DNA of 64,000 nucleotides from Armatimonadota bacterium (GTDB taxonomy: Bacteria > Armatimonadota > Fimbriimonadia > Fimbriimonadales > GBS-DC). Made by a program: the position numbers and the translations under genes. The notes under the pieces were generated by a model that was not told the origin of the DNA, ran no database searches, and saw only the letters and a program-made list of their open reading frames with translations. The stretch is taken from NCBI GenBank assembly GCA_037444405.1, contig JBBIML010000009.1, forward strand, positions 64,001 to 128,000. The letters run 5' to 3'. Position 1 is the first letter of the stretch; each line of letters begins with the position of its first letter. Of this stretch, positions 1 to 64,000 are shown in pieces.

Positions 1-1
1 G

Positions 2-358
2 GTGCTGTTTCTGGGGCTGGCGAACTTCCTGCAGGGCATGACACCGGAGGTGGGCGGCGCCCGCGACCTCGCCCTGCTGTTTGCCCTGCTGTTCACCGTG
101 ATGTTCTGGCGACCGTTCGGCGAGCTGCTGCAGTGGCTGGCGACCACGAAGCCGCCCACCGAGCAGCAGCTCCGGAACGCAATTCGCGCGGGCGAAGAGC
201 TGTTGCAACGAGCACGCCCCTACAGCGGAAGCGTGCCCCCCTTCGGCACGCGCCTGCTGCGAACGGGACTGCTGCAGATTCTGGCGGGCGCATGGGGCAC
301 GCTCGCGATTCTCAGCCTGCTGGAACGCTGGCTGGGTATCACCCTGCTGATTGGCTAA
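2..358 (+). CDS. 3' end of hypothetical membrane protein (partial, runs off window)
   Basis: Open frame from window edge with hydrophobic segments, TAA at 356-358. Confidence 0.6.
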   Translation: MLFLGLANFLQGMTPEVGGARDLALLFALLFTVMFWRPFGELLQWLATTKPPTEQQLRNAIRAGEELLQRARPYSGSVPPFGTRLLRTGLLQILAGAWGTLAILSLLERWLGITLLIG

Positions 359-412
359 ACCCGACCACTTTCGAAGAGGAAATTTCCCCCGGCTCTTCTC
401 GATTTGCGAAAA

Positions 413-424
413 ATGGGGTATAAT
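413..424 (+). promoter_or_regulatory. sigma70-type -10 box (ATGGGGTATAAT)
   Basis: Perfect TATAAT at 419-424; the same 12-mer occurs in the tRNA-Cys promoter (1773-1784). Confidence 0.6.
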
Positions 425-430
425 AGAGTA

Positions 431-603
431 TTGGCGCCACCAAAAGACCGGGATAACTGGCACGCCTCCACCGCACATAACCTGTCATCACACCGACCCA
501 AACGACGAGCACATCTGGGGCGATTCCGGGTGCGTGGCGGTGGGGTTCTGAGTTCTATGAACAGAGTACTTCACCGGGTGCAGGCATTTCGGGGCGTACC
601 GAC
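431..603 (+). ncRNA. candidate 6S-like rod-shaped ncRNA
   Basis: Lies between a TATAAT box and a terminator. Hand-folding gives nested pairings TTGG/CCGA, CGCC/GGCG, CCGG/CCGG, CCTCCACCGC/GCGGTGGGG, CCTG/CGGG, CCCA/TGGG with a central bubble; about 170 nt. Confidence 0.4.
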
Positions 604-610
604 AATCGGA

Positions 611-641
611 AAGGGGCGTGGGGGTTAGACCCACGCCCCTT
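611..641. terminator. intrinsic terminator hairpin, probably bidirectional
   Basis: AAGGGGCGTGGG-loop-CCCACGCCCCTT 12-bp inverted repeat between convergent units. Confidence 0.75.
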
Positions 642-646
642 CATCG

Positions 647-1666
647 TTAGCATCCGCTGCCGAAGGCTAATAGCACGATTAGCACATCGGCATCGTCTAC
701 AATCCCGTCGCCGTTCACATCCTCGGGCAGCTCCTGACCCGCGCTGCCGAAGGCGAGCAGCACTGACAGCAGGTCGTCGTCACCCACGAAGCCGTCAGCG
801 TTCACATCCGCCCGCAACGCTACGCCGAAGTCGAGGCGATAGGCGCGACCTTCCTGCACCTCTACCTCGTAGCGTCCCGTCGCAGGCGTAACCGCGCGCC
901 AGGCAGGCGGAATCACCACCGCCACCTCGTACCGTCCCGAGGGCAGCGTCTCCACTTCATAGTGTCCCTGCGCGTCGGTGGTCACGCTGGCAGTGTTGCC
1001 GTGCGTGTCGCGTAGCACGACCGTCCAGCCTGCCAGCCCGTTCTCGCTGGCGTCCTGCGAGCCGTTGCGATTGCGATCGCAGTAGAGCGTGCCCTGCAGG
1101 GCACCGCGCGGGCACTCACACAGCGACGCAATCGTCAGGTCATACAGGATGGGGCTATCACCGAACGCGCCGCGGCACACCTCACGACTGCACTGCTGAC
1201 CCTGTCGGCGACGCGAGAAGACCACCTGCACCTGCAGGTAGCGCCCGCGCTGGCAGAACGCCTGCGGACTCAGTTTTGCCAGTGCCGTCAGCAGCTCGCC
1301 ACGCCACACAGCCCACTCGATTGTTTCCTGGGCGTTTACATCCACCACTTCCAGCTCCTCACCCGTTTCGGGATTAGTGGGCCAGGGGGCTTCATGCTGG
1401 TACAAGTGGGTAATGTGCCCATACTCCTTTTTGAGCGCTCGCAGGGCGCATATGTAGGCATAAGTCGTTAAGGAAACGCCGTAATCGGGCTTGTAATGAC
1501 GGCTGGCGTACCAGACAGCCACGCCAGCAATCTGGAGGCATTCGTCGCGCCAGTAGTCGGGCGTGTACGCAGATGGGCAAAAGTGCTGGCACGCATAGCG
1601 CACCGCGGCGCGGGCTGCCTTCTGCAATTCTGGCGTCAGATCGCCTAACGGGTCGTAGAACGGCAC
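647..1666 (-). CDS. chimeric ORF: truncated sigma70-family N-terminus fused to SdrD-B-like domain plus dockerin-like tail (possible pseudogene)
   Basis: N-half has a region-2-like segment (DECLQIAGVAVWYASRHYKPDYGVSLTTYAY) ending at ALAKLSPQ with no region-4 HTH. C-half has GTLYCDRNRNGSQDASENGLAGWTVVL and DVNADG/DVNGDG repeats. GTG start at 1666 after AAGGGG. Confidence 0.55.
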   Translation of the reverse strand: MPFYDPLGDLTPELQKAARAAVRYACQHFCPSAYTPDYWRDECLQIAGVAVWYASRHYKPDYGVSLTTYAYICALRALKKEYGHITHLYQHEAPWPTNPETGEELEVVDVNAQETIEWAVWRGELLTALAKLSPQAFCQRGRYLQVQVVFSRRRQGQQCSREVCRGAFGDSPILYDLTIASLCECPRGALQGTLYCDRNRNGSQDASENGLAGWTVVLRDTHGNTASVTTDAQGHYEVETLPSGRYEVAVVIPPAWRAVTPATGRYEVEVQEGRAYRLDFGVALRADVNADGFVGDDDLLSVLLAFGSAGQELPEDVNGDGIVDDADVLIVLLAFGSGC

Positions 1667-1754
1667 CGCTATCCCCCTTTGCACACACAGTATACCCATA
1701 AAAAACGCGCGTGTCAAAGGGAGGGAGAGGGTGTTCGAAAATTCGCCGCCGAGC

Positions 1755-1784
1755 TTGACTCATCAGCGCATGATGGGGTATAAT
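1755..1784 (+). promoter_or_regulatory. sigma70 promoter for tRNA-Cys
   Basis: TTGACT-N18-TATAAT, 15 nt upstream of the tRNA. Confidence 0.8.
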
Positions 1785-1799
1785 ATGACCAGATTGAGA

Positions 1800-1875
1800 G
1801 GCGCCGTACCCAAGTGGCCAAGGGGGAGGCCTGCAAAGCCTCTATTCGTGGGTTCGATTCCCACCGGCGCCTCCA
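1800..1875 (+). tRNA. tRNA-Cys (GCA)
   Basis: Acceptor stem GGCGCCG/CGGCGCC, anticodon arm GAGGC-CTGCAAA-GCCTC, T-loop GTTCGATT, U73 discriminator, encoded CCA. Confidence 0.97.
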
Positions 1876-3317
1876 TTTTTATTGGGTTCTGCAGGCGGCG
1901 ATGGTGCTTCCACTGTAATCGGCACCTGTAGCCACTGATGGTCGATATAGACGCTGATTGTGCCCTGTCCGGGGCGAAGCGCGGTGAATCGTCCCCACTG
2001 GTCGATGAAGCCCAGCCCGCTGCTGCAGCCCCAGAGAGCGTCCCAGGTGGAGACAGGCTCGCGCCCGCGCCAGATTCGGAAGCGCACCTGCTCGCCCACT
2101 TTCAGCGTGGCGGCGGGCGGCTCGACGCGATAGGTTTCACGCGGCAGTGCAGGGCGCAGGCTGTCATCGAACAGCAGCAGCATATTCGCCACAGGGCGCT
2201 CGTTGCCGTCCGATGGGCTGTTCAGTATCAGATTGTACGCCACCAGTGTCGTGGAGCCGCCTCCATCGAGATTGATGGCTTCGATGGCGCCGTAGCGCAG
2301 CATCAGTTGCGCCAGTTCTGCCAGGCTGGCGCCCTGACTGTGCGCCTGGCGTCCGTCCACCACCAGCCAGATGAGTTCGCCCTTCGCCGTGCGTCCGACC
2401 GCCGTGCGCGGATGGCGCCGCTCGATGAATCCGCTGTTGAAGCCCGCGCGTACCAATTCTTCGGCGATCACAGGCTTGCCGTTGCGCACCAGCCACGGTC
2501 CGCCCGCAACGGCTTCCGACACCTCACGCCATTCAGGTGCGCCCTCTCCCCGCAGGTCGATGCGAATCTGCACCTTCTGACCCGCCTGCAGCGATTGCAG
2601 GAACTGGCTCGCTTCGCCCGTGCCCATCAGCACGCCGCCGGTGAAGGGGATCGGCACGCTGTTCACATCGGTCAGCACGGAGCGCACGACCGCCTGCACG
2701 GTGCTGCCCACCCGCAGCGGGCGCTGCAGCAAATCCAGCACTAATGCCGTGCCCGCCGCCTCTGATTGGGCACTCACACCGAAGAAGCTGGTGAACAGCA
2801 CCAGATCGCCGTTTGCCCTCACAGGGCGGTTGATGCCTGTGAGCGCGAAGCGCTGCCCGTCGGCGCGGGTTACTTCGGCGTCCAGTTCGGGCGCGCCCAT
2901 TACCACCCTGCCGCGCATGGTCCAGCCGACGGCGGGACGGTTCGGGAACGGTTCGCTCACGATTTCGCCTCCAATAATGCACAGTCCCAGCGGGTCGCCT
3001 GTGAAGGGGAAGAAGTCGGCGTTGATGGCGGCGAGCGCGCGATGGCGCCACGCCGCGCGACTGACCGCCTCCCGCCCGCGCGTCGGGTCGCCACTCAGCA
3101 CCACATCGTTGCCCAGCGCTGCCATCAGGCGCACGGAGCGTGATGGTGTGATGCGCAAGCCTGATACCACCAGCGGCGGCTCCGTGCTGACCTCCTGAAA
3201 CAGCACCACATGGGGTGCAATGCGCTTTTCTATCTTTTCAGGCGGCTTCGACTGCGCCAGCACGCCCACCATCAGCCACAGCCCCGCCAGCCCTGCGAGC
3301 CAGTATCGCCCTCTCAT
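1842..3317 (-). CDS. exported phosphodiester glycosidase family protein (NAGPA/DUF2233-like)
   Basis: Signal peptide; AAINADFF, RHPRTAVG, VVDGR, AINLDGGGST motifs. Confidence 0.85.
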   Translation of the reverse strand: MRGRYWLAGLAGLWLMVGVLAQSKPPEKIEKRIAPHVVLFQEVSTEPPLVVSGLRITPSRSVRLMAALGNDVVLSGDPTRGREAVSRAAWRHRALAAINADFFPFTGDPLGLCIIGGEIVSEPFPNRPAVGWTMRGRVVMGAPELDAEVTRADGQRFALTGINRPVRANGDLVLFTSFFGVSAQSEAAGTALVLDLLQRPLRVGSTVQAVVRSVLTDVNSVPIPFTGGVLMGTGEASQFLQSLQAGQKVQIRIDLRGEGAPEWREVSEAVAGGPWLVRNGKPVIAEELVRAGFNSGFIERRHPRTAVGRTAKGELIWLVVDGRQAHSQGASLAELAQLMLRYGAIEAINLDGGGSTTLVAYNLILNSPSDGNERPVANMLLLFDDSLRPALPRETYRVEPPAATLKVGEQVRFRIWRGREPVSTWDALWGCSSGLGFIDQWGRFTALRPGQGTISVYIDHQWLQVPITVEAPSPPAEPNKNGGAGGNRTHE

Positions 3318-3342
3318 CAGAGCGCAAGTATACCCATGCTTC

Positions 3343-3369
3343 GTAGCAGGGGCAGGATGCCCCTGCTAC
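3343..3369. repeat. GTAG-type REP-like palindrome
   Basis: GTAGCAGGGGCA-GGA-TGCCCCTGCTAC between two divergent -10 boxes. Confidence 0.6.
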
Positions 3370-3391
3370 GGCTGTGGGTATACTCCATGCT

Positions 3392-5176
3392 ATGCGATAC
3401 CTTCGCTCATGGCGACTGCGCACGGCACTCAAGCGGCGGCGCCGCGCCCGCCTCGACCTCTCGAACCCGGCGCACCTGCTGGACGAGCTGGAACGCAAGG
3501 AGCGTGAGCTGCAGGCGGCGCAGGACTACATCCGCCGGCTGGAGGCTCGCCTCGCCGATCGCGAAGCGGAAATCGAAGCGCTGAATCGGATCAGCGAAGC
3601 CACCGGCACCGCCCTCGCCTCCGAAGAGATGCTCCAGTCGATCGCCGAAATCGCCATGCGCATCACCGAGACCGAAATCTGCCACATTTTTCTGTTTGAC
3701 GAGAGCCGTAAGGAGCTGGTGTTGCGCGCCGCCACCGGCGACGATCGCCAGTTCATCGGTGAGATTCGGCTCCAGCTGGGCGAGGGTATCGTCGGCTGGG
3801 TCGCCCGCGAGCGACGCCCTGTCGCCGTGCCCCGCCAGGCGTACAAAGACCACCGCTTCAAACTGTATCCCCAGCTGAACGAGGAGCAGTACGAGAGCAT
3901 GCTCGCGGTGCCGCTGATCGGCAATAACGAGGTGATTGGCGTCATCAGCGTGCGCACGCGCAAACCCAAAGAGTACAAGCAGGAACAGATTCGGCTGCTA
4001 TCGGGCATTGCCAGCCACCTCGCCGGCGCGCTCAAGCAGCTGAGCCGTATCGAACAGCTGGAGCGTCAGGCGCATCAGGTCGCCACCCTCTCCGAAATCA
4101 GTCGCACGCTCACGGGCAACCTCTATCTGGAAGAGGTGCTGCAGCTGCTGGTTCACATGACCGCCCAGACGCTCGGCTATAAGGTCGTCACGGTGATGCT
4201 GTTAGATGAGGAGCGAGGTGAGCTGGTGCTGAAGGCGACGCAAGCCGACAGCGAGGAGTATCGCCAGAAACCGCCCCTGCGCGTGGGCGAAAGCATCGCT
4301 GGACGCGCCGTCGCCGAGAACCGTATTCTGGTCATCCCCGATGTGCAAGCGCACCCCGAATACCGATTCCCCGATATTGCCAAGCGCGCGGGACTGCACT
4401 CGATGGTGTGCGTGCCCCTGCGCGTGCGCGAGCGCGTCATCGGCACGCTCAACTGCTATACCGACCGCCCCCACCTGTTCACCGATGAGGAGCTGCGCAC
4501 GCTCGAAGCGGTCGCCAACCACGCCGCGCTCGCAATTGACCACGCCAAGCTGATGGTGCGCAGCGCCATCCTTCAGGAGATGCACCATCGCGTGAAGAAC
4601 AATCTCCAGCAAATCGCCAGCCTGCTGCGCCTCCAGATGCACTACTCGCGTTATAAAACCGTCGAGGAGGTGATTCAGGACAGCTTGAGCCGCATTCTGG
4701 CGATTGCGCAGGTGCATGAACTGCTATCGCGCGAGGACCTGGACATGGTGAGCCTGCGCAAAATCGCTTCCAGCATCCTGCACAACACGAAGCAGGCGCT
4801 CGTGCCGCCGGGCAAGCAGGTGCGCAGCAGTGTGGAAGGCGATGATGTGCTGTTGCCGTTGCAACAGGCGACCGCCGTCGCGCTGATTCTGAACGAACTC
4901 ATCCAGAACGCTATCGAACACGGCTTCAAAGAGCGCGATGCGGGTCAGATCGATGTGCGCGTGCAGAACACCAGCGGCGAAGTGCTGCTGGAGGTGAGCA
5001 ACGACGGCGAGCCGCTGCCGCCCGATTTTGACCCCGCCCGGAGCCACACGCTGGGACTGCGCATCATCGATAATCTCGTGCGGGGCACCCTGCGCGGACG
5101 GTTCCAGCTCCATAACAGCAACGGGCGCATCGTCGCCACCGTGCTGTTCCCCCGACCGGCAGCAGAAACCGCTTAA
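3392..5176 (+). CDS. cytoplasmic GAF-GAF sensor histidine kinase (HisKA_2/PdtaS-like)
   Basis: Two GAF domains (GEGIVGWVA; GESIAGRAV), H-box EMHHRVKNNLQ, N-box ELIQNAIEHGF, LGL G2 box. Confidence 0.9.
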   Translation: MRYLRSWRLRTALKRRRRARLDLSNPAHLLDELERKERELQAAQDYIRRLEARLADREAEIEALNRISEATGTALASEEMLQSIAEIAMRITETEICHIFLFDESRKELVLRAATGDDRQFIGEIRLQLGEGIVGWVARERRPVAVPRQAYKDHRFKLYPQLNEEQYESMLAVPLIGNNEVIGVISVRTRKPKEYKQEQIRLLSGIASHLAGALKQLSRIEQLERQAHQVATLSEISRTLTGNLYLEEVLQLLVHMTAQTLGYKVVTVMLLDEERGELVLKATQADSEEYRQKPPLRVGESIAGRAVAENRILVIPDVQAHPEYRFPDIAKRAGLHSMVCVPLRVRERVIGTLNCYTDRPHLFTDEELRTLEAVANHAALAIDHAKLMVRSAILQEMHHRVKNNLQQIASLLRLQMHYSRYKTVEEVIQDSLSRILAIAQVHELLSREDLDMVSLRKIASSILHNTKQALVPPGKQVRSSVEGDDVLLPLQQATAVALILNELIQNAIEHGFKERDAGQIDVRVQNTSGEVLLEVSNDGEPLPPDFDPARSHTLGLRIIDNLVRGTLRGRFQLHNSNGRIVATVLFPRPAAETA

Positions 5177-5216
5177 AGCAGGAATCGCCCTCGCCAGCGG
5201 ATAAAATAAGCAACGG

Positions 5217-6260
5217 GTGAAACCAATGCGAAGGGCTGGCTATCTGTTCCTTATCGGTGTGACGGTTTTCGGCACTGTCGCCGCGTTGCATGGTCAGGCG
5301 GGGGTGCGCAGCTATCTGGTGCGCCGCCTCTACGAGGTGGGCATGCGCCAGAAGTTCAATGCCGTCTACAACCTCAAGGGCGATGTGCGCTCCTCCCTCT
5401 TTGACGGTAGCTTCCCGATTAATGTCGACGCCCAGCTAGAGATTACCACCCAGATTCTCTCGGTTAACGAGAATGGTCAGGCGCGCATGCGCTATTCGTT
5501 CCGCTATGTCAAGCAGGTAGTCGACTTCTTCGCCGAATCGGAGCTGCCCGAGCCGTTCAGCGCCACGATTCGCATCACGCCGTCGGGCTTCCCCGCCGAA
5601 GATGAGACCACCAGCAAGTTCCGCAAGAGCCGTCAGCAGGAAGAAGAGGAGAGCGAATCGCCCGGACTGGATATACTGCCCGATCCGATGCTGTTTTTGC
5701 AGCTGGTGGGTCTCGATGTGGTGCCCGGTCCGTTTTATCCGATGCCGCCCGGCGCGGTGCGTGAGGGTGACCAGTGGAAGATCGGCTATCCGACCCCCTT
5801 CCTCGACACGAAAGGTGGACGGCTCAACCTCAGCCAGGCGACCATCCACACCTATCCCGCCACCGTGAAGGTGATTGGCTTGAAAGAGCTCAAGGGTCGT
5901 CCTGTGCTGCATGTGCAGCAGATTACCGACACCACCATCGACATCCCGCTGGACGACACCCTGCTGGAGATTGTGCGCCTGCGCGACCGCGGTGTGCCGC
6001 GCGGACGCATCAAGGGCACCATCAAGGGCACGACCGATTTTTACTACGCGCTTGCCGACGGCGCACTGCTGCAGGCGTCGGGTCATGTGCGCCAGAAGCT
6101 GCGTGCCGAGTACGATTCGCAAACCATTCGCGAATGGCAGCCCGACGAACACTGGGCGGAATGGGAGGTGCAGGCAACCTTCCGACAGGTGCTGGCGGAG
6201 GAGAAGATAACGCCCACGCGCTCAGGCGGTAGCAAGAGTCAGCCGCCACGCCGCCGCTAA
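5217..6260 (+). CDS. hypothetical exported protein
   Basis: Long ORF with signal peptide, beta-rich sequence, host-like codon usage. Confidence 0.7.
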   Translation: MKPMRRAGYLFLIGVTVFGTVAALHGQAGVRSYLVRRLYEVGMRQKFNAVYNLKGDVRSSLFDGSFPINVDAQLEITTQILSVNENGQARMRYSFRYVKQVVDFFAESELPEPFSATIRITPSGFPAEDETTSKFRKSRQQEEEESESPGLDILPDPMLFLQLVGLDVVPGPFYPMPPGAVREGDQWKIGYPTPFLDTKGGRLNLSQATIHTYPATVKVIGLKELKGRPVLHVQQITDTTIDIPLDDTLLEIVRLRDRGVPRGRIKGTIKGTTDFYYALADGALLQASGHVRQKLRAEYDSQTIREWQPDEHWAEWEVQATFRQVLAEEKITPTRSGGSKSQPPRRR

Positions 6261-7957
6261 GCCGCGCGGGTCAGCCACTCCGAGAGGGGCTGGCAGCGCG
6301 CGCCATATTGAGCCTGCAGCAGCGGGTCGCAACCGCCGCCTGTCAGCAGGGGGCGCACATCTGCTGTCGGCAGACGGTCGGTGATCTCGATATCGGGGCA
6401 GGTGTCGGCATCGAGTCCCATCTGCTGAAGCGCGTCCAGCACCCGCTCGTAAGCCTGCGAAACAGTCGCGCTGTTGAGCGCGCCCGCATAGAGAATCAGC
6501 GTGTTCATTCGATGGCGCTCCCCATGCCACTGAAGCGCGGGCAACCATGTCTGCGGGCGATCCCAGTCGGGCACGATCAGGAGGCGCGCGGGCATCGCCA
6601 GCGCCTGCTCGTACGCCGCGACGGTGGCTTCAGCCGCCTTCCGCCATGTGTAGTGGCTCAACACATGCTGGCGGCACGCCTCACGCCGACTGGCGTCCGT
6701 GTCCCGCCATGCGCGCCACACCGCCTCGCGGATGCTTGCCACATCGCCCGGATCGCACACATACGCCCACTGTCCCAGATACTCCTGCTCCGCGCCCCGA
6801 TTGCCGACCACCAGCGTGCAGCCCGCTAATGCCGCCTCCAGGTTCGCCAGACCGGGCGTCTCTGACCATGAGGGCAGTGCGTGAACCCGTGCCGCCGCAT
6901 ACGCGCTTGCCAGCAGCTCAGGACCCAGCTCGCCCACAAAATGCACCTGTCGCCCAGCCCAGCGGCGGCAGAGCACGGCGTACCCCGCATCACTCTCCTT
7001 ACCCGCCAGCACCAGCGGCAAATCGGTCTCGCGCAACGCCCAGAGGAGCATCAGCTGATTCTTGTTTGGCTCGATGCGCGCCGCGCACAGCACAAAATCA
7101 CGCAAGCCATATTGCTGAACGAAGGGGCTGGGGTCTGCATTCAGAAAGCGTTCGGGGCGCACCGCGTTGGGAACCACCACCACAGGCTGCTCGCCCCTGC
7201 CGAAAGTGCGCACAAGCTGCTCATATTCCCGCATGGCGTTCGGCAGCCACACGCGCGTCAGCTGCAGAACCCGCCGCATGGCTGGATCAGGCTTGAGCGC
7301 AACCCGACCGGACAGGAACTGCCCACGCCATGCCGTTAGCTGATTCTGTACCTCGCGCTCATCTGCAAGAGAGAAGATGGCTTCCAGCGCGAGGCTCGCC
7401 TGCAATAGCTCCGAGTAGTCCCAGAAGATGGTGGATACCACGAACGGTTTCTCACACCGCTCCAGCAGCTCCAGCCTGTCAGCATGGTAGAGCGAGAAAA
7501 GATGATTGAGGTCGTAGGGCGCTTCGGGCAGGCGCAGAGCGATGGAGACATCGGCAACGATGCCGAACTCGCGCAGGGCATAAAGCGTCTCCAGCAGCTG
7601 GGTTTCGCCACCGCCCATCATCTGCAGAGCGCGACGGTGGGGGATCATCCGCACCCGCCGCCGCACCTCCGGCGCCCGCACGCCCTTCCAGCCGAAAGCG
7701 AATAGCCCATCCACCTCCGGCTCAGGGTCCAGCAGATGCACCGTCGCGTCGAAAAGCGATTCGACCTGCTCCCGCCATCGCTGTGGGTGGTCAGGCACTC
7801 CCGCATGGGCTATCAGGAACGGCGTGCCGATGTCCAGCTCATCAGCAATCGATTCCTGCCCTGTGAGTATCAGCATGCCCGTGCGCGATTGGGGAGTGGG
7901 CAGGCGAGCCAGAAAACGATGCACCCATTCAGGAAGCCATTCTCGACTCATCCGCAT
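6257..7957 (-). CDS. glycosyltransferase family 4 (GT-B)
   Basis: GGGETQ, ARIEPNKNQ, ETPGLANLEA motifs. Confidence 0.85.
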   Translation of the reverse strand: MRMSREWLPEWVHRFLARLPTPQSRTGMLILTGQESIADELDIGTPFLIAHAGVPDHPQRWREQVESLFDATVHLLDPEPEVDGLFAFGWKGVRAPEVRRRVRMIPHRRALQMMGGGETQLLETLYALREFGIVADVSIALRLPEAPYDLNHLFSLYHADRLELLERCEKPFVVSTIFWDYSELLQASLALEAIFSLADEREVQNQLTAWRGQFLSGRVALKPDPAMRRVLQLTRVWLPNAMREYEQLVRTFGRGEQPVVVVPNAVRPERFLNADPSPFVQQYGLRDFVLCAARIEPNKNQLMLLWALRETDLPLVLAGKESDAGYAVLCRRWAGRQVHFVGELGPELLASAYAAARVHALPSWSETPGLANLEAALAGCTLVVGNRGAEQEYLGQWAYVCDPGDVASIREAVWRAWRDTDASRREACRQHVLSHYTWRKAAEATVAAYEQALAMPARLLIVPDWDRPQTWLPALQWHGERHRMNTLILYAGALNSATVSQAYERVLDALQQMGLDADTCPDIEITDRLPTADVRPLLTGGGCDPLLQAQYGARCQPLSEWLTRAA

Positions 7958-9722
7958 CGCCCCTCAGCATCTGCTCGAAGAACGCCCGATAGCCCGTCAG
8001 GTGCGGGCACGCCTGTACTATCAGCAGCGCCTCGTGGCACACCGACTGCAGGCGTGCTGTGTGCCCAGCCGACTGCAGAATCGGCGCGAGCTGAACCCAG
8101 TGGTCGATGTTGAGCGGCTCCTTCTCGATAGCCCGCTGAAGCCACTGGATAGCTTCCTCGTGGCGGTTGAGCCGCATCAGCATCTGCGCCAGCGGCTGTG
8201 CCAGCTGGGGGTGCAGTTCAAACGCCCGCTGATACATATGGATCGCGGAATGAAGCGCGTCGCGGCTCGCGTACAGCTCGCCCAGAATCACGCAGAGCTT
8301 CTGCGCGTAGAAGCCCCGCAGCTGTTCGGCAAAGGCTTCGGGCGTGTGTCCCATTTCAGCGAAGGCGCGCTCACTCTCGATGCGGAACCAGTCGTACCCA
8401 GGCGACCAAGGCAGCGCGTCGCGCAGAATCTCTGGGGGGCACTCTGGCAGCGCTTTGAGCGCGCGATGCGCCCAGCCCTCCAGCTCTGTCAGGCGACCCG
8501 TCGCGTAGAGCATCAGCGCGTAGTTCATTAATGCGACAGCATGCGTCGGCTCCTGTTCGATCGCCTGCAGCAGCTTCTGCTCGGCACGGCTCAAACAGTC
8601 GCGCTGAAGACCTGCATCGGGCATCTCGGCAGTTAGCAACAGCAGCAGCACACCCTCATCGTTAAGCGAAATGGCATCAGGCTCGTCCTCACAGCGGCTC
8701 AGCATCGTGAGCGCGGAGCGCACACGCCCCGCGAATGCGCTCTGCAGGTGCTGGTGCGCACAGGCGCGCGCCTGCTGACGCTTATTGAGCTGACAGAAGG
8801 TGCGCATTCTGCCAATCTGCGTCGGGGGAACCGCCTCGATCGCCTGCTCGATAAGGCGCGCGTACTGGCGGGCATAACTGTAGTCCTGCACGCACTGCCA
8901 CGCCGCCTCCACAATCCGCTCCGCCTGCTCCGGGTGAGCCAGATACTGCTCAATCACCTGCTCCAGATTGTCATCGGTGTACGGCACAAAGTGAACTCCT
9001 TCCTGATAGACATCCCGCACTTCGAGGTTGTCCGCCTCATACAGCAGCAGGCAGCCGCAGGCGGGCGCCTCGTACGCGCGCATGTTCATCTCGCCGCGAA
9101 TGCTGCGGTTAAAAACGATCCGGCACCGATTCAGGAAGCGCGTATACTCCTCGCCGTACAACCCCGTCGCAATGCAGATGTGATATTTCTCGCTCAGGCG
9201 GGCAAGCCGTTGCAGGAAGCGGGCGCGTTCGCCCTGTACCGTATGGCTCAGGTTGCCCACAAAGCCCACATCGTACACCTTCGGCTCGGCAGGCAGGCGA
9301 CGATGAAGCGCGGGGTCATAGCCGTACAGTTTCGCATGGCTCACATTCGTGGAGCCAAGCCGTTGCAATACCTGCACGCCCTGTTTATCGGTGAGGATGT
9401 GGTCAAACATGCGCAGGGTGTCCCGAATTCGCCACAGCGCGAGGTTCCAGTCGCCCAGCGCCGCCACCAGCCGATAGGGGCACTGCTCCAGCCCTGCTGG
9501 AATCGGGTGATATTCGGGACTCCAGAAAATCACCACCTCTGGCTCCCAGCCAGCGGGCAGCTGTTCAAGGATTTGTTGAAAAGTTGTATTTTGCGGGTCG
9601 TACTGGATGTCGGCGCCAGCGTCCCAGGAGAACAGGAGGGCATCGTGTTCGGCGAGCGCACGGCGGAATCTGTCCACCTCCGTGCCATGCACCGGACCCA
9701 TCAACACCCTGCGTCTTTGCAT
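7929..9722 (-). CDS. glycosyltransferase (CgeB/Glyco_trans_1_2-like) with C-terminal TPRs
   Basis: YDVGFVGN, NMRAYEAPACG motifs; TPR-like helices at the C-terminus. Confidence 0.8.
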   Translation of the reverse strand: MQRRRVLMGPVHGTEVDRFRRALAEHDALLFSWDAGADIQYDPQNTTFQQILEQLPAGWEPEVVIFWSPEYHPIPAGLEQCPYRLVAALGDWNLALWRIRDTLRMFDHILTDKQGVQVLQRLGSTNVSHAKLYGYDPALHRRLPAEPKVYDVGFVGNLSHTVQGERARFLQRLARLSEKYHICIATGLYGEEYTRFLNRCRIVFNRSIRGEMNMRAYEAPACGCLLLYEADNLEVRDVYQEGVHFVPYTDDNLEQVIEQYLAHPEQAERIVEAAWQCVQDYSYARQYARLIEQAIEAVPPTQIGRMRTFCQLNKRQQARACAHQHLQSAFAGRVRSALTMLSRCEDEPDAISLNDEGVLLLLLTAEMPDAGLQRDCLSRAEQKLLQAIEQEPTHAVALMNYALMLYATGRLTELEGWAHRALKALPECPPEILRDALPWSPGYDWFRIESERAFAEMGHTPEAFAEQLRGFYAQKLCVILGELYASRDALHSAIHMYQRAFELHPQLAQPLAQMLMRLNRHEEAIQWLQRAIEKEPLNIDHWVQLAPILQSAGHTARLQSVCHEALLIVQACPHLTGYRAFFEQMLRGDADESRMAS

Positions 9723-9921
9723 CTCAATCCCTGCGAGGCATAGGTGAGGTTGTTCGAAAAATCATCTCTTGCGAGCCGCTTGAACAGGGCGCGGCGACCG
9801 TGCCCCTACTTGACGCGGGTATGGGCGTGGTTCCCGCCCTATTTTCGAACACCCTCGGCATCGGTTGCCATGCTCATTATCGGTTTACTGACAGCGATTA
9901 TGCAGGGTACAATCGGGGCGT

Positions 9922-11295
9922 ATGGAAGCGGTTAGCCGCACTCGTTCCAAAGAGGGTTTGAATCTTTTATCGGAGCGTTCGGTGGGGCGCGCGGTGTGGG
10001 CGCTGGCGTTTCCGTCGATGGTTGCCTCCGTGGTTCAGACGCTTAACAGTTTTCTGGATCGGATGTTTGTGGGTTCGCTGGGCGCGGTGGCGCTGGCGGC
10101 GGCAGGCGTGGGAGGTCAGCTGGTCTTTCTGGTGATGACGCTGGCGATGGCAATCTCGATGGGCGGCACGGCGATTGTGGCGCGGATGGTGGGCGCGAAC
10201 GATCACCACAACCTTCAGCAGGCGGCGCGTCAGTCGCTGGGCATCGCGCTGGTGCTGGGACTGTTGATGACCCTGCTGGGCTACCTGTTGCTGCCGGCGG
10301 TGCTGAGCTGGTATCGTCTGGAGCGCGAGGCGTTCGTGCAGGCGCGTCAGTTCCTGCTGCTGGCTCTGCTTGGTACGCCTGGCATGTTTCTTATGATGGG
10401 TTTGATGGGCACTTTTCGGGGTCAGGGCGACACCCGCACGCCGATGGTTGCCAGCATCGTGGCGACGCTGGTGCATATCGTGGGCGACTGGCTGCTGATT
10501 TTTGGGCGGTACGGCTTTCCGAAGCTGGGCATTCAGGGCGCGGGGATCGCGCTGGCGGCTTCGATGTGGGCGGGTGCAGGCGTGCTGTGGGCGCTCCAGC
10601 TGATGCGGGCGCGCCCGCTCGCCATCCCCCAGCTGCCCCAGATGCGGTGGGTTCGGCGCATCCTGCGAATCGGCATTCCTGCCTCGATGCGCACGCTCAT
10701 CTACTCCACCAGCTCGATGGCGTTCACGATGATTCTGGCGGCGACCGTGGCGGGCACCGCTGCCGTCGCCGCGCTGCCGATAGGGATGACCGCCGAGTCG
10801 ATAGCCTTTATGCCCGGTTTCGCGTTCGCGATAGCGGCGTCTGCGCTGGTGGGTCAGGCGCTGGGCGCCCACAACGAGCGACTGGCGGAACGGTTCGGCT
10901 GGGCAGCGGCGTGGCAGGCGTGCGCCGTGATGAGCGCGATGGCAACGGTGTTCTTCGTTTTTGCCGAGCCGTTCGCCCGCTGGTTCACGCGCGACCCGCA
11001 GGTGATTGCGCTCGCCGTCGCCTATCTGCGAATCAACGCGCTTTCGGAGCCGCTGCTGGCTTTCGGCATCGTGCTGGCGGGCGCATTACAGGGCGCAGGC
11101 GATTCGCTCAAGGCGATGCTCGGCACCCTCCTCACGCAGTGGGTGGTGCGCTTGCCGCTCGCCTATCTGCTGGCGTTCGGGCTGAGGCTGGACGCAAACG
11201 GCGCGTGGTGGGCGATGGCAATCAGCTCCTGCTTCAGCGGGCTGCTGTTCATTCTGCTGTTCAGGCATGGCGGCTGGAAACGAGTCAAGGTGTAA
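9922..11295 (+). CDS. MATE family efflux transporter
   Basis: About 12 TM helices; FRGQGDTRTPM, LGIQGAGIA, LQGAGD motifs. Confidence 0.92.
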   Translation: MEAVSRTRSKEGLNLLSERSVGRAVWALAFPSMVASVVQTLNSFLDRMFVGSLGAVALAAAGVGGQLVFLVMTLAMAISMGGTAIVARMVGANDHHNLQQAARQSLGIALVLGLLMTLLGYLLLPAVLSWYRLEREAFVQARQFLLLALLGTPGMFLMMGLMGTFRGQGDTRTPMVASIVATLVHIVGDWLLIFGRYGFPKLGIQGAGIALAASMWAGAGVLWALQLMRARPLAIPQLPQMRWVRRILRIGIPASMRTLIYSTSSMAFTMILAATVAGTAAVAALPIGMTAESIAFMPGFAFAIAASALVGQALGAHNERLAERFGWAAAWQACAVMSAMATVFFVFAEPFARWFTRDPQVIALAVAYLRINALSEPLLAFGIVLAGALQGAGDSLKAMLGTLLTQWVVRLPLAYLLAFGLRLDANGAWWAMAISSCFSGLLFILLFRHGGWKRVKV

Positions 11296-11321
11296 TCACT
11301 CCCGCGTGCGAGCGAGGGGGG

Positions 11322-12143
11322 TCATTTTTCCACCTGCAGAGTGACCCGATGCGCGTAGTCGTTGCCCGCCTCATCCTTCCGCCGATGAACCACCACCTGC
11401 ACGGGCAGTTTAATTTTGTCAATAGCCACCGCCTTGCCTTTGAGCGTGAAGACGGTTTTCTCGTCATATCGAAGCAGGCGCACATCGCCTGCCTGCGTGC
11501 GCACCTTCAGCGTCCGGGCGCTTTTGTCGATGGCTTGCAGTGTGCCCCGAACGGTTGGCAGAGTGCGCTCGCGCCCGATCGCCGCCTGCTGCTCGCTATC
11601 GCTCACCACCAGCGCCATCGTGTCCAGGTTTGAGAGCAGGCGCGGCGCCAGATAGATTTTCTCGCCCGCTTCGAATGCCTCCAGCGTCGCGGGTTGACCC
11701 TTTTTCGCAAAGCGCGTGCTGGGATTGATTTTGTACGCGAAGCGCGTGCGGTCGGCGAACTCCACGATTAGATACTCCTCTTCGACGCCTATCAGCGTGC
11801 CCTGCACGACGCCGCGTCGCACCCGCTCCAGCCACTTCCATGTGTCGGGGTCTGCCATCTCGCGGAGAATGGGGCGCGTGGCAGTGCCCACACTCAGGCG
11901 CACCATCACGGGCTTGCCCACCATCTCCCGAAACGACTCCAGCGAAGCGGGCTGCCTGTTGAGCCACAGGCGCGCTTTTTTGTGCAGGCTGACGCTCAGC
12001 TCGGCTCTGTTAGCGCGCTTGAGAACAATCGCATCCCCTTCAGGTTCAAACTTTACAAGGTGCGCCTGAAAGATTTCGGTATCGGCGTACAGGGTCAGCG
12101 TCAGCGCGCTTACCACCAATACAACCAGCCCCTTCGTCCACAT
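11322..12143 (-). CDS. hypothetical exported protein with about three repeated small beta-barrel (OB-like) modules
   Basis: Signal peptide MWTKGLVVLVV after a GGAGG RBS; repeated 'GTL..id...l.v....G....T.F..kG' units. Confidence 0.65.
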   Translation of the reverse strand: MWTKGLVVLVVSALTLTLYADTEIFQAHLVKFEPEGDAIVLKRANRAELSVSLHKKARLWLNRQPASLESFREMVGKPVMVRLSVGTATRPILREMADPDTWKWLERVRRGVVQGTLIGVEEEYLIVEFADRTRFAYKINPSTRFAKKGQPATLEAFEAGEKIYLAPRLLSNLDTMALVVSDSEQQAAIGRERTLPTVRGTLQAIDKSARTLKVRTQAGDVRLLRYDEKTVFTLKGKAVAIDKIKLPVQVVVHRRKDEAGNDYAHRVTLQVEK

Positions 12144-12253
12144 CGTAAGAACCTCCTGCACGCACCCCGATTCGGGCAGCCCAGCCCCAGTCCTGCTGGA
12201 TAGCCGCGAACTGACCGCTTGCGGGGGTATAATCGCTGGTGAGGGAGGTAGCA

Positions 12254-13648
12254 ATGGCGCAGAGAATCGAAAAGGACGCACTGGGCGAGCGGGCGATACC
12301 CGCTGAGGTCTACTGGGGTCTGCAGACCCTGCGAGCGCAGGAGAACTTTCCCATCAGCGGCATCACCGAGCCGCCCCTGATGATCGACGCCTATGTGCTG
12401 CTCAAAAAAGCGTGCGCACAGGCGAATATGGAACTAAGGCTAATCCCCGAATCCATCGGCAAAGCCATCATGCAGGCTGCCGACGAGGTGCTATCGGGCA
12501 AGCTGCGCGACCAGTTCCCCACTGACATCTTCCATCAGGGCGCTGGCACCTCGTTCCATATGAATGTGAATGAGGTGCTGGCAAATCGCGCTATTGAGAT
12601 TCTGGGTGGGCAGAGGGGCGATTATACCATCGTTCACCCGAACGACCATGTGAACTTCGGGCAGTCGACGAACGACACCTTCCCGACGGCGATGCGCATC
12701 GCAGTGCGGACGGCGCTGGAGCGACTGTTCCCTGTGCTGGATCAGCTGGCAGAGGGGTTCGCGCTCAAGGGGCGCGAGTTCGACCATGTATTGAAGTCGG
12801 GTCGCACCCACCTGCAGGACGCCGTGCCCATCCGACTGGGGCAGGAGTTCGCTGCCTACGCCGCCACGGTGCGCAAGTGCCGGCGCCTGCTGGAGACTGC
12901 CGCGCACGAGGTGGAGGAGCTGGGCATCGGTGGCAGTGCGGTCGGCACCGGGCTGAACACACACCCGCGATACCGCTTCCGCGTGGTGGAGCTGTTGCGC
13001 GAGTGGACAGGGCTGCCCTTCCGACCCGCTGACGACCTGCGCGAGGCGATGCAGAGCCAGATGCCTATTGCCTGCGTCGGCGCCGCCCTGCGCATCCTCG
13101 CGCTGGAGATGACCCGAATCGCCAGCGACCTGCGCCTGCTGGCTTCCGGACCGCTGACGGGCTTCGCCGAGATCGTGCTGCCCGCCGTGCAACCGGGCAG
13201 CAGCATCATGCCCGGCAAGGTCAACCCCAGCATCCCCGAAATGGTCAATATGGTCTGCTTCCAGGTGATTGGCTGCGCCACCACCATCGATTATGCAGTG
13301 CAGGCAGGTCAGCTGGAGCTGAATGTGATGATGCCTGTGATGGCGTATAACGCGCTTTTCGCGCTGCAGATTATCACAAGCGCCCTGCGCGTGTTCGACG
13401 AACGGTGTGTGCGGGGCATCGTGGCGAACGAGGAAAAGTGCCGCTGGTACGCCGAGACCAGCCCCAGCCTTGCCACCGCGCTGAACCCCTATGTGGGCTA
13501 TGCAACGGCAGCAGAAATCGTCAAGCAGGCACTGCGCGAGAACCGCAGCATCATCGATGTGGTGCGCGAGCGCGGACTGCTCACCGAAGAGCAGATTCGA
13601 GAGCTGCTCGACCCCTACAAAATGACCGAACCCAACCTGGGGGATTAG
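12254..13648 (+). CDS. aspA: aspartate ammonia-lyase / class II fumarase family
   Basis: GSSIMPGKVNP signature, QSTNDTFPT, GRTHLQDAVP; aspA versus fumC not fully resolved. Confidence 0.85.
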   Translation: MAQRIEKDALGERAIPAEVYWGLQTLRAQENFPISGITEPPLMIDAYVLLKKACAQANMELRLIPESIGKAIMQAADEVLSGKLRDQFPTDIFHQGAGTSFHMNVNEVLANRAIEILGGQRGDYTIVHPNDHVNFGQSTNDTFPTAMRIAVRTALERLFPVLDQLAEGFALKGREFDHVLKSGRTHLQDAVPIRLGQEFAAYAATVRKCRRLLETAAHEVEELGIGGSAVGTGLNTHPRYRFRVVELLREWTGLPFRPADDLREAMQSQMPIACVGAALRILALEMTRIASDLRLLASGPLTGFAEIVLPAVQPGSSIMPGKVNPSIPEMVNMVCFQVIGCATTIDYAVQAGQLELNVMMPVMAYNALFALQIITSALRVFDERCVRGIVANEEKCRWYAETSPSLATALNPYVGYATAAEIVKQALRENRSIIDVVRERGLLTEEQIRELLDPYKMTEPNLGD

Positions 13649-13679
13649 AGCGTTCAGGTGGTATCATGAGACCATAACG

Positions 13680-13952
13680 ATGCGAACAATAGCGATACAG
13701 ATACCGGATGAGATCGCGGATGTGCTGGCGGCGGACGAATCGCAGCTTCAGCAGGAGCTGCAGATGGTTGTCGCGGTCAAGTTATACGAGCTGGGGCGTC
13801 TTAGCGCAGGGGCAGCTGCCGCTCTGGTGGGGTTAAGTCGACTGGAGTTTCTTAACCGCCTCTCTGCCTACCGTGTCTCACCCATCAATCTCGATGAAGA
13901 ATCTATTGAACGCGAGATTGCCACCGCCCATGAGATAGCTGATTGCAAATGA
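13680..13952 (+). CDS. UPF0175 family protein (putative antitoxin)
   Basis: AVKLYELGRLSAGAAAALVGLSRLEFL motif; overlaps the next start codon. Confidence 0.8.
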   Translation: MRTIAIQIPDEIADVLAADESQLQQELQMVVAVKLYELGRLSAGAAAALVGLSRLEFLNRLSAYRVSPINLDEESIEREIATAHEIADCK

Positions 13953-14437
13953 AACGGATTGTTGATGCATCGCCAGCGATTCTGTTAGCGAAAATAGACT
14001 CGCTGGAGCTGCTGCGTATCGGTGCGGAACAGGTGCTTATACCCACCACTGTCTGGTACGAGATTGAGCAAGGAGGTGACGAGACTTCTGCACTTATCTT
14101 GGTGGCAAAAAGCGAATGGCTAATCGAATGCACTTATGATGCCGTTCAGCTGCAGATTCCTTCATCGCTGGGTCCTGGTGAGCGAGCCGTTATTGAACAG
14201 GCACTCGCCTTAGGTGTCGAGCAGGTCGTGATGGATGACCTTGCTGCACGACGATTCGCAGAACAGGTTGGGCTGAAGCCAGTAGGCACTCTGGGCATTT
14301 TGTTGGCTGCCAAACTGGCAGGATTCATCCCATCGGTGTCTGAAAAAATAAAAGCGCTGGAATCGTCGGGCATGTACCTTTCTGAAGCAGTAATACAGCG
14401 GGTGCTGATGGAAGCAGGTGAGATAGCCGAGCCATAA
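13949..14437 (+). CDS. DUF3368 PIN-domain protein (putative toxin)
   Basis: IVDASP, LGPGERAVI, MDDLAARR, GTLGILL motifs; ATGA overlap with upstream gene. Confidence 0.85.
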   Translation: MKRIVDASPAILLAKIDSLELLRIGAEQVLIPTTVWYEIEQGGDETSALILVAKSEWLIECTYDAVQLQIPSSLGPGERAVIEQALALGVEQVVMDDLAARRFAEQVGLKPVGTLGILLAAKLAGFIPSVSEKIKALESSGMYLSEAVIQRVLMEAGEIAEP

Positions 14438-14470
14438 ATGCAGGAGCAAGTTGGGACGGAGACTTAAGGG

Positions 14471-15982
14471 ATGTACTTGTTAGGTCTTGACATTGGCACG
14501 ACGGGTGTGAAGGCGGTGTTGATCGATGCGCGGGGGCGCGTGCTGACCAGCGGCGCCGATACCTACCCGCTGCACACGCCGCAACCGCTGTGGGCGGAGC
14601 AGAATCCGCTCGACTGGTGGCGAGCCACCGTCAGCGCGATTCAGCAGGTGCTATCCGAAAGTGGGATCGCGCCCAGCCAGATTCAGGGCATCGGGCTGAG
14701 CGGACAGATGCACGGCTCGGTCTTTCTGGATGAGCAGAACCGCGTCATTCGCCCGGCGCTGCTCTGGTGCGACCAGCGCACCGCCGAGGAGTGCGCCTGG
14801 ATCACCGAGCGTGTCGGGCAGGAGAAGGTGCTGGAAACAACGCTGAACCCCGTGTTGACAGGCTTTCAGGCGGGCAAGATTATCTGGCTGCGCCGCCACG
14901 AACCTGCCCACTACGCCCGCGTGCGCCATGTGCTGCTGCCCAAAGATTACATCCGCTTCATGCTCACGGGAGAATACGCGACCGATGTGTCGGATGCTTC
15001 AGGCACCGCGCTGTTTGAGGTGCCCAAACGCGACTGGGCATACGAGATGCTGGACATTCTGGAGCTGCCGCGCGAGTGGTTCCCGCGCGTCTACGAGTCG
15101 CCTGAGATTACAGGGCGGTTGCATGCGCAGGCGGCGGCAGCCACAGGTCTGGCGGAGGGCACGCCGGTGGTGGCGGGTGCGGGCGATCAGGCGGCGGGCG
15201 CGGTCGGCACCGGCATCGTGCAGCAGGGGCGAATCGCCGTGTCGGTCGGCACCAGCGGCGTGGTGTTTGCACACTTAGACCAGCCGCGCGTCGACCCGCT
15301 CTATCGCACGCACACCTTCTGCCATGCTGTGCCCGGCTGCTGGCATGTGATGGGCGTGATGCTGATGGCGGGTGGGGCGCTGCGCTGGTATCGCGACACC
15401 TTCGCGCAGGTGGATTTGTATGCCGCGCGCGCCGCTGGCGAAGACCCCTACGAGCGTCTGCTCAGTGAGGCGGAGCCGATCCCGCCCGGCTGTGAAGGGC
15501 TGCTCTTTGTGCCCTATCTGTCGGGCGAGCGCACGCCGTACCCTGACCCGAAGGCGCGGGGCGCGTTCATCGGCGCGACGCTCAAGCATCAACGGGCGCA
15601 TTTCACCCGCGCCGTGCTGGAAGGCGTCGCCTGCGGCTTGCGCGACTCGTTCGAAATCCTGCAGGCGATGGGCGTGCCCATCGAGGAGGTGCGCATGACG
15701 GGCGGCGGCGCACGCAGCCCGCTCTGGCGTCAGATTCTCGCCGATATAACGGGCTACCCCATTCACACCCTGCAAGCCGAGGAGGGACCCGCGTTCGGCG
15801 TCGCGCTGTTAGCGGGCGTGGGCACAGGACTCTGGAACAGCGTGCCTGAAGCGTGCGAGGCGACCATCCAGCTGGCGACGCGCACCACGCCGAACGCTCA
15901 GCACCGCGCCGCCTACGAGCGCACCTACGCGCTCTATCGGCAACTCTATCCCACCCTGAAACCCATCTTTGAGCAACTGTAG
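14471..15982 (+). CDS. xylB: xylulokinase
   Basis: LGLDIGTTGVK, SGQMHG, WCDQR, DASGT, GERTP, GGGARS FGGY-kinase motifs. Confidence 0.92.
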   Translation: MYLLGLDIGTTGVKAVLIDARGRVLTSGADTYPLHTPQPLWAEQNPLDWWRATVSAIQQVLSESGIAPSQIQGIGLSGQMHGSVFLDEQNRVIRPALLWCDQRTAEECAWITERVGQEKVLETTLNPVLTGFQAGKIIWLRRHEPAHYARVRHVLLPKDYIRFMLTGEYATDVSDASGTALFEVPKRDWAYEMLDILELPREWFPRVYESPEITGRLHAQAAAATGLAEGTPVVAGAGDQAAGAVGTGIVQQGRIAVSVGTSGVVFAHLDQPRVDPLYRTHTFCHAVPGCWHVMGVMLMAGGALRWYRDTFAQVDLYAARAAGEDPYERLLSEAEPIPPGCEGLLFVPYLSGERTPYPDPKARGAFIGATLKHQRAHFTRAVLEGVACGLRDSFEILQAMGVPIEEVRMTGGGARSPLWRQILADITGYPIHTLQAEEGPAFGVALLAGVGTGLWNSVPEACEATIQLATRTTPNAQHRAAYERTYALYRQLYPTLKPIFEQL

Positions 15983-15983
15983 G

Positions 15984-17102
15984 CTACACAATCTCCCGAA
16001 TCTGTTCGGGCGGCTCGGCGTTCAGCGATTCGCAGCCCGTCTCGGTAATCACATACACATTCTCGACGCGCACGCCGAACCTGCCAGGCAGGTAGATGCC
16101 CGGCTCGATGGTGAAGCAGTGTCCGACCTCCAGCGGCGCGTCGTTGCCCTCCACGATATAGGGCGGCTCATGGACCGACAGCCCGATGCCGTGCCCTGTG
16201 CGATGCACGAAGTAGTCGCCGTAGCCCGCCTGCTGGATCACGCGCCGCGCGGCTCTATCGACTTCCTGTGCGGGCACGCCCGCCCTGGCGGTCGCCCGCG
16301 CCGCCATGTGCGCCTCATACACGACGGCGTAAATCTTTTTCGCCTCTTCGGGCACGGCGCCCACGCTGATGACGCGCGTGATGTCGTTGCAGTAGCCCTC
16401 GTAGGTGCCGCCGTAGTCGATCACGATCACATCGCCTTCCTGCAGGGGGCGATGCCCTGTGGTGTAGTGCGGTCGGGAGCTGTTCTCACCCGCTGCCACG
16501 ATGGGGATGCCGAACGCCAGATGGGAGCCGAAGTCGTACAGCGCCCGCTGGATTGCCAGCGCGACCGCCCACTCGCTGACACCGGGCATGCAGCGTTCCA
16601 GCCCTGCGGCGAGCGCCTCATCGGTCAGTCGCGCCGCCTCGCGCATGCGCTCAACTTCGGCTGCGTCTTTGCGGGCGCGTACGGTGGCGATGATTTCGCC
16701 GCCTCGCCGAAACAGCGCGGCGGGCAGCACCTCCTGCAAAATCAGCAAAAACATGGCGGGCATCTCGTCGTCGACGGCAATCACGGCGGTCTCCAGATTC
16801 TGCTCGCGGGCGCACCGCTCCAGCTGCTGGAAGGGACCTTCCGAGTCGTGCCACACATAGCGCACCTGCCAGCGTGCAGGGTTCGCCTCCGCGCTTTCGG
16901 CGCTGAGCGCGGGCATGAACCAGCACGGCTCGCCCGATTGCGGCACCAGCAGGAACATCAGTCGCTCCAGCGGCGGCTCGCTGAACCCGCTCAGATAGAG
17001 CATATTCACAGGGGTCGCCGCCAGATAGGCGTCCACACCGTGTTGAATCAACGCCGCCTGCAACTTCGCCACCCGCTGCGCATAGAGCGCCTGCTCCGCC
17101 AT
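15984..17102 (-). CDS. Xaa-Pro dipeptidase/aminopeptidase (M24B)
   Basis: HRTGHGIGLSVHEPP, TIEPGIY, GVRVEN metal-binding motifs. Confidence 0.92.
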   Translation of the reverse strand: MAEQALYAQRVAKLQAALIQHGVDAYLAATPVNMLYLSGFSEPPLERLMFLLVPQSGEPCWFMPALSAESAEANPARWQVRYVWHDSEGPFQQLERCAREQNLETAVIAVDDEMPAMFLLILQEVLPAALFRRGGEIIATVRARKDAAEVERMREAARLTDEALAAGLERCMPGVSEWAVALAIQRALYDFGSHLAFGIPIVAAGENSSRPHYTTGHRPLQEGDVIVIDYGGTYEGYCNDITRVISVGAVPEEAKKIYAVVYEAHMAARATARAGVPAQEVDRAARRVIQQAGYGDYFVHRTGHGIGLSVHEPPYIVEGNDAPLEVGHCFTIEPGIYLPGRFGVRVENVYVITETGCESLNAEPPEQIREIV

Positions 17103-17104
17103 CG

Positions 17105-17776
17105 TCAGCCACCTCCAATACTGATGCGCAACCAATCATGCAATAAGTAATAGATGCGTCCAATCAGCAGCGCGGTACGCGCCATCACCGTGTTGCCAAA
17201 CATCGCGCCCAATCCAATCATCAGGAACCAGCGCCCGAAGGTCGCCACGCGCCTGACCACACCCCGATGCTCAAAGGAGAAGGTGAAATAGGTCAACACC
17301 GACAGTAAGAAGACAATAAATATCCAGTTGTTCAGCACATCGGAGATAACCACATCATTATTAGAAGTTTGCCAGAGCGGTTTTGCCAGAGCGCTATTGA
17401 GCTGGGGTAGCTGACGCGAGGCAAACTCCTGGAAGAAGAGACCTGCTGATGCACCAATGAGCACGCCAATCACGATGCGGCTCAGCCAGCCGTAGCGCTC
17501 GCTGTAGATGAAATAGAGATAAAGACCGAACGGCACAACGAAGCTCCATGCCCAGAACCCCTGCGTCAGCGGTTCCACCCAGTAGCGATAGAGGATGTCC
17601 ACCAGCAGGGGTCCCAGCGAATAGCCTGCCGCCAGCCCGATGTACATGTGTTCAAAGAAGCGGTAGAAGGGGTTCTCCCGATAGAGAATGGAGTAGATGG
17701 CAAAGGTGCAGATGACCCCTATCCAGATATTGAGCCGTTCCCAACTCAGCGGCAGAAACTCCTGGAGCCAGTCCAT
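17105..17776 (-). CDS. uncharacterised polytopic membrane protein
   Basis: About 6 hydrophobic segments; YSILYRENPFYRFFEH and GAMFGNTVMAR motifs. Confidence 0.8.
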   Translation of the reverse strand: MDWLQEFLPLSWERLNIWIGVICTFAIYSILYRENPFYRFFEHMYIGLAAGYSLGPLLVDILYRYWVEPLTQGFWAWSFVVPFGLYLYFIYSERYGWLSRIVIGVLIGASAGLFFQEFASRQLPQLNSALAKPLWQTSNNDVVISDVLNNWIFIVFLLSVLTYFTFSFEHRGVVRRVATFGRWFLMIGLGAMFGNTVMARTALLIGRIYYLLHDWLRISIGGG

Positions 17777-17779
17777 GCT

Positions 17780-18613
17780 TTATCCCTCCCGTGCGTGTCG
17801 ACTCAGAAACATCGCGATATTCCCGAGCAGAATGGTCAGAATGATCAGCACATGGGAAAACTGAATGCAGTTAGCGAATATCGCTCCCTGTCCCTTGATT
17901 TTCAGCAGCTGCTCGTACTCCTGTGCGCCTTTGGCGCCTGTCAACATGCCCTCGACCTGCCCCGAATCGAGAAAGGTGTAAGCTTCGGCTGCCATCACGG
18001 AGGTGGGGCAGAAGAGGACAATCAACCCCTTGGGGCGATAGGAGACCCAGAGAGGCATCGTGCCCGAGGGCGTTACATCGATCACCATTTTGTAGTCCGC
18101 CAATGTGCGCACGCCCTTAAGAACCTCCAGTTGACTGACCGGTGTACCCTCCACATCCTGTTTGACCGTTGCGGGCAGGTCGGTTGTCATGCCTTTGATT
18201 GCCACGATCAGGTTGACATAAAAGCCGAGGTGAGCCCAGTCCTTGCCATACTCGTACCCATACTCTTTGGCGATACGCTGGGCGATACGGTACGACAGAT
18301 CGCGTGCCTGTGCTTCCACCGACATAATCGTGAATCGCACCTTCTTGCGCATCAGATGGTGTAAAACCGCCTCCAGCTGGGGCTTATTCTCGGCAATCGT
18401 GCTGGCGCTCCAGTTGGATGAAACCATCACTAAGTCGCCTGTCTGAAGTTTTTCGATAGCGTTATAGAACTTGCGTGCTGGCGGGCTGATGACCGCCTTC
18501 AACTGAACGGGCAGCAGCAGAAATACCACAATGTTGACAAACAGCAGCAGATAGAGAATCCGCCGATCGATTGCCAGCATCCGGTCCCACACAGCAGGTT
18601 GTCTGGTCTGCAT
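17780..18613 (-). CDS. uncharacterised membrane protein (TM - soluble alpha/beta domain - TM)
   Basis: GAGGAGG RBS; N- and C-terminal TM segments around a soluble domain (YGKDWAHLGF, GMLTGAKGAQEYE). Confidence 0.8.
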   Translation of the reverse strand: MQTRQPAVWDRMLAIDRRILYLLLFVNIVVFLLLPVQLKAVISPPARKFYNAIEKLQTGDLVMVSSNWSASTIAENKPQLEAVLHHLMRKKVRFTIMSVEAQARDLSYRIAQRIAKEYGYEYGKDWAHLGFYVNLIVAIKGMTTDLPATVKQDVEGTPVSQLEVLKGVRTLADYKMVIDVTPSGTMPLWVSYRPKGLIVLFCPTSVMAAEAYTFLDSGQVEGMLTGAKGAQEYEQLLKIKGQGAIFANCIQFSHVLIILTILLGNIAMFLSRHAREG

Positions 18614-18626
18614 CGTTGCTTCCTCC

Positions 18627-19484
18627 TCAGGTGATGCCGCGTTCAAGGCTCAGCCATAGTCGGATCGCCATCGCCAGTCCGCCGATGCCCACGCCAAACT
18701 CGATCGCTCGCTGGACAGGGGCGTTGAGCTTGATCAGAATCCAGTTCGCAATTTCTGGCAGGCTCAGGGCATAGAGGATAGACTCCAGCGAGAACGGATG
18801 CGCGTCTTTGGGCACCTCCGAGGGCAAGCCCATCCAGCTGCTGATTGCGGCGCCCAGCGGCATAATACCAATCATAATAATCATCGCGGTGAACATCAGA
18901 ATGCCGGCTTCGATGGAACGAACCCGGAAGGCGCGATAGGCTGCCGAATAGATATAGAAGGCAATGATGGAGAACATCGCCGCGTCCAGCTGAACCAGGG
19001 TGTAGTCGAACAGGATCTCGAAGCCGCGCACCAGCACGGAATTTTTGGGCAGGAGGTTCTTTGCTGCCAGCGTGTTCCAGATGCTGAAGAACGCCATCGT
19101 GAGGAAGGAGATCAGCAAGACGACGCTGTAGCCCCACTGGGCACGCCGTTGCACCACATTGCGCAGATGCAGGCGTATCAGCCCGTAAGTGCCCAGTCCT
19201 AACGCCAGACTGCCAATAATCTGCAGCACATTTTGGGCGGGCTGAACACCGGGCGTAAGCCAGTTCTCATTGTCTTTGGTCAGCGGCAGGAAGAACTCAG
19301 CCGCAAAAAAGGCGCCTGCGAAGAAGGTAATCAAGGCAATCAGCACACGCCGCCCACGCGGAGGCAACGCCTGCAACAGCGGGATCAGCCCCAGCATCAG
19401 CAAGAACGCCCCTAATACAATCAGCACCATCGCGATGATGCCCGCCGTCGTCGAAGTGTCCACCTGCCAGACCGATCTCCACAT
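18627..19484 (-). CDS. uncharacterised polytopic membrane protein
   Basis: About 7 hydrophobic segments; AMFSIIAFYIYSAAYRAFRVRS motif. Confidence 0.8.
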   Translation of the reverse strand: MWRSVWQVDTSTTAGIIAMVLIVLGAFLLMLGLIPLLQALPPRGRRVLIALITFFAGAFFAAEFFLPLTKDNENWLTPGVQPAQNVLQIIGSLALGLGTYGLIRLHLRNVVQRRAQWGYSVVLLISFLTMAFFSIWNTLAAKNLLPKNSVLVRGFEILFDYTLVQLDAAMFSIIAFYIYSAAYRAFRVRSIEAGILMFTAMIIMIGIMPLGAAISSWMGLPSEVPKDAHPFSLESILYALSLPEIANWILIKLNAPVQRAIEFGVGIGGLAMAIRLWLSLERGIT

Positions 19485-19487
19485 CGG

Positions 19488-20324
19488 TTATTTCCCTCCG
19501 AAAAGAGTTTTGGAAACAAATTCGACGAAAGGCTCCCAGCCGCCTGGTTGACCCAGCAGCTTGATAAACGGGTGATCCGTGCCCAGCACGGTGGCGGCAA
19601 TCGCTCCCACGCCCACGGTACAGGCAAAGAGGAACTTGGCGATGTCCTGCCCCACCATGCTGCCCAGCAGCACCGGTTCACGGCTGAGATATGCGCTCGT
19701 CGCGTAGAACTCGTCGCCGATAATCGTGTAGTCGCATGCCGCCACAAAGAAGGGCACCTGCGTGAAGCTGACGGTGCCCGCGATCTGAATCGCGCCCACG
19801 ATGTTGCCTGTCTCGGCGAAGATCAGCGACTCGGCATAGAACTCGCCGAACATGAAGTTGGCAGCTACCCGTTCACGCTGGATCAGCCCTGCCACACCCG
19901 ATGCGAAGGCAAACTGGCGGTCGGACAGGAAGCGCACGCTGTCGGGGTCATACAGGTCGGGGCGACCTGCCTCGTTATAAGCGTCCTGAATCGCTTCCTG
20001 TGCCACCGCATACACGGTTGCATCGGCGGTCAGCAGGCGCATCGGCGTCGCGAACTTGGCAATTTGTTTCGTGATATATTTGAAGATAGTCAACGCCTGC
20101 ACGGCCGCCACGCCGAAAGCGGTTAAGCCCGGGATCATCGTGACGGGGCGCCCCATCTCGGTGGAGCGACCGATAGCCTCGTCGATGGCGTCCAGCCCCG
20201 CAATGCGCCGAATGTAGAGCTGGGCGCCTGCCTTCGCCCGCGCGATGTTAATCAGCACTGCCAGCGCGATAATCGCAATGATAATCGCCGCGAACCAGTT
20301 ATCCTGCGCATGTTGATAGGGCAT
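19488..20324 (-). CDS. DUF6754-like membrane protein
   Basis: IRRIAGLDAIDEAIGRSTEMGRP, QFAFASG, AESLIFAE, IIGDEFYATSAYL; family assignment recalled, not searched. Confidence 0.75.
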   Translation of the reverse strand: MPYQHAQDNWFAAIIIAIIALAVLINIARAKAGAQLYIRRIAGLDAIDEAIGRSTEMGRPVTMIPGLTAFGVAAVQALTIFKYITKQIAKFATPMRLLTADATVYAVAQEAIQDAYNEAGRPDLYDPDSVRFLSDRQFAFASGVAGLIQRERVAANFMFGEFYAESLIFAETGNIVGAIQIAGTVSFTQVPFFVAACDYTIIGDEFYATSAYLSREPVLLGSMVGQDIAKFLFACTVGVGAIAATVLGTDHPFIKLLGQPGGWEPFVEFVSKTLFGGK

Positions 20325-20669
20325 TCAGCTGGACCCTCCCGTCTCCGATGAGTGGCTGGCGGCAGGCATCTGGCGTCCTGCGCGTCGCTCCTCCTCCAGC
20401 TCCTCGATGCGTTCGATGAGCCGATCCCAGTTCTCGCGCTCGCTCATCAGCTGAGTGTATTCGTCCACACGCTGGAAGCCGAACAGGGCGACCAGAAACG
20501 GCGAGAAGGCGATGCCCGCCTGCGAGCCGATGAACGCCAGCGGGCGATGCAGCTCCAGAAATATTATTGCTGGCGCCGCCAGCCCGCGATTGACCACGAA
20601 CCGCGCCATCGCCTCGATCAGCTCCTGCTTACGCTCCTCGCTCAGTGGCTCTTTCCAGAACTCGTGCAT
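20325..20669 (-). CDS. hypothetical protein
   Basis: Abuts the next gene; PAIIFLELHRPLAFIGSQ motif. Confidence 0.75.
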   Translation of the reverse strand: MHEFWKEPLSEERKQELIEAMARFVVNRGLAAPAIIFLELHRPLAFIGSQAGIAFSPFLVALFGFQRVDEYTQLMSERENWDRLIERIEELEEERRAGRQMPAASHSSETGGSS

Positions 20670-20681
20670 GCGCCACCACCT

Positions 20682-21149
20682 TCAGATTTTAACCGTCTGT
20701 TTCGCCTGCTTACGCCGCTTACGAACCGCTTTTTTGCTCTGGTGGGTGGCGGTGCAGAAGCGTTCCACCAGCGCCCGCACTTCATCGGCATGATCGCCGT
20801 ACCAGAGAAAGATACCCCGAAAGGCGTCCAGTCGGCTCGGCTTCTCGAAGGGGCTAAGCAGCACGCCCTGCTCGCCCCACACCACACGCCGAACGCGCTC
20901 CCAGCGCATCAGGCGCGGCGACCACCCTTTCTGACGGATGCCCGCCTCGTCCGCTTCATAGCGGATCGGCAGCAGGTAGTCGGCAGTCGCTGAGAAGACC
21001 ATCCACAGGGCAGCGATCGCGAACAGCCAGTGCCCCATCAGCCATAGCCCCAGCAGTGGTGCGCCAATCAGCACCAGCAGCACCACGGGCAGCCGCTCCG
21101 GCTGACGCCGCGCCAGATGCACCCGCCACCGCAATAATGGTTCCGCCAT
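20682..21149 (-). CDS. hypothetical 2-TM membrane protein with PH-like beta C-terminus
   Basis: Two TM segments, then a YEADEAGI..W..V beta region. Confidence 0.7.
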   Translation of the reverse strand: MAEPLLRWRVHLARRQPERLPVVLLVLIGAPLLGLWLMGHWLFAIAALWMVFSATADYLLPIRYEADEAGIRQKGWSPRLMRWERVRRVVWGEQGVLLSPFEKPSRLDAFRGIFLWYGDHADEVRALVERFCTATHQSKKAVRKRRKQAKQTVKI

Positions 21150-21160
21150 AGCGCCATTTA

Positions 21161-22447
21161 TCAATTCGTTGTTGCTGCCGCCTCTCCTGCCGGCTTCTCC
21201 CGAAACAGCAATCCGAACACCACGCCAATCACCACTGTCGCCACCGTCGGCACCAGGAACACCAGCGTGTAGTTCGTCACGCCGTTAACGGTGAAGATGT
21301 CCTTGAGCCAGCCTGCCAGAAAGCCGCCTGCCAGCGCGCCCACGCCCAGCACTGCCACATTGATCAGCGCCTGCGCCGACGAGCGAATATCGGCAGGCGC
21401 CACCATGTCGGTATAGATGAACGCTACCACGAAGAAGAACACATAGCAGAAGCCGTGCAGCGCCAGCGAAGCCACCGCCAGCCACACCGTCCACGGCGCC
21501 GTTTCGTGCAGCGCCCACGCCAGCGCGAACACGGCGTAACGGGCTGGCCACGCAAAGATGCCCAGCAACAGCGTGCGCCGAATACCCCATATCGGCAACA
21601 CCGCAGGCAACATCAGCGCAATCGTGAAAATCTCGGCAATCTGCGCTATCGTCATCCAGGCTGGCAGGTTATCGGCGGTGATACCCACTCGCCCGCCCGC
21701 CGATTGCAGGAAGGGAAAGGTCAGAATGTAATACAGTGGCAGCTCCGTCGCCACCAGAAACGCCACGATGAAAAACAGGCGATAGTTCGGGTCGCGCAGC
21801 AACTGCAGCGCTTCGATAAACGCGAACGGGTTCGGCGCCTCCGTAGCGGGCGGTGTGTTCGGCAGGGCGAAGCTGATCAGTCCCGCAATCAGCGAGATTA
21901 CGCCCGCCATCAGAAACACATCGATAATCCCCCATTGCAGCGAACCTGCGGTGCGCATTACCGAAACCAGCCAGTTCGCCACAATCCAGCCAATCGTGCC
22001 CCAGACGCGAATCGGTCCGAACTCTATCGCAGGATCTTTCAGGTTGCGGAAAGCGACCGAGTTAGAGAGAGCAAGTGTCGGCGCATAGCAGAAGGCGTAT
22101 GCCAGCATCAGCACCGTCATCGGCAACAGCGTCTTCTGATAGGCAAGCAGTATCAGCAGTGCGCCACCCAGCAGGTGAAACAGCGCCAGCGCACGCTGGG
22201 CAGGCATCAGGCGATCCGCCAGCTGCCCCGCTGTGAACGGCACAATCAGGTTCATAATCGGCAGCGCGTTATAGATCAGCGCCAGCCCCAGCCCCGTGAA
22301 GCCCAGCTCCTTCTCCAGATAGCCCGCCAGCGCAACCGACCATGCGCCCCAGATGGCGTACTGCAGGAACATCATCACCGCCAGCATCGGTTGCTCCTGC
22401 AGCACACGGATCGCTATCGCCAGAGTGCTTTCCTGCCTTCCCTGCAT
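21161..22447 (-). CDS. MFS nucleoside:H+ symporter family permease (NupG/XapB-like)
   Basis: MMFLQYAIWGAW, FGPIRVWGTIGWI, QIAEI, LHGFCYVFF motifs. Confidence 0.88.
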   Translation of the reverse strand: MQGRQESTLAIAIRVLQEQPMLAVMMFLQYAIWGAWSVALAGYLEKELGFTGLGLALIYNALPIMNLIVPFTAGQLADRLMPAQRALALFHLLGGALLILLAYQKTLLPMTVLMLAYAFCYAPTLALSNSVAFRNLKDPAIEFGPIRVWGTIGWIVANWLVSVMRTAGSLQWGIIDVFLMAGVISLIAGLISFALPNTPPATEAPNPFAFIEALQLLRDPNYRLFFIVAFLVATELPLYYILTFPFLQSAGGRVGITADNLPAWMTIAQIAEIFTIALMLPAVLPIWGIRRTLLLGIFAWPARYAVFALAWALHETAPWTVWLAVASLALHGFCYVFFFVVAFIYTDMVAPADIRSSAQALINVAVLGVGALAGGFLAGWLKDIFTVNGVTNYTLVFLVPTVATVVIGVVFGLLFREKPAGEAAATTN

Positions 22448-22468
22448 CGTTTGTTTGCCTCCTTGCGC

Positions 22469-23476
22469 TCAATTGAGGGGCTGATTCGCCGTCAGCGTCG
22501 TCTTCTCCTGCCGATTTTCTTCTGGCGAGCGCACAAAAAGAATATAGCTGAGCAGAACGGCGAGCGCAATCGTGCCCCAGAGGAACTTTGTCCAGCTCGG
22601 AAAGGCGTAGAAGGAGAAGAAGGCTTCGGTGAAGGCGGCGATGAAGATCAGCGGGATGGAGCCGCCCAGCAGCCAGATGGCTTCGCGTCCCGCCTCGCGC
22701 AGGGCGTCGATGCGGGTCAAATCGCCCGGCATCAGCAGGGCGCGCCCCAGCAGCAGCCCGCCTGCGCCGCACAGAAAGATGGCGCCTATCTCTGGTACAC
22801 CATGCGGATAGATGGAGACCAGAAAGAAGCCCAGCTTGCCCGCCCGCGCCATCTCCGCCGCGAAGATGCCCAGCAGAAAGCCGTTCGTCCACAGCAGATA
22901 GACCGTCGGAATGCCTAAAAAGAAGCCCAATCCGAACGAGAGCATCGCCACGCGCGTGTTGTTCACAAAATAGAAGCTGGACATCACCGCCGCCAGCCCT
23001 GTCTGACCCAGCTGATATTGTCGTCCGCTCTTCCAGTGTTCCAGCACTTCGGCGAACTGCGGGTCTAACAGGCGGGCGGTCCAAGCGGGATCGCGGCTCA
23101 CCAGCGCGAAGGCGATCAGCGCGCCGGCGAGCGTGAGGGCGATGCTCAACGCCACCGCCCGCCACTGCCGCCGCACCACTGCCGGGAAGGTGTAGAACAG
23201 GCGTTTGATACCCTCGCGCAGGCTGGCTCTTGGGGGGCGATAGAACACGCCGTGCGCCTGACCCAGCAGGCTGTTGAGATAGTCGATCACGGGCGGATCG
23301 GCTCCCTGCAGGCGGGCGTAGGCTAAATCGGTTGCCACCTGCCGATAGAGGCGTCCCAGCTCGTTCAGTTCCTGACGGGTGAGCGCGTGGGCGCCGCCCC
23401 AGCGCACCGCCCGCACCATCTGCTCAAACCGCTCCCAGCGTGCCTTCCGCCGCTCCACAAACGCCCGAACATTCAC
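22469..23476 (-). CDS. SpoIIM/DUF95 family membrane protein
   Basis: LYRQVATDLAYAR, NNTRVA, PHGVPEI motifs. Confidence 0.85.
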   Translation of the reverse strand: MNVRAFVERRKARWERFEQMVRAVRWGGAHALTRQELNELGRLYRQVATDLAYARLQGADPPVIDYLNSLLGQAHGVFYRPPRASLREGIKRLFYTFPAVVRRQWRAVALSIALTLAGALIAFALVSRDPAWTARLLDPQFAEVLEHWKSGRQYQLGQTGLAAVMSSFYFVNNTRVAMLSFGLGFFLGIPTVYLLWTNGFLLGIFAAEMARAGKLGFFLVSIYPHGVPEIGAIFLCGAGGLLLGRALLMPGDLTRIDALREAGREAIWLLGGSIPLIFIAAFTEAFFSFYAFPSWTKFLWGTIALAVLLSYILFVRSPEENRQEKTTLTANQPLN

Positions 23477-23488
23477 GCCCCGTTCGAT

Positions 23489-23854
23489 TCACCGCGCCTC
23501 GCACCCATCCTGCATGCTTTCGGTCGTCTGCTGCTCGCTATCCCACTGGCGGGCGAACTCGCGGATGGTTTTGAGCAGCTCGATCAGTCGCTCCCCGCGC
23601 GGGGTGAAGGCGTACTCCACATGGGGAGGCACTTCGGGATACACTTGCCGCCGAATCAGCCCGAACCGCTCCAGCTTGCGCACGCGCTCCTGCAGCACCT
23701 TTGGGGTCAAGCCGGGCAGCGCACGCTCCAGCTTGCCCGGACGGTTAATCCCCTGTGCAATCGCGTCCAGAATCGCCAGCGTCCACTTGCACTTGAGGAT
23801 GTCCGTCAGGCACTCGTAGACTTCCGCATAGGGATGCTGCCACACTTCGCCCAT
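23489..23854 (-). CDS. HxlR family winged-helix transcriptional regulator
   Basis: KWTLAIL, KVLQERVRKLE, EVPPHVEY motifs. Confidence 0.88.
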   Translation of the reverse strand: MGEVWQHPYAEVYECLTDILKCKWTLAILDAIAQGINRPGKLERALPGLTPKVLQERVRKLERFGLIRRQVYPEVPPHVEYAFTPRGERLIELLKTIREFARQWDSEQQTTESMQDGCEAR

Positions 23855-23867
23855 AACCGCATGAAGT

Positions 23868-25556
23868 TTACTCGACCGACGATGCTGACATGCCGAGCAG
23901 TTCGCGGGCGTGCTGGAGAGCGGTTTCGGTCGGTTCGCCTGTGAGCATGCGGGCGATTTCGCGCACGCGCTCTTCATCGCGAAGTGCGCTGACAATCACG
24001 CGCGTGGTATCGCCCTCCACCTGCTTCTCAATCAGCAGGTGGTGCTGGGCGCGGCTGGCGATCTGGGGCAGGTGCGTGACGCAGATAATCTGGAAGTGCT
24101 GGCTCAGGCGAGCCAGCTTCTCGCCCACGAAGTGCGCTGTTCGCCCGCCCAGTCCGGCGTCGATCTCGTCGAACACCAGCGTTGGCACCGGCGAGGCGGT
24201 TGTTAGTACCGTTTTGAGCGCGAGCATCACGCGCGACAGCTCGCCGCCCGAGGCGATTTTGTGCAGGGGTCGCGGCGGCTCGCCCGGATTCGCGCTGAAC
24301 AGGAACTCCACCGCGTCGGTGCCCGTGCTGTCCATCGGCTTCGGCGTGAGGTTCACCACAAACTGCGCGCGCTCCATCGCCAGCTCGGTCAGAATCGAGC
24401 GCACCTGCTCGGCGAAGCGGGTTGCGCCGTTGCGCCGCGCATCACTGAGCTGCTCACAGAGAGCATTTGCGCGGGCGCGCGTCGCCTCCAGCTCCTGCTC
24501 CAGCTCCTCGCGCCGCTCGGTCTGATGCTCCAGCGCGTGCAGTTTCTGCTCCGCCTCGTTCGCATAGGCTAAGATCGCGTCGATCGTGTCGCCATACTTG
24601 CGCTTCAGGCGTCGAATCTGTTCCAGTCGGGCAATCACCGTCTCCAGCCGTTCGGGGTCGTACTCGATGCTTTCGCTATACTGGCGCAGCAGTGCCGCGC
24701 ACTCCTGAAGTTGAACCGCCGCGCTCTCCAGCGTTTCCTGCCAGTCCGCGACGGAGGGGTCAATACGGGCAATTTCGTGCAGGTGGCGAGCGGCTTCGGC
24801 AGCCCGATCATACGCGCCGCCCTCGCTCATCAGGCACTCATACGCGGAGCTTGCCAGCGCGAGCAGCTTTTCCGCGTGAGTCAGCCGTCGCTCCTCCGTG
24901 AGCAGGCTTTCCTCCTCACCCGCTTGCAGGTGCGCGCTGCGTATCTCCTGAATCTGGAAGCGGTAGAGGTCGATCATCTGCTCGCGTTCGCGCTCGCGTT
25001 CAATTAGCGCCTGCAGTTCGTTCTCGATCTGGTGCAGGCGGCACACGGTCTCGCGTACTTCGGCGCGCAGGTTCAGCACCCGTTCGCCCAGCCAGCGATC
25101 CAGAAAGTCGAGATGACTGCTCGGTTTCAGCAGGGACTGATGTTCGTGCTGTCCGTGCAGATCGACCAGCAGGTCGCCGATGGCTTTGAGCGTGTTGAGC
25201 GGCACGGGCTGAGCGTTCACACGCGCGATGGAGCGCCCGCCTGCCTGCACCTCGCGCGAGAGATAGAGCAGTTGCTGACCGTTCTCGTGCGTTTCAGGTT
25301 CGATGCCCAGCTCCTGCAGGGTTGCCTGCAGGTCGGGGTCGTTGGGTAGTTGTATGATGGCGTTCACGCGCAGGCGGTCGGCGCCCGTGCGAATGAGCGA
25401 CGGGTCCGCTCGCTCACCCAGCACAAGGTTCAGCGCGCCCAGCAGGATCGACTTGCCCGCGCCCGTCTCCCCCGTCAGCACATTGAAACCCGGCGCGAAG
25501 CCGATGTCCACTCGCTCAATAATCGCCAGATTCTCGATGTGCAACTCCAGCAGCAT
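23868..25556 (-). CDS. recN: DNA repair protein RecN
   Basis: LTGETGAGKS, ASGGELSRVMLA, FDEID, VTHLPQIA. Confidence 0.97.
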   Translation of the reverse strand: MLLELHIENLAIIERVDIGFAPGFNVLTGETGAGKSILLGALNLVLGERADPSLIRTGADRLRVNAIIQLPNDPDLQATLQELGIEPETHENGQQLLYLSREVQAGGRSIARVNAQPVPLNTLKAIGDLLVDLHGQHEHQSLLKPSSHLDFLDRWLGERVLNLRAEVRETVCRLHQIENELQALIEREREREQMIDLYRFQIQEIRSAHLQAGEEESLLTEERRLTHAEKLLALASSAYECLMSEGGAYDRAAEAARHLHEIARIDPSVADWQETLESAAVQLQECAALLRQYSESIEYDPERLETVIARLEQIRRLKRKYGDTIDAILAYANEAEQKLHALEHQTERREELEQELEATRARANALCEQLSDARRNGATRFAEQVRSILTELAMERAQFVVNLTPKPMDSTGTDAVEFLFSANPGEPPRPLHKIASGGELSRVMLALKTVLTTASPVPTLVFDEIDAGLGGRTAHFVGEKLARLSQHFQIICVTHLPQIASRAQHHLLIEKQVEGDTTRVIVSALRDEERVREIARMLTGEPTETALQHARELLGMSASSVE

Positions 25557-25629
25557 CGATAGAGAGTGTACCTGTCAGGCTTGCGACTGCTCTGGGGCGA
25601 GGCGTTGAAACGGGTACACTCTGAATGCT

Positions 25630-27138
25630 ATGGGTCGTCCGGTCGATGTGCCGCTGATTTTCGAGCGCAGTGTGCCAGGTCGGCAGGGTGTGCGTCCACC
25701 GGTGTGTGATGTGCCGGTGCGTCCACTGACGGAGTTGCTGGGCGAAGCGAATCTGCGTGCCGAGCCGCCAGCCCTGCCCGAAGTGAGCGAGCTGGACGCC
25801 CTGCGCCACTACACGCGCCTCTCTCAGCGCAACTACGGCATCGATATCGGCTTCTACCCGCTCGGCTCCTGCACCATGAAGTATAACCCGCGCATCAACG
25901 AGAAGGTCGCCGCGCTGGTGGGCTTCACGCACGCGCATCCGCTGCTGCCCGAATCGCTGGCGCAGGGCGCGTTGCAACTGCTGTACGAACTGCAGGAGGA
26001 CCTTAAAGCCATCACGGGTTTTCATGCGGTTAGCCTTCAGAATGTGGCGGGCGCGCACGGTGAGCTGCTCTGCCTGATGCTGATCAAAGCCTATCACGAG
26101 TCGCGCGGTGAGGGTGAGCAGCGCACGGTGGTGCTGGTACCCGACTCGGCGCACGGCACGAACCCCGCCTCCGCCGCGCTGTGCGGCTACACGGTGCAAT
26201 CAATCCCCACCGATTCGGAGGGCAACACCGACCTGGACGCGCTCAAAGCCGCGCTGAACGAGCGGGTCGCCGCGATGATGCTGACCAATCCCAGCACGCT
26301 GGGGCTGTTTGATCGCAACGCGCAGAAGGCGTGCGAGCTGCTGCACGAGGCGGGCGCGCTGGTGTTTTGCGATGGGGCGAACATGAACGCGCTGGTCGGC
26401 GTTGTTCAGCCCGCCGCGATGGGCTTCGACTGCATGCATCTCAATTTGCACAAAACTTTCTCCACGCCGCATGGTGGGGGCGGTCCGGGCGCGGGTGCGG
26501 TTGGCGTGTCGGAGCGGCTGGAGCCGTTCCTGCCCGTGCCGCGCATTGTGCGCACGCCCGACGGGCGCTACGCGCTCGCCAGCAACTACCCGCACTCCAT
26601 CGGGCGCGTGCATACCTTCTACGGCAACTTTCTGAACCTCGTGCGGGCGTATGCCTACATTCGGGCGTATGGGGGCGAGGGGCTGCGCACGATTGCCGAG
26701 TTCGCCGTGCTGAACGCGAACTATCTGCTAACGCGGATTCGCGACGCCTTCCCGCCCGCGATTGACCGCCTCTGCATGCACGAGTGCGTGGTCACGGCGC
26801 AGCGCTATAAGCAGCTGTATGGCGTTCGCGCGCTCGACATCGCGAAGCGCCTGCTGGACTACGGCTTCCATCCGCCCACGATGTACTTCCCGCTGATTGT
26901 GCCCGAATGCCTGATGATTGAGCCGACCGAGACCGAGAGCAAGCAGACGCTGGATATGTTCGCGAACGCGCTGTTAGAGATCGCGCGTGAGGCGGCGGAG
27001 CAGCCCGAGTTGTTGAAGAGCGCGCCGCACAACACGCCCGTGCGCCGCCTGGATGAGGCGAGCGCGGCGAAGAACCTGATCCTGCGATGGCATGGCGAGG
27101 TGGTCTATCCGCAGGAGGTGCCTGCCTGCGCCTGCTGA
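25630..27138 (+). CDS. gcvPB: glycine dehydrogenase (decarboxylating) subunit 2
   Basis: YPLGSCTMKYNP, HLNLHKTFSTPHGGGGPG PLP motif, MIEPTETES. Confidence 0.96.
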   Translation: MGRPVDVPLIFERSVPGRQGVRPPVCDVPVRPLTELLGEANLRAEPPALPEVSELDALRHYTRLSQRNYGIDIGFYPLGSCTMKYNPRINEKVAALVGFTHAHPLLPESLAQGALQLLYELQEDLKAITGFHAVSLQNVAGAHGELLCLMLIKAYHESRGEGEQRTVVLVPDSAHGTNPASAALCGYTVQSIPTDSEGNTDLDALKAALNERVAAMMLTNPSTLGLFDRNAQKACELLHEAGALVFCDGANMNALVGVVQPAAMGFDCMHLNLHKTFSTPHGGGGPGAGAVGVSERLEPFLPVPRIVRTPDGRYALASNYPHSIGRVHTFYGNFLNLVRAYAYIRAYGGEGLRTIAEFAVLNANYLLTRIRDAFPPAIDRLCMHECVVTAQRYKQLYGVRALDIAKRLLDYGFHPPTMYFPLIVPECLMIEPTETESKQTLDMFANALLEIAREAAEQPELLKSAPHNTPVRRLDEASAAKNLILRWHGEVVYPQEVPACAC

Positions 27139-27779
27139 ACGAGGGCGTCGTCCCGCCGGAACAGAATATGGCGCGGGACAGCGCGCTCTTTGAGGCGTTC
27201 GAGCGGGGCGCAATCCCGCCGACCTTGCGTGTGTATCAGTGGGCGTCGCCTGCCATCACTTATGGCTGTGCCCAGCGTCTGCCCGAACGGCTGGTGCAGG
27301 CGGCGCAGGCGTTCAACATCCCGCTGTTCCGCCGCCCCACGGGAGGCAAAGCGGTGCTGCACGGGCACGATTTGACCGTGGCGCTGGTCGGAACCCCCTC
27401 ACCCGTAAGCCATCGGGTCTACCCGCGGCAGGTCTATCTGTGGCTGGCTCCTGCACTGGTGGCGGCGTTTCGGCAGATTGGCATCCCTGCCACGATGGGC
27501 ACGGCGCCAGCGCCCGACCCGCTAAGCGTCGATGACGGGGGTGATTGCTTCGCGACGCCCGCCTTCACCGATATCGTGCATGCGGAAACGGGTCTCAAGC
27601 TGATGGGTTGCGCGTTGCGTGTGTCCGAGCGCGGGTTCCTGATGCAGGCGTCGATTCCCGTGCGCCCGCCCGAAGTGCCTGTGGAAGCGATTTTCGGGCA
27701 TCCCCACCCGACGCCGCCCCCCATCGAAATCAACGCGCTGATCGACGCACTCCACCGCTGTCTATCGGCTCACTTTTAG
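27126..27779 (+). CDS. lipoate-protein ligase A / octanoyltransferase family protein (start uncertain: CTG 27126 or ATG 27087)
   Basis: NMARD, PTLRVYQW, RRPTGGKAVLH, KLMG motifs; adjacent to gcvPB. Confidence 0.8.
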   Translation: MRLLNEGVVPPEQNMARDSALFEAFERGAIPPTLRVYQWASPAITYGCAQRLPERLVQAAQAFNIPLFRRPTGGKAVLHGHDLTVALVGTPSPVSHRVYPRQVYLWLAPALVAAFRQIGIPATMGTAPAPDPLSVDDGGDCFATPAFTDIVHAETGLKLMGCALRVSERGFLMQASIPVRPPEVPVEAIFGHPHPTPPPIEINALIDALHRCLSAHF

Positions 27780-28777
27780 GAAGGTAGGGGTGATGCATGC
27801 GTCGCCCCTACCCCCGTGTTCGCAGGAAGCTCCCTTTTCTCGAAAGGGAATCCCCTCCGCTCGAAAGGGAAGTACCTTTTGCCACAAGGGATGTCCGTCT
27901 CGACACGGCTGGATGCAGTTTGAGCGCGACTGATGTTCGAGGTGGGGGATTCAGGTGCAATCGTGTCTGTGTGGGATGGTGAGCGGTTGCTGCGCGGGAT
28001 GCTGGCTTTGCCGCGCGTTCGCATCTGACCCTGCTCGCTGATGACCTGCTCCACATAGAGTCCGTCGGGGATGCCCAGGTCGCGCTCGGCGTCGATGAGC
28101 GGGTTCAGCCACTGGCGCAGGCTCTGCACGGCGGCGGGCGCCAGCTCCGCGCCTTCGATTTCGATGCGGGCTTCCGCAAGGTCCAGAAAGCGTCCCTCGC
28201 GCGGGGCAAGCTGACCCACCGCCCGGAAGCTCACCTCGCTGCCCAGAAAGAGCGCGACGCCGCTCACGCGCGTTTCAGCAGGCGTGATCTCGACGCGCAC
28301 CTCCCGAATGTAGGGCGCGTATTTGCGCCGAATGTAGGCAGCCAGGTCGTCCTGTAGCACCACGATCTCGGCGTGTCCGACGCCTGTGCCCGATAGTCGG
28401 AAGAGGCGCTTGCGGAGTACCAGCCGTCGGTCATAGCGCACATCGGGGATTTCGGCGTAGACGGTGTGCGCTCGCAGCCCGCGCAGCGACACATCGTGCA
28501 GGCGCATGATGAACCGCTCGATGCGACCCGTTTTGGGGCGATGCTCCTCCAGCGTGAAGGGCAGCCCATCCAGGGTGAAGTGGCTGGCATTCACTGTGAG
28601 CCGTTTCAGGCGTCCCTGCAGCAGACCGTCCACGCCGTCGGGTTCGATTTTGACCTGGATGGTGCCGCCACCGACGCGCTGGCGGATTTCACGAGCAGCC
28701 GTTTTCTCCACTTCGCGAATTGCGCTCTTGCCCAGCGTGAGCAGGATCGCAATCACAGCCAGCCATTCGCGCTTCAC
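27776..28777 (-). CDS. DUF2993/LmeA-like exported protein with repeat-derived C-terminal tail
   Basis: N-terminal hydrophobic segment and LLQGRLKRLTVNA; the last ~70 aa read through repeats. Confidence 0.65.
   Translation of the reverse strand: MKREWLAVIAILLTLGKSAIREVEKTAAREIRQRVGGGTIQVKIEPDGVDGLLQGRLKRLTVNASHFTLDGLPFTLEEHRPKTGRIERFIMRLHDVSLRGLRAHTVYAEIPDVRYDRRLVLRKRLFRLSGTGVGHAEIVVLQDDLAAYIRRKYAPYIREVRVEITPAETRVSGVALFLGSEVSFRAVGQLAPREGRFLDLAEARIEIEGAELAPAAVQSLRQWLNPLIDAERDLGIPDGLYVEQVISEQGQMRTRGKASIPRSNRSPSHTDTIAPESPTSNISRAQTASSRVETDIPCGKRYFPFERRGFPFEKRELPANTGVGATHASPLPS
27784..27811. repeat. GTAG-type REP-like palindrome
   Basis: GTAGGGGTGATGCATGCGTCGCCCCTAC, near-identical to 45354-45381. 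Confidence 0.75.
27828..27890. repeat. three degenerate 21-bp tandem repeats
   Basis: AGCTCCCTTTTCTCGAAAGGG / AATCCCCTCCGCTCGAAAGGG / AAGTACCTTTTGCCACAAGGG. Confidence 0.6.
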
Positions 28778-31410
28778 GGCTCTTTCGGCTTTTCGGGATT
28801 GCCATCGGCAGGCGGTTTCTGGCTGGTGAGCGCGTTCAGGCGGCGTTTCACATCCTCGTTGTTCGGGAAGTTCTCGCTCAGCTGGCGCAGCAGCTGCACG
28901 GCGCGTTCACGGTTGCCCAGCTGCTCATAGAGCGTGACGATTTTGAGACCGGTGGAGACTTCATCGGGGAAGGCGCGGAAGAGGGCTTCGTAGGCACGCA
29001 GGGCGTCCAGCGTGGTGCCGTACTCGTCGGCGCGGATCGCCCAGCTGCGCAGGATAACCGAATCGTTTGGCGTCAGCTGTGCCAGTCGCGCATAAATTGG
29101 CAGGGTCTCTTTGTAGCGTTTGAGTTCCTCCAGCAGGCTCAATTGCAATTGGAGCAGAGGCACATCGTCGGGTCGCTGGCGCAGGCGGTCTTGCAGCCAG
29201 CGGAGCGCGTCTTCGGCGCGGTTGGAGCGTCGCAGCCACTCCACATAGGCTTTCGCCGCCTCCTGACCTTTTGTGTCGCGCCCTGCCAGCCGCTCAATGA
29301 AAGCGATATAGTCCGTTTCGCGCTTCAGCTCGGCGGCGAGTCGCTCGGTGAGCGGGTAGAGGCTGATGTCGTCCGGGTTCGTTTCCAGCGCTTTGAGCAG
29401 GGTGTTCCATGCCGACTCTTTATCCCCTATCTGCTGCTGGAGGTCGGCAATCTGGTAGAGCGTCCAGGTGCGGCTGGGGTTGAGCTGGTGCGCCTTCTGG
29501 AACGCCTGCAGCGCCTCCTGCAAGCGGTTCAACTGGCGGTAGATCAGCCCCAGCTCCTGATAGAGGGCTTCGAGCATGGCTTTCGGCTCTTTGCCATTCC
29601 CTGCGGGCGGGGGTGTGCCGCTTTGAGGTTTGTGGATCGCCTCAGCAGAGGGGCGCGGTTCCCGCGCCCCTCCTTCGCGTGCACGGCTTTCCAGCGTGCG
29701 AATCGCCTGCTGATATTCCTGAATCGCCTGCTCGGCGCGATTGTTCTGGATCAGCACGATGGCGAGCATGTTCAGGTAGCGGTAGCCGTGCTTCTGGATG
29801 CAGTCGCGCAGGAAGGCGATAGCGTCGTCGACGCGATTGGCTTGCGTATACATCTCGACGGCGCTGGAGATGGCTAACTCGCTCGGTTCGGGCTGGAGCG
29901 CCTGCTGGCGGTAGAGTTTGCCCGCTTCGTCGATCTGTCCCAGCTGGCGGTACATGGCGGCGGCGCCCAGCGCGGCGGGCGTGTTCAGCGGCTGCTGCTC
30001 CAGCACCTTGAGGTAGAGCTGGAGCGCGTCGGCATATTGCTGGCGCCGCTCCAGCAGGCGCGCCTTGCCCAGCAGTGCGCCCAGCTCGTCGGGTGTCTGC
30101 TGGAGGATCAAATCGTACTGTTTCGCGGCGTCGTCCAGCCGTCCCAGCCGGCTGAGAAACCGGGCATACTCACGGCGCAGCTCGGTGTTGTTAGGGAACT
30201 TTTCGAGCAGGCTTTTGTACTCCTGCTCGGCGAGGATGTTATTGTTGTGGCGTTCGTAGATTCGTGCAATGTGCAGGCGTGGTGTAGGGTCGTCGGGGAG
30301 GTTTTCCGCCCAGCGGCGCAGAAAGGGCAGAATCTCCTGCTCGGCTTCCTGCAGTTGCAGAATCTGGAACTGTCCCTCGTAGGCGCGTCGGTTGCGCGGG
30401 CTGTATTTCAGTACCTCGGCGAAGTGTTCACGCGCCTTGCCGTATTCTTTGAGGTTCAGCTCGCAAAGGGCGATATCGGTGAGCGTCTCCCAGTAGCGTG
30501 GGTCGTCGGGTTTGAGCAGCTGGAAAGCGCGTCCCAGATAGGGCAGCGCCTCGCGATAGCGTTTCAGTTCCATCAGCATCAGCCCCGCGCCCAGATGGGC
30601 TTCGATATTGTTCGGGTAAATCTGCGCGAGGTGCTGATAATCGGCGAGCGCGTTGGCTGGCTCCTGCGCCCGGATAAACAGTTCGGCGCGTTTGAGGCGG
30701 GTGGGCAGGTCGTCGGGGTCGCGCTTGAGGGCTTCAGTATAGGCGCGTATCGCCTCGCGCGGCTCATTCAGCGCCTCGCAGGTCATTCCCAGCGCTTTCC
30801 ATGCGGTGGTGTAGTCGGGCTTGAGCTGCACCGTCTTCTGAAGGTGCTGGCGTGCATCCGAATAGCGTTTGAGCTGATACGCCGCGATGCCGAGATTGTA
30901 ATGGATTCGGAAGTCGTTCGGGCGCGCTTTGACAGCTCTGGAAAACTCGGCGTAGGCGGTTTGCCAGTTCTCGCGCAGGGCGGCGAGCGAGCCAGCGAGC
31001 AGGGGCAACTCGGGATGGGTGCCGAATCGGTCGCGCAGCATGCGCAGGTAGCCTTCCGCCTCCTCCAGACGGTTGCGGTCGAGCGCCAGTCGGGTCAGCT
31101 CTATTAGCGGCGTGGGATTGCGCGGGTCTAACTGCACGGCGCGACGCAGATGGTGAGCGGCTTTGTCGAGCTGACCCTGCATGCGATAGACCAGCCCCAG
31201 ATTGAGATGGGCGGGCGCCAGGTTCGGTTGCTCCTTCAGTATCTGGCGCAACAACTGGGCAGCGGGTTCATACTTGCCCTGTCGTGCCAGCGCAATCGCG
31301 CGGTCAAACCGTTGCTGGAGGCTCTGCACGCTCGAACTTCGGTTTTGCTGCGCCAGACTCAGCGCCATCACCAGACACGCCCAGCCAGCAAGCCACGCCA
31401 TTCGCCTCAT
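28774..31410 (-). CDS. exported tetratricopeptide-repeat protein
   Basis: Signal peptide followed by many 34-aa TPR units. Confidence 0.9.
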   Translation of the reverse strand: MRRMAWLAGWACLVMALSLAQQNRSSSVQSLQQRFDRAIALARQGKYEPAAQLLRQILKEQPNLAPAHLNLGLVYRMQGQLDKAAHHLRRAVQLDPRNPTPLIELTRLALDRNRLEEAEGYLRMLRDRFGTHPELPLLAGSLAALRENWQTAYAEFSRAVKARPNDFRIHYNLGIAAYQLKRYSDARQHLQKTVQLKPDYTTAWKALGMTCEALNEPREAIRAYTEALKRDPDDLPTRLKRAELFIRAQEPANALADYQHLAQIYPNNIEAHLGAGLMLMELKRYREALPYLGRAFQLLKPDDPRYWETLTDIALCELNLKEYGKAREHFAEVLKYSPRNRRAYEGQFQILQLQEAEQEILPFLRRWAENLPDDPTPRLHIARIYERHNNNILAEQEYKSLLEKFPNNTELRREYARFLSRLGRLDDAAKQYDLILQQTPDELGALLGKARLLERRQQYADALQLYLKVLEQQPLNTPAALGAAAMYRQLGQIDEAGKLYRQQALQPEPSELAISSAVEMYTQANRVDDAIAFLRDCIQKHGYRYLNMLAIVLIQNNRAEQAIQEYQQAIRTLESRAREGGAREPRPSAEAIHKPQSGTPPPAGNGKEPKAMLEALYQELGLIYRQLNRLQEALQAFQKAHQLNPSRTWTLYQIADLQQQIGDKESAWNTLLKALETNPDDISLYPLTERLAAELKRETDYIAFIERLAGRDTKGQEAAKAYVEWLRRSNRAEDALRWLQDRLRQRPDDVPLLQLQLSLLEELKRYKETLPIYARLAQLTPNDSVILRSWAIRADEYGTTLDALRAYEALFRAFPDEVSTGLKIVTLYEQLGNRERAVQLLRQLSENFPNNEDVKRRLNALTSQKPPADGNPEKPKEP

Positions 31411-31501
31411 CGACCGAAGTATACCCCTTTCGAACCCCTCGAAAACCCCGAATCAGGACTAAAGTCCCTACCAAAGCCGCTATACCAGTAGTTATACTGG
31501 G

Positions 31502-31861
31502 GTTAACAAGATGCGCGGGGACAAAAGATTGCCGTGGCGCCAGCGCGAGTTGACAGGGCACCGTCCCGATGCGCCCCATGTCGATGGGATAAAGTCTCTC
31601 GCAGGCTCGCGACGGTCTGTGAGAGCAGTCCCATAAAATCGGGAACTGCTAAGAGCAGAAATTCGTAAACAGGGACTGAAGTCTCTGCACAACGGCACTG
31701 CTGACAGGATAGAAACGGAGGCAGTGCCGGGTGGGAGGGGAAGCGATTTAAACGGGTACAGGCTGCCCATGCAATGTCGTGAGGCTTTGCTCCCAAAGAC
31801 AGGGGATCGTCCCTGCCGTGCCTGCCAAGCCGGGCGGTTGTCCAGCCGCCCGGCTCTTTTT
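31502..31861 (+). ncRNA. candidate ~350-nt structured ncRNA of unknown class
   Basis: No credible ORF; TATACT at about 31493; multiple hairpins; ends in a terminator. Confidence 0.4.
31828..31861 (+). terminator. intrinsic terminator
   Basis: AGCCGGGCGGTTG/CAGCCGCCCGGCT stem followed by CTTTTT. Confidence 0.8.
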
Positions 31862-31906
31862 CATTTGCAGGAATATGCGCTCGCATAGCGAATCGGTTGT
31901 TAAGTT

Positions 31907-32818
31907 ATGAAAGTGGTGGTGGCTGGTGGCACGGGTTTCATCGGGCGGGCGGTGGTTCAGGCGTGTGTAGGGCAATACGCCGTCGTGGTGCTGACCCGCG
32001 AGGGCGCAGGCGCCCGCGCCCGATTGCCCGCCGAAGTTGAGCTGGTGCGCTGGGATGGTCGCACGCTGGGGGAGTGGGTGTCGGCGCTGGAGGGCGCAGG
32101 CGCGATCATCAATCTCACAGGCGAGAATATTGCCCGGCGATGGACGCCCGCGGTCAAGCAGCGCCTGCGCGAGAGCCGAATCGGACCCGCACAGTTGCTA
32201 ACGGAAGCCCTCGCGCAGGTGCAACACCGTCCCAGCGCATTGTTGCAAGCCTCAGCAATCGGCATCTATGACCAGAATCCGAACCTTGAGCTGGACGAGA
32301 ACGGCGCGTTCGGGCACGACTTCCTGGCGAATCTGGCAAAGGAGTGGGAGGCGGCGGCGCGACTTGCCGAATCGCTCGGCGTGCGCGTGTGCTGGATGCG
32401 ATTCGGCGTGGTGCTTGGGCAGGGTGGCGGCATTATGCAGCGCCTGCTGACGCCGTTCCGATGGGGTCTGGGCGGTCCAATTGGCTCTGGCAAGCAGTGG
32501 CTCTCATGGATTCATCTTGCTGATGTGGTGGGCGCGGTGCTGTTCCTGCTGGAGCGTGCGGACCTGTCAGGCGCGTTCAACTTCACTGCGCCGAACCCCG
32601 TGACGATGGACGAGTTCGCCCGTACGCTGGGCAGGGTGCTGGATCGTCCTGCGTCGTTGCGCGTGCCCGCCTTCGCGTTGCGGCTGATTTTCGGACGCGA
32701 GCTGGCGGAAACGCTGCTGATGGGTTCGCGCGTGCTGCCCCGCCGACTGCTCGCTGCAGGCTATGAGTTTCACTATCCCCATCTGGAGAGCGCGCTTAAG
32801 GCGGTGATCAACCCGTGA
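31907..32818 (+). CDS. TIGR01777 family NAD-dependent epimerase/oxidoreductase
   Basis: GGTGFIG, INLTGENI, GSGKQWLSWIH, DUF1731-like C-terminus. Confidence 0.92.
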   Translation: MKVVVAGGTGFIGRAVVQACVGQYAVVVLTREGAGARARLPAEVELVRWDGRTLGEWVSALEGAGAIINLTGENIARRWTPAVKQRLRESRIGPAQLLTEALAQVQHRPSALLQASAIGIYDQNPNLELDENGAFGHDFLANLAKEWEAAARLAESLGVRVCWMRFGVVLGQGGGIMQRLLTPFRWGLGGPIGSGKQWLSWIHLADVVGAVLFLLERADLSGAFNFTAPNPVTMDEFARTLGRVLDRPASLRVPAFALRLIFGRELAETLLMGSRVLPRRLLAAGYEFHYPHLESALKAVINP

Positions 32819-33717
32819 TTCGCGCCTTCCGCTGGCAGGCGATGGGCACCGATTACGAACTCTATCTGGTGGAGCCTGATGAGCGCCATGCGGAGGCAAT
32901 CGCGGGCGAGCTGCGTGAGGAGGTAAAGCGTCTGGAGCGCCAGCTCAGCCTCTATCAGCCCGATAGCGACCTGAACTATCTGAATGCGCACGCTGCCCGC
33001 GAGCCTGTGCGCGTCGAGCCGGGGCTGTTCCAGCTCCTGCAGACCTGCAAGACGCTCTGGGAACAGACGGAGGGCGCGTTTGACCCGACCGTCACCCCGC
33101 TGTTGCGCCTATGGGGTTTCGTGGATCGGTGCTATCGCGTGCCGTCGCCTGACGAGATTGCCGATGCGCTGGAGCGGGTCGGCATGGAGTGGGTGCTGCT
33201 GGACCCCGAGGGGCGATGGGTGTATTATGCCCGTGAGGGAGTGGAACTCAGTTTCGGCGCGATTGGCAAGGGCTGGGCTATCGACTCGTGCGTTCAGCGG
33301 CTGAAGCAGCTCGGCGTTCAGGCAGCGATGCTGTCGGCAGGCGGCAGCACCTTTTACGCGTTGGGCGCGCCGCCCGACGCCGACGGCTGGCGCGTCGAAA
33401 TCCCGCCTAACCAACCCCTCTCCCCCACAGGCGGGGGAGAGAGTACGGGTGAGGGGGCATCTCGAACAGCCCTCTCTTTGCGCGACCGCGCGCTCTCCAC
33501 ATCGGGCGGCAGCGAGCAGTTTTTTGAGGTGGACGGCGTCCGCTACGCGCACATCCTTGACCCGCGCACAGGCTATCCTGCGAACGCCTGCCGCAGTGTG
33601 TCGGTGAGTGCGCCGAGCGCAACGCTGAGCGACGCGCTCAGCACAGCATTCTTCGTCGGTGGACAGGATTTAATCGCCCGCTGGCGACAGCGAGATGATT
33701 CGATAGAGGCTTTTTAA
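32815..33717 (+). CDS. apbE: FAD:protein FMN transferase (ApbE family)
   Basis: AMGT, TEGAFDPT, GAIGKG, STSG, HILDPRTG, DALSTA. Confidence 0.92.
   Translation: MIRAFRWQAMGTDYELYLVEPDERHAEAIAGELREEVKRLERQLSLYQPDSDLNYLNAHAAREPVRVEPGLFQLLQTCKTLWEQTEGAFDPTVTPLLRLWGFVDRCYRVPSPDEIADALERVGMEWVLLDPEGRWVYYAREGVELSFGAIGKGWAIDSCVQRLKQLGVQAAMLSAGGSTFYALGAPPDADGWRVEIPPNQPLSPTGGGESTGEGASRTALSLRDRALSTSGGSEQFFEVDGVRYAHILDPRTGYPANACRSVSVSAPSATLSDALSTAFFVGGQDLIARWRQRDDSIEAF
33415..33457. repeat. CCCTCTCCC..GGGAGAG..GGGTGAGGG palindromic element inside apbE
   Basis: Near-identical to the intergenic copy at 60847-60888. Confidence 0.75.
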
Positions 33718-33775
33718 AAGAGTTGGAGCGCGCCCCCTTTGCAGGAGCGCGCCCCAGCGGAGGAGGTTCAGGAAG

Positions 33776-34255
33776 TTATTTCTCGACCTGCACCTGCACG
33801 ACGCGCGGCTTCGCGCCCTCCGCCTTGGGCAGGTGAATCTCCAGAATGCCGTTGCGGTACACCGCCTTCACCTTCTTCTCGTCGATGGCGGTCGGCACGG
33901 TGTACGAGACGCTGAATTTGCCGTACCCGCCCAGGCGGCTGATGTAGTGCGCGGTGACATTCTCGCCCTCCAGCAGCGGCTTGCGCTCGCCCGACACCGT
34001 CACGGTGCCATCGGCAATCTCCACATGCAGGTCTTTCTCGCTCACGCCTGGCGCCGTGACGAACATCACGAACTCGTCGGGCGTCTCATACACATCCAGC
34101 GCAGGCGAGAACTCGAACGCCTCCGCGCGTGCAGGTCGCAGATCAAAGAAGCGATTGAACAGCTCGTCCATCTCGCGGCGGAACTGCTCCAGCTCACGGA
34201 ATGGATTCCAGGTCATCAGCGCACTCTCCGGCTCGCGTCGTACCAGCATACGCAT
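33776..34255 (-). CDS. Hsp20/alpha-crystallin small heat-shock protein
   Basis: PALDVYET, VSGERK, AVYRNGILEIHLPK. Confidence 0.93.
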   Translation of the reverse strand: MRMLVRREPESALMTWNPFRELEQFRREMDELFNRFFDLRPARAEAFEFSPALDVYETPDEFVMFVTAPGVSEKDLHVEIADGTVTVSGERKPLLEGENVTAHYISRLGGYGKFSVSYTVPTAIDEKKVKAVYRNGILEIHLPKAEGAKPRVVQVQVEK

Positions 34256-34402
34256 TGTCTGCTCACCTCCTGTGTCCGATTTGAGTATCTTATTGGAAGG
34301 TCTCCTGAGTGCCTTCCACTCACCTTATACGGAGAGGGGCGTCAAAAAGTTCCCGGGCGTGCGTCTGGTATACTTCCGTGCTGGCGGAAGGAGCGAAAAC
34401 GC

Positions 34403-35902
34403 ATGGAGGCATTTGGGATACCGCAGGTCGAATGGAGCGTGCTGGCGCCCCTGATGATCGTGGTGGGCACGGCGCTCGTGGTGCTGATCGGGGAGCTGTT
34501 CCTGCCGCGGGGTCAGCACGCGCCACTGATGCTGATGGGCTTGCTGGGACTGGCGCTGGCAGCCTATTTTCAGGCGGCGCTGTGGGGTTCCAGCCTCTCC
34601 ACATGGGCGGACACCGCACTCACCGACAATATCGCCACCCTGCTCAATCTGGTGATACTGGTCTCCAGTGGGCTGGTGCTGCTGTTCGCGGATGACTATT
34701 TGCGGGCGCGCAACATCCGTTATGGCGAGTTTTACCCGCTCCTGTTGTTCGCGACGGCGGGCGCGATGACCATGACCATCAGCACGAACCTGATGGTGGT
34801 TTTTCTGGGGCTGGAGGTGATGTCGCTTGCGCTCTATGTGCTGGCAGGGCTGGCGCGAGCGGAGGTGCGTTCGGAGGAGGCGGCGATCAAATATTTCCTG
34901 CTGGGCGCGTTCGCGTCGGCGTTCCTGCTGTATGGCATCGCGCTGCTGTACGGCGCGACGGGCACAGTTGACCTGCGCGAGCTGGGCGCACGCTGGCTGA
35001 CGACCGTGCCCGGCGAGAGCGCGCACGCGCTGCTGATTGCCAGCCTGGTGCTGATTCTGATCGGGCTGGGCTTCAAGGCGGCGCTTGTGCCGTTCCATAT
35101 GTGGACGCCCGATGTGTATCAGGGTGCGCCGACGGTCGCCACCGCGCTGATGGCGGCTATCTCCAAAGTGGCGGCGTTCGCCGTGCTGATGCGGCTGCTG
35201 AGCGCGGCGATGCCGATGATGACGCTCTGGGCGCCGATTCTATGGTGGCTGGCGGCGCTATCGATGGTGGTGGGCAATCTGGCAGCGTTGCTCCAGCGCG
35301 ACGCCAAGCGGATGTTAGCCTATTCCAGCATCGGGCACGCAGGCTACCTCGCGGTCGGGCTGGTGAGCATGAACGCGACGGGGCTGACAGGTGTGCTGTT
35401 CTATCTGGCGTCGTATGCGCTGATGACGATAGGCGCGTTTGGGGTGCTGTCGCTGATGGCGCGGGCGGGCGACGCCACCACCATCGACGCGCTGCGCGGG
35501 CTATCGCGCCGCCAGCCGCTGACCGCGTTCGCGATGGCAATCTTTCTGCTCGCGCTGGCGGGCATCCCGCCCACAGCGGGCTTCTGGGGCAAGTGGTATC
35601 TGTTTCTGGGCGCGCTGGAGGCGGGTCAAACGCTGCTGACGGTGCTGCTCGCGCTCACCAGCGTGGTGGGTGCGGCGTACTACCTGCGCCTGCTGCTTAG
35701 CCTCTATGCGGAGCCTGTCGATGCGCCCGCGCCCCGCTGGAGCCTGCCCCTGCCGATGGCTATCTGCCTGCTTGCCTGTATGATCGGACTGGTGGGGCTG
35801 GGCATCGTGCCGCGCCCGCTCGCCGAATCGAGCCGCCAGGCAGTCAGCCAGCTGCAGACCGTGCTGCCCGAAGGATCGCTCAAGGCGTGGGGACGCAGGT
35901 AA
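34403..35902 (+). CDS. nuoN: NADH-quinone oxidoreductase subunit N
   Basis: EAAIKYFLLG, FKAALVPFHMWTPDVYQGAP, KRMLAYSSIGHAGY, LAGIPPTAGF. Confidence 0.93.
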   Translation: MEAFGIPQVEWSVLAPLMIVVGTALVVLIGELFLPRGQHAPLMLMGLLGLALAAYFQAALWGSSLSTWADTALTDNIATLLNLVILVSSGLVLLFADDYLRARNIRYGEFYPLLLFATAGAMTMTISTNLMVVFLGLEVMSLALYVLAGLARAEVRSEEAAIKYFLLGAFASAFLLYGIALLYGATGTVDLRELGARWLTTVPGESAHALLIASLVLILIGLGFKAALVPFHMWTPDVYQGAPTVATALMAAISKVAAFAVLMRLLSAAMPMMTLWAPILWWLAALSMVVGNLAALLQRDAKRMLAYSSIGHAGYLAVGLVSMNATGLTGVLFYLASYALMTIGAFGVLSLMARAGDATTIDALRGLSRRQPLTAFAMAIFLLALAGIPPTAGFWGKWYLFLGALEAGQTLLTVLLALTSVVGAAYYLRLLLSLYAEPVDAPAPRWSLPLPMAICLLACMIGLVGLGIVPRPLAESSRQAVSQLQTVLPEGSLKAWGRR

Positions 35903-35911
35903 ACTTTACCT

Positions 35912-37261
35912 ATGTTCGAAAGCCTGACTGATAAGCTGCAGGGCATTTTTGAGCGCATTCGCGGGCGCGGGCGGCTCGATGAGAAGACCGTCGACGAGGT
36001 GCTGCGCGAAATCCGCCTCGCCCTGCTCGAAGCCGATGTGAACTTCCGCGTGGTCAAGGAGTTCATCGCCCGCGTGCGCGAGAAAGCGGTCGGCGAGGAG
36101 GTGCTGAAAAGCCTCACGCCCGACCAGCAGGTGATACGAATCGTGCGCGACGAGCTGATTGCGCTGCTGGGCGGTGAGGCGGAGCCGCTCCACTGGGCGG
36201 CGCAGCCCCCGACCGTGCTGATGCTCTGCGGTCTGCAAGGCTCCGGCAAGACCACCACCGCTGCCAAGCTCGCGCGCTGGCTGCGCTCGCAGGGGCGCAA
36301 CCCGCTGCTGGTGGCTGCCGACCTGCAACGCCCCGCCGCCATCAAGCAACTGGAGGTGCTGGGTCAGCAAATCGGCACGCCCGTGTTCACCCCCGCGCAG
36401 GGCAACGCCACCGACGCCATCCAGACCGCCCAGCAAGCCGTCGCCTATGCCCGCGCGAACGGTCTCGACTGCGCCGTGCTGGACACCGCCGGACGCCTGC
36501 AAATCAACGAAGCGCTCATGCAGGAACTCCAGCGCGTCAAAGCCGCCGTTCAACCCCACGAGATTCTGCTGGTGGTCGACGCCACCACGGGTCAGGAGGC
36601 GGTGAATGTGGCGCAGGCGTTCCACGAGCAACTGGGGTTGACAGGCGTGATTCTGACCAAGATGGACGGCGACGCGCGTGGGGGCGCCGCACTCTCCATC
36701 AAAGCGGTGGTGGGCAAGCCTGTGCGATTCATCGGCACAGGCGAACGCGTCGACGCGCTCGAACCGTTCTACCCTGACCGAATCGCCAGCCGCATTCTCG
36801 GCATGGGCGATGTGCTGTCGCTGATTGAGCGCGTGGAGCAGACCATCCAGGAAGAAGAGGCACGCCAGCTGGAGAAAAAGATGCGTGAGGCGCGCCTCGA
36901 TTTCAACGACCTGCTCCAGCAGATTCGCCAGATTCAGCGCATGGGACCGTTCGAACAGCTGCTCCAGCTGCTGCCGGGCTTCTCGCAGATTAAAAGCCAG
37001 CTGGGTGAGGTGGCGGTCGATGACCGTGCGCTCAAGCGGGCGGAGGCGATTATCCTTTCGATGACGCCGCAGGAGCGTCGCCACCCGGAGATTTTAGATT
37101 ACAGTCGCAAGTTGCGGATTGCGCGGGGCAGTGGCACGCGCCTGGAGGAGGTGAGCGCGCTGGTGCGCCAGCTGATGGAGATGCGCCGCCTGATGAAGCA
37201 GTTCACGCGGCAGGAAGGGCAGCTCCGCCGCCGCAAATGGCACCCCTTCAAACGGCGCTGA
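35912..37261 (+). CDS. ffh: signal recognition particle protein Ffh
   Basis: GLQGSGKTT, DTAGR, TKMDGDARGG, M-domain IILSMTPQER. Confidence 0.97.
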   Translation: MFESLTDKLQGIFERIRGRGRLDEKTVDEVLREIRLALLEADVNFRVVKEFIARVREKAVGEEVLKSLTPDQQVIRIVRDELIALLGGEAEPLHWAAQPPTVLMLCGLQGSGKTTTAAKLARWLRSQGRNPLLVAADLQRPAAIKQLEVLGQQIGTPVFTPAQGNATDAIQTAQQAVAYARANGLDCAVLDTAGRLQINEALMQELQRVKAAVQPHEILLVVDATTGQEAVNVAQAFHEQLGLTGVILTKMDGDARGGAALSIKAVVGKPVRFIGTGERVDALEPFYPDRIASRILGMGDVLSLIERVEQTIQEEEARQLEKKMREARLDFNDLLQQIRQIQRMGPFEQLLQLLPGFSQIKSQLGEVAVDDRALKRAEAIILSMTPQERRHPEILDYSRKLRIARGSGTRLEEVSALVRQLMEMRRLMKQFTRQEGQLRRRKWHPFKRR

Positions 37262-37267
37262 GGCGCG

Positions 37268-37936
37268 CTACTCCAGCGGGATCAGGCGGATGTTGCGGAA
37301 GTGGATTTCGCCCCCTTCCGATTGGAGCGCGATTTTGCCCGGTCGCACCTCCGCGCCCCAGCCCTCGTTCACCACCTCGCCGTTCACCTTGAGTGTGATG
37401 CGGTCGCCGTTCACGATAATCTCGTACTCGTTCCATTCAGGCGCAGGCTTCTCGGCGGTCTTCTTGCGCCAGCGGTGGCGCGGCGCGTTCTTGTCGACAT
37501 ATTCGGGATCGGTCTCCAGCGGCGCGCCGTCAATCAGCCAGAAGTCGCCCGAATTCATATACATCAGCTGTGCCTCAATAGAGCGCGGCCAGATTTTATG
37601 CTCGCCATGCACGCGCAACAGCACGCCGCTGTTGCCCGGCTGCTTGCCCGGCGCCCATCGCCACTCCAGCTTCAAAATGAAGTTCGTGTAATCCTTTCGG
37701 GTGTAGATGTAGCCGGGCGGAGAGCCTTTGCAGATGAGGATGCCCTGCTCTTTGTCCACGCTCCACACATCCTCCATCTTCGCGTTCGGGTCCGCCAGAT
37801 AGTAATCCCAGCCCGACAGGTCTTTACCGTTGAAGAGTTTGATCTCTTTGCCTGCAGGTTTGGGCTGCTGCTGAAGCCCGAAGCCTGTCAGCAGACCAAT
37901 CAGCAACAGCGTGCCGATAAAGCCGTAGAGTCGCAT
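37268..37936 (-). CDS. exported DUF1080 (3-keto-disaccharide hydrolase-like) protein
   Basis: LFNGKDLSGW, NSGV, EWNEYEI, IALQSEG, FRNIRL. Confidence 0.9.
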   Translation of the reverse strand: MRLYGFIGTLLLIGLLTGFGLQQQPKPAGKEIKLFNGKDLSGWDYYLADPNAKMEDVWSVDKEQGILICKGSPPGYIYTRKDYTNFILKLEWRWAPGKQPGNSGVLLRVHGEHKIWPRSIEAQLMYMNSGDFWLIDGAPLETDPEYVDKNAPRHRWRKKTAEKPAPEWNEYEIIVNGDRITLKVNGEVVNEGWGAEVRPGKIALQSEGGEIHFRNIRLIPLE

Positions 37937-38076
37937 CGTTTTCCCTCCTCATCAGGGGATTTCGGGACGGGAGGGCAATCTCCTGCTTTCTGGTGTATAA
38001 TGACCTCTAACAGGGGGCACAGCAGGGAACCACTGGAGGGGATGATTCGTTCCAGAAACCTCTGGAGGAGGGACAC

Positions 38077-39606
38077 ATGCAAAGCGAGAGCCGTTTTATC
38101 AGGCTTGGTGGGTGGCTGCTAATGAGCTTCGTCGGCAGCCTGATCGTGGCAAGGGCAGACCTGACCCCTGAATGGATTACGCGCATCGCCTCCAGCTACT
38201 CCGATAGCTTGACCAGCATGTTGGTGGATAGCGCGGGGCAGGTCTATATCGTCGGCTCCACGGGTGCTTCGAGCAATCGGAGCATCCGCGCCGCCGCGAT
38301 TAATCCCGACGGCACGGTTCGCTGGTCGAGCGTGTTGAGCAGCGGGCAGGCGGGTGGCGCAGCGCTCGGTGCTGATGGCGCCCTCTACATCGCGGGCAGT
38401 GCGCCCGGTCAGGGAGGCGCCTCCGACCTGATTCTGCTCAAATGCGACGCCAGCACGGGCAACCTGCTGCAGACCTATCGCTACAGCCGGGGCGCTGGCA
38501 TCGCCGCAAGTGGCGGGGCTGTGGCAGTGGACGCCCAGGGCAATCTCTACATCATGGGCGCCACGACGGGTGATGGCGCCGATGTACTGCTGCTCAAGCT
38601 TGACGCCAGCCTGCAGCTGCAGTGGACGCGACTCTGGGACGGTCCTGCCAGCGTGCCCTACTCGCAGGATAGCGGCGTGCAGATGCTGCTGGATCCAACG
38701 GGCAACCCTGTGCTGCTCATACGGGCAGTGATGGCGGACAACCAGCCGGATTATATGGTCGTCAAATACAGCCCCAGCGGCGCCATCCTCTGGCAGCAGA
38801 ACTGGGGCACGCGCGCGGGCGATACGCCGCTGAAGATGGTGATGGACGCCAGCGGCGACATCTATGTAACGGGATCCACCGCCCGTACGACACTGGTTTA
38901 CGGCACCATCAAACTGCGGGGCAGCGATGGACAACTGCTGTGGGAGCAAATCGATTCGCAGGCGCTTCGCGACATCGGGCGTAGCCTCGCGCTCGACGCG
39001 CAGGGCAATATCTACATCACGGGCAGCGTCGATCCCGAAGGCAACGAGAGCAACTTCAACGACAACTTCTACACCGTGAAGCGCGGGGGCGCGACGGGCA
39101 CGCCGCGCCTTTGGAGCCACCTCTACGGACAAAACTGCGTGAACTGTTTCGATGTGCCAGCCGACATCGCCGTCGACTCCGCCGGGCATGTGTTGGTGGT
39201 CGGGAGAACCAGCTCGCCGCCCTATGTGAACGACATGATTCTGCTCGTGCTGAACGCGCAGACGGGTCAGGAGCAGGATCGCGGCGTGGTGGATAGCGGC
39301 AGTGCCATCTGGGGCGTGGAACCCGGCATCCTGCGGCTGGACAGCCGCGAAAACATCTATGTGGGCGCCGTGTTCAGGAACCTGAACACCGAAGTGCGGG
39401 AGCTGACCGTCATCAAATATCGCTCCCTGACGCGCCCACAGGGCGATGTGAACGGTGATGGCTGTGTGGACGATGCGGACCTGTTAGCCGTGCTGTTCGC
39501 GTTCGGGCAGTCGGGCAGCGGCTTGCCCGAAGATGTGAATGGCGACGGTGTGGTGGACGACGCCGACCTGCTGATTGTGCTGTTCAACTTTGGAAACGGA
39601 TGTTAA
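38077..39606 (+). CDS. secreted beta-propeller (SBBP-like) protein with C-terminal dockerin-like module
   Basis: Signal peptide, repeated 'D..GNIYITG' blades, GDVNGDGCVDDADLL...FGNGC tail. Confidence 0.85.
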   Translation: MQSESRFIRLGGWLLMSFVGSLIVARADLTPEWITRIASSYSDSLTSMLVDSAGQVYIVGSTGASSNRSIRAAAINPDGTVRWSSVLSSGQAGGAALGADGALYIAGSAPGQGGASDLILLKCDASTGNLLQTYRYSRGAGIAASGGAVAVDAQGNLYIMGATTGDGADVLLLKLDASLQLQWTRLWDGPASVPYSQDSGVQMLLDPTGNPVLLIRAVMADNQPDYMVVKYSPSGAILWQQNWGTRAGDTPLKMVMDASGDIYVTGSTARTTLVYGTIKLRGSDGQLLWEQIDSQALRDIGRSLALDAQGNIYITGSVDPEGNESNFNDNFYTVKRGGATGTPRLWSHLYGQNCVNCFDVPADIAVDSAGHVLVVGRTSSPPYVNDMILLVLNAQTGQEQDRGVVDSGSAIWGVEPGILRLDSRENIYVGAVFRNLNTEVRELTVIKYRSLTRPQGDVNGDGCVDDADLLAVLFAFGQSGSGLPEDVNGDGVVDDADLLIVLFNFGNGC

Positions 39607-39623
39607 GAAGGAGGTGCAATTCC

Positions 39624-41315
39624 ATGCGTACTCGCTGGTTTTGGGCATACTGGAAACGCGCGGGCTTCGAACGGTGGTGGAGCCTGATCGCGTATCTGTT
39701 GCTGTGCTGGTCGTCGGGGCTGGCTCAGCCGCTGATTCAGTCGCTTTCCGCCACGAGCCTGCCCCGCAGTGGGCGGCTGCGCATCTTCGGTACGGGGTTC
39801 GGAGCGCCCTCGTCCAGCAGCTTCGTGACGATTGGCGGCGTGCGCTGCTGGACGACGCGCTGGACAAATACCGCCATCACCGCCTATGTGCCCGAATCGC
39901 TCGCGCTGGGCAGCCATCCCGTGCAGGTGGTGACGCCCGCAGGCGCGAGCAATACGGTGCCTCTGCAGGTTACGGCGCGCACACCGCAGGGGCGCGTGCT
40001 GTGGCGCTTTCAGGCGGATGCGGACTATATTTATCACCGTCCCGCTGTGGGACCCGATGGCACGATTGTGGTTCACGACTCGCGCGGCTATGTCTACGCG
40101 CTCAGCCCCGATGGGGGCTTGAAATGGGTTTTCGCCGCAGGCATCCCCTACGGACCGCCCTCCATCGGCAGCGACGGCACGGTCTATGTGGGCACGGGGC
40201 GCACCGTTAAGGCGATCAACGGCGCAACGGGCACACTCCGCTGGCAGTTCACGGACGACACATCGGGCGCGCTCTGGATTATTGCCGGTCCGACGGTGGG
40301 TCCTGACGGGAATATCTACGCGGTGACCAATACCTCCACATCGGGCGGCGGGCGGGGTGTCTTCTCGCTCACGCCCGCAGGGCAACTCCGCTGGAGCGCA
40401 CGCGGCAACCCGAATGTGTTTGACTATGGCTCTCTGGGCGTTGAAATCGTGTTTGGTGCCTCTCAATCGGGACGCCAGTCGGACCAGCTCTATGTGGCGT
40501 TCGATGAGCAGGCGGTGGCGATGCCGTCCCTGTTCGCCTTTCGGATGACAGGCGGGCAACGATGGTCGGTTACCACAGGCGGGCAGAGCCAGAGCGTGTT
40601 CTCGCAACCACAGTGCCAGCCCGCAGTGGGACCCGATGGCACCATCTATCTCACAACCTTTTCGTCGTCAGCCGGTCATCAGTTGCAGGCGGTGAACCCT
40701 TCGAACGGCTCGTTCCGCTGGGTCGCCACCCTCGATCCGGGCAACGATGTATCCGCGCCCGATGTGGGTGTGGACGGCACCATCTATGTGGCGCACGCGC
40801 TGAGCTATTTGAGCGCGTATGCGCCCAACGGCACGCGCCGATGGCGGATTTTCGATGGGGGCGTTTTGAGGTACCCCATCGTCAGCCCGAGCAATCGCGT
40901 GCTGGTGGCGGGACAGCAACCTCAGCTGGGCATGCCAGGCGTGGCGCGCGGGTATAACCCCAGCAACGGGCAGCTGCTCTGGGAGGTGCTGCTGGGCAGC
41001 GAAAACGGCGGCAATCAGGTGCTGTTCTCGCGCCCGCGCTTCTCCCAGGACGGGCGCATCGTCTACTTCGGGACCACTATCCTGGGGCAGAACAGCCAGG
41101 AGCCGTATTGCTATCTGTATGCCGTTTATGCGGACCCTTCCTGGCAGGAAGGCGATGTGAACGGTGATGGCTGTGTGGACGATGCGGACTTGTTAGCCGT
41201 GCTGTTCGCGTTCGGGCAGTCGGGCAGCGGCTTGCCCGAAGATGTGAACGGCGACGGTATGGTGGACGACGCCGACCTGCTGATTGTGCTGTTCAACTTC
41301 GGAGGTGGGTGTTAG
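39624..41315 (+). CDS. secreted IPT/TIG plus PQQ-like beta-propeller protein with dockerin-like tail
   Basis: IFGTGFG IPT motif, P..G.DGTIY blades, dockerin-like C-terminus. Confidence 0.85.
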   Translation: MRTRWFWAYWKRAGFERWWSLIAYLLLCWSSGLAQPLIQSLSATSLPRSGRLRIFGTGFGAPSSSSFVTIGGVRCWTTRWTNTAITAYVPESLALGSHPVQVVTPAGASNTVPLQVTARTPQGRVLWRFQADADYIYHRPAVGPDGTIVVHDSRGYVYALSPDGGLKWVFAAGIPYGPPSIGSDGTVYVGTGRTVKAINGATGTLRWQFTDDTSGALWIIAGPTVGPDGNIYAVTNTSTSGGGRGVFSLTPAGQLRWSARGNPNVFDYGSLGVEIVFGASQSGRQSDQLYVAFDEQAVAMPSLFAFRMTGGQRWSVTTGGQSQSVFSQPQCQPAVGPDGTIYLTTFSSSAGHQLQAVNPSNGSFRWVATLDPGNDVSAPDVGVDGTIYVAHALSYLSAYAPNGTRRWRIFDGGVLRYPIVSPSNRVLVAGQQPQLGMPGVARGYNPSNGQLLWEVLLGSENGGNQVLFSRPRFSQDGRIVYFGTTILGQNSQEPYCYLYAVYADPSWQEGDVNGDGCVDDADLLAVLFAFGQSGSGLPEDVNGDGMVDDADLLIVLFNFGGGC

Positions 41316-43189
41316 GTGAGCGCCTCCAGCACGCGCAGGGCGATCTGGGCGTTGCCTGCGGGCGGCATCAGATAGATGCCCTGCGCGTAGGGCGCCGCGG
41401 CGCGGACGAACGCCTGCGCAATCTCCAGCCCCACCTCCAGCGCGCGCTCTTCGGGCGCCTCCGCCATCCGACGCAGTACCGCTTCAGGAATGCGGATGCC
41501 CGGCACCTCGTTATGCATGAACTCGGCGTGGCGGGCGCTGCGCAGGGGCAGCACGCCCACAAACCACGGCACGCCCAGCCGCTGGCACAGCTCCGCCGTC
41601 GCCTCCACAATCGGCAGCTCGAAAATCGGCTGCGTGTAGACCAGATGCGCCCCCTCGTCCACCTTGCGCTGGAGCCGTTCGCGCTCCAGCGCCAGATCGG
41701 GCGCCAGCGGGTTATAGGCGACGGCAATCGTGAAGTTCGCCCGCATGCCAATCGTGTTGCCCGCCAGATCGATGCCCTCGTTGAACCGCTTCAGAATGCG
41801 CACCAGCCCGATGGCGTCCACATCGAACACGCTGGTGGCGGTCGGATAGTCGCCGATCTGGGCGGGGTCGCCCGTGATTGCCAGCACATTGCGGATGCCC
41901 AGCGCGTGCGCGCCCAGCAGGTCCGACTGAATCGCCAGCAGGTTGCGGTCGCGGCAGGCGAAGTGCATCATCACTTCAATCCCTGCCTGCTCCTGAATGA
42001 GGTGCGAGATTGCCATCACATTCATACGCAGGCGGGCACGCGCCCCGTCTGAGATATCGATCAGATGCACGCCATTCTCTTTGAGCAGGCGGGCGCTCTC
42101 AATCACCTTCTGCACGGTCAGTCCGCGCGGCAGGTCCAATTCCACCGTGATGACGCGCTCTTTGCCCAGCCGTTGCGCGAGCCGGGAGGGGCTGGCGAGC
42201 GGCAGTTCGGCGGGCGGGCGCTCGCGCGGGGCGACGCTGACCGTGACGGCGGCGCGGCGCGGCTTCGCGCTCGCCACTGCACGGGCGACAGCGCAAATGT
42301 GGTCGGGCGTCGTGCCGCAGCAGCCTCCGACAATCTGTGCGCCCGCCTCCACCAGCCGCGCCGCATAGCGCCCGAAATAGTCGGGCTGAATATCGTACAC
42401 CACCTGACCGCGCACCAGCTGGGGCAAGCCGGGCGTCGGCATCGCCGAGAGGGGCAACTCGCTCGCATGCACCATCATGCGGATGATATCCAGCATGCGC
42501 TGGGGACCCACCACGCAGTTGGCGCCTATCGCGTCCACGCTGAGTGTGCTGAGGTGGCGGGCGAACCGTTCGGGCAAGCCCTCCATCAGCGTCTCGCCGT
42601 CCTCAATAAAGCCTTTGGAGGCGATCAGCGGCAGGTCGGGCGCGAGGCGACGCACCGCGCGGATGGCGACCTCCAGCTCGCGCGGGTCGGTGAAGGTCTC
42701 CAGAATGATGCCGTCGACGCCCGCCTCAATGAGCGCCTGCGCCTGCTCGGTGAACGCCTGCTCCGCCTCCTGCAGCCGAATCTCGCCTAACGGCTCCAGC
42801 GGCTTGCCGACGGGTCCGATGGAGCCGAAGATGAGCGCGTCGCTGCCCACCGTGTCGCGTGCCAGCTCCACCGCCCGCTGATTGATGCGGCGCACCAGCT
42901 CGTCAGGCGAGCCGTACTGCTCCAGCAGGCTCTGCGCGGGTGGCAACTCGCTGCCCCGTTCGGGAATGTTCAGCAGGCGGATGCGGTTCGAGGTGTAGGT
43001 GTTGGTCTCGATCAGCCGTGCGCCCGCCTCGTAATAGTCGCGGTGGATCTGCTGAACCAGTTCGGGCTGGGTCAGGTTCGCCAGATCGTAGGGCATCGGG
43101 ACGCCCCGCAGCGCGAGCATCGTGCCCATCGCCCCGTCGGCAACCAGCACCCCCTGTGCCAATCGCTCCGCAAACTCCTGACGCGTCAT
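41312..43189 (-). CDS. bifunctional homocysteine S-methyltransferase / methylenetetrahydrofolate reductase (YitJ-like)
   Basis: DGAMGT, GANC, GGCCGTTP, CRDRN, ITGDP, HNEVPG; true start 43189 (TACAAT box upstream). Confidence 0.92.
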   Translation of the reverse strand: MTRQEFAERLAQGVLVADGAMGTMLALRGVPMPYDLANLTQPELVQQIHRDYYEAGARLIETNTYTSNRIRLLNIPERGSELPPAQSLLEQYGSPDELVRRINQRAVELARDTVGSDALIFGSIGPVGKPLEPLGEIRLQEAEQAFTEQAQALIEAGVDGIILETFTDPRELEVAIRAVRRLAPDLPLIASKGFIEDGETLMEGLPERFARHLSTLSVDAIGANCVVGPQRMLDIIRMMVHASELPLSAMPTPGLPQLVRGQVVYDIQPDYFGRYAARLVEAGAQIVGGCCGTTPDHICAVARAVASAKPRRAAVTVSVAPRERPPAELPLASPSRLAQRLGKERVITVELDLPRGLTVQKVIESARLLKENGVHLIDISDGARARLRMNVMAISHLIQEQAGIEVMMHFACRDRNLLAIQSDLLGAHALGIRNVLAITGDPAQIGDYPTATSVFDVDAIGLVRILKRFNEGIDLAGNTIGMRANFTIAVAYNPLAPDLALERERLQRKVDEGAHLVYTQPIFELPIVEATAELCQRLGVPWFVGVLPLRSARHAEFMHNEVPGIRIPEAVLRRMAEAPEERALEVGLEIAQAFVRAAAPYAQGIYLMPPAGNAQIALRVLEALT

Positions 43190-43299
43190 CTTCAGGGGGA
43201 TTGTACCATAAGCGGGCGTTCCACACCCATGCGCGAGCGGGTCTAATGGCGGCATCCTCAGCGGGACTCGCCCCCGCCGATTGCGTTCAACACCACCTC

Positions 43300-43560
43300 T
43301 CCAATCGCCTCTGCCTGTCAGATTACGGAGTCGCTGCAGGTCTTTCTGGGGTACAGGACCTTTGGCAATTATGAGCAACGCAAACATTTCCAGTCGGTCC
43401 ACGCTTTCAACCTGTTTCGCAATATACTTTCTTAGTCCCTGCGGCGCGTTCTGGAGCGCCAGCTTCGGGTTCGTCGCCCCTCGCAGCTCTTCCAGTAGGT
43501 AGCGGGCGTAGAGCGTCAGCCCTTCGATACGCTGGTGGAGCTGGCGGATAAAGGATATGT
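43300..43560 (-). pseudogene. fragment resembling the helical region downstream of a STAND/NACHT-type ATPase
   Basis: EGLTLYARYLLEEL...PQGLRKY resembles the GxPL / P.GL..Y segment; no Walker motifs, no clear start. Confidence 0.3.
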
Positions 43561-43764
43561 CCCAGTTGCAGCAGCAGGTGGGCATAGGCGTACTCCACGC
43601 GCGTGCCCAGCCCGCCCAGCTCCTCGCGCGTGGAGAAGAACAGGATGGCGCCGCCGCTCTGCAAGCAGGTGTGCTGGGAGAGATTCGCAATACATGGGCG
43701 CCGTTACATAGCCAGGCAGGAGGCTCGCTTCGCAGGGCGAATCGACCCCGTTAGAGGCGTGGCG

Positions 43765-44609
43765 ATGATAACGGCGAGCAAGCAGTACGGGCTGCAACCA
43801 GAGGAGGTTGCCTTCTATCATGAGAACGGCTACCTGCACCTGCCGGGCGTGCTGGCGCCTGAAGAGGCGGCGTATTTGCGCGAGGAGGCGCACGCGTTGA
43901 TTCGGCGGCTGATGACCGCCTGGGACGACGAGCAGGCGGTTCAGGCACGATGGGGCAGCGCACAGCTCATCACCGAGATGCCCATCAGCTTGCTGCACTG
44001 CCATAATGTGCAGTTCCACAGCGCGGCGTTCACCCGCCTGATTTGCGACCCGCGCCTGACCGACCGAATCGCGGATCTGATCGGACCCAATATCCAGCTG
44101 CATCACACCAAGCTCTTTATCAAGCCGCCAGAGCGCGGTGCGCCCTTCCCGCTCCATCAGGACTACCCCTACTTTCCCCACGAGAAACACACAATGCTGG
44201 CGGCGGTGTTCTTCTTCGATGACGCACCGCCTGAAAAGGGCTGCCTGTGCGTGGTGCCCGGCAGCCACCGGCTGGGACCGCTGCCACTGACCCCGAAGGC
44301 GGCTGGCACCTGCCGATTGAGCAGTACCCGCTGGAGATGGCAATCCCCATCCCCGCGCACGCAGGTGATGTGGTGGTGTTCAACTACCTTACCATTCACG
44401 GCTCCGGGGTCAACCGCACGCAGGAGTCACGCACCACCTTGCTGGTTCAGATGCGCGACCCGACTGACCACCCAACGAAGGCGGTTCACCTGTCGCGCGG
44501 GCAGGGCATGATGCTGCGCGGCATCGACCCGCAAGCCGACGCGGGTCCACACACCGATTCAACATCACGCTACCTGAAGCAACTAACGGAGTCCAGACAG
44601 GGAGGCTGA
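43765..44609 (+). pseudogene. phytanoyl-CoA dioxygenase (PhyH) family protein, frameshifted near 44285
   Basis: KPP..G..FPLHQD, GCLCVVPGSH in one frame; AGDVVVFNYLTIHGSGVN..R in the other. Confidence 0.8.
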
Positions 44610-44610
44610 T

Positions 44611-45357
44611 ATGAGACAGAGCAAGCGCAATCCGTATGGCAAATTTCGGATGGGCGTTCAGAGCTATTCGCTGCGTCATTTTGGCTTCGAGCGCGCGCTG
44701 GAGCTGATTCGCGAACTGGGGCTGAACCTGTGCGAGGCGTTCCCGAACCATCTGCCCTACTTTATGCCGCGCGAGCAGTGGGCGACGATGCAGGCGACGG
44801 TCAAACGCTCAGGCGTGCAGGTGGTCGCCTATGGCGTGGTAGGCTTCGGCGCGGATGAGAAGTCCGCCCGCACCATCTTTGAGTTCGCGAAGGTGATGGG
44901 CATCGAGGTGCTGACCGCCGACCCCGAACCCGTTAGTTTCGGCTATCTTGCCCGACTGTGCGACGAGTTCAAAATCCCCATCGCCATCCACAACCATGGA
45001 CCCGGCTCCCGCTACGATAAGATCAAAGATGTGGAGCAGGCGATGGCGGGTCAACCCGACTGGATCGGCGCGTGCATCGACACGGGGCACTTCCTGCGTT
45101 CGGGCGAGGACCCGGTGGAGGCGGTGCGACGCTTCGGCAAGCGCGTGCATGCCGTCCACCTGAAGGATGTCAAGGGGCGCACGACCTTCACGGTGCTGGG
45201 CAGGGGCGATCTGGATACGGTCGGCTTTCTGCGGGCGCTGCAGGCGGCAGGCTTCAGAGGCTGTCTGGCGCTGGAGTACGAAGAGAACCCCGAAGACCCG
45301 ATTGCCGACATGCGCGAATGCCTGCAGGTGGTGCAGCAGGCGGTACGCCGCATGTAG
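44611..45357 (+). CDS. sugar phosphate isomerase/epimerase (xylose-isomerase-like TIM barrel)
   Basis: QSYSLR, IHNHG, DTGHF, HLKD, LEYE. Confidence 0.9.
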   Translation: MRQSKRNPYGKFRMGVQSYSLRHFGFERALELIRELGLNLCEAFPNHLPYFMPREQWATMQATVKRSGVQVVAYGVVGFGADEKSARTIFEFAKVMGIEVLTADPEPVSFGYLARLCDEFKIPIAIHNHGPGSRYDKIKDVEQAMAGQPDWIGACIDTGHFLRSGEDPVEAVRRFGKRVHAVHLKDVKGRTTFTVLGRGDLDTVGFLRALQAAGFRGCLALEYEENPEDPIADMRECLQVVQQAVRRM

Positions 45358-45381
45358 GGGCGAGGCATGCCTCGCCCCTAC
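45354..45381. repeat. GTAG-type REP-like perfect palindrome
   Basis: GTAGGGGCGAGGCATGCCTCGCCCCTAC, 28 nt; contains both convergent stop codons. Confidence 0.8.
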
Positions 45382-46295
45382 TCTCCGCTGAGCGCGTACT
45401 CGAGGCAGGCGCAGCGGGCTGCCAGCCCATAGCGCACCTGCTGTAAAATCAGCGAGCGTGCGCCGTCGGCAACCGCGTCGCTGATCTCCACCCCGCGCCG
45501 AACGGGTCCCGGATGCATCACGACGCAATCGGCTCGGGCGCAGGCGAGGCTACGCTCGTTGATTTGATAGTCGCGGCGGTAGGCGTTCAGGCTGGGCACA
45601 AGCCCCTGCTGCATGCGCTCCAGCTGCAGGCGGAGCGCCATCACCACATCGGTGTTCTGGAGCGCCTCCTGCAGGCGGGTGGTCATGCGGGCATCGGGCA
45701 GGGGCGCATCGGGCAGCAGGGTTGGCGGCGCACAGAGCCACACCTCCGCGCCCGCCTGCGTCAGCAGAATCAGGTTCGAACGCGCCACGCGGCTGTGTGC
45801 AATATCGCCCACGATGGCTATCTTGCGCCCTGCGAGCCAGCGTGTGGCGGGGTCAGGCATGCCGAAGTGAACCCACAGCGTGTAGAGGTCGAGCAGCGCC
45901 TGCGTGGGGTGCTGGTGTGCGCCGTCGCCCGCGTTGAGGACGGGCGCGGTCGCCACTCGCGCAGCAGCGTGCGCCGCACCCGCTTCAGGATGGCGCAACA
46001 CAATCCCCTTCACGCCCTGCGCACAGAGCGTGCGAACGGTATCCGTCAGCGTTTCGCCCTTCTGGATGCTGGCGCCTGCTGCCGTGATGACCAGCGGATG
46101 CAGACCCAGCTGGAGCGCCGCCTGCTCAAAAGCCGCGCGAGTGCGCGTGCTTGGCTCATAGAACAGCAGTGCAAGCACGCCCCGCACCACTTGCGGGTGA
46201 ACCGACTGCCCGTCGTTCAGGCGCCGCTGCCACGCATGCGTGCGCAGCAGCATGTCGGGCATCGGCAGGTCATTCGCCGTGAGAATATGGCGCAC
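45378..46295 (-). CDS. pyrB: aspartate carbamoyltransferase catalytic subunit
   Basis: FYEPSTRTR, KGETL, HPTQALLD, HPGP; GTG start after GAGGAGG. Confidence 0.95.
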   Translation of the reverse strand: MRHILTANDLPMPDMLLRTHAWQRRLNDGQSVHPQVVRGVLALLFYEPSTRTRAAFEQAALQLGLHPLVITAAGASIQKGETLTDTVRTLCAQGVKGIVLRHPEAGAAHAAARVATAPVLNAGDGAHQHPTQALLDLYTLWVHFGMPDPATRWLAGRKIAIVGDIAHSRVARSNLILLTQAGAEVWLCAPPTLLPDAPLPDARMTTRLQEALQNTDVVMALRLQLERMQQGLVPSLNAYRRDYQINERSLACARADCVVMHPGPVRRGVEISDAVADGARSLILQQVRYGLAARCACLEYALSGE

Positions 46296-46562
46296 GGTCG
46301 CCTCCTCGCCTCCAGCCTCTCCAAGGCAGGCTACCCAGCCCTTTGTGAAAGGGTCATCCAATTTTACCCTCCCTGGTTTCAATCCTTCAGAGACGGTCTT
46401 GGACAAGGAACCGGGTAGTACACACGACTGGTCGCCGAGGCGTGTGGAATACCAGCAGCACCATATCTGCTTTCGGCTGCTACAAGGTCTTCTTGAACCC
46501 CTTACTGCTTCAGGAGCGCGTCATTCATCTGGCGCCAGAGGGGGGCGGGTATACTCTCGTTG

Positions 46563-47792
46563 ATGGAGAAAATGGCAACGGTACGCGCGTTTCGAGCGGT
46601 GCGCTATGCTCGATTGATTCCCGAAGTGGTGGCGCCACCCTATGATGTGATCGACGCCGCTCAGCGGGCGGAACTGACCCGCCTCAGCCCGTACAACATC
46701 GTGCATCTGACCCTGCCCGAAGATGGCGAGGCGCGCTATCAGCGGGCACAGAAACTGCTCCAGCACTGGCTGGCGGAAGGCGTGCTGCAAACCGACCCCG
46801 AGCCCGCCCTCTATCGCTACAGCCAGCAATTTATTGACCCGCTGACAGGCGCCTCTCGCACCCGCACGGGCTACTTCGTGCTGCTGCACACGGAACCATA
46901 TGAGCGCGGCGTCGTATTGCCCCACGAACACACCTTTCCGGGCGTCAAAGAGGACCGTTTCCGCCTGCTGGAGGCGACACGCACCCATTTAGAAGCGATT
47001 TTCGGGCTGTATGAGCCGACGCCCGCATTGCAGACGGCGCTGGAAGGCGTCCTCTGGGAGCCGATTGCCTATCTGGAAGGGCACGACCTGCCCGAAGGAT
47101 GCATGCACCGACTGGAGCGACTGACCAATCCCGTGCTGATTGAGCGCATCGAGCGCGCCTTTCAGGAGGTGCGCGTCTGGATTGCCGATGGGCATCACCG
47201 TTATGAGACCGCCCTGCGCTTCGGGGAGCAATATGGCAGCGATGGCTCGCCCGAACGCTTTCTGCCCATCCTGCTGGTGCCCATCGATGACCCCGGTCTG
47301 GTCATCCTGCCGACCCATCGCCTGCTTGCAGGGTTGCCAGCGGGCACGCCTGCCGAGTGGCAGGCTCGCCTTGAACCCGCGTTTGAGGTTCAACCTGTTC
47401 CGCTGGAGGCGCTCCGGGAGCGCGTGCAGGCGTCGGGCGGCACGGCGGTTGGCTTTCTGTGGCGTGAGGGTGCATGGCTTGTTCGCCCGCGAGCGCTGAA
47501 CGCCCCGCCCGATGTGCCCGATGCCCTCGCGCGGCTCGACGCATGGTGGCTGCACGAGCGACTGATGCCTGCGCTGGGTTATGGCTCGGTCGATATCCGC
47601 TACACGCGCTCGGCGGAGGAGGCAATTAACGCGGTGCGCACAGGCACAAGCGCGGCAGCGTTTTTGCTGAACCCGCCCACCATCACCACACTCCAGCAGG
47701 TGGCGCAGGCGGGCGCCCGCATGCCGCATAAATCTACCTACTTCTACCCGAAGGTGCTGTCGGGGCTGGTAATGTGGAGGATCGGACCGTGA
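46563..47792 (+). CDS. DUF1015 family protein
   Basis: APPYDVI, PHEHT, IADGHHRYET, MPHKSTYFYPK. Confidence 0.9.
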   Translation: MEKMATVRAFRAVRYARLIPEVVAPPYDVIDAAQRAELTRLSPYNIVHLTLPEDGEARYQRAQKLLQHWLAEGVLQTDPEPALYRYSQQFIDPLTGASRTRTGYFVLLHTEPYERGVVLPHEHTFPGVKEDRFRLLEATRTHLEAIFGLYEPTPALQTALEGVLWEPIAYLEGHDLPEGCMHRLERLTNPVLIERIERAFQEVRVWIADGHHRYETALRFGEQYGSDGSPERFLPILLVPIDDPGLVILPTHRLLAGLPAGTPAEWQARLEPAFEVQPVPLEALRERVQASGGTAVGFLWREGAWLVRPRALNAPPDVPDALARLDAWWLHERLMPALGYGSVDIRYTRSAEEAINAVRTGTSAAAFLLNPPTITTLQQVAQAGARMPHKSTYFYPKVLSGLVMWRIGP

Positions 47793-48508
47793 AAGTAATC
47801 GGTGTGATTCCTGCGCGGATGGCTGCCACGCGCCTGCCGGGCAAGCCGCTGCTGCCCATCGCGGGCAAGCCGATGATCCAGTGGGTGTGGGAGCGTGCGC
47901 GTCAGGCGCGGAGCCTGCACGAACTCTACATCGCCACGCCCGATGCTGAGATTCTGCAGGCTGCCGAATCGTTCGGCGCACGCGCCATGCTCACCAGCCA
48001 CGCGCATCGCAGCGGCACCGACCGACTGGCAGAGGTCGCCCGCCGTACCGACGGCGATATCTATGTGAACATCCAGGGCGATGAGCCGCTTCTGGACCCG
48101 CGCGGCATCGATGTCGCGGTCGAACCCCTTCTGCGCGACCCGCAGGTGATGATGAGCAGCCTCTATTGCGTCGCGGAACCTGGTGAGTATGACCTGCCCA
48201 GCGTGGTGAAGGTGGTGCTGGACCAGCAGGGGAACGCGCTCTACTTCTCCCGCTCGCGCATCCCCTACCCGCGCGAGGCGACCGATCTGCCCGTTTACAA
48301 GCATATCGGACTCTATGTCTATCGGCGCGAGCTGCTGCTGCAGTTTGCGGAATGGGAGCCGACCCCGCTGGAGCGCACCGAAGCGCTGGAGCAGCTGCGC
48401 GTGCTGGAACACGGCTACCGTATCCGCATGGTGCCGTTCGAGCATGCTTCGATTGCGGTCGACACCGAAGCCGACCTCGCCCGTGTGCGCCAGATTTTAG
48501 AATCGTGA
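47789..48508 (+). CDS. kdsB: 3-deoxy-manno-octulosonate cytidylyltransferase
   Basis: [32 protein letters not shown]. Confidence 0.95.
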
Positions 48509-48588
48509 ATTTCCGCCACCTCACGCTTTCTGGCGTGTCGAAAAAGCAGGGATGTCCTCGTAAGGGTAGAATCACAAAGGTGGTGGTA

Positions 48589-49344
48589 ATGATGCGCAGG
48601 CGCGGCTTTACCTTAATCGAGTTGCTGGTCGTTATCGCGATTATCGCCATACTGGCGGCGATCCTGTTCCCTGTGTTCGCGCAGGTGCGCGAGAAGGGGC
48701 GCCAGAGCGCATGCATCTCGAATCTGAACCAGATATCGAAGGCGTTCCTGATGTATGCGAACGACTATAGCCAGATGATGCCCGTTGTGGCATGGGCGTT
48801 TCGCCCCGTATCGCCTGATGCGCTCCTGTGGACGGGAATGATTGCGCCCTATGTGAAGGACACGGGCGTGTATCGCTGTCCCTCCGCGCCGAATGTGGGC
48901 TATGGCGCGGTCTGGCGCGACCGCCTGAACCTGGGCTATGGGCTGAACTGGTTCTGGGGCTTGCCCTATACCTCCTCGATGGATTACATCGTTTCCCTGA
49001 GCAAAGTAACGCGCCCAGCAGCGGCGATTCTGGTGATGGACAGTGTGGTGGACCCGGCGGCGCCTGAGCCGCTGGGCGGCTTCATGGTCATGCCGTTCGG
49101 CTTTGAGAATCGCACGCGCGTATTACCCATGAACAAGACGGGCGGCTACTCCACGCGCCATGCAGAGGGAACAATTGTTTCCTTTGCGGATGGGCATGCC
49201 AAATGGTTCCGTGGAGATACCCTCTACGCACGCCAATCGAACGGCACGCCTATTCTGCAGGCGACCGACGAAACCCTTTTTGACTGCAACCCACCCAAAC
49301 TCAAGTGGGCGGTGCATCTGGGGGAGCGTACTTCGTGCCCATAA
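48589..49344 (+). CDS. prepilin-type N-terminal methylation / H-X9-DG (DUF1559-like) protein
   Basis: [42 protein letters not shown]. Confidence 0.9.
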
Positions 49345-49356
49345 GGAGGTATTGTT

Positions 49357-50205
49357 ATGCGACACAAAGGTTTCACGCTGATTGAACTACTGGTCGTGAT
49401 CGCGATTATCGCCATTCTGGCGGCGATTCTGTTCCCCGTGTTCGCGCAGGCGCGCAAGAAGGCGGAGCAGACCGCCTGCCTGACCCATCAGCGCCAGCTG
49501 GGGCAAGCAGTCATGATGTATCTCACCGACTATGACCATGTTTATCCGCCAGCGGCAGAGGGCACAGGGCTGGTTCCCAACTGGGCGGAGCGAATCTTTC
49601 CCTATGTGAAGAGCCTGGACATGTATCGCTGCCCCACTCAGGGTATCGCCTACGATGTGTTGCGACGCTGGTATAACATCGGTCGCGCGCAGGCGGACCA
49701 AATCTATCGGGTTTATGGGGTGCGCAACTTCTCGGCGAACGCCTATGTAATCGCGTGGATTAACCCGCCGTATCAGCGGGCAGGTCCGGGCAGAGTGCGC
49801 TCGGACGCCGAGATAGAGGAGCCGGCTCGCACGATCATGTTCAACGAGTGTGTCGGGGTGGGCACGGTGCTGCATCGGGCGCCTGACGGAACCCCCGTAC
49901 CGGGCAATATGCAGTGGTGGTGGGCAATCTCGGATGAGTGCTGGGTCTGTGCGGAAGCCGATCGGGATCAGGACCTCGACGCCAACTTCTGGACGAGCCT
50001 CATCGCCCACAACAATGGCAGCAACTACACCCTGGCGGATGGGCACGCGAAATGGTTCCGTCCTGACCAGACCTACATGCCCCGCCGCTGCCAGGGCAAC
50101 ACCCCCATCGGCAATATGTGGCAGTGGGGCGAAACCACCCTGGGACGCTGCGGCACCGATTGCCCGATCCATATGCGGCAGGCGGTGAGCAACTTCTGCC
50201 GCTAA
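49357..50205 (+). CDS. prepilin-type N-terminal methylation / H-X9-DG (DUF1559-like) protein
   Basis: [41 protein letters not shown]. Confidence 0.9.
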
Positions 50206-50279
50206 TACACGCTTTCGATTGAAAGGAAGCATTCTCACCCGATAGCGGGTGGAAAAAAACCAAACGAGGAGGTGCAGCG

Positions 50280-52349
50280 ATGAGATACAGCGCAGTAGCA
50301 GTGGGGCTTGTGCTGATGAGCGGTAGCATGTGGGCGCAGAGCCTGCATACAACACCGCATGGCGAGGGATTGCGTGGACTCGCTCCTGCAACACGCCCTG
50401 CCACCTCACAAATTCGGTGGCAGAAGCAACTCCCGCGCGGTATTGCGCATGGAAGCATCACCTTCAGCCACGGCGGGCAGTACCTGTACTTCAAGACCTG
50501 GGGCGCCAACCATCAGGGTCAGGTCTGGAAGCTGGACGCGGCAACCGGCGCGACCATTTGGGTCACGAACCAGAGCGTGATTGGCTTCGGCAACTTCTCG
50601 TATAGCGGTGTTACCATCGACGAGGCAGCAGGGCGCGTCTACACTACGGGGCGTGCCTCCTCTCAGCCAGCGGGTGAATCGATCATCGCGGCGCTGGACA
50701 TCAACACGGGCGCGCCCATCTGGGTGAAGCGTGCCAGCGAGCTGGGATTGGCAGGCAGTGATTTCGGGCGCGGCAATGTATTGCTCAGCCCCGACCGAAC
50801 CCGTCTCTATGTGCGCGACAACTCCGACCCTGCTAAAATCGTGGCGTTAAACGCGGCTAACGGCAACCTGATCTGGGTCTATAACTCGCCTTTCGCCTCG
50901 GGCGTGCCGTTCCAGACGCTGGGACCCGTGTGGACGGACCCTGTAAGCAATCGCACGCGGATCGCCTTCGTGAACAACGCGACAGTCGGCTCAGCGGCGG
51001 TGATCGAAGACACAGGCACCTCCGCGCAGCTGGTCTGGTCCCGCGATATTGCGCTCGGACTCAACTATCATTGGTGGGGTAACGCCGTTGCCAGCCTCGA
51101 CTGGCAGACTCTTTACATCACCTCGTTCTCCGATGCGGGCAACCCTGTGCTGACCGCGCTTCGTGCGTCGGACGGCACTATTCTGTGGCAGATATTCTCC
51201 GACGCCTTCAACGGGATGAACCAGTACCAGAACCCCGCGATTGGCGGCGATGGCACCATCTATAGCGGCGGGCGCGTGGTGGTTCCGCCGCCCATTATGG
51301 TCGGTCCCGCAGCCACAGGGGCGCCCGGCGACTTCTGGAACTCGGTGGTGGGCAGCGATAGCCTGCCGCGTCCCTGGAGTCTGCAGAACCTGCGCGCCCA
51401 TGACGATTCGGCAACCACCATCGATATTGCCGTGATCGACTTCGCCGAGGCGTCCACTTACCCACCCTCCGATGGCGACGACCTGATGCGCGACTATCAC
51501 TATATCGGCGCGCTGGGCTACAACGGACCCGCCTATATCAACCTGACGGAGGTACCCGCGGGCACTTACGACCTCTACCTCTACTCCTTCACCCCGATTG
51601 CAACCGATCAGAACGCCGTGTTCACGGTTGGCGGTGTGACCCAGACGGTGAGCCAATCCATCCCGTTCACCGGCTATCAGGAGGGTGTCAACTATGTGGT
51701 GTATCGGGGTATCTCGCCCGATACCAGTGGCACCATCTCCATTCGGGTGGAGATCGACTTCCTGAACACTTATGCGGTGGTGAACGGGTTGCAACTGGTC
51801 GGCATAACGGGTCCGCTGGCGGGTAAGCGTGTGAATGTGGACCTGAACCAGCATGGGGTGATCGGGGGCGGCATCACGGCAATCCGTCCTGATGGCACCA
51901 TCCGCTGGCAGTTCAAACCGCCTGGCAGCGGCGAGTTCAGCGGCTGGCCGGTGGTCACCTGCGGGCGCGTGCTGTACGCCGCCGATCAGGTGGACTTTGC
52001 CACCACCTATCTCTACGCGGTGCGCGATAACGGTCCGAACGCGACCATGCTCTGGCGCTTCCAGCTGCCCTACAACTACTTTGGCAATGTTTCGCCATCG
52101 GTAGGGGCGGATGGCACGGTCTATGTGGCGGCGGTGCGCGACAACGAGGACCCGCAAACCCTCTATGCCTTCGCGCCTGCGCCTGCGGGCGACATTAACG
52201 CCGACGGCTGTGTGGACGACGCCGACCTGCTATCGGTGCTGTTCGCCTTCGGGCAGACAGGCTGTCTCCCGGAGGATGTTAACGCCGACGGCACGGTGGA
52301 CGATGCCGACCTGTTAACTGTGCTGTTCGCGTTCGGCACAGGTTGCTGA
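50280..52349 (+). CDS. secreted PQQ-like beta-propeller protein with inserted beta-sandwich and dockerin-like tail
   Basis: Signal peptide; LDAATGATIW-type blades; GDINADGCVDDADLL...FGTGC. Confidence 0.85.
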   Translation: MRYSAVAVGLVLMSGSMWAQSLHTTPHGEGLRGLAPATRPATSQIRWQKQLPRGIAHGSITFSHGGQYLYFKTWGANHQGQVWKLDAATGATIWVTNQSVIGFGNFSYSGVTIDEAAGRVYTTGRASSQPAGESIIAALDINTGAPIWVKRASELGLAGSDFGRGNVLLSPDRTRLYVRDNSDPAKIVALNAANGNLIWVYNSPFASGVPFQTLGPVWTDPVSNRTRIAFVNNATVGSAAVIEDTGTSAQLVWSRDIALGLNYHWWGNAVASLDWQTLYITSFSDAGNPVLTALRASDGTILWQIFSDAFNGMNQYQNPAIGGDGTIYSGGRVVVPPPIMVGPAATGAPGDFWNSVVGSDSLPRPWSLQNLRAHDDSATTIDIAVIDFAEASTYPPSDGDDLMRDYHYIGALGYNGPAYINLTEVPAGTYDLYLYSFTPIATDQNAVFTVGGVTQTVSQSIPFTGYQEGVNYVVYRGISPDTSGTISIRVEIDFLNTYAVVNGLQLVGITGPLAGKRVNVDLNQHGVIGGGITAIRPDGTIRWQFKPPGSGEFSGWPVVTCGRVLYAADQVDFATTYLYAVRDNGPNATMLWRFQLPYNYFGNVSPSVGADGTVYVAAVRDNEDPQTLYAFAPAPAGDINADGCVDDADLLSVLFAFGQTGCLPEDVNADGTVDDADLLTVLFAFGTGC

Positions 52350-52355
52350 AGCGAT

Positions 52356-52389
52356 GGGTTGTGCCGCTCACACGCGGCACAACCCCTTT
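52356..52389 (+). terminator. intrinsic terminator
   Basis: GGGTTGTGCCGC/GCGGCACAACCC stem followed by CTTT. Confidence 0.7.
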
Positions 52390-52440
52390 CAGGCAGGAAA
52401 CCGCTCGGTGTTAGGTGAATCTCTATTGGGGTGAATCGTT

Positions 52441-53996
52441 ATGGCAATCAACAGGCGTTCTGAATGGCTGTCTGTGCTGGTGCTGATTCTGTATGGAATT
52501 GGGCACGGTCAGGAGCCGCCCGTGAATATGCATATGCGGGCGCACTGGACCTCCTCGGTGCCCTGTGCCGATGTGTGGGGCGACGGACACTTCCTGTTCG
52601 GCGCCCATTACCAGCGTTGGGGCGGACCTGCGCAGGTCACCATCCTGGACATTCTCAATCCCGACGCGCCTGTGCTGGCGAGCATCTATTTCATCCCGCC
52701 ACCGGGCGATCAATCGGGTCCGGAGGATGTGCAGGCGAGCAACGGGCTGCTGTTCACAGGCAACGAAACGGTCGCCAGCGGTTCCGACGGCGCCTTCGTT
52801 GCCGATGTGCGGGACCCGTACAACCCGCGCTATCTGGGCAACATTAATGTGCCCAACTTTCGGCGGGTGCATACCCTTTCGTACGATCCCGACTCGCGCT
52901 TTCTCTATCTGGCGAACAGCCGCCGCCCGGAGTTTGCGGTGATTGACCTGCGCTGGCTCACGCCTGACGCCGCGCCGTTCGGCACCATCACCACACCCAC
53001 ATGGCATGTGCAGAATGTGGGTTCCAGCTTTGTGCATGAGGTGTACGCCCGCAACGGTCGCCTCTATGCGTCGGCATGGGACAGCGGCGTGTGGGTCTAC
53101 GATGTGAGCAATGTGGCGCTCAGCCGCCGCGCCTGCTCGGCTCGGCGCCAGGCAACTCCACCCACTCCGCTGTGCCGTCCGAAGATGGGCGATTCATCGT
53201 GACGGCAGAAGAGTTCACTGGCGGCGGCATCAAGCTCTATGAAGCGATCCCGAACAGCAGTGGTGGGCTGGACATCGTGTTGCGGGATAGCTTCGCCCTG
53301 CCCACCTCGCGCGCCACCTGTGCCCACCAGCCCTTCGTCAAGGGCAATCGCGTCTATGTCTCGTGGTACGAGGCGGGCGTGCAGGTGTTCGAAATCAACC
53401 CTGACACGAAACACCTCGAGTGGGTCGCCAGCTTCGACACCTCGCCCTATACGGGCGCAACGGGCTACAACGGCTGCTGGTCGGTCTATCCCTATCTGGG
53501 CGATGACCGTATTCTGGCGGGCGATATTCAGACGGGCTTCTGGATACTGGCGCTGGAGGTGCCCGTGCTGGAGGGCACAGTGCAGGTCGCTGGCTTGCCC
53601 CAGATCCCGCAGGGGTTCAGCTTCCGCGTGGAGTTCCGCCGCCCGTCGGATGGGCAGACGGTTGCGACCTATACCGCCACACCCAATTCAGGTGGGCAGT
53701 ACCGCATCGAGGATGTGCGGCGCGGCACCTACAATCTGGTGGTGTCGGCGCCTGGCATGCTGTGCGCGCGTGCCCAGAACCTCAGCTTCGCCTACGGGCA
53801 GACCACCACGCTGAATCTCACGCTGCGGGCGGGCGATGTGAACGGCGATGGGCGCATCGACGATGCCGACCTGCTGGAGGTGCTGTTCGCCTTCGGGCAG
53901 AACGGCTCGAATCTGCCTGCTGATCTGAATGGAGACGGCGTGGTGGACGATACGGACCTGCTCGCGGTGCTGTTCAACTTCGGCGCTCAGTGCTGA
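52441..53996 (+). pseudogene. secreted LVIVD/choice-of-anchor-B-like propeller plus carboxypeptidase-regulatory-like domain plus dockerin tail, frameshifted near 53118
   Basis: DVWG, VHEVY, THSA, SWYEAGV, GCWSVYPY motifs span two frames joined at NVA/QPPRLLG. Confidence 0.75.
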
Positions 53997-55255
53997 AGGA
54001 GGGCTTTGAGCAGGTCGTGCTGGGCGAGGGTGCGCTGTTCGTGGGTTTGTAAATCGCGCAGGGTGACGGTCTCCGTCGCGAGTTCGGCGTCGCCCAGGAT
54101 CAGCGCGTAGCGGGCGCCGGAGCGGTCGGCAAGGCGCATCTGGGCTTTGAGGCTGCGCCCTTCAAGGTCTAAATCGGTGGCGATGCCGGCAAGGCGCAGC
54201 TGCTGCGCAAGTTGCAGGGCGGCGGGGCGCGCCGAATCGCCCACCGCGATCACGAACGCCAGCGGTCGGGGCGCTTCTGGTAAGGGCGTGCCCAGCGCCT
54301 GCAGCACCATCAGCGTGCGCTCGATGCCGATGCCAACGCCCAGCGCAGGCGTCGGCGGTCCGCCACACTCCTCCACCAGCCCGTCGTAGCGCCCGCCGCC
54401 GCACAGCGCGTTCTGCGCTCCCAGCCCCTGCGCCTGCACCTCAAAAGTGGTACGCGTGTAATAGTCGAATCCGCGCACCAGCCGGTGGTCGCGCACAAAG
54501 GGCACATCGAGCCGCTTGAGCAGCGTCTGCAGCTCCTCGAAATGCGCGCGGCACTCCTCACACAGGTAGGGGTCGATCGTGGGCGCGTTCGCCAGCACCT
54601 TCTGGCACGCTGGCTCCTTGCAGTCCAGCACGCGCAGGGGATTGCGCTCCACGCGCTCCTGGCAGGCGCGGCAAAGCTGCGCCAGATGCGCCTGCCCAAA
54701 CGCCTGAACCGCATCGCGATAGGCAGGTCGGCACTTCGGACAGCCAATCGTGTTGAGGTGCAGCTCGATGCGCTCGTCGGGGATGCCCAGCGCGTGGAAG
54801 AAGTGCATCACCATCGCGAGCAGTTCGGCGTCCGCCATCGGCGCGGCGGCGCCCAGTATCTCCGCGCCAAACTGATGCGCCTGCCGATAGCGACCTTTTT
54901 GCGGGCGCTCGTAGCGGAAGATCGGCGTGATGTAGAACAGTCGCACCACGCCCCCTGTGGCGTGCAGGTTATGCTCCAGATAGGCGCGCACGACGGGCGC
55001 GGTGCCCTCCGGCTTGAGCGTCAGGCTGCGCCCTGCCCGATCCCTGAAAGTGTACATCTCTTTGGAGACAATATCGGTGACCTCGCCGATGCTGCGAATG
55101 AACAGCTCGGTCTCTTCGAAGAGGGGCGTGCGAATCTCGCGATAGCCGTAGCGCGTGCAGATCTCGCGCCACTGGCTCTCCAGATAGAGCCACAGGTGGC
55201 TCGTGTCGGGCAGGATGTCCTGCGTGCCACGCGGTGCCGAGTATCGTATTGCCAT
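53987..55255 (-). CDS. hisS: histidine--tRNA ligase
   Basis: PRGTQD, LKPEGTA, FRYERPQKGRYRQ, LVRGFDYY, GGGRYDGL. Confidence 0.97.
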   Translation of the reverse strand: MAIRYSAPRGTQDILPDTSHLWLYLESQWREICTRYGYREIRTPLFEETELFIRSIGEVTDIVSKEMYTFRDRAGRSLTLKPEGTAPVVRAYLEHNLHATGGVVRLFYITPIFRYERPQKGRYRQAHQFGAEILGAAAPMADAELLAMVMHFFHALGIPDERIELHLNTIGCPKCRPAYRDAVQAFGQAHLAQLCRACQERVERNPLRVLDCKEPACQKVLANAPTIDPYLCEECRAHFEELQTLLKRLDVPFVRDHRLVRGFDYYTRTTFEVQAQGLGAQNALCGGGRYDGLVEECGGPPTPALGVGIGIERTLMVLQALGTPLPEAPRPLAFVIAVGDSARPAALQLAQQLRLAGIATDLDLEGRSLKAQMRLADRSGARYALILGDAELATETVTLRDLQTHEQRTLAQHDLLKALLQH

Positions 55256-55261
55256 TTTTTG

Positions 55262-55415
55262 CCCTGACCCCCTGCCCCTCTCCCACGCTGTGGAGAGGGG
55301 TGATCGGGGGGTATTTTTACCCCTCACCCATACCCTCTCCCCAGAGGGGTGAGGGATAATCTGTTTTTTGTTTTTTTACCCCTCACCCGTATCCTCTCCC
55401 CAGAGGGGAGAGGGT
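55262..55415. repeat. cluster of three CCCTCACCC..CCTCTCCC..GGGAGAGGG palindromic elements
   Basis: Units start near 55262, 55321 and 55380, separated by T-rich spacers. Confidence 0.8.
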
Positions 55416-55420
55416 TTTTC

Positions 55421-56569
55421 TTATTCGGTGGAGAGTTTCGGCTCGAAGCGTTCGCCGAGATACGCCTGGATTTCGGGACTGTTGAGCGTGCTGATCAGTG
55501 CGCCTGTCCCGCGTGCCGTGTGAATCTTGCCCTGATACACCACGATGAAGCTGGGCGTGGAGTCCACTCCCAGTTCCGAGCCTTCCGAAAGGTCACGAAA
55601 GATTTTTCTGAAATAGATATTTTCGTTTTGCATCGCCTGCGCCACTTTCTGGCTGTCCAGCCCCAGCCGCTTGGCAATCTGCTCGATGTTTCCGGGTGTC
55701 ATCTCCTGCTGGTTCTGGAACAGGGCATGGTACATCTCCCAGAACTTGCCCTGTGCGCCCGCCTCTTCCGCTGCGGACGCCGCTATCCATGCCATCGGGT
55801 GGATATTGGTGAGCGGGTAGTGGCGGAAGATGAACAGCACCCTGTCGCCATACTTCGGCAGGAACTGCTTCTCCAGAATGTCGTAGGCTTGCTTGCAGGC
55901 AGGGCACTGGAAGTCGGAGAACTCCACAATAATCAGGGGCGCGTTCGGGTTGCCCATTCGCCAGCCCTGCCCATCCAGATAGAGCTTTTTGAGCCGTATC
56001 TGATCGGCGTCGACAACGGTGGGCTTGTTGGCGCGCGTCCACTGCCATGCGCCAAATGCAACGCCTGCCACCATTAGTAGCAGGGTCATCATGATAGCTT
56101 TGAGCAGTTCGCGCCCCCAGCCTGCGTCCTCGGTGGGCACAGTGCGCAGCCCCAGCAACGATAGCAGCCACACGAGCAGATTCGAACCCGCCGCGCCTAA
56201 ACACCACCAGCAGGGGCTGCCCTTCGCATACAGCTCCAGCACCACCAGCTGCAAATAGGTCAGATAAGCAAAAGCGAGCGTCCCCAGCGTGCTGAACGCC
56301 GCGAGCAAACGCGCGTAGAGCGACCACTGCTCCGGATATTGCAGGCGCGACAGCGTTAGCAGCACCAGCAGCCCAAAGTAGAAGAAGCCGTACGCTGCCG
56401 TCGGAATCCCCAAAAAGCGGGCATAGGGCGAGCGCGCCACCACATCACAGCCCGTGCCCGTGCAGGGCAGCGCATAGCCCGTCGAATGCGATACCCATAA
56501 CAGCCCCGCAATCACCATGCCCAGCCCGGCAAACAGCAGAATCAGCCGATTAATCAGAACCGCTCTCAT
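55421..56569 (-). CDS. VKOR - DsbA-like thioredoxin fusion
   Basis: CTGTGCDVVARS and CWWC in the membrane domain; EFSDFQCPAC, FRHYPL, STPSF in the DsbA domain. Confidence 0.9.
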   Translation of the reverse strand: MRAVLINRLILLFAGLGMVIAGLLWVSHSTGYALPCTGTGCDVVARSPYARFLGIPTAAYGFFYFGLLVLLTLSRLQYPEQWSLYARLLAAFSTLGTLAFAYLTYLQLVVLELYAKGSPCWWCLGAAGSNLLVWLLSLLGLRTVPTEDAGWGRELLKAIMMTLLLMVAGVAFGAWQWTRANKPTVVDADQIRLKKLYLDGQGWRMGNPNAPLIIVEFSDFQCPACKQAYDILEKQFLPKYGDRVLFIFRHYPLTNIHPMAWIAASAAEEAGAQGKFWEMYHALFQNQQEMTPGNIEQIAKRLGLDSQKVAQAMQNENIYFRKIFRDLSEGSELGVDSTPSFIVVYQGKIHTARGTGALISTLNSPEIQAYLGERFEPKLSTE

Positions 56570-56670
56570 CCACGCATTCCGCCTCCACAGGAAAGTATAC
56601 CCGTAGCAACGGCTCCAGCCATGAAATCGAGCAGGAACAGGACGCGGCGAGGCGAACTTTGCAGGGTGCT

Positions 56671-57978
56671 ATGGAAGCGCATCGGACGACGCGGCGAGAG
56701 TTTCTGAAGCAAACGCTGACAGCAGGCATGGGGCTACTCTTTCTCAAGAGCGGCTTCGGCAGGGGTCAATCGCCCAACGACAAGCTCAATATCGCAATTA
56801 TCGGCACAGGCGGACGCGGCTGGGACAATCTGCAGGCGGTCAGCAGCGAGAACATCGTTGCCCTCTGCGATGTGGACCTGGAGCGACTTGCGCCTGCCGC
56901 CCAGCTATTCCCGAAGGCTCGCCTCTATGTCGATTACCGTCGCCTGTTCGACACGGCGCGCGATATCGACGCGGTGGTCATCAGCACGCCCGATCATTCG
57001 CACGCGCTCCCTACCCTGATCGCGCTCCAGCTGGGCAAGCATGTCTATTGCGAAAAGCCGCTGGTGCATTCGGTGTGGGAGGCGCGAATGGTGCGCGAGG
57101 CGGCGCGGCGCGCGAGGGTCGCCACCCAGATGGGCAATCAGGCGCACGCTTCGGACAACCTGCGGCAGGCGGTAGAGATTGTGCGCTCCGGCGTGATCGG
57201 CGCGATTCGCGAGGTTCACTGCTGGACCGACCGCCCTATCTGGCCGCAGGGCATCGACCGCCCGACCGACACGCCACCTGTGCCCAGCACGCTCTTCTGG
57301 GATTTGTGGCTGGGTCCTGCGCCTGCACGACCCTACCATCCCGCGTATCATCCGTTCGCGTGGCGCGGCTGGTGGGACTTCGGCACGGGCGCGCTCGGCG
57401 ATATGGGCTGCCATATCATCGACACGGCGTACTGGGCGCTGGAGCTGGGGCTGCCCGTGAGTGTGGAGGCGGAGGGCGAGCCGCGCCATCCCGAATCGGG
57501 ACCCCGATGGAGCATCGTGCGCTACGAGTTCCCTGCCCGCAAAGGGATGCCACCCGTGCGCCTCATCTGGTACGATGGCGGGCGCAAGCCCAGCAACGCG
57601 CTGGTGGAGGGCAAGCCGCTCGCGCCCAACGGCACCCTCTTCGTGGGCGAGCAGGGCGTGATCTACTTCCCGCACGCCGACCGCTGTTTTCTATTCCCAC
57701 AGGCGAAATTCGCCAGCTTCCAGCCGCCCGCACCCAGCATCCCGCGCGCGCCCGCAGGACACCATGCCGAATGGATTCAGGCGTGCAAGACGGGCAGTCC
57801 CACCTTCAGCAACTTCGAGTACGCCACCATGCTCACCGAAGCGGTGCTGCTGGGGAATGTGGCGTTCCGTGTGGGGCAGAAAATCAGCTATGATGGTCGG
57901 CAGGGTCGCGTGACCAACACGCCGGAAGCCGAGCGGTACATTCGCCCGCCCTACCGCAAAGGCTGGGGCTGGTGGTGA
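56671..57978 (+). CDS. Tat-exported Gfo/Idh/MocA family oxidoreductase
   Basis: TRREFLK Tat motif; IGTGGRG, TPDHSH, YCEKPL, GDMGCH. Confidence 0.92.
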   Translation: MEAHRTTRREFLKQTLTAGMGLLFLKSGFGRGQSPNDKLNIAIIGTGGRGWDNLQAVSSENIVALCDVDLERLAPAAQLFPKARLYVDYRRLFDTARDIDAVVISTPDHSHALPTLIALQLGKHVYCEKPLVHSVWEARMVREAARRARVATQMGNQAHASDNLRQAVEIVRSGVIGAIREVHCWTDRPIWPQGIDRPTDTPPVPSTLFWDLWLGPAPARPYHPAYHPFAWRGWWDFGTGALGDMGCHIIDTAYWALELGLPVSVEAEGEPRHPESGPRWSIVRYEFPARKGMPPVRLIWYDGGRKPSNALVEGKPLAPNGTLFVGEQGVIYFPHADRCFLFPQAKFASFQPPAPSIPRAPAGHHAEWIQACKTGSPTFSNFEYATMLTEAVLLGNVAFRVGQKISYDGRQGRVTNTPEAERYIRPPYRKGWGWW

Positions 57979-57989
57979 GATAACAAAGC

Positions 57990-58018
57990 AGGGGACAGGT
58001 CGCGCAACCTGCCCCCTT
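57990..58018. terminator. putative terminator hairpin between convergent genes
   Basis: AGGGGACAGGT-CGCGCA-ACCTGCCCCCT imperfect stem. Confidence 0.5.
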
Positions 58019-58041
58019 GACGAGCTACACTGCGCTGCGCT

Positions 58042-58800
58042 CTACGGGAAGCACCGCTGCCAGATCAGCACCTGGTCCAGCCAGAGACCGTTCGGGCACA
58101 GATAGCTCAGCCATATCTGCACACAGAAGCCCTGCGGATTGTTGGGGTTGGGTCCGATCTTGATGGCGATGTCGTTGCGCGTACCCGGGATGGGGATTCG
58201 GATCACCCGGTGCGCAGCCGCGGGCAGATTCGCAGCAACAAGTCGCCCCGTGCGTGCATCCAGCAGGTCCGTCAGCCACTCATTTCCACCATCGGGCGAG
58301 CGCATGCGTACCAGGTAGAAGCCCTCAGAGATGGGTTCCCCGGTAGGAGCAAAGCCCTGTGGGAGATACACCGCGCCCACGATCAGCCCCTCCGCGATTT
58401 GCGGCACCTCAAACTGCCAGAAGTCTTCCCGTGTGTTCCATGCCACAAACACATCGAAGAAGGAGTCGGCAGTTGTCGGGCGTGTGCTGGCGAAGGCAGC
58501 CGTGCTACCGTCAAACGGCACGGTGGGTGCGGCCGGGAAGCGTGTCGGGAACGCCTGTGGCAGGCGCGCTCGCAGCAGATGGTTGAGATCGGGCACGGTC
58601 GGTCGTGTCTCGGTGCCGAAGCAGAACAACACAGCCAGCAAGTCGGCATCGTCCACCACGCCATCGCCGTTCACATCTGCCGGGACGCATTCCTGCTGCG
58701 CATGTAGCACAGCGGTCACCACCGTGAAACACAGAGTGATGCTGATCGCCAGCCCCAGCAGGCGACGAATCCAGGGTCGGGACGAACCGCGCGGGTTCAT
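58042..58800 (-). CDS. secreted protein with a single N-terminal dockerin-like repeat
   Basis: Signal peptide, then ECVPADVNGDGVVDDADLLAVLFCFG. Confidence 0.7.
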   Translation of the reverse strand: MNPRGSSRPWIRRLLGLAISITLCFTVVTAVLHAQQECVPADVNGDGVVDDADLLAVLFCFGTETRPTVPDLNHLLRARLPQAFPTRFPAAPTVPFDGSTAAFASTRPTTADSFFDVFVAWNTREDFWQFEVPQIAEGLIVGAVYLPQGFAPTGEPISEGFYLVRMRSPDGGNEWLTDLLDARTGRLVAANLPAAAHRVIRIPIPGTRNDIAIKIGPNPNNPQGFCVQIWLSYLCPNGLWLDQVLIWQRCFP

Positions 58801-58994
58801 CGATGCTTCAACAGATTGATGGCTCTGCGCGGAGCCGTTGCTGCCGTCATGCAGTGCGCCTGAGCGCACATCGGTCCACTCCGTCGTTGTGTAGCGCATT
58901 GTTTTGGTGCCTCATGATGCTTAATGCGGCACGACACCCAATTGTACCCGGGATTTTGCGCAAAAAGCAAGTTTTTGGGAATTTTGTGCGAAAA

Positions 58995-59438
58995 TCAGGT
59001 TTCTGACTCGCGGATAGCTTGAGAGGCGGTGCGCAGCAGCCCGTTCACGAAGCGTCCCGATTCGGCGGTGCTGTATTTTTTGGCTAACTCCACCGCCTCG
59101 TTCACAATCACGCGGCTGGGCACATTCGGCTTATAGCGCAGCTCGTAAATCGCCATGCGCAGGATGTTGCGGTCAATCACGGGCATGCGGTCGATGGTCC
59201 AGCCGCGCGCGAACTGCTCGATGAGCGGGTCCAGCTCGGTGGCTTGATAGGTCAGCACGCCCTCCACCAGCTCGCGCATGTAGCGGGCGATGCCCGGCTC
59301 CAGCTGGGCGACCTCCAGCACCTCTTCGATGACGGTCTGCGGCTCGCCGCGCCCCACCTCGATCTGATAGAGGGCGCGCAAAGCCCATTCGCGCGCCAGC
59401 CGACGCGGGGAGACCTCACGGGGCGAATCGGCGCTCAT
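58995..59438 (-). CDS. nusB: transcription antitermination factor NusB
   Basis: RRLAREWALRALYQ, IDRNILR, NEAVELAKKY, FVNGLL. Confidence 0.95.
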   Translation of the reverse strand: MSADSPREVSPRRLAREWALRALYQIEVGRGEPQTVIEEVLEVAQLEPGIARYMRELVEGVLTYQATELDPLIEQFARGWTIDRMPVIDRNILRMAIYELRYKPNVPSRVIVNEAVELAKKYSTAESGRFVNGLLRTASQAIRESET

Positions 59439-60808
59439 CGCACGCCACCTCCAGTGGGCACATAGCCGCGCAGCAATCGGGGCACGAACAGCGTCGACAC
59501 GCGCCCCTCCTGATATTCGGGCGTCTGAATGAGGCGCAGCAGGAAATCGCGCGTGGTCTGCACGCCCGCGATGCGCACCTCGTGCAGCGCGCGCGTCAGC
59601 CGCGCCACCGCCTCCGCGCGCGTGGGCGCATGCACAATAATCTTCGCCAGCAAGGGGTCATAGTAGGGCGGGACGCTGTAGCCCGTGTACAGGTGGCTGT
59701 CGACGCGCACACCGGGACCGCCCGGCGGCGTCCATTCACTCAGTCGCCCGGTGGAGGGCGTGAAGTCGTGTTCGGGGATTTCGGCGGTCAGGCGCGCCTC
59801 GATCGCGTGCCCGTTCAGCGGTATCTCGCTCTGCTTGAAGGGCAGCTGCTCGCCCGCCGCGATGCGAATCTGCCACTGCACAATATCGATGCCCGTTATC
59901 TGCTCCGTCACGGGGTGCTCCACCTGCAGGCGCGTGTTCATCTCAATAAAGTAGAAGTTGCCCTCCTGATCCATCAGGAACTCGACGGTGCCGGCGTTCT
60001 GATAGCCGACGGCGCGGGCGACCCTGATCGCGGCTTCGCCCAGCGCGCGGCGGGTGCGGGCGTCCACATGGGGCGCGGGCGCCTCCTCCACCATCTTCTG
60101 GTGGCGTGGCGTCTGCAGGGAGCATTCGCGTTCGTACAGATAGAGCGTGTTGCCGTGCGAATCGGCTAACACCTGCACCTCGATATGGCGCGGTTCGGGA
60201 ATATATTTTTCCAGATAGACATCGGGCGAGCCGAAGGCGGCTTGCGCTTCGGACTGAGCGATCCGCAGCGCGGGCAGGAGTTCCTCTTCGGTGTTGACCC
60301 GTCGGATGCCGCGTCCGCCGCCACCCGCCGCCGCTTTGATGAGCAGCGGGAAGCCGATCTGGGCAGCGGCGCGGAGCGCCTCCTCTTCCGAGCGGATGGC
60401 ATCGGGCGTGCCCGGCAGCACGGGCACATTCGCCTGCTGCGCGATCTTGCGGGCTAACGCCTTGTCGCCCATCTGCGCAATCGCCGTATGGGGCGGACCG
60501 ATGAAGCGGATGCCTTGCGCCTCGCACGCCTCCGCAAAACTGCTGCGCTCCGACAGGTAGCCGTAGCCCGGATGGATTGCCTCCGCGCCCGTGATAATCG
60601 CCGCCATCAGGATGTTCGGGATATTCAGGTAGCTTTCGCTGCTGGGCGGCGCGCCGATGCAGACGGCTTCATCCGCCAGCTGCACATGCAGGGCGTCGCG
60701 GTCGGCTTCCGAATAGACCGCGACGGTGCGGATGCCCAGCTCGCGGCAGGCGCGAATGACGCGCACCGCGATCTCGCCCCGATTCGCTATCAATATCTTG
60801 CTGAACAT
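59435..60808 (-). CDS. accC: acetyl-CoA carboxylase biotin carboxylase subunit
   Basis: ANRGEIAVR, HPGYGYLSE, GGGGRG, EMNTRLQVEHPVTE. Confidence 0.95.
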   Translation of the reverse strand: MFSKILIANRGEIAVRVIRACRELGIRTVAVYSEADRDALHVQLADEAVCIGAPPSSESYLNIPNILMAAIITGAEAIHPGYGYLSERSSFAEACEAQGIRFIGPPHTAIAQMGDKALARKIAQQANVPVLPGTPDAIRSEEEALRAAAQIGFPLLIKAAAGGGGRGIRRVNTEEELLPALRIAQSEAQAAFGSPDVYLEKYIPEPRHIEVQVLADSHGNTLYLYERECSLQTPRHQKMVEEAPAPHVDARTRRALGEAAIRVARAVGYQNAGTVEFLMDQEGNFYFIEMNTRLQVEHPVTEQITGIDIVQWQIRIAAGEQLPFKQSEIPLNGHAIEARLTAEIPEHDFTPSTGRLSEWTPPGGPGVRVDSHLYTGYSVPPYYDPLLAKIIVHAPTRAEAVARLTRALHEVRIAGVQTTRDFLLRLIQTPEYQEGRVSTLFVPRLLRGYVPTGGGVR

Positions 60809-60846
60809 CGCCTGGCTCTACAGGCGAATGATACCCGCTTTTAAAA

Positions 60847-60888
60847 CCCTCTCCCCCCGCCAGCGGGGGAGAGGGTACGGGTGAGGGG
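60847..60888. repeat. CCCTCTCCC..GGGAGAGGG..GGGTGAGGG palindromic element
   Basis: Same family as 33415-33457 and 55262-55415. Confidence 0.75.
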
Positions 60889-60935
60889 CTTCACACAGGT
60901 GAAAGCCGTACCGACTTTGAACCTGGCGCTGACAA

Positions 60936-61150
60936 CTAATCGATGGGGTACCGCTTCTTCACATCGGCAATCACCGCCTCGATGAACTCTTCGGTGGTGA
61001 ACTTCGCCGTCGACCAGGAGAGCTTCTGCGTCGGCCAGACCACATTTTCGAACTGGTCCCCCGACCACTTCGGGGCGACCAGCTGCGCCACGATGTAGTT
61101 GGAGTTCAGCGCGTACTTGCAAATGCGCCTGCAGAACGGGTCGACGCCCT
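60936..61150 (-). pseudogene. probable internal gene fragment (possibly alpha/beta hydrolase)
   Basis: Coding-like stretch (VWPT..KFTTEEFIEAVIADVKKRYPID) with no good start, next to a repeat. Confidence 0.35.
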
Positions 61151-61193
61151 CTTGAAGCCGCTTTTTCACAGGTTTGCAAGAAGGAGCCACACA

Positions 61194-61547
61194 TCAATAA
61201 CTCATATGCCCTGGTGTGGTGCATTTGACGGCGCCGGTGCTGGGGTCGTATTGATAGGGCTGACCCGATACGGGGCATTTGAGCATGCTGTCGGGCAGTC
61301 CGAGTTCGTTGAGGGAGGCGGGCAGGCTCTCATCGGAACCCTGACGCATCTGGATGGCGGCTCGAATCTGGCTGAGGTTGTTGCGGCACTCCACGCTGTG
61401 CGCCGCCTGCTTCGTTTCGCTAACACGGCTCACGGGCGGTGCGCCGGGCGCATTCCCCGCACGCCCCCCCGTGCCGTAATAGAGCCACACCATCAGCAAA
61501 ATCCCCAGAATGGCAACCGCTGCCAGCACACCGACCAGTCGCATCAT
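61194..61547 (-). CDS. small membrane-anchored pilin/pseudopilin-like protein
   Basis: N-terminal TM; CRNNLSQIRAAI, PASLNEL, CP..G.PYQY..C..H; lacks GFTLIE. Confidence 0.6.
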   Translation of the reverse strand: MMRLVGVLAAVAILGILLMVWLYYGTGGRAGNAPGAPPVSRVSETKQAAHSVECRNNLSQIRAAIQMRQGSDESLPASLNELGLPDSMLKCPVSGQPYQYDPSTGAVKCTTPGHMSY

Positions 61548-63082
61548 CAGCCTCCTGCCGCCTCGCTGAGCGGTTGACCCTCCACGGGCGGAAGCAGAGG
61601 TGACGGCAGGGCAACATACGCGCTCAAGCCGTGGATACCGCCCTCGCGCCCGAAGCCGCTTTCCTTGTAGCCACCGAACGGGCTGGCAGGGTCAAACTTG
61701 TTGTAGGTGTTGCACCAGACGACGCCCGCTTTGACGCGCGAGGCGAACGCCAGATATTTGCTGCCCTTGTTCGTCCACACGCCAGCCGACAGCCCGTAGC
61801 GCGTGTTGTTGGCAATTTCGGCTGCCTCTTCGGGCGTGCGGAAGGTCAATATTGCCAGCACGGGACCGAAAATCTCCTCGCGGGCGATTGTGTGCGCCAT
61901 GCTCACACGGGTGAAGAAGGTGGGGCGGAACCAGTAGCCGCGTTCGGGCAGGGGGCAGCTGCTCTGGTGAATCTCCGCGCCCTCCTGAATGCCCACCTGC
62001 ACCAGATGCTCGATTTTGCGCAGTTGCGCCAGCGAGTTGATGGCACCCACATCGGTGTTCTTATCCAGCGGGTCGCCCACGCGCAGCAGCTCGATGCGCC
62101 GCCTGAGCTTGCGCACCACCACCTCGAAGATGCTCTCCTCCACCAGCAGGCGACTGCCCGCACAGCACACATGACCCTGATTGAAGTAGATGCCGTTCAC
62201 GATGCCTTCAATCGCCTGGTCGATGGCGGCGTCTTCGAAGATGACATTGGCGGCTTTGCCGCCCAGCTCCAGCGTGAGCCGTTTGCGCGTGCCGGCGACC
62301 GCTTTCTGAATCTTTTTGCCGACTTCGGTGCTGCCCGTGAAGGCGATTTTATCCAGATCGGGGTGTTGCACGAGCCATGCGCCCGTTTGACCGTCGCCCG
62401 TGACGATGTTGACCACGCCAGGCGGCAGCTCGGCTTGCTGGAACACCTCGCAGAGCAGGAGCGCAGTGAGCGGGGTGGTTTCGGCGGGCTTCAGCACGAC
62501 GGTGTTGCCGCAGGCGAGCGCAGGTGCAATCTTCCACGCCGCCATCAGCAGCGGGAAGTTCCACGGGATAATCTGCCCCGCGACGCCCAACGGGCGCGGC
62601 TTGCGACCCTGAAAGGCATATTCGAGCTTGTCTGCCCAGCCGGCGTGATAGAAGAAGTGCGCCGACGCCAGCGGGATGTCCACATCGCGCGATTCGCGTA
62701 TCGGCTTGCCCCCGTCCAGGCTCTCCAGCACGGCGAACTCGCGCGAGCGCTCCTGCAGAATGCGCGCGATGCGAAACAGATACTTCGCCCGCTCCTTGCC
62801 AGGCAGCTTGCTCCAGATTTTTTCATAAGCTTCGCGGGCGGCGCGCACCGCGCGGTCTATATCCTCGGGTCCCGCGTAGGCGACCTCCGCCAGCACCTCT
62901 TCGGTAGCGGGGTTGATGGTCTGGAAATATTGCCCGCTTTTCGGCTCCACGAACTCGCCGTTGATGAACAGCCCGTAGCGCGGCTTGATTTTGACGATGT
63001 TGCGGGCTTCAGGTGCCGGTGAGTAGTCCCAGCGCTGCCCGTCGCGTCGCGCCGCCCCGTTCGTTCGCTCCCGATTCGCCAT
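61547..63082 (-). CDS. aldehyde dehydrogenase
   Basis: IIPWNFP, FTGST, LELGGK, GHVCCAGS, EEIFGP. Confidence 0.95.
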   Translation of the reverse strand: MANRERTNGAARRDGQRWDYSPAPEARNIVKIKPRYGLFINGEFVEPKSGQYFQTINPATEEVLAEVAYAGPEDIDRAVRAAREAYEKIWSKLPGKERAKYLFRIARILQERSREFAVLESLDGGKPIRESRDVDIPLASAHFFYHAGWADKLEYAFQGRKPRPLGVAGQIIPWNFPLLMAAWKIAPALACGNTVVLKPAETTPLTALLLCEVFQQAELPPGVVNIVTGDGQTGAWLVQHPDLDKIAFTGSTEVGKKIQKAVAGTRKRLTLELGGKAANVIFEDAAIDQAIEGIVNGIYFNQGHVCCAGSRLLVEESIFEVVVRKLRRRIELLRVGDPLDKNTDVGAINSLAQLRKIEHLVQVGIQEGAEIHQSSCPLPERGYWFRPTFFTRVSMAHTIAREEIFGPVLAILTFRTPEEAAEIANNTRYGLSAGVWTNKGSKYLAFASRVKAGVVWCNTYNKFDPASPFGGYKESGFGREGGIHGLSAYVALPSPLLPPVEGQPLSEAAGG

Positions 63083-63087
63083 AGGGT

Positions 63088-63483
63088 TCACTCCTTCTTC
63101 GTGATTTTACCCCCTTCGCGGCTGCTGGCGTCGATCTCGTTGCGGAAGGTGGCGCGTCCGACACGCCGCTCCTTGTAATAGCGCCCGACCACGACCACCG
63201 CGTCGCCATCCCTGAGCTTGAGGTGCCCATAGGAGAAGACGGTCAGCTTCTGCCCATCCTGCTCCAGTTTGAAGGTGGTGTAGGTGTTGCCCGCGCGGGA
63301 GGTTTTCTCCTTATAGTCGCTGATTTTGCCCTCCACCTGCACCAGCTTCTTGTGGAACTTGTCGGGGTCTTTCTGGATGGCGGCGATGGTGGTGCGGATG
63401 GGCTGCTCCTCTGGTTTCTTCTGTGCCAAGATGGGCATCCCGATCAGGATGCCGAGTGCGCATGCTATCCAGTAAGCTCGCAT
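63088..63483 (-). CDS. exported OB-fold protein
   Basis: Signal peptide; VQVEGKI..YTTFKL..GDAVVVVGRY. Confidence 0.7.
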   Translation of the reverse strand: MRAYWIACALGILIGMPILAQKKPEEQPIRTTIAAIQKDPDKFHKKLVQVEGKISDYKEKTSRAGNTYTTFKLEQDGQKLTVFSYGHLKLRDGDAVVVVGRYYKERRVGRATFRNEIDASSREGGKITKKE

Positions 63484-63583
63484 CGTTGTTAACCCTCCTC
63501 ACGGGGGCGATTCGTCGCCAAGACGGCGATTCCTGCTGTTCAGGGTCTTATTTTCCCGAACGCCAAAATCTGCTTCGCGATTT

Positions 63584-63850
63584 CTATCCGGGAACGACCG
63601 TGAACGACTCGCGCCCATGCACTTTATAGATATAAAATTTGTCCATTATTACCTGCTCAACCACGGTCTCAACATCCGTTGCCTGAAGAGCGTCAGGGAT
63701 GTGGACCGAGCCGACCCAGTTGCCCAGAAACTCCAGCAGGTTCTGTGCTGGCTCCATGCTGTCCAGCACATAGAGCCTGACCCGTTTGCCCGACAGATCA
63801 GGGTGCTGCTCAATGATTTCCTGCAGAGTGCCTTCGATAATTTCAGGCAT
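63584..63850 (-). CDS. small hypothetical protein (antitoxin-like)
   Basis: AGGAG RBS; IIEGTLQEI..LSGKRVRL; lower GC. Confidence 0.5.
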   Translation of the reverse strand: MPEIIEGTLQEIIEQHPDLSGKRVRLYVLDSMEPAQNLLEFLGNWVGSVHIPDALQATDVETVVEQVIMDKFYIYKVHGRESFTVVPG

Positions 63851-63925
63851 TTCGTATTCTCCTGTGAGATTATGCCATGAGTGCGGGACTGGAACCCTCC
63901 CAGCGAAAGCAGTCCGCCTGTCAAG

Positions 63926-64000
63926 TTAGCGGAAGAGCAGGCTGCCTTCGATGAAGAGGAAGTTGCGCTGGGCGTTATCGAAGCCCCAGCCGAGTTTGAG
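63926..64000 (-). CDS. 3' end of a CDS (partial)
   Basis: Reads LKLGWGFDNAQRNFLFIEGSLLFR-stop with host-like codons. Confidence 0.5.
   Translation of the reverse strand, partial: LKLGWGFDNAQRNFLFIEGSLLFR

Follow-up and report, generated by a model that had tools for sequence, protein, structure and literature searches.

A widespread DUF6754 membrane-protein cassette in an Armatimonadota genome, possibly the membrane part of an ATP-coupled modular transport machine

Relationship to described systems

The Pfam family DUF6754 (PF20539) is catalogued but uncharacterised, and the terms 'DUF6754', 'PF20539' and 'PF13941' were found in no paper of the literature library searched. A gene of this family (C) is one of six co-oriented genes (A to F) in the window, i.e., the whole stretch of 64,000 nt analysed from an Armatimonadota bacterium (GCA_037444405.1, contig JBBIML010000009.1, positions 64,001 to 128,000), and the C-D-E-F gene order of the window is that of 74 of the 81 loci surveyed. 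Two proteins that are likely functional partners of this cassette, G and H, are encoded elsewhere in the same genome and would be cytoplasmic.

The closest named relative of G is GlmL/MutL, the accessory protein of glutamate/methylaspartate mutase. G resembles GlmL/MutL in its full-length match to PF13941 (437.8 bits) and in its ASKHA fold signature, but it falls below both NCBIfam cut-offs (NF040745, 238.9 versus 475; TIGR01319, 188.5 versus 204), carries a C-terminal extension of ~110 aa, and is associated with membrane proteins instead of a B12 enzyme. The glutamate mutase E subunit was not found in this genome (98.9% complete), indicating that G does not serve that enzyme here.

ECF-type transporters provide an analogy for the working mode, not a family assignment. 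One shared set of proteins (A, B, G and H) would likewise be combined with alternative membrane units (two C-D-E-F units here), but the cassette has no ABC ATPase, EcfT, S-component match or Walker A motif, its putative motor is an actin-fold protein, and each unit consists of four subunits and includes an extracytoplasmic domain. Similarity to Rnf and Na+-NQR is confined to the N-terminus of H, where a barrel-sandwich hybrid domain comes close to RnfC_N (24.4 bits, cut-off 25.6) and NqrA_N (NQRA_N, 20.1 bits, cut-off 25) without reaching these curated cut-offs; iron-sulfur or flavin motifs and RnfD/E/A/G-like subunits are absent. Like the RCK/KTN proteins of Trk/Ktr/MthK K+ transport, C and E have a Rossmann-like domain on membrane helices (Z 9.4–9.7 for C, 8.2–8.7 for E). 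However, SDRs, sirtuins, GT-B halves and MT0777 match equally well, neither protein has a sequence match to RCK/KTN, and the cassette has no channel-forming partner family.

Gene organisation

The six genes are on the minus strand and span 17105–21149, flanked by genes for a NupG-type MFS permease and an M24 peptidase. From the open reading frame list, they are A (ORF 20682–21164, with an ATG at 21149, giving 20682..21149), B (20325..20669), C (19488..20324; DUF6754), D (18627..19484), E (ORF 17780–18646, with an ATG at 18613 preceded by GAGGAGG, giving 17780..18613) and F (17105..17776). The MFS permease gene (21161..22447, minus strand; PF03825, E 2e-98) lies upstream of A, and the gene for the Xaa-Pro-type M24 peptidase (15984..17102, minus strand; PF00557, E 4e-66, with Creatinase_N, PF01321) begins 2 nt past F, behind a ribosome-binding site of its own. 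Using the ATG starts, the successive gaps from the MFS gene through A to F and on to the M24 gene are 11, 12, 0, 3, 13, 3 and 2 nt, and a GGAGG-like ribosome-binding site is found ahead of every ATG except that of A. This confirms the layout given in the initial annotation, i.e., six co-oriented genes with gaps of 0–13 nt, an MFS gene before them and an M24 gene 2 nt after.

The coupling to a Xaa-Pro peptidase, which was also part of that annotation, is not upheld by the survey. Only three of the 81 loci (L004, L005 and L007) have an M24 gene after F, all from close relatives (C 85–88% identical), and an MFS gene adjoins the cassette in one (L004). The peptidase is a local passenger and the MFS permease a local, lineage-specific neighbour, both outside the conserved system.

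Conservation across phyla

Of the loci surveyed, 80 were drawn from GTDB species genomes, in which 628 relatives were confirmed, and one is the second copy of this genome. All 81 loci contain C; the counts for the other genes are 78 (D), 77 (E), 74 (F), 52 (B) and 46 (A). The commonest orders were ABCDEF (38 loci) and CDEF (19 loci). A contig end truncates four of the incomplete loci, and at L043, L055 and L083, C occurs without D, E and F though the sequence runs on past it.

The C-D-E-F order recurs in more than a dozen phyla, far beyond what chance would produce. By record title these include Armatimonadota, WOR-3, Fermentibacteria, Eisenbacteria, Coatesbacteria, Cloacimonadales and Latescibacterota, as well as Poribacteria, Ignavibacteria, Symbiobacterium/Clostridia, Vulcanimicrobiota and others; Bacillota, Chloroflexota and Bathyarchaeota also carry the system (record titles and atlas taxa). 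The view that these genes form a multi-subunit membrane set co-occurring across phyla is borne out by the presence of all four core genes at 74 of the loci, and the six genes of the window are very likely this conserved cassette together with A and B. The next commonest neighbours, encoding RecO, PRPP synthetase and a GlmU-like protein, were each found at 10–11 loci, in Armatimonadota only, and no conserved neighbour indicating a substrate was present among the surveyed loci. Some loci elsewhere carry tandem C-D-E-F copies. The genome under study has two copies each of C, D, E and F (31–41% identical), whereas its A, B, G and H are single-copy.

Membrane subunits

C matches PF20539 with 309 bits (cut-off 27). 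AlphaFold2 models confirm, at the level of prediction, the plan first proposed for C and E, each a Rossmann-like domain between two transmembrane (TM) helices. In C (pLDDT 89.3) the helices are at 10–31 and 217–247 and the alpha/beta domain at 43–214; in E (pLDDT 95.4) the corresponding positions are 17–33, 242–276 and 44–237. In C, the family-averaged count of K+R rises from 0.3 ahead of TM1 to 6.4 behind it, and longer relatives of C in other phyla have exported N-terminal modules, fn3 or PQQ-like beta-propeller, that vary by lineage; C therefore probably has a short N-terminus outside and its Rossmann-like domain in the cytoplasm. For E, the counts are 4.4 before TM1 and 3.1 after TM2, and both termini are probably inside with the Rossmann-like domain extracytoplasmic. 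The soluble domains of C and E are thus probably on opposite sides of the membrane, as had been suggested.

C is the best-conserved subunit. It is 44–57% identical to cassette-linked relatives beyond its own close group and 40% identical to the second C copy of the same genome, and 28 columns are invariant (alignment A3), many of them acidic or polar and located in the cytoplasmic domain.

A likeness between C and E had been noted by eye and attributed to an ancient duplication producing a pseudo-symmetric 2+2 complex. In the models, the order and register of helices and strands are nearly identical, and both domains match 1kjn_B (C, Z 10.4, 134 aligned, rmsd 3.4; E, Z 10.2, 137 aligned, rmsd 3.1), so the likeness stands at the level of fold. 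It does not stand at the level of sequence: BLASTP gave E = 2.1, and hhalign a probability of 1.2% with a single alignment, exactly the stretch on which the eye had settled. Against solved structures, the two domains found generic Rossmann-like folds only (Z up to 10.9). No alpha/beta fold is commoner than the one that C and E share, and the two may or may not be of common descent; common descent of D and F finds no support in profile comparison (probability 0.3%). The duplication is therefore not sustained for either pair.

D and F are polytopic, as originally described, with ~7 and ~5–6 hydrophobic segments, respectively, by family-averaged hydropathy. Segment 1 of D is specific to this lineage. 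Conserved motifs are AFYIxSAAYRAFRxRSxEA in D (alignment A4, 58 sequences), and ENPFYRxxEH and FGxTVMxRxxLLIGR in F (alignment A5, 51 sequences). A is a small membrane protein in which a single strong hydrophobic stretch is followed by a C-terminal domain of ~115 aa. This may be a bacterial PH domain, given weak matches to bPH_6 in 3 of 37 family members (best E 0.0016). B is also small, with a hydrophobic hairpin in its centre and an acidic C-terminal helix. For the window copies of A, B, D, E and F, Pfam and NCBIfam gave no family at E ≤ 0.1 except a chance-level match of D to DUF4131, and PDB sequence searches returned nothing significant for the window subunits, D and F being without any relative among solved structures. 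The Walker A motif is absent from all six proteins, as previously reported, as is CxxC, and each has 0–2 cysteines.

Partners G and H

G belongs to the GlmL/MutL-type actin-fold (ASKHA) ATPase family (PF13941, E 1e-125), and H is a protein of ~375–380 aa. Both lie inside or beside the operon at nine loci, e.g., in the order A-B-G-H-C-D-E-F. In this genome, G (E 1.6e-131) is on the same contig, ~67 kb from the cassette, and H, on another contig, is 47% identical to an H protein from Fermentibacteria.

Among 201 Armatimonadota genomes sampled, C was found in 175 and G in 175, and a tally of rows showed agreement in ~197; two genomes had G only (G002, G083) and two C only (G193, G200). Family f6 lacks both (0/18 each). 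G is nearly always single-copy in Armatimonadota and C often double. H was present in 5/5 C-positive closed genomes and 0/5 C-negative genomes, and G in 5/5 further genomes reached via C-holding loci of other phyla. Gene adjacency and this phyletic pattern link G and H to the cassette, and they tell against the ATP-independent mechanism of the initial annotation.

Read from its sequence, the nucleotide site of G is intact, with motifs that we take to be the phosphate-1, phosphate-2 and adenosine motifs of ASKHA proteins. G also matches Hydantoinase_A (E 1e-06). The only PDB chain matched by H is RnfC (E 0.18), and its hairpin lysine, a potential biotin or lipoate carrier, is not conserved.

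Proposed function and alternatives

The best explanation is that the cassette, G and H make up an ATP-coupled modular transport machine, although this falls somewhat short of an even chance, and transport or translocation across the membrane is at best a tentative assignment of its job. No subunit matched a transporter family or fold in Pfam, NCBIfam or PDB sequence searches, or in fold searches with the C and E domains, and we know of no actin-fold ATPase that powers a transporter.

Unlikely, but next in line, is a role in cell-envelope assembly or anchoring, in which A–F, G and H would build, export or tether a structure of the cell surface, such as a polymer or a component of the wall or surface layer, with G serving at the membrane as a chaperone or scaffold of the Hsp70/actin type. 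Domains such as fn3 and the beta-propeller typically mediate contacts with surface proteins or glycans, which favours such a role given the exported modules on C, and occurrence in 175/201 Armatimonadota with strong conservation would fit a housekeeping function of the envelope. However, the 81 loci have no glycosyltransferase, flippase, sortase or wall-synthesis gene as a conserved neighbour; occurrence in Bacillota, Chloroflexota and Bathyarchaeota, which differ in envelope, argues against a single envelope-specific product; and several cassettes per G/H set are a better fit to substrate-specific units. A figure legend in PMC4682846 describes GlmL relatives as chaperones reactivating an enzyme, a description that would suit the envelope role and by which G could have a protein as its target instead of powering transport.

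A membrane-anchored, ATP-dependent enzyme or ion-coupled complex is distinctly unlikely. Here, G (of the hydantoinase/GlmL branch) and H would carry out a cytoplasmic reaction while C-D-E-F couple it to ion movement, in loose analogy to Na+-pumping decarboxylases or Rnf/Nqr. The Hydantoinase_A match of G, the near-cut-off scores of H to RnfC_N and NQRA_N, its sole PDB match to RnfC, and a degree of conservation in C, G and H that is very high, as in core enzymes, are all consistent with this. Against it, no redox-cofactor motif is evident in the CxxC-free, cysteine-poor window proteins, Pfam and NCBIfam scans gave no RnfD/E/A/G or NqrB-F homologue, the hairpin lysine of H is not conserved, and an extracytoplasmic E domain and exported fn3 or propeller modules on C are unexpected in an ion pump.

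Highly unlikely is a sensory or regulatory complex, with outward domains sensing a cue and the RCK/KTN-resembling domain of C binding a nucleotide and signalling via G and H. RCK/KTN and TrkA/KtrC are among the fold matches of C and E (Z 8.2–9.7), and the exported modules of C differ between lineages, but dozens of unrelated Rossmann-like proteins match equally well, kinase, cyclase, HTH and receiver domains are missing both from the conserved neighbours and from the 120 longer forms of C listed, and two polytopic subunits plus an ATPase exceed the needs of a sensor. The original reading, an ATP-independent, pseudo-symmetric 2+2 secondary transporter passing peptides or amino acids to the Xaa-Pro peptidase, is barely credible: the peptidase gene 2 nt after F, the same arrangement in three close relatives and the common architecture of C and E favour it, but it was already weakened by the neighbourhood survey (3/81 loci), and both the co-occurrence, often with linkage, of ATPase-like G and H with the cassette and the failure to detect homology between D and F or C and E oppose it.

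As an ATP-coupled transport machine, the system would have about eight components and be widespread, with A–F as its membrane-embedded part, C, D, E and F as the core membrane unit, and A and B as small accessory membrane proteins. G and H may dock on C at its cytoplasmic domain, which is strongly conserved, and the closing of the G domains driven by ATP could then be relayed via C, D and F to the outward-facing domain of E, with the result that a substrate is moved across the cytoplasmic membrane. A single set of A, B, G and H would serve alternative C-D-E-F units, two in this genome.

Gene organisation

Six genes, designated A to F, lie in close succession on the minus strand at 17105–21149. 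A (20682–21149, read from an ATG) and B (20325–20669) encode small membrane proteins; C (19488–20324) encodes the DUF6754 subunit; D (18627–19484) and F (17105–17776) encode polytopic membrane proteins; and E (17780–18613, also from an ATG) encodes a Rossmann-like domain between transmembrane (TM) segments. They are preceded, on the same strand, by a SpoIIM-like gene (22469–23476; Pfam SpoIIM) and a NupG-type MFS permease gene (21161–22447; PF03825, E 2e-98), and are followed by an M24 peptidase gene (15984–17102; PF00557 and Creatinase_N). ORF calls and Pfam matches thus agree with the layout first described, of six co-oriented genes with the MFS permease on one side and the peptidase on the other.

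With ATG starts, the gaps from the MFS gene through A to F and on to the peptidase are 11, 12, 0, 3, 13, 3 and 2 nt. A GGAGG-like site precedes every ATG from the MFS gene to the peptidase except that of A, and because such sites precede the ATGs of E and the peptidase, the starts originally assigned to these two genes are favoured over longer TTG ORFs. Scans of 15500–24200 gave 4 promoter-like sites (2.2 ± 1.4 in shuffled sequence) and 9 terminator-like sites (5.8 ± 2.6), neither exceeding the shuffles, and all of them intragenic. Further along, at 13680–14437 on the plus strand, a pair of short, overlapping ORFs (90 and 164 aa) resembles, by eye, an antitoxin/PIN-type toxin pair.

C matches PF20539 (DUF6754) at 309.3 bits against a cut-off of 27, over model positions 10–248 of 257. 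For A, B, D, E and F, no Pfam or NCBIfam family reaches E ≤ 0.1 except DUF4131 on D, a match at chance level.

Conservation of the cassette

When GTDB was scanned by pattern, taking a single genome for each species, at least 628 relatives of C were confirmed. We analysed the best 80 loci along with the second copy in the window's own genome, and searched these 81 loci with the window proteins by phmmer and one round of profile searching, which returned identical counts. C is present in 81/81 loci, D in 78, E in 77 and F in 74, followed by B (52) and A (46). All of C-D-E-F are found in 74 of the 81, nearly always in that order, and the window carries the same cassette with gaps of 3, 13 and 3 nt; the multi-subunit membrane complex suggested by the initial annotation is to this extent borne out. 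We regard the identity of these genes as a conserved C-D-E-F cassette as very well supported.

The commonest orders are ABCDEF (38 loci), CDEF (19) and BCDEF (4). The cassette is doubled, in tandem or convergently, in L041, L047 and L051, and A and B are placed differently in L061, L074 and L080. An apparent CDFE order in two loci proved to be an artefact of over-extended ORFs, and a search of the loci for natural fusions between C, D, E and F found none, the long ORFs being over-extended starts. Four incomplete loci run into a contig edge, and three (L043, L055 and L083) have C without D, E or F despite continuing sequence.

Matches to C come from more than 6,300 protein clusters (90% identity), and the cassette spans more than 12 phyla, mostly uncultured, between which C is 44–57% identical. 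MAGs bearing the labels Chthonomonas, Fimbriimonas and Symbiobacterium are among its carriers. Close relatives of C carry the source names Fimbriimonadales or Armatimonadota. One protein, P0011, is 85% identical to the window's C and is labelled 'Thermofilaceae archaeon'; it probably comes from a mis-binned bacterial contig, since the longest contig of that source is only 4.5 kb.

Flanking genes are far more local. RecO downstream, and a PRPP synthetase gene with a GlmU-like gene upstream, are each found at 10–11 loci, all in Armatimonadota. The MFS permease gene is at one of the 81 loci and the SpoIIM-like gene at none. The M24 peptidase gene adjoins the cassette at three (L004, L005 and L007), all belonging to the closest relatives, with C 85–88% identical. 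The peptidase is outside the conserved unit, and the functional coupling to a Xaa-Pro peptidase that had been proposed from its proximity lacks support. For annotation, the lesson is that the adjoining peptidase and permease are uninformative about what the cassette does.

Architecture and membrane topology

AlphaFold2 models of C (pLDDT 89.3, pTM 0.78) and E (pLDDT 95.4, pTM 0.89) have the same layout. In C, a TM segment at 10–31 leads into an alpha/beta domain with seven strands (43–214) and a second TM segment (217–247); in E, the corresponding elements are at 17–33, 44–237 and 242–276. For their first ~150 residues the two models nearly coincide in the placing of helices and strands. Both match the same generic Rossmann-like chains, including MT0777 (1kjn_B; Z 10.4 for C, 10.2 for E) and also SDRs, sirtuins, RCK/KTN domains, GT-B halves and eIF2B, and searches of the two models with Foldseek and VIA-align gave no specific match above these generic folds. 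C and E therefore share a fold and a layout, in line with the likeness of their soluble domains that was noticed by eye.

The ancient duplication proposed from this likeness lacks support at the sequence level. C and E align with a BLASTP E value of 2.1 and an hhalign probability of 1.2%, the sole hhalign alignment falling on the stretch that had been quoted in favour of their similarity, and D and F give values of 0.8 and 0.3%.

Charge distribution suggests how the two domains are oriented. Family-averaged K+R counts for C are 0.3 before TM1 and 6.4 after it, indicating an outside N-terminus and an inside domain; for E they are 4.4 before TM1 and 3.1 after TM2, indicating inside termini and an outside domain. 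As judged from these counts, the alpha/beta domains of C and E probably lie on opposite sides of the membrane, in keeping with the arrangement originally suggested. The orientation of C agrees with its longer relatives, which bear exported modules ahead of TM1. At L058 an fn3 domain is N-terminal to DUF6754, and among the 120 longer forms of C listed, of 424, both fn3 and PQQ-like beta-propeller domains occur and there is no fusion to a cytoplasmic or enzymatic domain. The cytoplasmic domain is the best-conserved part of C; an alignment of 35 sequences has 28 invariant columns.

Seven or so hydrophobic segments can be counted in D, and the first of them is missing outside Armatimonadota; F has about five to six. 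Weak bPH_6 matches in 3 of 37 members of the A family raise the possibility that the C-terminus of A may be a bacterial PH domain, and the B family has no Pfam or NCBIfam match. When D (residues 40–285), E, F and C (1–252), each with its own alignment, were predicted as a complex, C as the scored partner gave 0.72 (runs of 0.71, 0.72 and 0.74), compared with 0.67 in the control with E replaced and 0.00 and 0.00 in partner-replaced controls; given the value of the E control, the prediction fell short of its mark and weighs on neither side of the question of binding. Sequence and profile searches of the PDB with C, E, D, F, H and G (the last two are described below) gave nothing significant, the best E values being 1.3, 0.011 (a designed repeat protein), 0.074 and 0.18, and the ESM Atlas returned unnamed clusters alone for D and F, with no structural model for either.

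Probable partner proteins G and H

When all ORFs neighbouring the cassettes were clustered, two more families emerged, G and H, which are inside or beside the operon at nine loci (L046, L051, L054, L061, L067, L070, L071, L074 and L080), usually in the order A-B-G-H-C-D-E-F. At the linked loci G is about 600–630 aa long and matches Pfam 'MutL' (PF13941, E 1e-125). This is the GlmL/MutL accessory family of glutamate mutase, with the actin/Hsp70/sugar-kinase (ASKHA) fold, and is distinct from the mismatch-repair MutL. H is about 375 aa and has sub-threshold matches only, all to barrel-sandwich hybrid domains: RnfC_N (24.4 bits, cut-off 25.6), NQRA_N and Biotin_lipoyl.

Both genes are present in the same genome as the window cassette. 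G (G000:C9:152139–153554; 591 aa, E 1.6e-131) lies beyond the window, some 67 kb from the operon, and scores 437.8 bits on PF13941. Its sequence, on reading, retains the nucleotide-site motifs of the ASKHA fold. H is at C12:25061–26185 (E 4e-108) and is 47% identical to an H from Fermentibacteria; nine H proteins from across the phyla are 40–51% identical to it. C and H are thus conserved to the degree of core enzymes.

Two more specific assignments were rejected. As a glutamate-mutase GlmL, G reaches 238.9 bits on NF040745, where the cut-off is 475, and GlmE (PF06368) was not found in the window genome, which is 98.9% complete. A biotin- or lipoyl-type cofactor lysine at the hairpin of H is not conserved in the nine H proteins.

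Several loci show other arrangements. In the Armatimonadota genome G153 (C1:475542–478421) H directly follows G, with one in-frame TAA within the H match. At L071, from Fermentibacteria/Aegiribacteria, glycine-cleavage P-protein genes precede the eight-gene A-B-G-H-C-D-E-F set, which has a gene for a TonB-dependent receptor on its other side; the flanking ORFs of L054, L067 and L070, from the same group, resemble these in size and position. At L085 (690–1481 and 2606–3352) a TatC-like ORF is directly followed by H and then by an OmpR-type response regulator, the two neighbours being judged by eye. In genome G201, the source of L051, the G match is split into C1:382270–383094(+) and C1:388964–389671(−), which correspond to PF13941 model positions 171–450 and 1–206, on opposite strands and about 6 kb apart. 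The split match adjoins two convergent C-D-E-F cassettes and may reflect an inversion or a broken gene.

Co-occurrence and copy number

An even sampling of the Armatimonadota supplied 201 genomes in which both C and G were scored, and each gene was found in 175. Their presence agrees in about 197 of the 201, six negatives per gene being inferred from numbering gaps, and this agreement is to be read as a pattern among non-independent relatives, with no statistic attached. Family f6 lacks both genes (0/18 each), as does f12 (0/1 each), and in f9 each is in 8/10, the two genomes without C being also those without G. The discordant genomes are G002 and G083, with G only, and G193 and G200, with C only. 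Comparison of coordinates places G 2–3.5 kb from C in at least 13 of the sampled genomes. H is in 5/5 closed genomes with C and in 0/5 genomes without C, and C and G are together in 5/5 further genomes, including Coatesbacteria, Cloacimonadales and one Armatimonadetes isolate. Given this linkage and co-occurrence, a partnership of G and H with the cassette is likely.

Across the 201 genomes G is nearly always single-copy and C often occurs twice. In the window genome, tblastn searches return two copies each of C, D, E and F and one each of A, B, G and H. The second C-D-E-F copy (G000:C8:199451–202672; L003:5446–8676, minus strand) is 31–41% identical to the first and has the same order, without A or B. 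It is followed by a 252-aa ORF with no Pfam family and then by a gene for a NuoE-like 2Fe-2S protein.

Comparison with known systems

The system corresponds to no family in Pfam, NCBIfam or PADLOC. Its nearest named counterparts are the DUF6754 entry for C, GlmL/MutL for G, the RnfC/NqrA N-terminal domain for H and RCK-like folds for C and E. The RCK/KTN matches (Z 9.4–9.7 for C, 8.2–8.7 for E) are level with many unrelated Rossmann-like chains. An ABC transporter was rejected, as A–F have no ABC_tran or permease match at E ≤ 0.1 and, as first reported, no Walker A motif; CxxC is likewise absent from the six. At the sequence level, D and F match no HMM of the TRAP or secondary carrier families (MFS, DctQ/DctM) at E ≤ 0.1. 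Rnf/Na+-NQR was also rejected: H falls below the cut-off on RnfC_N and scores 15.7 bits on TIGR01945 (cut-off 246), and no Rnf or Nqr membrane-subunit family is found among A–F. None of the eight proteins (A–F, G and H) matches PADLOC at E ≤ 0.01, and a role in anti-phage defence was set aside.

The literature searched, which covered sources other than subscription journals, holds no mention of DUF6754, PF20539 or PF13941, and nothing on an actin-fold ATPase combined with an uncharacterized membrane complex in Armatimonadota. The system is undescribed, widespread and strongly conserved.

Proposed function

The favoured mechanism is that G and H would dock on the cytoplasmic domain of C, and that ATP turnover in G would drive a conformational cycle through the membrane subunits. 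Something would then be moved across the membrane, a single motor set working for several membrane units in a shared-module logic analogous to that of ECF transporters. That transport is the job of the system is plausible, if short of probable. More tentatively, the genes could specify a new class of primary-active trans-membrane machine, in which an actin-fold (ASKHA, GlmL-type) motor with a barrel-sandwich partner forms, together with A and B, a shared set acting on interchangeable C-D-E-F units that have a Rossmann-like domain inside and another outside. The motor of such a machine would be an actin-fold ATPase, unlike the ABC, P-type, rotary and AAA+ ATPases.

Among the alternatives, a machine for assembling or anchoring the cell envelope is unlikely, though the likeliest of them. 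It is doubtful to a greater degree that the proteins form a membrane-anchored ATP-dependent enzyme or an ion-coupled complex, and a sensor is improbable. The peptide carrier first proposed, working independently of ATP and feeding the peptidase, is very improbable, its ATP independence being unsupported now that the ATPase-like G, with H, is linked to and co-occurs with the cassette.

Should an actin-fold ATPase truly drive the system, it would represent a new type of motor for membrane transport or envelope biology. If the proposal is true, between six and eight genes now called 'hypothetical' in thousands of genomes would gain a function as well.
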